Below are positions 1-64,000 of a stretch of 64,000 bases of DNA, piece after piece. Each line of letters starts with the position of its first letter. Position 1 is the first letter of the stretch. A program made the position numbers and the translations under genes. Origin of the DNA: Eledone cirrhosa (Eukaryota); the NCBI GenBank assembly GCA_964016885.1, contig CAXHJY010000624.1:1-64000 (forward strand), read 5' to 3'. A model generated the notes under the pieces. The model was not told the DNA's origin and did no database searches. It saw nothing but the letters and a program-made list of their open reading frames with translations.

Positions 1-13266: not shown

Positions 13267-13872
13267 GTGGCTGCGAACTCGTTTTCGAGTACGGCCACTA
13301 CTTTATATCCATGTAGGAGAACCCCTACCGATGTGCTGAACGAGTGTTACTTTTTAATCCAGCCAGCGACTTGAAAACTCTGGTACAAACACTACACTTC
13401 TGACAATTATTGACACATAGTGCTGGGCCCATGGTACCATGTGATGACAAGTGCAGAGAGATCTCCAGATATAAAGCAATGCCTGTGCCGTGAAGCTTTT
13501 ATAGTGAGCAAAGGCACTGCACAAAGCCAGTCCCACTCTCTTAACCAAGATGATATTTACCAAGAAGAAGAACAAGTCAACATCATTGGATACCATCAGG
13601 GTTGCAGGTGTTATATCAGAGTTTTCCTTCTCCTAGAATTCTGCCTTGACAAAGGCTAAGGGGTCATCTCTCCCGGTGATTTTGGATGGCATTGACTCTT
13701 AAGAGCACCTTTGCCCTTTGACAGGTTTTGTTTTTAGTCCTGCAGGATGTCCAAAGTCACCCTCCTCACCAAGAAACCTTGGTGGGGTTGCCAGTTTAGT
13801 CGCCAACGACCCGACCATGAGACAGGTTGTACTGGGATACATGTTACCAGTAGCACCAACTGGTGACCTGAC
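13267..13872 (-). mobile_element. ~600 bp non-autonomous RTE-like retroelement, copy 1
   Basis: Near-identical second copy at 27905-28638; minus strand contains CTAGGAGAAGGAAAACTCTGA, resembling RTE 5' UTR sequence; related 3'-end fragment at 13109-13142; flanked by TA/TACA repeats. Confidence 0.65.
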
Positions 13873-13982
13873 ATATATACATACATACATACATACATAT
13901 ATATAGATACATACATAAATACATATACATACATACATATAGATACATACATACATATATATAGATACATACATATATATAG

Positions 13983-14025
<43 letters not shown>

Positions 14026-14223
14026 CATACATATAGATAGATACATACATACATATATATAGATACATACATACATACATACATATATATAGATACATAC
14101 ATACATATATATAGATACATATATATATATATACATACATATATATAGATACATACATACATACATATATATATATAGATACATACATACATATATATAG
14201 ATACATACATACATATATATATA

Positions 14224-14394
14224 TGAGGGCAATCCCAAAAGTAATCCTTCCGATATTGCAAATTTTCCGTTAAAATCCTGTGGATGGTGCTTCGGGAAAC
14301 CTCAGGAACCAAATGCAGAGAACATCCAGAGTGATCTACCGATCTTTACACATGTTTTCCTCGGAAGGAGACCTTACTTTTGGGATTACCCTCG
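14224..14394 (-). mobile_element. Internally deleted mariner transposon
   Basis: TA-flanked TIRs TGAGGGCAATCCCAAAAGTAA / TTACTTTTGGGATTACCCTCG; internal minus-strand [37 protein letters not shown] matches the mariner second HTH preceding the WVP motif. Confidence 0.85.
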
Positions 14395-14739
14395 TACATA
14401 CATATATAGATATACATATATATATAATATACATATGCATATACAACACATGCATATATACATATATATATACATACAACACATACATATATACATATAT
14501 ATATATATACATACAACACATGCATATATACATATATATATACATACAACACATACATATATATATACATACAACACATGCATATATACATATATATATA
14601 TATACATACACCACATACATATATACAACATACATATACATACAACACATGCATATATACATATATATATACATACAACACATACATATATACATATATA
14701 TATACATACAACACATACATATATATATATACATACAAC

Positions 14740-14770
<31 letters not shown>

Positions 14771-14994
14771 CATACAACACATACATATATATATATATAT
14801 ATACATACATACAACACATACACACATATATATATACATACATACAACACATATACATACATACACACACATACTTACATACACACACACGTACACATAT
14901 ATATATATACATACAACACATACATACATATATATACCACACATACTTACACACACACACACACACACACACATTATCTATGTTTATTATATTG

Positions 14995-15072
14995 CCTTGT
15001 CCGACGAACGAATGAGGACGTTTCTTTCGTATTCGTCTTATTCGGGAAACCTCTGGTAATGAGGTAATTATA
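14995..15072 (+). ncRNA. Degenerate hammerhead-like motif
   Basis: CCGACGA (one change from CTGACGA), stem II CGAATGAGGACG/CGTCTTATTCG, GAAA 15046-15049, perfect stem III ACCTC/GAGGT then A; stem I does not pair. Confidence 0.45.
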
Positions 15073-15173
15073 TTGTATTGTTTATTATACATTAAATTTT
15101 GCTCTGGTACTTACATAGAGCACTCTTCACGCCTATGACTTTTTCAATTTTCAACGGAAACTTCAATACCTAC

Positions 15174-15209
<36 letters not shown>

Positions 15210-15333
15210 ATTTCTAAATATTTTAATGTTGTATTGATTTATTAGAAAATAATTTCAATTTTCCACTCAAGTAATGTCTTTTAATCACGATTCCTTTCTC
15301 GGCTAAAAATAATTATTTTTGTCTAACATAAAA

Positions 15334-15498
15334 TAATTGTTTCTATTTTTGGCACAAGGCCAGCAAATAACCCAGTGCATTACTGGTACTTTATTTTATC
15401 GACCCCGTAAGGATGAAAGGCAAAGTTAACCTCAGAATGACAAGGGCCGTAACTCTATGCGTTAAAGCATGGCGTCGGAGCCTCTACCGATACTGGAG
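15334..15498 (-). mobile_element. tRNA-derived SINE, internally deleted
   Basis: Reverse complement of the family at 2929-3313; B-box region disrupted. Confidence 0.8.
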
Positions 15499-15734
15499 GA
15501 TTTAATCCAATTCTTGACTCAAGTTTATGACTCCATAAAGAATTACACTTGAAATACATTTAAACTGGGGCTCCCTCTTGTTTTGTTTTTTTAGGGTTGT
15601 GGTGGGGGGCAGTTATCTCTCTCTCTCTCTCTCTCTCTTCATCATGAGTCTACGTGTCTACCATTCTCTCATTTGCAACCTATCTATTTCACTGTCTGTC
15701 TATATATATATATATATATTTCACTGTCTGTCTG

Positions 15735-15778
<44 letters not shown>

Positions 15779-15791
15779 CACTGTCTTTCCG

Positions 15792-15826
<35 letters not shown>

Positions 15827-16373
15827 CATTCTCTTGTCCTCCACTCTCCCTGTCTCTTTCCTCTTTCTATGACTCTTTTAATATCTTTTTCTCCCCCTCT
15901 CTCTCATTCTCTTGATCCCTTTCTACCCCTCCCTCTCTCATGGGTATTTAACGGTTTTAGTACACTGCTGCAATTTAACAATTGGAACAGATTGCGGTTC
16001 TTGGATGTGGTCACGTGGTAACCCTGTTAGAAAACAGTAAAAAAATGTGTTATATTGTGTGAGGGAGAGGAGGAGGGGTTGATAATGGCAATGTTGGGCT
16101 GGTGGGATACAGTACGGACTAAGACGGTCGGTTGGGAGAGAGAAAAGAAAAGAGGAAAGAGAGAGAGGGAAAAGAAAGAGGAAAAGAGAGGAAAAGAAAG
16201 AGAAAAGAAAGAGGTAGAGAGAGGAAAAGAAAGAAGTAAAGAGAGCGAAATAGAGAGAAAGAAAAAGGGAGAGAGAAGAAAAGAAAACAACGAGAGAGAG
16301 ACGAGAGAGAGAGGGGGGTACAAAGAGAGAGAGAGGGGGGGGGGGCAGAAAGAGGGGGACAGAGAGGGGGACA

Positions 16374-16405
<32 letters not shown>

Positions 16406-16729
16406 CAGAGAGAGAGAGGGAGAGAGAGAGGGAGAGAGAGAGGGAGAGAGGGAGAGGGGGACAGAGAGAGGGGGACAGAGAGAGGGAGAGACAAAGAGAG
16501 CGAGCGAGAGAGGGACAGAGGGAGAGGGACAGAGACAGAGAGGGACAGAGGGAGAGAGAGAGGGAGAGAGGGAGAGAGAGAGGGAGAGAGGGAGAGAGAG
16601 AGAGAGAGAGAGAGACAGGGAGAGAGAGAGAGACATTAAATTATAAAATGATAAAAAGATATTTTTAATGGAAAATTGTCTCAGAATTAATTTTGTTGGT
16701 GTCAGACTTAATGTTTCCTGGTTTAACAT

Positions 16730-17937
16730 CACGTCAACACCGTCAACACCGTCATCGCTGTCAACACCGTCAACACCGTCATGGCCGTCAACACCGTCAA
16801 CACCGTCATCGCTGTCAACACCGTCAACACCGTCATGGCCGTCAACACCGTCATCACCGTCATGGCCGTCAACACCGTCATCACCGTCATGGCCGTCAAC
16901 ACCGTCATCACCGTCATGGCCGTCAACACCGTCACCACTGTCATGGCCGTCATCGTTGTCGTCATCACAGTTATCGCTGTTATCATCATCGTCGTCGTCG
17001 TCGTCGTCGTTTTCATCATTGTCGTCACCGTCATCACCATTTTCGTCAACATCATTGTCGTCGTCACACTGCCATTGCTATTGTCGTCATCATCGTCATC
17101 GTCATCATCATCATCGTCGTCATTATCCTTATTACCGTCAATATCAGTATGATTCTCATCATCATCATCACCACCACCAGCATCATCATCTCCACTACCA
17201 TCACCACCACTACCCCCATCATCATCACCACCACCACCATCACCACCACCAGCATCATCATCTCCACTACCATCACCACCACTACCCCCATCATCATCAT
17301 CACCACCACCACCACCATCACCACCACCAGCATCATCATCTTCACTACCATCACCACCATCATCATCTTCACTACCATCACCACCACTACCCCCATCATC
17401 ATCACCACCACCACCATCACCACCACCAGCATCATCATCTCCACTACCATCACCACCACTACCCCCATCATCATCACCACCACCACCATCACCACCACCA
17501 GCATCATCATCTTCACTACCATCACCACCACTACCCCCATCATCACCACCACCACCACCATCACCACCACCAGCATCATCATCTTCACTACCATCACCAC
17601 CACTACCCCCATCATCATCACCACCATCACCATCATCTTCACTACCATCACCACCACTACCCTCATCATCATCACCACCACCACCATCACCACCACCACC
17701 ATCACCACCCCCATCATCATCACCACCACCACCACCACTACCATCACCACCCCCACCACCACCACCATTATCTTCACTACCATCACCACCATCATCATCA
17801 TCTCCACTACCATCACCACCACTACCCCCACCATCACCATCACCACTATCACCACCACCACCAGCATCATCATCTTCACTACCATCACCACCATCATCAT
17901 CATCTTCACTACCATCACCACCACTACCCCCACCATC

Positions 17938-17971
<34 letters not shown>

Positions 17972-17975
17972 CCAT
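16730..17975. repeat. 9-bp CCGTCAACA-type minisatellite followed by compound (CAC/CAT)n higher-order repeat
   Basis: Directly visible; several frames on both strands are open because of triplet composition. Confidence 0.9.
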
Positions 17976-18059
17976 TCGACTGCACTAGCCGACGGTCACA
18001 ATCCCCGTTTCACCCATTTGAACCTTTCAAAATCAGTTGTGGTTCCATGGTTGAATGAT

Positions 18060-18185
18060 TAGCCCCGGTGGACATCGGCGGGATTTGAAAGTCCCTCGGC
18101 GGAATGTGCACTCAGAACGCAAAGTACCGTATCACAGCTTGCAAGATATCCTATTCGACGCTCTAACAATTACGCTAATCCACCT
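18060..18185 (-). mobile_element. Degenerate SINE head
   Basis: CGGCGGGATTTGAA (B box, reverse complement) and GACGCTCTAACAATTACGCTAATCCACC (A-box region, reverse complement). Confidence 0.55.
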
Positions 18186-18229
18186 CAATAGACTAATAAT
18201 TTATTTTATTGACTACATTAAAAATATCC

Positions 18230-20095
18230 CAACTTTAGTAATGAAATAATTCATAATTTTAGTGAATCCCTAAAAATTAATTTTGATGCCATCCAGGCCA
18301 AAACTAGCTCTGGGTTCTAAGAAGCGAAGCCCTTCCCTTCTAAAAAAGAACCATATGTTATGCTACTACTTTAGAATTGAAAAAGTAATTTTAGTAAATC
18401 CCTAAAAAAAATATAAATTAACTATTTTCATTTGATGCCATCCAGGCCAAAACTATCTCTGGGTTCTAGGAAACAAAACCCTTCTATTCTAAAGAAGAAC
18501 CTTATGTTAAGTTACTATTTTAGTCATGAAATAATTATTAATTAACTATTTTCATTTGATGCCATCCAGGCCAAAACTATCTCTGGGTTCTAGGAAACAA
18601 AACCCTTCTATTCTAAAGAAGAACCTTATGTTAAGTTACTATTTTAGTCATGAAATAATTATTAATTAACTATTTTTATTTGATGCCATCCAGACCAAAA
18701 CTATCTCTGGGTTCTAGGAAACAAAACCCTTCTATTCTAAAGAAGAACCTTATGTTAAGTTACTATTTTAGTCATGAAATAATTATTAATTAACTATTTT
18801 CATTTGATGCCATCCAGGCCAAAACTAACTGTGGGTTCTTGGAAACGAAAGCTCTGGTTTAAAAAAAAGAACCATAAGTTAAGTTACTACTTTAGTAATG
18901 AAATAATTGATCATTTTAGTGAATCCCTAAAATTTATTAATTAATCATTTTGATTTGAGGCCAAAACTAGCTCTGGGTTCTAGGAAACAAAACCCCTCGT
19001 TTAAAAAAAAAAAAAAAAAAGAACCCTTTGTTAAGTTACTACTTTAGTAATGAAATAATTAATAATTTTAGTGAATCCCTAAAATTTATTAATTAACCAT
19101 TTAGATGCTATCCGGATCAAAACTAGCTCTGGGTTCTAAGAAGCGAAACCCCTCCCTTCTAAAGCACAACATATGTTATGCTACTACTTTAGTAATGAAA
19201 TAATAATTTTAGTAAATCCCTAAAAAAATATAAATTAACTATTTGGATTTGATGCCATCCAGATCAAAACTAGCTGAAGGTTCTCGGAAACAAAACTCCC
19301 CGTTTAAAAAAAAAAAAGAACCCTATGTTAAGTTACTACTTTAGTCATGAAATAATTACTAATTTTAGTGAATCTCTAAAATGTATTAATTAACCATTTA
19401 GATACCATCCAGGCCAAATCTAGCTCTGGGTTCTAGGAAACATAAACCCTTCCATTCTAAAGAAGAACCCTATGTTAAGTTTAGTAATGAAATAATTACT
19501 AATTTTAGTAAATTCCTAAAATCTATTAATTAATCATTTTGATTTGATGCCATCCAGGCCAAAACTAGCTCTGGGTTCTAGGAAACAAAATCCTACCATT
19601 CTAAAGAAGAACCATATGTTAAGTTACTACTTTAGTAATGAACTAGTTTTAGTAAATCAATAAAAATTCTTAACCATTTTGATATCTCCCAATATAATTT
19701 TATAGAAGATCAATATGTTAAATTACTACTTTAGTAATGAAATATTGGTAAATCTAAAAATCTTGGTAAATCACTTACAATTCTTAACTAATCAATTCTA
19801 TATCATGCAGGCCAAAACTAGTTCTGGTTCTATAAAACAAAACAAACTATTTAAAAGGGTTCCTTTTTCAATTAAAATCTAACAATTTTATAAACGAACC
19901 ATATCTTAGTAATGAAATAATTTATATTTAAGTACATCGCTCAATTTTTAGCCCATTTTATACATAACAGGACAAACCAACTATTTAAAAGGGTTCGTAT
20001 TTCAATTAAAATCGTCTACCATAAATTCATATAAGAACCATATGTTACATTGCTATCTTAGTAATAAAATAATTTATAATCTTAGTAAACCTCAG
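18230..20095. repeat. AT-rich satellite, ~124-145 bp unit, about a dozen copies with degenerate ends
   Basis: TGATGCCATCC recurs at 18433, 18557, 18681 and 18805 (124 bp period); AAAACTAGCTCTGGGTTCTA core throughout. Confidence 0.9.
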
Positions 20096-20315
20096 AATTG
20101 TTCCTTAATTATTTGACATAGCGTATGTTTCGTTAAAAATATGGCCAGGAAAGTGTTAAGAAAATGGTAAATATGTAAATATTTCCACAGTCATTAATAA
20201 AACAAATGATATTGATGAAGCGGAAAAATTGTGTGGAAATATCAAAGGTTTATCTTGTCTGGTTTAACCAGTAATATACTGACACGTGTGTATAATATTG
20301 CACACACACAGAGAG

Positions 20316-20384
<69 letters not shown>

Positions 20385-20469
20385 AACTCTTTTCCTACTA
20401 TGTCAAGCGTTAAACTAATATATCAGTGTACTGTATCGTTTTACCGTGTTGTTTTTCCTTGTTGACTTT

Positions 20470-20500
<31 letters not shown>

Positions 20501-20504
<4 letters not shown>

Positions 20505-20675
20505 AAAAGAGTCAGGACCCCGACGGCTGAGCTCCGGTCGTTTCGACAGCTAGATCCGAATGTTCGGAACTAGCTGTTGAAAGACTCTTTTCCTATTACC
20601 CACTCTATCACCCTAAGTATCGAGTACTCTGGTGCGTTATGGTCCAGCTGGTTTCTTACCACACTTTCTTTGTTT
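20501..20675 (+). mobile_element. Fold-back mini-element, GGACCCC family (CAGCTAGATCCGA subfamily), right arm partly deleted
   Basis: TAGGAAAAGAGTC...GACTCTTTTCCTA termini plus shared tail; segment between GAAA and GACTC is missing. Confidence 0.8.
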
Positions 20676-20811
20676 TATATAATATATATACACACACACA
20701 CTCACACAATATATTGTACCGATTGTGTTGTTATTTCTTTTATATATATATATAAGAATGAAAAAGTTCTAGTACCTTACTGTGGTTACCCCCGATTGAA
20801 CCCGGGATATA

Positions 20812-20849
<38 letters not shown>

Positions 20850-20855
<6 letters not shown>

Positions 20856-21240
20856 AAGTTATATTTAAAATTGTTGGGTTACAACTAGTAAATATTTATA
20901 ACTGATATAAAAGCACTCGACAAATATTTGGAGTATATTTACAATATTAAATAAATGGAAAACTATATTTATAAAACCATATTTATTTCATTATATATAT
21001 TTCGGGGATATCATATTAACAATATGCTATGCCTTCATCAGACAAAATACAATACTGCTAGAGTAAACCTCTTCAAATGAAGTTGATGTTTATTACGGTA
21101 TGTCGAATATATTTATCTATAAAACTGTTTATATTGTATTTTGTCTGATGAAGGCATACCATATTGTTAATATGATATCCCCGAAATATATATAATGAAA
21201 TAAATATGGTTTTATAAATATAGTTTTCCATTTATTTAAT

Positions 21241-21246
<6 letters not shown>
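20850..21246. mobile_element. PLE-derived element with 115 bp inverted repeats, each containing a hammerhead
   Basis: Arms 20940-21054 and 21132-21246, 77 bp spacer; hammerheads at 20984-21049 (-) and 21137-21202 (+); flanked by (TA)n. Confidence 0.85.
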
Positions 21247-21309
<63 letters not shown>

Positions 21310-21310
21310 G

Positions 21311-21460
21311 TAGAACACTGGAAGGTAATATCCGTAGTGGTAGAGAATTCAGTCCATGGGACGAATTGGTAGAAGTAGTAACACAACAGTTAGTTCACCA
21401 TACCGAGCACAATTGTTTGAAAACAATTGTTCTCGGTATGGTGAACTAAATGTGTTACCA
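21311..21460 (-). mobile_element. Fold-back mini-element family C
   Basis: Palindrome 21378-21458 centred on GAAAACAATTGTTC; tail shared with 5414-5512. Confidence 0.75.
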
Positions 21461-21636
21461 CTTATAAATATATATAACTGTGAAACTTAACCGGTGGGTT
21501 GAGAGGCTGAAGCTTCATGCCAAAAGACGATTTTCAAACCAGTTTCAAAAGACTTTCAAACAAGTGGTCTTAGGCAAGAATCACCTGGCTCTGGTCTCAC
21601 ACATATATCACTGAAATGTATTGAATATATATATAA

Positions 21637-21836
21637 CAAAGAAAGCGAGGTAAGGAACCAGGTGGACCATAACGCACCAGAGTACTCGATACTTAGGGTA
21701 GTAGAGTGGGTAATAGGAAAAGAGTGACGACCCCGAAGGCTGAGCTCCGGCCGTTTCGACAGCTAGATCCGATCTATCTGCGTTCGGATCTAGCTGTCGA
21801 AAGGGCCGGAGCTCAGCCGTCGGGGTCCTCACTCTT

Positions 21837-21838
<2 letters not shown>
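21637..21838 (-). mobile_element. Fold-back mini-element, GGACCCC family
   Basis: GACCCCGAAGGCTGAGCTCCGGCCGTTTCGACAGCTAGATCCGA / TCGGATCTAGCTGTCGAAAGGGCCGGAGCTCAGCCGTCGGGGTC plus tail. Confidence 0.85.
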
Positions 21839-21877
<39 letters not shown>

Positions 21878-21878
21878 T

Positions 21879-22049
21879 TGGGAGCCCCTACATGGACACA
21901 CTAGAAGAGGAAGACCAAGGTTAACGTATGTTGATGCCCTAAGGACAAACACTGGTCTGTTGGAGACGCAGGACAAGGCAGCGATAATGAGGGACAGAGA
22001 CCGCTGGAGAGAACTCGTCCATGGATCTCGGGAATTTTACCCGCCTTAG
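21879..22049 (+). mobile_element. 5'-truncated RTE-clade LINE, ORF C-terminus
   Basis: Open frame WEPLHGHTRRGRPRLTYVDALRTNTGLLETQDKAAIMRDRDRWRELVHGSREFYPP* with the RGRP...D and DR..WR..V motifs typical of RTE C-termini. Confidence 0.85.
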
Positions 22050-22068
22050 AATAGAAATATATATATAT

Positions 22069-22114
<46 letters not shown>

Positions 22115-22260
22115 ATTGAGCATATGCATATATGAGAGAGAGAGAGACATTGAGCATATATGAGAGAGAGAAAGCGATATAGAGAATGTTTGATAAACTA
22201 GGCACACACATACACCTATATATATATAGTTTGAATAACTATATGTTGTAGTTGATTGAT

Positions 22261-22298
<38 letters not shown>

Positions 22299-23019
22299 TG
22301 TTGTTGTTGCTAGTAACCGAGATTATTTTTACTTTTATTCTTACAGCACAGCATTCCATCCTCCGCCCCTATATTTTCTTTTTTCATTTTTCATTTTGAA
22401 CCGTTATTCTCCCCGTTTCTCGTTATGTTCGCTCATAAATCGGCCATTTTAACAATGTCTCCCATTGTGCTGTTGCAGTGTAGAGGTAAACTGCTTTCAT
22501 TGTACTGCAGGTAACTGCATCTAGCTGGTGCACAATCAACAGCACAACAGCACAACACTAAAACACGAAAACGCCACAGCCATACTTGTAAGAGGAACTA
22601 CGCTGTTCCGGTTTCCCGGCTGGAACACACCAGTGGTCCGTGTTTACGGAACAGTCACGGTTGGTATGTCACAGCAGGTGGGTAAGAGTAGGTGTGTAGA
22701 TGAGTGTGTGTGTGTGGGGGGGGGGGGCTTGTTGGAGACGTGGAATGGAACGGCGGAGTAGTGGAATGGAACGGCGGAGTAGTGGAGTGGAGTGGAAGGG
22801 AGGTGCATTCCACAACATATTTTCTCTTTCAGCCTCACTCACTCTCTCTCTCTCTGTCTCAGTCTCTCTATTTCTCCCCGTCTCTCACTCCCTCTCTCTC
22901 TGTCTGTCTTTCATTCTCCTTCTCTGCCACAGTCTCTCTCTGTCACTCATTCTCGCTCTCTGCCACAGTCTTTCTCTCTGTGTCTCGTTCTTCCTCTGCC
23001 ACACTCTCTCTCTCTCTCT

Positions 23020-24660
23020 CTCTCAATATATCTCTGTCACAATCTCTCTCATTCAATAACTCTCTCGCTCGCTTTCTCTGTCCCAGTCTCTCTCTTTATC
23101 TGTCCCACTCTCTTTCTCACTGTCCCAGCCTCTCTCACTCTCTGCCACAGTCTCTCTCTCTCACTCACTCAATATCTCTCTCATTCAATAACTCTCTCTA
23201 TCGCTTTGTCGCTCTCTTTCTCTGTCCCACTCTCTTTCTCTCTGTCCCAGCCTCTCTCACTCTCTGCCACAGTCTCTCTCTCTCACTCACTCAATATCTC
23301 TCTCATTCAATAACTCTCTCTATCGCTTTGTCGCTCTCTTTCTCTGTCCCACTCTCTTTCTCTCTGTCCCAGCCTCTCTCACTCTCTGCCACAGTCTCTC
23401 TCTCTCACTCACTCAATATCTCTCTCATTCAATAACTCTCTCTATCGCTTTGTCGCTCTCTTTCTCTGTCCCACTCTCTTTCTCTCTGTCCCAGCCTCTC
23501 TCACTCTCTGCCACAGTCTCTCTCTCTCACTCACTCAATATCTCTCTCATTCAATAACTCTCTCTATCGCTTTGTCGCTCTCTTTCTCTGTCCCACTCTC
23601 TTTCTCTCTGTCCCAGCCTCTCTCACTCTCTGCAACAGTCTCTCTCTCTCACTCACTCAATATCTCTCTCATTCAATAACTCTCTCTATCGCTTTGTCGT
23701 TCTCTTTATCTGTCCCACTCTCTTTCTCTCTGTCCCAGCCTCTCTCACTCTCTGCCACAGTCTCTCTCTCTCACTCACTCAATATCTCTCTCATTCAATA
23801 ACTCTCTCTATCGCTTTGTCGCTCTCTTTCTCTGTCCCACTCTCTTTCTCTCTGTCCCAGCCTCTCTCACTCTCTGCCACAGTCTCTCTCTCTCACTCAC
23901 TCAATATCTCTCTCATTCAATAACTCTCTCTATCGCTTTGTCGCTCTCTTTCTCTGTCCCACTCCCTTTCTCTCTGTCCCAGCCTCTCTCACTCTCTGCC
24001 ACAGTCTCTCTCTCTCACTCACTCAATATCTCTCTCATTCAATAACTCTCTCTATCGCTTTGTCGCTCTCTTTCTCTGTCCCACTCTCTTTCTCTCTGTC
24101 CCAGCCTCTCTCACTCTCTGCCACAGTCTCTCTCTCTCTCACTCACTCAATATCTCTCTCATTCAATAACTCTCTCTATCGCTTTGTCGCTCTCTTTCTC
24201 TGTCCCACTCTCTTTCTCTCTGTCCCAGCCTCTCTCACTCTCTGTCACAGTCTCTCTCTCTCACTCACTCAATATCTCTCTCATTCAATAACTCTCTCTA
24301 TCGCTTTGTCGCTCTCTTTCTCTGTCCCACTCTCTTTCTCTCTGTCCCAGCCTCTCTCACTCTCTGCCACAGTCTCTCTCTCTCACTCACTCAATATCTC
24401 TCTCATTCAATAACTCTCTCTATCGCTTTGTCGCTCTCTTTCTCTGTCCCACTCTCTTTCTCTCTGTCCCAGCCTCTCTCACTCTCTGTCACAGTCTCTC
24501 TCTCTCACTCACTCAATATCTCTCTCATTCAATAACTCTCTCTATCGCTTTGTCGCTCTCTTTCTCTGTCCCACTCTCTTTCTCTCTGTCCCAGCCTCTC
24601 TCACTCTCTGTCCCAGCCTCTCTCACTCTCTGTCCCAGCCTCTCTCACTCTCTGTCACAG
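23020..24660. repeat. Homogeneous 122 bp CT-rich minisatellite, ~13 copies
   Basis: AATATCTCTCTCATTCAATAAC at 23171, 23293, 23415 and onward. Confidence 0.95.
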
Positions 24661-24691
24661 TCTCTCTACGTACTATTGCATTTGCCACCAC

Positions 24692-24862
24692 CACTAACAC
24701 TACCATCATAACACTACCACCAACACTACCATCATAACACTACCACCAACACTACCATCATAACACTACCACCAACACTACCATCATAACACTACCACCA
24801 ACACTACCATCATAACACTACCACCAACACTACCATCATAACACTACCACCAACACTACCAA
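24692..24862. repeat. 26 bp tandem repeat ATAACACTACCACCAACACTACCATC
   Basis: Period 26 (24708, 24734, 24760...). Confidence 0.9.
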
Positions 24863-25051
24863 CAACTATAACATTAACAACAGCAACATTCATAACAACA
24901 ACAACAACTGTAAGAGGAAAGGTGAGATAAGAGGCGTTGTGAGAGGAATGACAGGAAGGAAGTAATGAAATATGAATGAATGAAGAGATCGATGAATAGA
25001 AATCACATACACTAAATATATTGAAATATTAGTGTATATATATATTTACCC

Positions 25052-25090
<39 letters not shown>

Positions 25091-25132
25091 ACAATATATA
25101 TATATATATATATATATATACATTTACCCACA

Positions 25133-25163
<31 letters not shown>

Positions 25164-25173
25164 ATATTAATAT

Positions 25174-25205
<32 letters not shown>

Positions 25206-25434
25206 ATATACAATATATTAATATTATATATATATTAATATTATATATATATATATACAATATATTAATATTATATATATATTAATATTATATATATATA
25301 TATACAATATATTAATATTATATATATATTAATATTATATATATATATATTATATATATAATATATATAATATATTAATATTATATATATATAATATTAA
25401 TATATTATATATATATATATATATATACAATATA

Positions 25435-25477
<43 letters not shown>

Positions 25478-25496
25478 ATATACAATATATTAATAT

Positions 25497-25528
<32 letters not shown>

Positions 25529-26039
25529 ATATACAATATATTAATATTATATATATATTAATATTATATATATATATATTATATATATAATATATATAAT
25601 ATATTAATATTATATATATATAATATTAATATATTATATATATATATATATAATATATTAATATTATATATATATATATATATAATATTAATATATTATA
25701 TATATATATATATAATATATTAATATTATATATATATAATATTAATATATTATATATATATATAATATATTAATATTATATATATATATATATATATCTG
25801 TGTGTGTGTGTTTATTTCCATTGGCATTATATATACATCAATACACATATATATAAACACACATATATAGCATCTACATATATCTCTCACTATCACACAC
25901 ACATCACACATCACACATATATATATATACACACATATATAGCATCTACATATATCTCTCACTATGACACACACACACACACATCACACATATATATATA
26001 CACACACATATATAGCATCTACATATATCTCTCACTATG

Positions 26040-26072
<33 letters not shown>

Positions 26073-26112
26073 CATATGAGAGAGAGTAAGCTACATTTTG
26101 TGTTTGTGTATG

Positions 26113-26149
<37 letters not shown>

Positions 26150-26397
26150 AAGCATGTATGTGTGTTGTGTGTACAATGAAGGGCCAGATTAATATTATGG
26201 GGGTAGCTTTAAATATCCGGTTGTATATAAAACCTTCTACAAGCCATTTGAACAATGGCTGCCAACCCACCTACTTCCTGCTACTACATAAATACATATA
26301 CCTCCACACACACATACACTATATATATATATATATATACCTATATACACATATACTATGTATATATATATATATATATATATACCTATACACACAC

Positions 26398-26436
<39 letters not shown>

Positions 26437-26611
26437 GTACACATACATATACTATGTGTATATATATATATATATATATACCTATACACACACATATATG
26501 TATATATATATATACCGTACACACACATATACTATGTGTATATATATATATACCTATACACACACATATACTATGTATACATATATATATATACCTATAC
26601 ACACACATATA

Positions 26612-26659
<48 letters not shown>

Positions 26660-27206
26660 ATAGATATTTACAAACACACATATATACATACACACACACA
26701 TATACTATGTATATGTATACATATACACATACACACAATGTAAATATATATATATATATATATACCTATATATATATATACATATATATATACATACCTA
26801 TACACATATTTACAAACATATATATATATACATATACACACATACACTATGTATCTATATATACATAATATCTATACATTATGTGTATATAAATATATAT
26901 ATATATATATACATACCTATACATTATGTATATATATATATATACGTATACACACACATACACTATATATTTATGTACATACCTATACACGCACAGTATA
27001 TATATACATATAAACATACCTACACACACACACACATATATATATATACATGTACATACATATATGCACACATGTATATTTTTATATTGTGAGTGTATGT
27101 GTGTGTGTGTAGACAAATGACGTACATATATACATATGTGTGTACACGTTTATGGATATTTGAAAATGTCTACCGAAAAATGTATGAGCTCTTATGAATC
27201 TACGTC

Positions 27207-27248
<42 letters not shown>

Positions 27249-27333
27249 TATATTTGTGTTATATTTGTATATGATATACATATGTATATATATATCTATA
27301 TATACATATATGCATATGTATACACACACACAC

Positions 27334-27368
<35 letters not shown>

Positions 27369-27681
27369 AATACACATACTTTTTATATATATATACATAC
27401 ATAAACACACGCATACATTATGTATATGTATAGTGTATGTATGTCTGTGTGTGTTTGTATTGGGTAGGTAGGTAGGTAGGTAGGTAGGTAAGTAGGCGTT
27501 AGACCATGTCTGAGGTAGGGTGGAATGTCAGTCAAAAATAAACCAAACGTAGCAAGAATTCCAACTTCCGACTCCAGTCTTTGGCAATATCGTAACATGG
27601 GTGAACATGCCATTTTGTGTCTGTATGTTGGTGTATGTATACATATATATATATATATACACACACACATATGTACATATA

Positions 27682-27723
<42 letters not shown>

Positions 27724-27904
27724 TTGATATATATATATACATATACATATATACACTTAATATATATATGATATATATATATACATAAATATATACATGA
27801 TATATATATGATATATATACATATACATGTACATGATATATATATGATATATATACATATACATATATATGTACATGATATATATATATATATATATATA
27901 TATG

Positions 27905-28546
27905 GTGGCTGCCAACTCGTTTTCGAGTACGGCCACTACTTTATATCCATGTAGGAGAACCCCTACAGATGCGCTGAACGAGTGTGACTTTTTAGTCCAG
28001 CCAGCGACTTGAAAACTCTGGTACAGACACTACACTTGTGACAATTATTGACACATAGTGCTGGGCCAATGGTAACATGTGATGACAAGTGCAGAGAGAT
28101 CTCCAGATATAAAGCAATGCCTGTGCCGTGAAGCTTTTATAGTGAGCAAAGGCACTGCACAAAGCCAGTCCCACTCTCTTAACCAAGATGATATTTACCA
28201 AAAAGAAGAACAAGTCAACATCATTGGATACCATCAGGGTTGCAGGTGTTATATCAGAGTTTTCCTTCTCCTAGAATTCTGCCTTGACAAAGGCTAAGGG
28301 GTCATCTCTCCCGGTGATTTTGGATGGCCATTGACTCTTACGAGCTCCTTTGCCCTTTGACAGGTTTTGTTTTTAGTCCTGCAGGATGTCCAAAGCCACC
28401 CTCCTCACCAAGAAACCTTGGTGGGGTTGCCAGTTTAGTCGCCAACGACCCGACCATGAGACAGGTTGTACTGGGATACATGTTACCAGTAGCACCAACT
28501 GGTGACCATACAAGTGTATATATGTATATGTATATATATATATCAA

Positions 28547-28588
<42 letters not shown>

Positions 28589-28635
28589 TATATGTACATG
28601 TACAACTGGTGACCAGTAGCACCAACTGGTGACCT

Positions 28636-28638
<3 letters not shown>
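27905..28638 (-). mobile_element. ~600 bp non-autonomous RTE-like retroelement, copy 2, with rearranged 5' end
   Basis: Near-identical to 13267-13872; 5' terminus duplicated around an AT-rich insert at 28508-28602. Confidence 0.65.
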
Positions 28639-28673
<35 letters not shown>

Positions 28674-29020
28674 CATATATATATACACTTGATATATATA
28701 TATGATGTATATATATATACATATATATACATAAATATATAGATGATATATATATGATATATATACATATACATATATATGTACATGATATATATATATG
28801 ATGTATATATATATACATACATATATATATACACTTGATATATATATATGATGTATATATATATATATACATATATATATATACACATATATACACTTGA
28901 TATATATATGATGTATATATATATACATATATATATATATACATATATATATATACACATATATACACTTGATATATATATGATGTATATATATACATGA
29001 TATATATATATATATATATG

Positions 29021-29051
<31 letters not shown>

Positions 29052-29269
29052 ATATATATATATATATACATATGATATATATATATATATATGATATATA
29101 TATATATACATATGATATATATATATATGATATATATATATATGATATATATATATACGTATGATATATATATATATATGATATATATATATACGTATGA
29201 TATATATATATATGATATATATATATATATACATATGATATATATATATATATCCTGTATATATTTCGA

Positions 29270-29700
29270 GGTTTAGTGGGTAGGGTTCTCGGTTGATGCT
29301 CCTACGTCCCTGGGTTCGATTCCACGTGATCCTTTGTGTCTTTGAGCAAGACCCTTTATTTCATGTTGTTGTTGGGTTAGCTGGCAAAAAGGAGTTGTAA
29401 TCTCCCTGAGAACTTCGATAACGGTACATGCATGTGTGGAGTATTTCGTTGTTACCAACATATTGACAATATTCAAGCAATGAATGCTATAGCAGTAATA
29501 ATTGTTGCTACTTTTGGAACAAGGCGGGCGGTGAAGGCGTATGGCTCAGTGGTTAGAGCATTGGGCTTGCAATCGAAAGGTTGTGAGTTGAATTCTCGGA
29601 CAGGGTAATGTGTTGTTTCCTTGATCAAGACACTTTATTGCACGTTGCTCCAGTTTACTCAGCTGTAGAAATGAGATGATAGGACTGGTGTCCCTATCAT
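29270..29700 (+). mobile_element. Two CORE-type tRNA SINEs
   Basis: GGTTCGATTCC B box then TTGAGCAAGACCCTTTATTTCA; second copy TGGCTCAGTGGTTAGAGC A box then CTTGATCAAGACACTTTATTGCACGTTGCTCCAGTTTACTCAGCTGTAGAAATGAG. Confidence 0.75.
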
Positions 29701-29784
29701 TAAATCACCCAAGACACCTCCAACGAGATATACCTTGGAGGAGACCCGCTAAACCTGCATAGGTGTGAGCTGTCACACACACAC

Positions 29785-30575
29785 ACAAGGCCAGCAATTA
29801 ACCAGTGCATTACTGGTGCTTTATTTCATCGACCCCGTAAGGATGAAAGGTAAAGTTAACCTCGGCGGGATTTGAACTCAGATCATAAAGGGACGTAACT
29901 ATGCTGGAAAGCATGGCGTCCGACCCTCTACCGATTCTGCCAATCCACCGAATAATAATAAAATATGTCGATAGTCGATCGACTCTCGTCAAATCGGACC
30001 GAGGAAACAATGTTTCCATTGGTCTTTTCAATTGCTAATACTATCTATCGGTTGCAACTCCAGGTAGAAGGAACAACGTGAAATAAAGTGTCTTGCTCAA
30101 GGACATAACGTATCAACAGGTCCGGGAATCGAACTTACAACCTCACGATTGCGAATCCAGTTCTCTAACCACTCAGCCACACGCCTTCACATAAAATAGG
30201 TACTAGCCTAAATTACGGTGTTACTACAGCATGGCCGCAGTCCACTGACTGAAACAAGTAAAAGAATACAAAGGGCCCAGCATATCCCGTAATTTAATTG
30301 TTTCTACTTTTGGATTTGAACTCAGACCGTAAAGGGACGTAACTACGCTGGAAAGCATGTCCGACCCTCTACCGATGCTGCCAATTCATAGCAGTAATAA
30401 TTGTTTCTACTTTTGGCACAAGGCCAGCAAAAACCCAGTGCATTACTGGTATTTTATTTTATCGACCCCGTAAGGATGAAAGGCAAAGTTAACCTTGACG
30501 GGATTTGAACTTAGATCGTAAAGGGACGTAACTACCATGGAAAGCATGTCCGACCCTCTACTGATACTGCCAATT
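29785..30575 (-). mobile_element. Minus-strand SINE cluster: tRNA-SINE 29785-29950, CORE SINE 30010-30190, tRNA-SINE partial dimer 30296-30575
   Basis: Reverse complements of the two SINE families described above. Confidence 0.8.
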
Positions 30576-30822
30576 CATAGCAATAATAATGATAGACCCA
30601 TGCGCTCCAACAAACATCTCGGCTCCCACCCCCTCGCGCTGGATTACTAACTCACCCACCTCCCTCTTCTGATTAACCCCTCTCCTTGTTTTCGTCCCCA
30701 ACCTTCTAACCTCTTTTTTTCTAAGCTTTCCTCCTTTCCGATGAAAGCACTAACGTCCGATATGTTGAAATATTTTTTTCCATCAAGACTGTTATTGTAT
30801 ACCTGTGTGCCTCTTGATATAT

Positions 30823-31263
30823 ATAATAAACGTAATGAAGGAGTAACCATTCGTCCTTGTATTACTATATTATATTATATTATATTATATTATTAAAGTA
30901 CCAGTAATGCACTGGGTAATTGCTGGCCTTGTGCCTAAAGTAGAAACAATTATTATATTACACTCTAGGGCGGTGAATTGGCAGTATCGGTAGAGGGTTG
31001 GACGCCATGCTTTCTAGCATAGTTACGTCCCGTTACGGTCTGAGTTCAAATCCCGCCGAGGTTCACTTAGCCTTTCATCCTTACACTGGTCGATAAAATA
31101 AAGTACCAGTAATGTACTGAGATAATTGCTGGCCTTGTGCCAAAAGTAGAAACACTTATCATATTACACACTGTCTAACTCTACACCGCGATACTGATGT
31201 GAACCTGAACATCGAGTGCTCGCCCGGGTGAACCTACAGTAACTCCACGTTACACTCCCTGGA
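30823..31263 (+). mobile_element. Family B mini-element interrupted by a 1.3-mer SINE (30895-31157)
   Basis: 30826-30862 matches the palindrome arm of 5083-5203; 31165-31263 is the reverse complement of 4966-5065; SINE tail plus a full unit lie between them. Confidence 0.75.
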
Positions 31264-31307
31264 TGGATTGATATATATATATATATATATATGAAATGTA
31301 TGGCCTT

Positions 31308-31388
31308 ACACACGCTGATGAACCGAGACTAGACCATTTCTTTCAACAAATTTTTTGGTGAAACATATCTTTGGATTTGTACGTGTGT
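31308..31388 (+). ncRNA. Type I hammerhead ribozyme with complete core
   Basis: Stem I ACACACG/CGTGTGT (7/7), CTGATGA 31315-31321, stem II ACCGAGA/TTTTGGT with long loop, GAAA 31360-31363, stem III ACATATC-tttg-GATTTGT (6/7), GUA cleavage after 31381. Confidence 0.8.
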
Positions 31389-31800
31389 TATATAGTTATA
31401 AAGGTATTTATTTACGCTTTAATTTATATTTTTAATTATCGTGTCTATAGTCTGCCTTTCATAGGTTATAGATTCCATACACTGGTGGTTTTTTTCCCTG
31501 TATTATTGGTAACGCACTATATATCTCTCTCTGGTGTGTTACCTTCTCAACATATTATATTTTAAAGGGCTCAGGATCTCTTCCCCTTTGAGCACATTAT
31601 TTACAGGGAATAACGACGGCCTATGCCTCCGTTAATTTATCGTGATATATATATATATATATATTTATTGGTTCTTATATATTTGATATATATTTATCCT
31701 TATCGAGCCCTCTTTGGATTTTAGTCTTCAAATTTATTATTATTATTACTATATATATTAACCCTTGTGGTTAATAAAGAAAACATTATTACTATATATA

Positions 31801-32074
31801 TAGGAACGAGTGGGACCCCGACGGCTGAGCTCAAGCCGTTTCGATGGCTAATTCTGGACTAAATGAAAATTTTTATCCTGGTATATTAATAGCCGAGCTT
31901 CTCATATATTCATATACCACGATAAACATTTCATTTAGTCCAGAATTAGCCGTCGAAACGGCTTGAGCTCAGCCGTCGGGGTCCCACTCGTTCCTATTAC
32001 CCACTCTACTACCCCAAGTATTGAGTACTTTGGTGCGTTATGGTCCACCTGGTTCCTTACCACATTTCCTTCGT

Positions 32075-32075
<1 letters not shown>
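31801..32075 (+). mobile_element. Fold-back mini-element, GGACCCC family, longest palindrome
   Basis: ~196 bp hairpin 31801-31996 with perfect outer arms and an imperfect inner extension, then shared tail; (TA)n flanks. Confidence 0.9.
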
Positions 32076-32105
<30 letters not shown>

Positions 32106-32276
32106 TGATATTGGTACCGTCTCAATAAACCACAGATCTACTGAATCACATAATCTCTCTCTCCCTCTCTCTCTATATATATATACACATACACCACAAA
32201 AAATAGGTACACACATACTCATATATATATGTATATACATACATAAATAAATAAATACACATACATCTACCTACTT

Positions 32277-32327
<51 letters not shown>

Positions 32328-32785
32328 AATATTCAATAATAATAATAAAATAATTTCTTTGTCAGTTAATTCAATATTGTTTTCCACCCGTAACACTCCC
32401 CACCAACGTTACTGTTATAATATATAATACATTATATCGCCATGTTTAATCTTAATTTAAAAAAAAAAAAAAAACTGAACTGAAAAGCAATTTCTGGTAA
32501 AAGAGTAAAACAACAACAACAACAACAACATCTACAAGGCCCCCCCCCCAAAACAACAACAAAAATAAGACTATAATGACAACAACAATAACTACAACCA
32601 AAACAACACAGCATTGAACGTCAGACAAAATGGCGGTTTACTATGTGCGTGAGTAAATGTGTGTGTGAAAGTGTGTGTGAAAGTGTGTGTGAAAGTGTGT
32701 GTGTGTGTGTTAAGTTTCTATTAATTAAAGCTATTATAATATATCTTGGTGTAGTTAATTTATAAAAACGACACACGCACGTATG

Positions 32786-32816
<31 letters not shown>

Positions 32817-32979
32817 TTATATCTACATACATGTTATATATATTTACACACAGACACAAACACACACATATAATATATATATATATATATTATATATAAA
32901 TTTTTACACACACACACATATATTTTCTTATTTACTTAACCAGAGAGATCGACTCACAGACATATACATATATACACAT

Positions 32980-33013
<34 letters not shown>

Positions 33014-33154
33014 TACATATATTAAGAGAAGGAGTGGGTGAGAGAAAGTGGGGGGGGGGATTCTAACATTTCTAATCTTGTTAATAATGAAAATCTGTTC
33101 AAGACTTCTAAATAAATGAAGTTAGATTGAAACAAACACCGCACTATATATATA

Positions 33155-33204
<50 letters not shown>

Positions 33205-33579
33205 GGGGGGGGGGGAGATACGTGTACTTTAATATATATATATATCCACACACACATGTATATATATATATATATATATACATGTGTGTATATATATGTA
33301 TGTCATACCTACCTGAAAGAAAAGAAAATCAAGAATAATAAATAGATCAATAAATATAAATTTAATATCGATATTAAAAAAGTAAAACTATTTAACAATC
33401 ACGGCGATAAGTGTTTCGATATTGAAAGGATAGAAATGAAAGGAAAGGAAAGGAAACAAGAACAGAGAAGAAAAGAGAAAAGAATTCATCAGGAGGACTT
33501 CAAAGAAATATTATTATTAGTTTAAATTAAAGCATTTTAAAAATGTGATGCAATTTGATTTACGATGCTAATGCCGTCT

Positions 33580-33776
33580 CTGCTACTACTGTTGTGACAC
33601 TACTACTACTACTACTACCACCACCACCACCACTGCCACTACCATTACGACCACTACTATTACCACCACCATTACCACCATTATTACTACAACTACTACT
33701 ACCACTACCAACTACTGCCACTACCATTACGACCACTACTATTACCACTACCATTACCACCACTATTACTACCACC

Positions 33777-33808
<32 letters not shown>

Positions 33809-34410
33809 CAACTACTGCCACTACCATTACGACCACTACTATTACCACCACCACCATTACCACCACTACTGCTACTACTACTACTAATATTACTACTACT
33901 GCTACTACTAACACCTCTACAACTAACACTACCCCATCCACCACTAAAACTACCAACACCCCTACGACTACTACCACCACTACTACAACTACAACTAATA
34001 CCACTGCTACCACCACCTCCACAACTAATATAACCCCCACCACTACAAAATCTACCACAACTACTACCATCACTATAATTACTACTACCACCCTTATTAC
34101 CTCTACTACTACTACTACTACTAACACTACAATCAATACCACTACTATTACTGTCACTACCACCACCACAGTACTATCACCGCTACTACTACTACTACTA
34201 AATTTACTACCAATACCCCTACTATTATTAGTACGACCACCTGTACGATTACCATCACCACTACTAAAACTACCACTACTACTATTACTATCAGCACCAC
34301 CACTACTACTAAGACTATCACACCCACCTACCACTACTGTTATTATCACCACCCCACCATCACTACTACTACTACTACTACTACAAAAGCTACCACCAAA
34401 GCTACTACTA
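33580..34410. repeat. Compound (ACT/ACC)n triplet repeat
   Basis: Directly visible. Confidence 0.9.
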
Positions 34411-34411
34411 T

Positions 34412-34590
34412 TGGCAGTATCGGTAGAGGGTTGGACGCCATGCTTTCCAACATATTTACGTCCCTTTACGATCTGAGTTCAAATCCCGCCGAGGTTGACT
34501 TTGCCTTTCATCCTTACGGGGTCGATAAAATAAAGTACCAGTAATGCACTGGGTAATTGCTGGCCTTGTGCCTAAAGTAGAGACAATTAT
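34412..34590 (+). mobile_element. tRNA-derived SINE
   Basis: Near-identical to 2929-3107. Confidence 0.9.
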
Positions 34591-35049
34591 TATCATTATC
34601 ACCACCTTTATTACCACCACTATTACTACTATTATCAATACTACTATTACTATCATCACCATTACCACCACCACCAACACTACTACTACTACCAATACTA
34701 CTACTACTACTGTTATTGCTATTTTGTTAATTTAATGATTTTTTTAAATATTTCTTTTCTCTCTTTTTCATCTCCTCCTTCACCATCCCCATCTTATCCT
34801 TGTTCACCTTTCATTTCCTTCCTTCATCTTGTATTAAATCGATATCTGGACCAATATTCTATATTTAATGAGTGTATTGAAAATCAGAAGGGCTGGAAAA
34901 ATAATCGTATGAAATAGTTACATAGAGGTTCATTTAGTTCCATTCCTTTAGTAACTGGGAGTTCGAGTTTAAACCCCACCCAAAGGGGAACTTTTCCTTT
35001 CATCCTTCTTGGATTGATGAAATAAGAACCAGTAATATAGGCGGCGAAT

Positions 35050-35735
35050 TGGCAGAGTTGTTAGAACGTCAGATAGAATGGCAGAGTGGTTAGAACGTCA
35101 GATAGAATGGCAGAATGGTTAGAACGTCAGATAGAATGGTAGAGTTGTTAGAACGTCAGATAGAATGGTAGAGTTGTTAGAACGTCAGATAGAATGGTAG
35201 AGTTGTTAGAACGTCAGATAGAATGGCAGAGTTGTTAGAACGTCAGATAGAATGGCAGAGTTGTTAGAACGTCAGATAGAATGGCAGAGTTGTTAGAACG
35301 GCAGAGTGGCTAGAACGTCAGATAGAATGGCAGAGTGGTTAGAACGTCAGATAGAATGGCAGAGTTGTTAGAACGTCAGATAGAATGGCCGAGTGGTTAG
35401 AACGTCAGATAGAATGGCAGAGTGGTTAGAACGTCAGATAGAATGGCAGAGTGGTTAGAACGTCAGATAGAATGGCAGAGTGGTTAGAACGTCAGATAGA
35501 ATGGCAGAGTGGTTAGAACGTCAGATAGAATGGCAGAGTGGTTAGAACGTCAGATAGAATGGCAAAGTGGTTAGAACGTCAGATAGAATGGCAAAGTGGT
35601 TAGAACGTCAGATAGAATGGCAGAGTGGTTAGAACGTCAGATAGAATGGCAGAGTGGTTAGAACGTCAGATAGAATAGCAGAGTGGTTAGAACGTCAGAT
35701 AGAATGGTAGAGTTGTTAGAACGTCAGATAGAATG
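35050..35735 (+). repeat. 29 bp minisatellite derived from the SINE head (~24 units, TGGCAGAGTGGTTAGAACGTCAGATAGAA)
   Basis: Preceded by the SINE start GGCGGCGAAT; unit aligns to the SINE A-box region at 4007-4037. Confidence 0.9.
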
Positions 35736-35770
35736 CTCTGAAGCTCTCCCCTCTGAGACGCGTATTTCTA

Positions 35771-36452
35771 CCAGAAATTACCCCGACATACATATTTCAC
35801 CTAGAAATTATTCCGACATAAGTCTTTTCTCCACAAAGTACCCCGATACACTTCTTTAAGTCTGAAATTACCCCGACATATGCCTTTCAATCAGAAAGTA
35901 CCCGACATATGCCTTTCAATCAGAAAGTACCCGACATATGCCTTTCAATCAGAAAGTACCCGACATACACCTCTCAATGAGAAAGTACCCGACATATGCC
36001 TTTCAATCAGAAAGTACCCGACATATGCCTTTCAATCAGAAAGTACCCGACATACACCTCTCAATGAGAAATTACCCCGACATATGCCTTTCAATCAGAA
36101 AGTACCCGACATACATCTCTCAATAAGAAAGTACCCGACATATGCCTTTCAATCAGAAAGTACCCGACATACACCTCTCAATAAGAAAGTACCCGACATA
36201 TGCCTTTCAATCAGAAAGTACCCGACATATGCCTTTCAATCAGAAAGTACCCGATATATGCCTTTAATCAGAAAGTACCCGACATACACCTCTCAATGAG
36301 AAAGTATCCGACATACACCTTTCAAGAAGAAAGAATCTCGACATGCGTGTTTCTATCATAAAGTCCCTCGACATACGTATTTCTGCCACACAAATTTCAT
36401 CCAGAAAGTGACCCGATATACGTCATTCATCCAGAAAGTGACCCGATATACG
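35771..36452. repeat. 29 bp minisatellite CAGAAAGTACCCGACATATGCCTTTCAAT with variant units
   Basis: Period 29 (35892, 35921, 35950); TATGCCTTTC and TACACCTCTC variants alternate. Confidence 0.9.
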
Positions 36453-37082
36453 TCTGTCTGTATGCTTGTTTGTTTGTCCCTTCTGTCTAAAGCATTTCCA
36501 GTCTGTCTTTCTGTCTGTTCTCTCTAAAACACTGTCAATCTGTCTGTCACTTCTGTCTAAAACACTATCTGCCTGTCTGTCTCTATGTCTAAATCACTGT
36601 CTGTCTGTCTGTCTGTCTGTCTGCGGGCCTATCTGTCAGTTTGTCAGTCTGTCAAAATCACTGTCTGCCTGTCTGTCTATCTGTGCGTGCCTCTGTGTCA
36701 GTTTATCTGCCTGTGTGTCACTCTGCCTGACTCTTCTGTCTAAAACACTAAATCTGTGACCTTTAACCTCTTAGTTTTCAATGACACGAGACGACAAAGA
36801 TGTTTGGATGATGACGATGGTGATGACTACCGGTGATTGTTATCGTCTCTCTCTCTCTCTCTCTCTTTTACCTTATCTACAAGTAATGTGTTGTTTTCTT
36901 TCATGTTGTACACGTTGACATCCTTAATTCCAGCTTTAACGGTTTCGCGCCCTGCCTATTCCCGGCCGCACCACAACAACCTCGGGACATACAAATCTAT
37001 TGAAGATATATTCTTATCTTCATCATCATCATCATCACTATAGTTATCTTTATAAATGTGTATGTGGGTCTATGACTATATA

Positions 37083-38400
<1,318 letters not shown>

Positions 38401-38721
38401 TGCACGTATATATAATAGGTATGTGTGTATTTGTATGTATACGTTTATTTGTGTCCCCATGCTGTATATATTCTTAACAGTGCGTATTATATGCACATAT
38501 ATATATACACACACATATATATGCGTACGTACACACATAAAGACACATACATATATGCATACATACATACATACACATATATATATATACACACACACAC
38601 ATGTATGCATACATATACAGATACGTACATTATACATATATATATACACACACACACATATATATACACACACACACATATACACACACACATATATACA
38701 CATATATACACACACACACAC

Positions 38722-38770
<49 letters not shown>

Positions 38771-39082
38771 TTAATACATCAGTACTAAAAGCACGGCGCC
38801 GATTGTTAAGGGATGCCGGATTATAGATTTTGGTCAATATTGTGGGGTTGGGGGTGAGTGGAATGGTGTGGTAGGGAATTAAACGGAAACATTCTTGGTA
38901 GAGTGAGAGAGAGAGAGAGAGAGTGTGTGTATATGTGAGAGAGAGAGAGAGTGTGTATATGTGAGAGAGAGAGAGAGTGTGTATATGAGAGAGAGAGAGA
39001 GAGAGTGTGTATATGTGAGAGAGAGAAGCGAGGATGTGTAATTTGTATATGTATCATGTTATGTTTGTATTGTACTGTACTG

Positions 39083-39648
39083 GATTGTTGTTGTTATTGT
39101 TGTTAGTGTTGTTATGGTTGTTATTGTTAGTGTTATTATTATTATTGTTAGTGTTGTTATGGTTGTTATTGTTAGTGTTATGGTTGTTATTGTTAGTGTT
39201 GTTATGGTTGTTATTGTTAGTGTTGTTATGGTTGTTATTGTTAGTGTTGTTAGTGTTATTATTATTGTTATTGTTACGGTTGTTATTGTTAGTGTTGTTA
39301 TGGTTGTTATTGTTAGTGTTATGGTTGTTATTGTTAGTGTTGTTATGGTTGTTATTGTTAGTGTTGTTATGGTTGTTATTGTTAGTGTTGTTAGTGTTAT
39401 TATTATTGTTATTGTTACGGTTGTTATTGTTAGTGTTGTTATGGTTGTTATTGTTAGTGTTATGGTTGTTATTGTTAGTGTTGTTATGGTTGTTATTGTT
39501 AGTGTTGTTATGGTTGTTATTGTTATGGTTGTTGTTAGTGTTGTTAGTGTTGTTAGTGTTGTTAGTGTTGTTAGTGTTGTTAGTGTTGTTGTTGTTAGTG
39601 TTGTTGTTAGTGTTGTTGTTGTTAGTGTTGTTGTTAGTGTTGTTGTAA
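39083..39648. repeat. Compound (TTG/TTA/GTG) triplet minisatellite
   Basis: Directly visible. Confidence 0.9.
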
Positions 39649-40906
39649 TGATATTTTGGTTAGTTTTGCTTTGTTTTGTTTAGTTTTCTATTTATTGCTC
39701 ATTTGTGTGTTTCGTTAGAAACCCTCAATATGTTTGTAGTGCGGTTATGTTTAGCTTTTATATCCTCAATGAATATATAATCGAAAAGGAAACAACGCCT
39801 TCTAATGTGTTGCCTCGACCCTCCCTTAACTCCCTTCCGTCCTCCCCCCAGTCCACTTGCACCCCTTGCAGTCACAACGCCATATTCATTGCCCCACACC
39901 CGATCTATGTCCACCCCCGCAGTCCCAAGGCCGTATTCAATCCCTCACACCCTAATCTGTTCCACCCACACCGCCATTGTACAATACAAGGCCATACACC
40001 CCAATCTATGTCCACATACACCACCCCTGCACTTCCAAGGACATATTCGTTGTCTCACACCCCGATCCAAGTCCATCTACACCACCACTGCTACCATACA
40101 AGGCCATATACATTGCCTCACCCCTATCTATGTCCACATACACCACCCCTGCAGTCCCAAGGCCATTTTCATTGCGTCACCCCCCCCCCCCCCCCTATCT
40201 AAGTCCATCCGCAACCCCCGACACACCAAGGCCATATACCTCGCCTCACCCCCCCCCAAGTCCATCAACACCATCGCCGACATGACACAGCAAGGCTGTA
40301 TTCCAGCCATTCACCGCTGCCACCGCCGCCGACATACCAAGGCCCTATTCTCCCACCGCTACTCTACCACCACACCAAAACCCCTCCTCTCTCCTATATA
40401 CACACAACACCGTGTTCTTTGCTTGACCTACGGGGTTAAGAGATTTAGATTGGACGTGATAGTTGAATCGGAAATGGCAAGCAATAAGCTCGGATGTGGC
40501 CGAATCTGGAATTACGTTTCATCGATGTGGCCAACAAACAATTATGCAAGATAATGGCGTTGCCATTGAACAGTGAGGCTGGGGTAGCCACGGCGGCGGT
40601 GGTGGTGGTGGTGGTGGTGGTGGTGTTGTTGTTGTTGTGGTTATGGTATCGATATAGTGGTGTTCCAGGGAGCAACACATACGTAGATGCAAGTACGAAC
40701 GTGCATACATACACATCCTATATTTCTCTCTCTCTCTATATATATATACATATACACACACACACACATATATACACACATATATACGCACATATATATA
40801 TACACACACACATTATATATATATATATATATACATACATACACACATATATATATACATATATACATATATATATACATATATACATATATATATACAT
40901 ATATAC

Positions 40907-40949
<43 letters not shown>

Positions 40950-41049
40950 CATATATATATATATATACATACATATATATACATACACACATATATATAC
41001 ATACACACATATATATATATATATACATATATTCTATATATATATACAT

Positions 41050-41092
<43 letters not shown>

Positions 41093-41851
41093 TTCTATAT
41101 ATATATACATACACACATATATTATATATATATCGAACCAGACAAATTGAATTTGTGCTAGCCCGCCGAACTTTCCTCTTGGTGCATGAGAGAGAGACAG
41201 AGAGAGAGACAGAGAGAGAGACAGAGAGAGAGAGAGAGACAGAGAGAGAGACTGAGATAGAGACACAGAGAGAGACACAGAGAGAGACACAGAGAGAGAG
41301 ACAGAGAGAGACAGAGAGAGAGAGACAGAGAGAGATAAAGCGAGACAGAGAGACAGAGAGAGACAGGAAACCAACAAAATACAATCCAGAGATTCTTATT
41401 CAATAAATTCCACACATACACCCAGACACACACACACACAACACACACACACACGTATACATACACACACACAAAGAAAAATGGACGATTTTATTGTTTG
41501 TTTGTTTATTTATTTGGGGTTTTGTACTTTTTTTGTTGAGATAAGAAACCGTTTGGACAAGAATAAAATGTCGGACAGAAGGAAGTGGACAGTAGAAGGA
41601 TATTAACATATGTGTGGCTAACTTTCTTATTTAATCAACCTACTCACCTCTCCCTCCTCCTCTTCTATATTGTTGTGGCGTTTCGCTCTCAGTGTTCTAT
41701 AGTCAAAATATTTCACTCACTCACTCTTAACCTCTTCTCTTCTCACCCTCTCTACTGAACCCCTTGCTCTATTGCTATTGTTCTATCTCTGTGTTTCTCT
41801 CTCCTGCTAACCTATATATCCATCTCTCTCCTGCTATCCTGACTGTCCGTT

Positions 41852-41913
<62 letters not shown>

Positions 41914-41929
41914 TGTGTGTGTGTGTGTG

Positions 41930-64000: not shown

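What the first reader, a model, noticed from the sequence alone, without database searches (positions are those of the whole stretch)
31301..31405. Apparently intact monomeric type I hammerhead ribozyme
Seen: all core nucleotides are present (CUGAUGA, GAAA, GUA), with a perfect 7 bp stem I, a 6/7 bp stem III with a 4-nt loop, and a possible distal stem I extension (CCTT/AAGG) beyond a bulge. Inference: unlike the minimal PLE hammerheads it could fold and cleave as a monomer after 31381. It begins just after a (TA)n tract and is single-copy in the window.
Basis: partly seen in the sequence, partly recalled or inferred. Interest (0 to 1): 0.75.

Follow-up and report, generated by a model that had tools for sequence, protein, structure and literature searches.

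The report
Hammerhead retrozyme with self-blocking hairpin
This is a truncated copy of a protein-free jumping repeat, present in hundreds of near-identical copies, that carries a likely self-cutting RNA motif plus a long conserved hairpin predicted to hold it switched off, and its insertion ends suggest that Penelope-type retrotransposon enzymes copy it; cutting is untested.

Summary
The hammerhead motif is real (core 31315-31381). It is not single-copy: one 26-mer has 236 exact genomic matches, a family pattern 1290. It lies in a 5'-truncated 357-bp piece (31292-31648) of a 541-bp non-coding tandem unit inserted in (TA)n. 86 of 95 arms end at two fixed points 88 bp apart; 25 of 26 inverted pairs use one of each, the Penelope 'tail' signature. 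So it is a non-LTR retrozyme-type element. The scan already noted this two-armed layout in other families of this genome. Across subfamilies down to about 60% identity, stems I and III covary; stem II is 2-4 bp, its first pair mismatched in 37 of 57. New here: the long 'loop II' pairs with the 25 nt upstream of stem I (median 18 bp, covarying). This hairpin would exclude stem II, so the RNA likely toggles between off and on folds. It is weakest in the window's subfamily. Monomeric cleavage is plausible but unshown: the active fold is about 3 kcal/mol above the ensemble, and 51 of 59 genomic passes cross the cut site intact.

The parts
31292..31648 (+). 5'-truncated solo copy (357 bp) of a 541-bp non-coding tandem unit; one hammerhead only
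   Evidence: 99% identity to unit positions 1-353 of the tandem array L007/L031; one common and one private substitution against the family majority
31271..31291 (+). (TA)n target tract, 5' side
   Evidence: sequence
31649..31664 (+). (TA)n target tract, 3' side
   Evidence: sequence; 85 of 86 family ends are followed by TA-rich DNA
31293..31306 (+). Remaining part of the 5' arm of hairpin P0 (the distal part is lost by truncation); 31304-07 is also the 5' strand of the distal stem I extension
   Evidence: duplex -7.5 kcal/mol in the window vs -12.5 in an untruncated unit
31308..31314 (+). Stem I, 5' strand
   Evidence: covariation
31315..31321 (+). Catalytic core CUGAUGA
   Evidence: intact in 21 of 27 old similarity-selected copies
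31322..31359 (+). Stem II (3-5 bp, weak) and 28-nt loop II; 31327-31348 is the 3' arm of P0 (31335-40 pairs with 31293-98)
31360..31363 (+). Catalytic core GAAA
   Evidence: intact in 25 of 27
31363..31380 (+). Stem III, 6 of 7 bp, 4-nt non-palindromic loop (7-8 bp in older subfamilies)
31379..31381 (+). GUA triplet; predicted cleavage after 31381
   Evidence: hammerhead consensus; UH kept in 27 of 27
31382..31388 (+). Stem I, 3' strand
31401..31405 (+). 3' strand of the distal stem I extension
31560..31560 (+). First recurrent 3' end of the family (unit position 265); inferred reverse-transcription start site 1
31561..31648 (+). 88-bp 'tail' ending at the second recurrent 3' end (unit position 353); inferred start site 2
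   Evidence: interpretation from PMC11167929

Best explanation
The window holds a 5'-truncated copy of a protein-free 541-bp tandem retroelement inserted in (TA)n, likely copied by a Penelope-type enzyme, whose conserved type I hammerhead is predicted to be held mostly off by a long covarying hairpin. Shown: high copy number, head-to-tail units, no ORF, two fixed 3' ends used one on each arm of inverted insertions, covariation of stems I and III, and covarying complementarity between loop II and the upstream flank (P0). Inferred: (1) a Penelope-like RT/endonuclease, perhaps of the Hydra clade, nicks both strands of (TA)n and primes at two internal RNA sites 88 nt apart; (2) the template is uncut or re-ligated RNA, probably a unit-length circle copied more than once round; (3) P0 forms first during transcription, encloses the stem I 5' strand, CUGAUGA and the start of stem II in a loop of about 21 nt, and leaves a 4-5 nt linker that is too short for stem II to close; (4) strand exchange to stem I, the distal extension and stem II gives the cutting fold, slowly or with protein help, so multimers are occasionally cut to monomers while most RNA survives as template. 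The window copy has one hammerhead and half of P0, so it might cut once but could not release a circle.
For: Copy number. Tandem unit with no long ORF in six frames. Among all 55 insertions on contig C1 with an exact 26-mer of the 3' part: 86 of 95 arms end at unit 265 or 353, 85 of 86 are followed by TA-rich DNA, 25 of 26 inverted pairs use one end each; 20 of 86 arms exceed one unit. The tail equals the span between two RT start sites in a purified PLE (PMC11167929). Units of one insertion share marker alleles in 162 of 198 cells (0.10 expected if drawn independently) and share 28 rare variants, so insertions derive from one monomer sequence. Stem covariation: stem I pair 3 takes all four Watson-Crick pairs. 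P0: own-partner duplex mean -16.95 vs -8.31 kcal/mol for other windows, shuffle p<=0.05 in 44 of 58; proximal helix in the oldest clade 24 vs 8.3 double-change cells, 0 of 1000; linker <=8 nt in 46 of 50; the same 5' strand also has a partner-specific match to the 3' extension. 51 of 59 passes cross the cut site intact. A young PLE with Hydra motifs (RWR, DKT, CxCX5C; 692-aa open frame in L274) shares target, layout, a tail of about 90 bp and the first-end motif.
Against: No cleavage or expression data. The cutting fold is about 3 kcal/mol above the ensemble in the window and a median 10-14 in older copies, inflated by decay. P0 is not predicted to form in the window copy or in an intact unit of its closest subfamily (expected pairs 0.0-0.9; shuffle p 0.165 and 0.12), so the brake is weak where activity is most recent. 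Alignment folding recovered only 5 proximal P0 pairs in one clade and none in the other; the distal helix shows no double change within a clade and the middle helix is marginal (27 of 1000). Shuffle controls ignore kinship: the 24 cells rest on few events. The circular monomer is no more paired than shuffles (57% each, z -1.98), unlike 'highly self-paired' retrozyme circles. 36 of 198 marker cells are mixed within an insertion. Only 3 of 55 insertions hold two or more hammerheads head to tail. No parent PLE with this unit as its terminal repeat was found, so the mobiliser is unnamed. Linear multimers plus template jumps could give the same DNA.
Confidence: 0.62

Rival explanations
1. Same element, but the loop-proximal 6-7 bp of P0 is an activating pseudoknot between stems I and II, as in many bacterial hammerheads with a 1-2 bp stem II, and the ribozyme cuts fast as a monomer.
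For: About 40% of hammerheads use such a pseudoknot; stem II of 1-2 bp and a U-U at 10.1-11.1 are known and active (PMC3088659). The proximal helix has the strongest covariation and starts right at the ends of stems I and II.
Against: It does not explain the middle and distal segments that extend P0 to a median 18 bp, the 4-5 nt linker, or the competing distal stem I partner.
Confidence: 0.15
2. P0 presents the stem I strand, CUGAUGA and the start of stem II as a clamped loop that docks on the GAAA-stem III-GUA half of another unit, so cutting happens only between units of a multimer and monomeric circles are safe.
For: The enclosed loop is 17-22 nt in 46 of 50, about the size of that strand; the linker is too short for cis closure; helix III is long and non-palindromic, so the usual helix III dimer route is not available.
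Against: Stem I could form unproductively in cis; the distal extension signal points to a cis on-state; the window's subfamily has weakened P0.
Confidence: 0.1
3. These are terminal-repeat fragments of an autonomous Penelope-like element whose ORF-bearing copies were not sampled.
For: All insertion hallmarks are those of PLEs; most PLE copies are 5'-truncated. Only part of the family was read.
Against: In the 55-locus sample, 33 of 86 arms reach upstream of the hammerhead and continue in the unit, up to 4.4 units. PLE fragments near copies are separated from them, by 190 bp in the closest case read, L168. The 27 old copies show no adjoining ORF.
Confidence: 0.05
4. The hammerhead in the present subfamily no longer cuts to any useful extent; copies come from linear read-through RNA and the motif is inherited baggage.
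For: 51 of 59 passes cross the site; the stop rate near it (7 stops, p 0.011 uncorrected) is no higher than in other windows with 2.3-2.8x rates; hammerhead mutants did not impair PLE insertion in vitro; 8 of 9 Xenopus retrozyme dimers did not cut.
Against: Compensatory changes recur along the lineage. The tip subfamily regained a pair at 10.1-11.1 and part of stem III after a deletion.
Confidence: 0.08

Closest known systems
Metazoan non-LTR retrozymes (coral, mussel, axolotl; Cervera and de la Pena 2020, PMC7229834, parts 2-3 of 6 read; Li et al. 2026, 10.64898/2026.07.22.740005, parts 1-3 of 5 read)
   Same: Non-coding head-to-tail units with one type I hammerhead each, low GC, many solo copies, co-occurrence with PLEs; 541 bp lies in the 51-972 bp range of Li et al.
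   Different: Helix III of 7-8 bp, helix II of 2-4 bp with a 26-30 nt loop, and the long P0 hairpin are not described in the parts read; the circle is not unusually self-paired; circles and expression are not shown; insertions carry a Penelope tail and inverted arms.
Penelope-like elements, especially the Hydra clade (Craig et al. 2021, PMC8557442, passages and section 11 read; Frangieh et al. 2024, PMC11167929, parts 1-2 of 4 read)
   Same: 5' truncation, partial tandems, inverted 5' arm, optional tail between two fixed ends, (TA)n target, hammerhead read through intact.
   Different: No ORF; the tail is 88 bp against the 30-40 bp cited; the hammerhead is not of the minimal type.
Fungal and protist PLE hammerheads with a large helix III (Cervera and de la Pena 2014, PMC4209133, parts 1-2 of 4 read)
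   Same: Type I, large helix III, no canonical loop-loop nucleotides; such motifs cut as monomers in Serpula.
   Different: Here in an animal non-coding repeat, with a very weak helix II and the P0 pairing.
Pseudoknotted hammerheads with 1-2 bp stem II (Perreault et al. 2011, PMC3088659, passages and section 7 read)
   Same: Base pairing between the stem I flank and loop II; short stem II, mismatch at 10.1-11.1.
   Different: The examples read there are 4-6 bp and activating; P0 has a median 18 bp over 22 nt and appears too long to coexist with stem II.

Membership tests
Type I hammerhead ribozyme | Core CUGANGA, GAAA, UH in type I order | tested here: met
Type I hammerhead ribozyme | Helices I and III supported by covariation | tested here: met
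Type I hammerhead ribozyme | Helix II with G10.1-C11.1 | tested here: inconclusive
   Two C-G pairs are nearly invariant but partly pattern-selected; 10.1-11.1 is unpaired in 37 of 57 and A-U in the window; such weak stems are known
Type I hammerhead ribozyme | Match to an Rfam hammerhead model | tested here: not met
   the long loop II may defeat the models, so this lowers only the claim of a curated family
Type I hammerhead ribozyme | Mg-dependent self-cleavage | not testable with these tools
   needs in vitro transcription
Non-LTR retrozyme | Non-coding tandem units, each with a type I hammerhead | tested here: met
   3 of 55 insertions have two or more; the window copy itself is a solo monomer
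Non-LTR retrozyme | No RT ORF and no LTR-type terminal repeats | tested here: met
   primer-binding site and polypurine tract not searched
Non-LTR retrozyme | Expressed as linear and circular unit RNA | not testable with these tools
   no usable RNA run; see Tried and rejected
Non-LTR retrozyme | Highly self-paired circular fold | tested here: inconclusive
   z -1.98, 1 of 60 shuffles as stable; paired fraction equal to shuffles
Autonomous Penelope-like element | RT plus GIY-YIG ORF between terminal repeats | tested here: not met
Autonomous Penelope-like element | Insertion signature: truncation, inverted arm, tail, microsatellite target | tested here: met
Minimal PLE hammerhead | Helix III absent or 1-2 bp with palindromic loop, helix II of 7-8 bp | tested here: not met
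   against the definition

The most novel reading that the evidence does not exclude
A retrozyme lineage that controls its hammerhead with a built-in clamp: an 18-bp hairpin locks the CUGAUGA half in a loop so that the ribozyme cannot close in cis and instead assembles between neighbouring units. Multimers are cut while monomer circles are protected, a dimer route that does not use helix III; the youngest subfamily is relaxing the clamp and returning to cis folding.
Probability: 0.15. Interest if true: 0.82.

Novelty: new variant of a known kind. Interest (0 to 1): 0.56.

Why it matters
How retrozyme RNAs avoid destroying themselves while being cut to unit length, and which enzyme writes them into genomes, is proposed in the papers read but not shown. 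This lineage gives a ladder of natural variants, from about 60% to 100% identity, in which a competing hairpin, stem II and stem III change together. It yields direct tests of an off/on switch or of assembly between units. The two fixed ends locate the likely RT start sites, and a young Hydra-like PLE in the same genome is a candidate enzyme. The general class is known, and the scan had already noted the two-armed layout in other families, which limits the surprise.

Tried and rejected
Rfam at gathering and E-value thresholds: no hammerhead. My first window pattern allowed a gap of at most 35 nt and so missed this motif, whose gap is 38. Sequencing runs: no RNA holder listed; three contig runs of unknown kind hold the family but cannot show ends or expression. 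Test for 5' ends piling up at the cut site: 1 stop at unit 88 and 7 in 86-100 (p 0.011 uncorrected), similar to other windows and open to TA microhomology; rejected as a signal. The pattern search meant for that test instead found sister subfamilies. Position-specific variants shared between arrays were judged by a rough estimate to be within chance and were not used. Search for an autonomous parent: two PLE proteins against loci L001-L208 and against 27 old copies, and reading downstream of 12 endonuclease and 19 RT hits, found no PLE with this unit as its terminal repeat. Pfam gave no family for the Hydra-like ORF and sub-threshold RT and GIY-YIG hits for a second PLE. Alignment folding did not recover the hammerhead or the full P0 because indels shift the registers; anchored counts were used instead. 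Rows dropped: 9 of 95 arms not ending at a fixed end (listed); 7 of 58 copies with truncated or deleted flanks, plus the window copy where stated. Literature searches for this architecture or a cephalopod retrozyme found no description in the listings; supplements of the cited papers were not read and may show such motifs. Earlier-findings look-ups by sequence and by words for the hairpin returned nothing.

Full report
Observation. The motif is at the stated place. Stem I 31308-14/31382-88 has 7 Watson-Crick pairs, CUGAUGA is at 31315-21, GAAA at 31360-63, stem III has 6 of 7 pairs with a 4-nt loop, and GUA ends at 31381. Stem II is weak: 5 pairs including A-U at 10.1-11.1 and a G-U, closing a 28-nt loop. 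Stem I forms in the model (probability 0.85-0.89), stem II (0.02) and stem III (0.13-0.15) mostly do not; the full hammerhead fold is 1.0 kcal/mol above the minimum and about 3 above the ensemble at 37 C. The region folds like shuffles and Rfam finds no hammerhead.

What it belongs to. The 351 bases from 31295 have 99%-identical copies on many contigs. A core 26-mer has 236 exact matches, a 3' 26-mer 573 and a relaxed family pattern 1290, all with control 0. The repeat is a 541-bp head-to-tail unit (4.7 units in L031) with no long ORF in six frames. The window copy is unit positions -2 to 353 (31292-31648) between two (TA)n tracts, with a single hammerhead. The 3-Gb genome looks octopus-like from a recalled SINE resemblance; this was not tested.

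How it moves. I read all 55 insertions on contig C1 that hold the exact 3' 26-mer (24 already in hand, 31 fetched). 86 of 95 arms end at unit 265 or 353, 85 of these 86 run into TA-rich DNA, and 25 of 26 inverted pairs have one arm of each kind. The same two ends appear in old subfamilies. Truncation, inverted 5' arms and an optional tail are PLE hallmarks (PMC8557442, passages), and in a purified PLE the tail is the span between two internal RT start sites (PMC11167929). So a Penelope-type enzyme likely primes at two sites 88 nt apart, one on each DNA strand. 20 of 86 arms exceed one unit. Units and arms within one insertion agree at marker sites in 162 of 198 cells (0.10 expected if independent) and share 28 rare variants. 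This fits copying round a monomer circle but not only that. 51 of 59 passes cross the cut site intact, with no specific pile-up of 5' ends there, and only 3 of 55 insertions hold two or more hammerheads in tandem. No parent PLE was found. A young PLE with the Hydra motifs listed by Craig et al. has an open 692-aa frame, the same target and layout, a tail of about 90 bp and a similar first-end motif; this is a hint, not an identification.

Is the ribozyme under selection. Pattern searches exposed sister subfamilies down to about 60% identity, which form a ladder with the window's subfamily at the tip in a tree built from DNA outside the ribozyme (57 of 57 rows). In 30 representatives, stem I is 92.8% paired with 12 double-change cells against 2.4 after shuffling and stem III 90.5% with 13 against 4.7 (0 of 2000 each); stem II shows no signal. 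Sliding stem I by two still pairs 84%, because it is a dinucleotide repeat, but keeps only 2 double changes. Among 57 copies, stem I pair 3 takes all four Watson-Crick pairs, and pair 10.1-11.1 is unpaired in 37. These 30 were chosen by a core pattern; in 27 further copies chosen by overall similarity, CUGAUGA is intact in 21, GAAA in 25 and UH in 27, and core columns (0.97-1.00) beat flanks (0.90-0.92). The shuffles ignore kinship, so they overstate significance; the tree shows several separate events.

The new element, P0. Loop II is complementary to the 25 nt just upstream of stem I in all four main clades, with different sequences in each. Own-partner duplexes average -16.95 kcal/mol against -8.31 for other windows of the same element, and beat shuffles at p<=0.05 in 44 of 58. 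The helix has a median 18 bp over 22 nt, encloses about 21 nt (stem I 5' strand, CUGAUGA, start of stem II) and leaves a median 4.5-nt linker to the 3' strand of stem II (50 copies). By A-form geometry (recalled: about 2.8 A per pair, at most 6-7 A per single-stranded base) full P0 and stem II cannot coexist in cis. Covariation is strong in the proximal helix of the oldest clade (24 vs 8.3 cells, 0 of 1000), marginal in the middle helix of the younger clades (27 of 1000) and absent within a clade for the distal helix; alignment folding found only part of it. In the window's subfamily P0 is weakened (-12.5 to -15.4; -7.5 in the truncated window copy), is not predicted to form in its closest members, and the cost of the cis hammerhead is low (2.8 against medians of 10-14 in older, partly decayed copies).

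Mechanism. Best reading: two exclusive folds, P0 (off, forms first) and hammerhead with distal stem I (on). Most RNA stays uncut and serves as PLE template; occasional cutting gives monomers that can circularise. The PLE hammerhead studied in vitro cut only with its protein present, and insertion used uncut RNA. Rivals are an activating short pseudoknot (PMC3088659), assembly between units, terminal repeats of an unsampled autonomous PLE, and a dead relic. Cleavage, circles and the enzyme are all untested.

Comparison and verdict. It works like, and on DNA evidence files with, metazoan non-LTR retrozymes, which Li et al. tie to PLEs. It fails the tests for an autonomous PLE and for a minimal PLE hammerhead. 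A long helix III is described for fungal and protist PLE hammerheads. I found no description of an 18-bp competing hairpin in the parts read or in seven searches; supplements were not read. Earlier notes of this scan report the two-armed layout in 310-, 466/467- and 478-bp families of this genome; I saw them after my own counts. New variant of a known kind; interest 0.56.

Noticed in passing
window 4843 (+), 21041 (-), 21145 (+): Minimal type I hammerhead-like motif of a young PLE family (58 matches scored, 585 candidates); an inverted pair with a tail of about 90 bp in (TA)n. Full copies carry an ORF with Hydra-clade motifs (L274 3709-5784).
   Followed up: partly
window 7122-7182 (+): Hammerhead-like motif that follows GIY-YIG ORF ends of another PLE family in L043, L083, L088 and L144; that family also ends at (TA)n with a tail of about 60 bp, read by eye.
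   Followed up: partly
window 31800-31997: Inverted repeat with 74-bp arms at 96%; gives only sub-threshold miRNA-like Rfam hits. Similar sequence recurs in other loci, so probably another mobile repeat.
   Followed up: no
window 30960-31160, 2929-3326 and others: Abundant repeat of about 200 bp that looks like a tRNA-derived SINE (resemblance recalled, not tested).
   Followed up: no
L177, about 200 bp before the hammerhead: A 39-bp tandem duplication repeats the stem I strand, CUGAUGA and the start of loop II four times ahead of a complete hammerhead.
   Followed up: no
loci L001-L208: Hydra-like PLE RT fragments of several families (36-63% identity to one query) occur in about 22 loci, so this clade seems very abundant in this genome.
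   Followed up: partly
unit positions 216-250 (window about 31511-31545): A 10-bp hairpin lies just before the first fixed end, and the tail folds into a further long hairpin; candidates for RT start signals.
   Followed up: no
window 35050-36454, 18405-19665, 23086-24628: Young tandem arrays with 29-bp, 124-152-bp and 122-bp periods.
   Followed up: no
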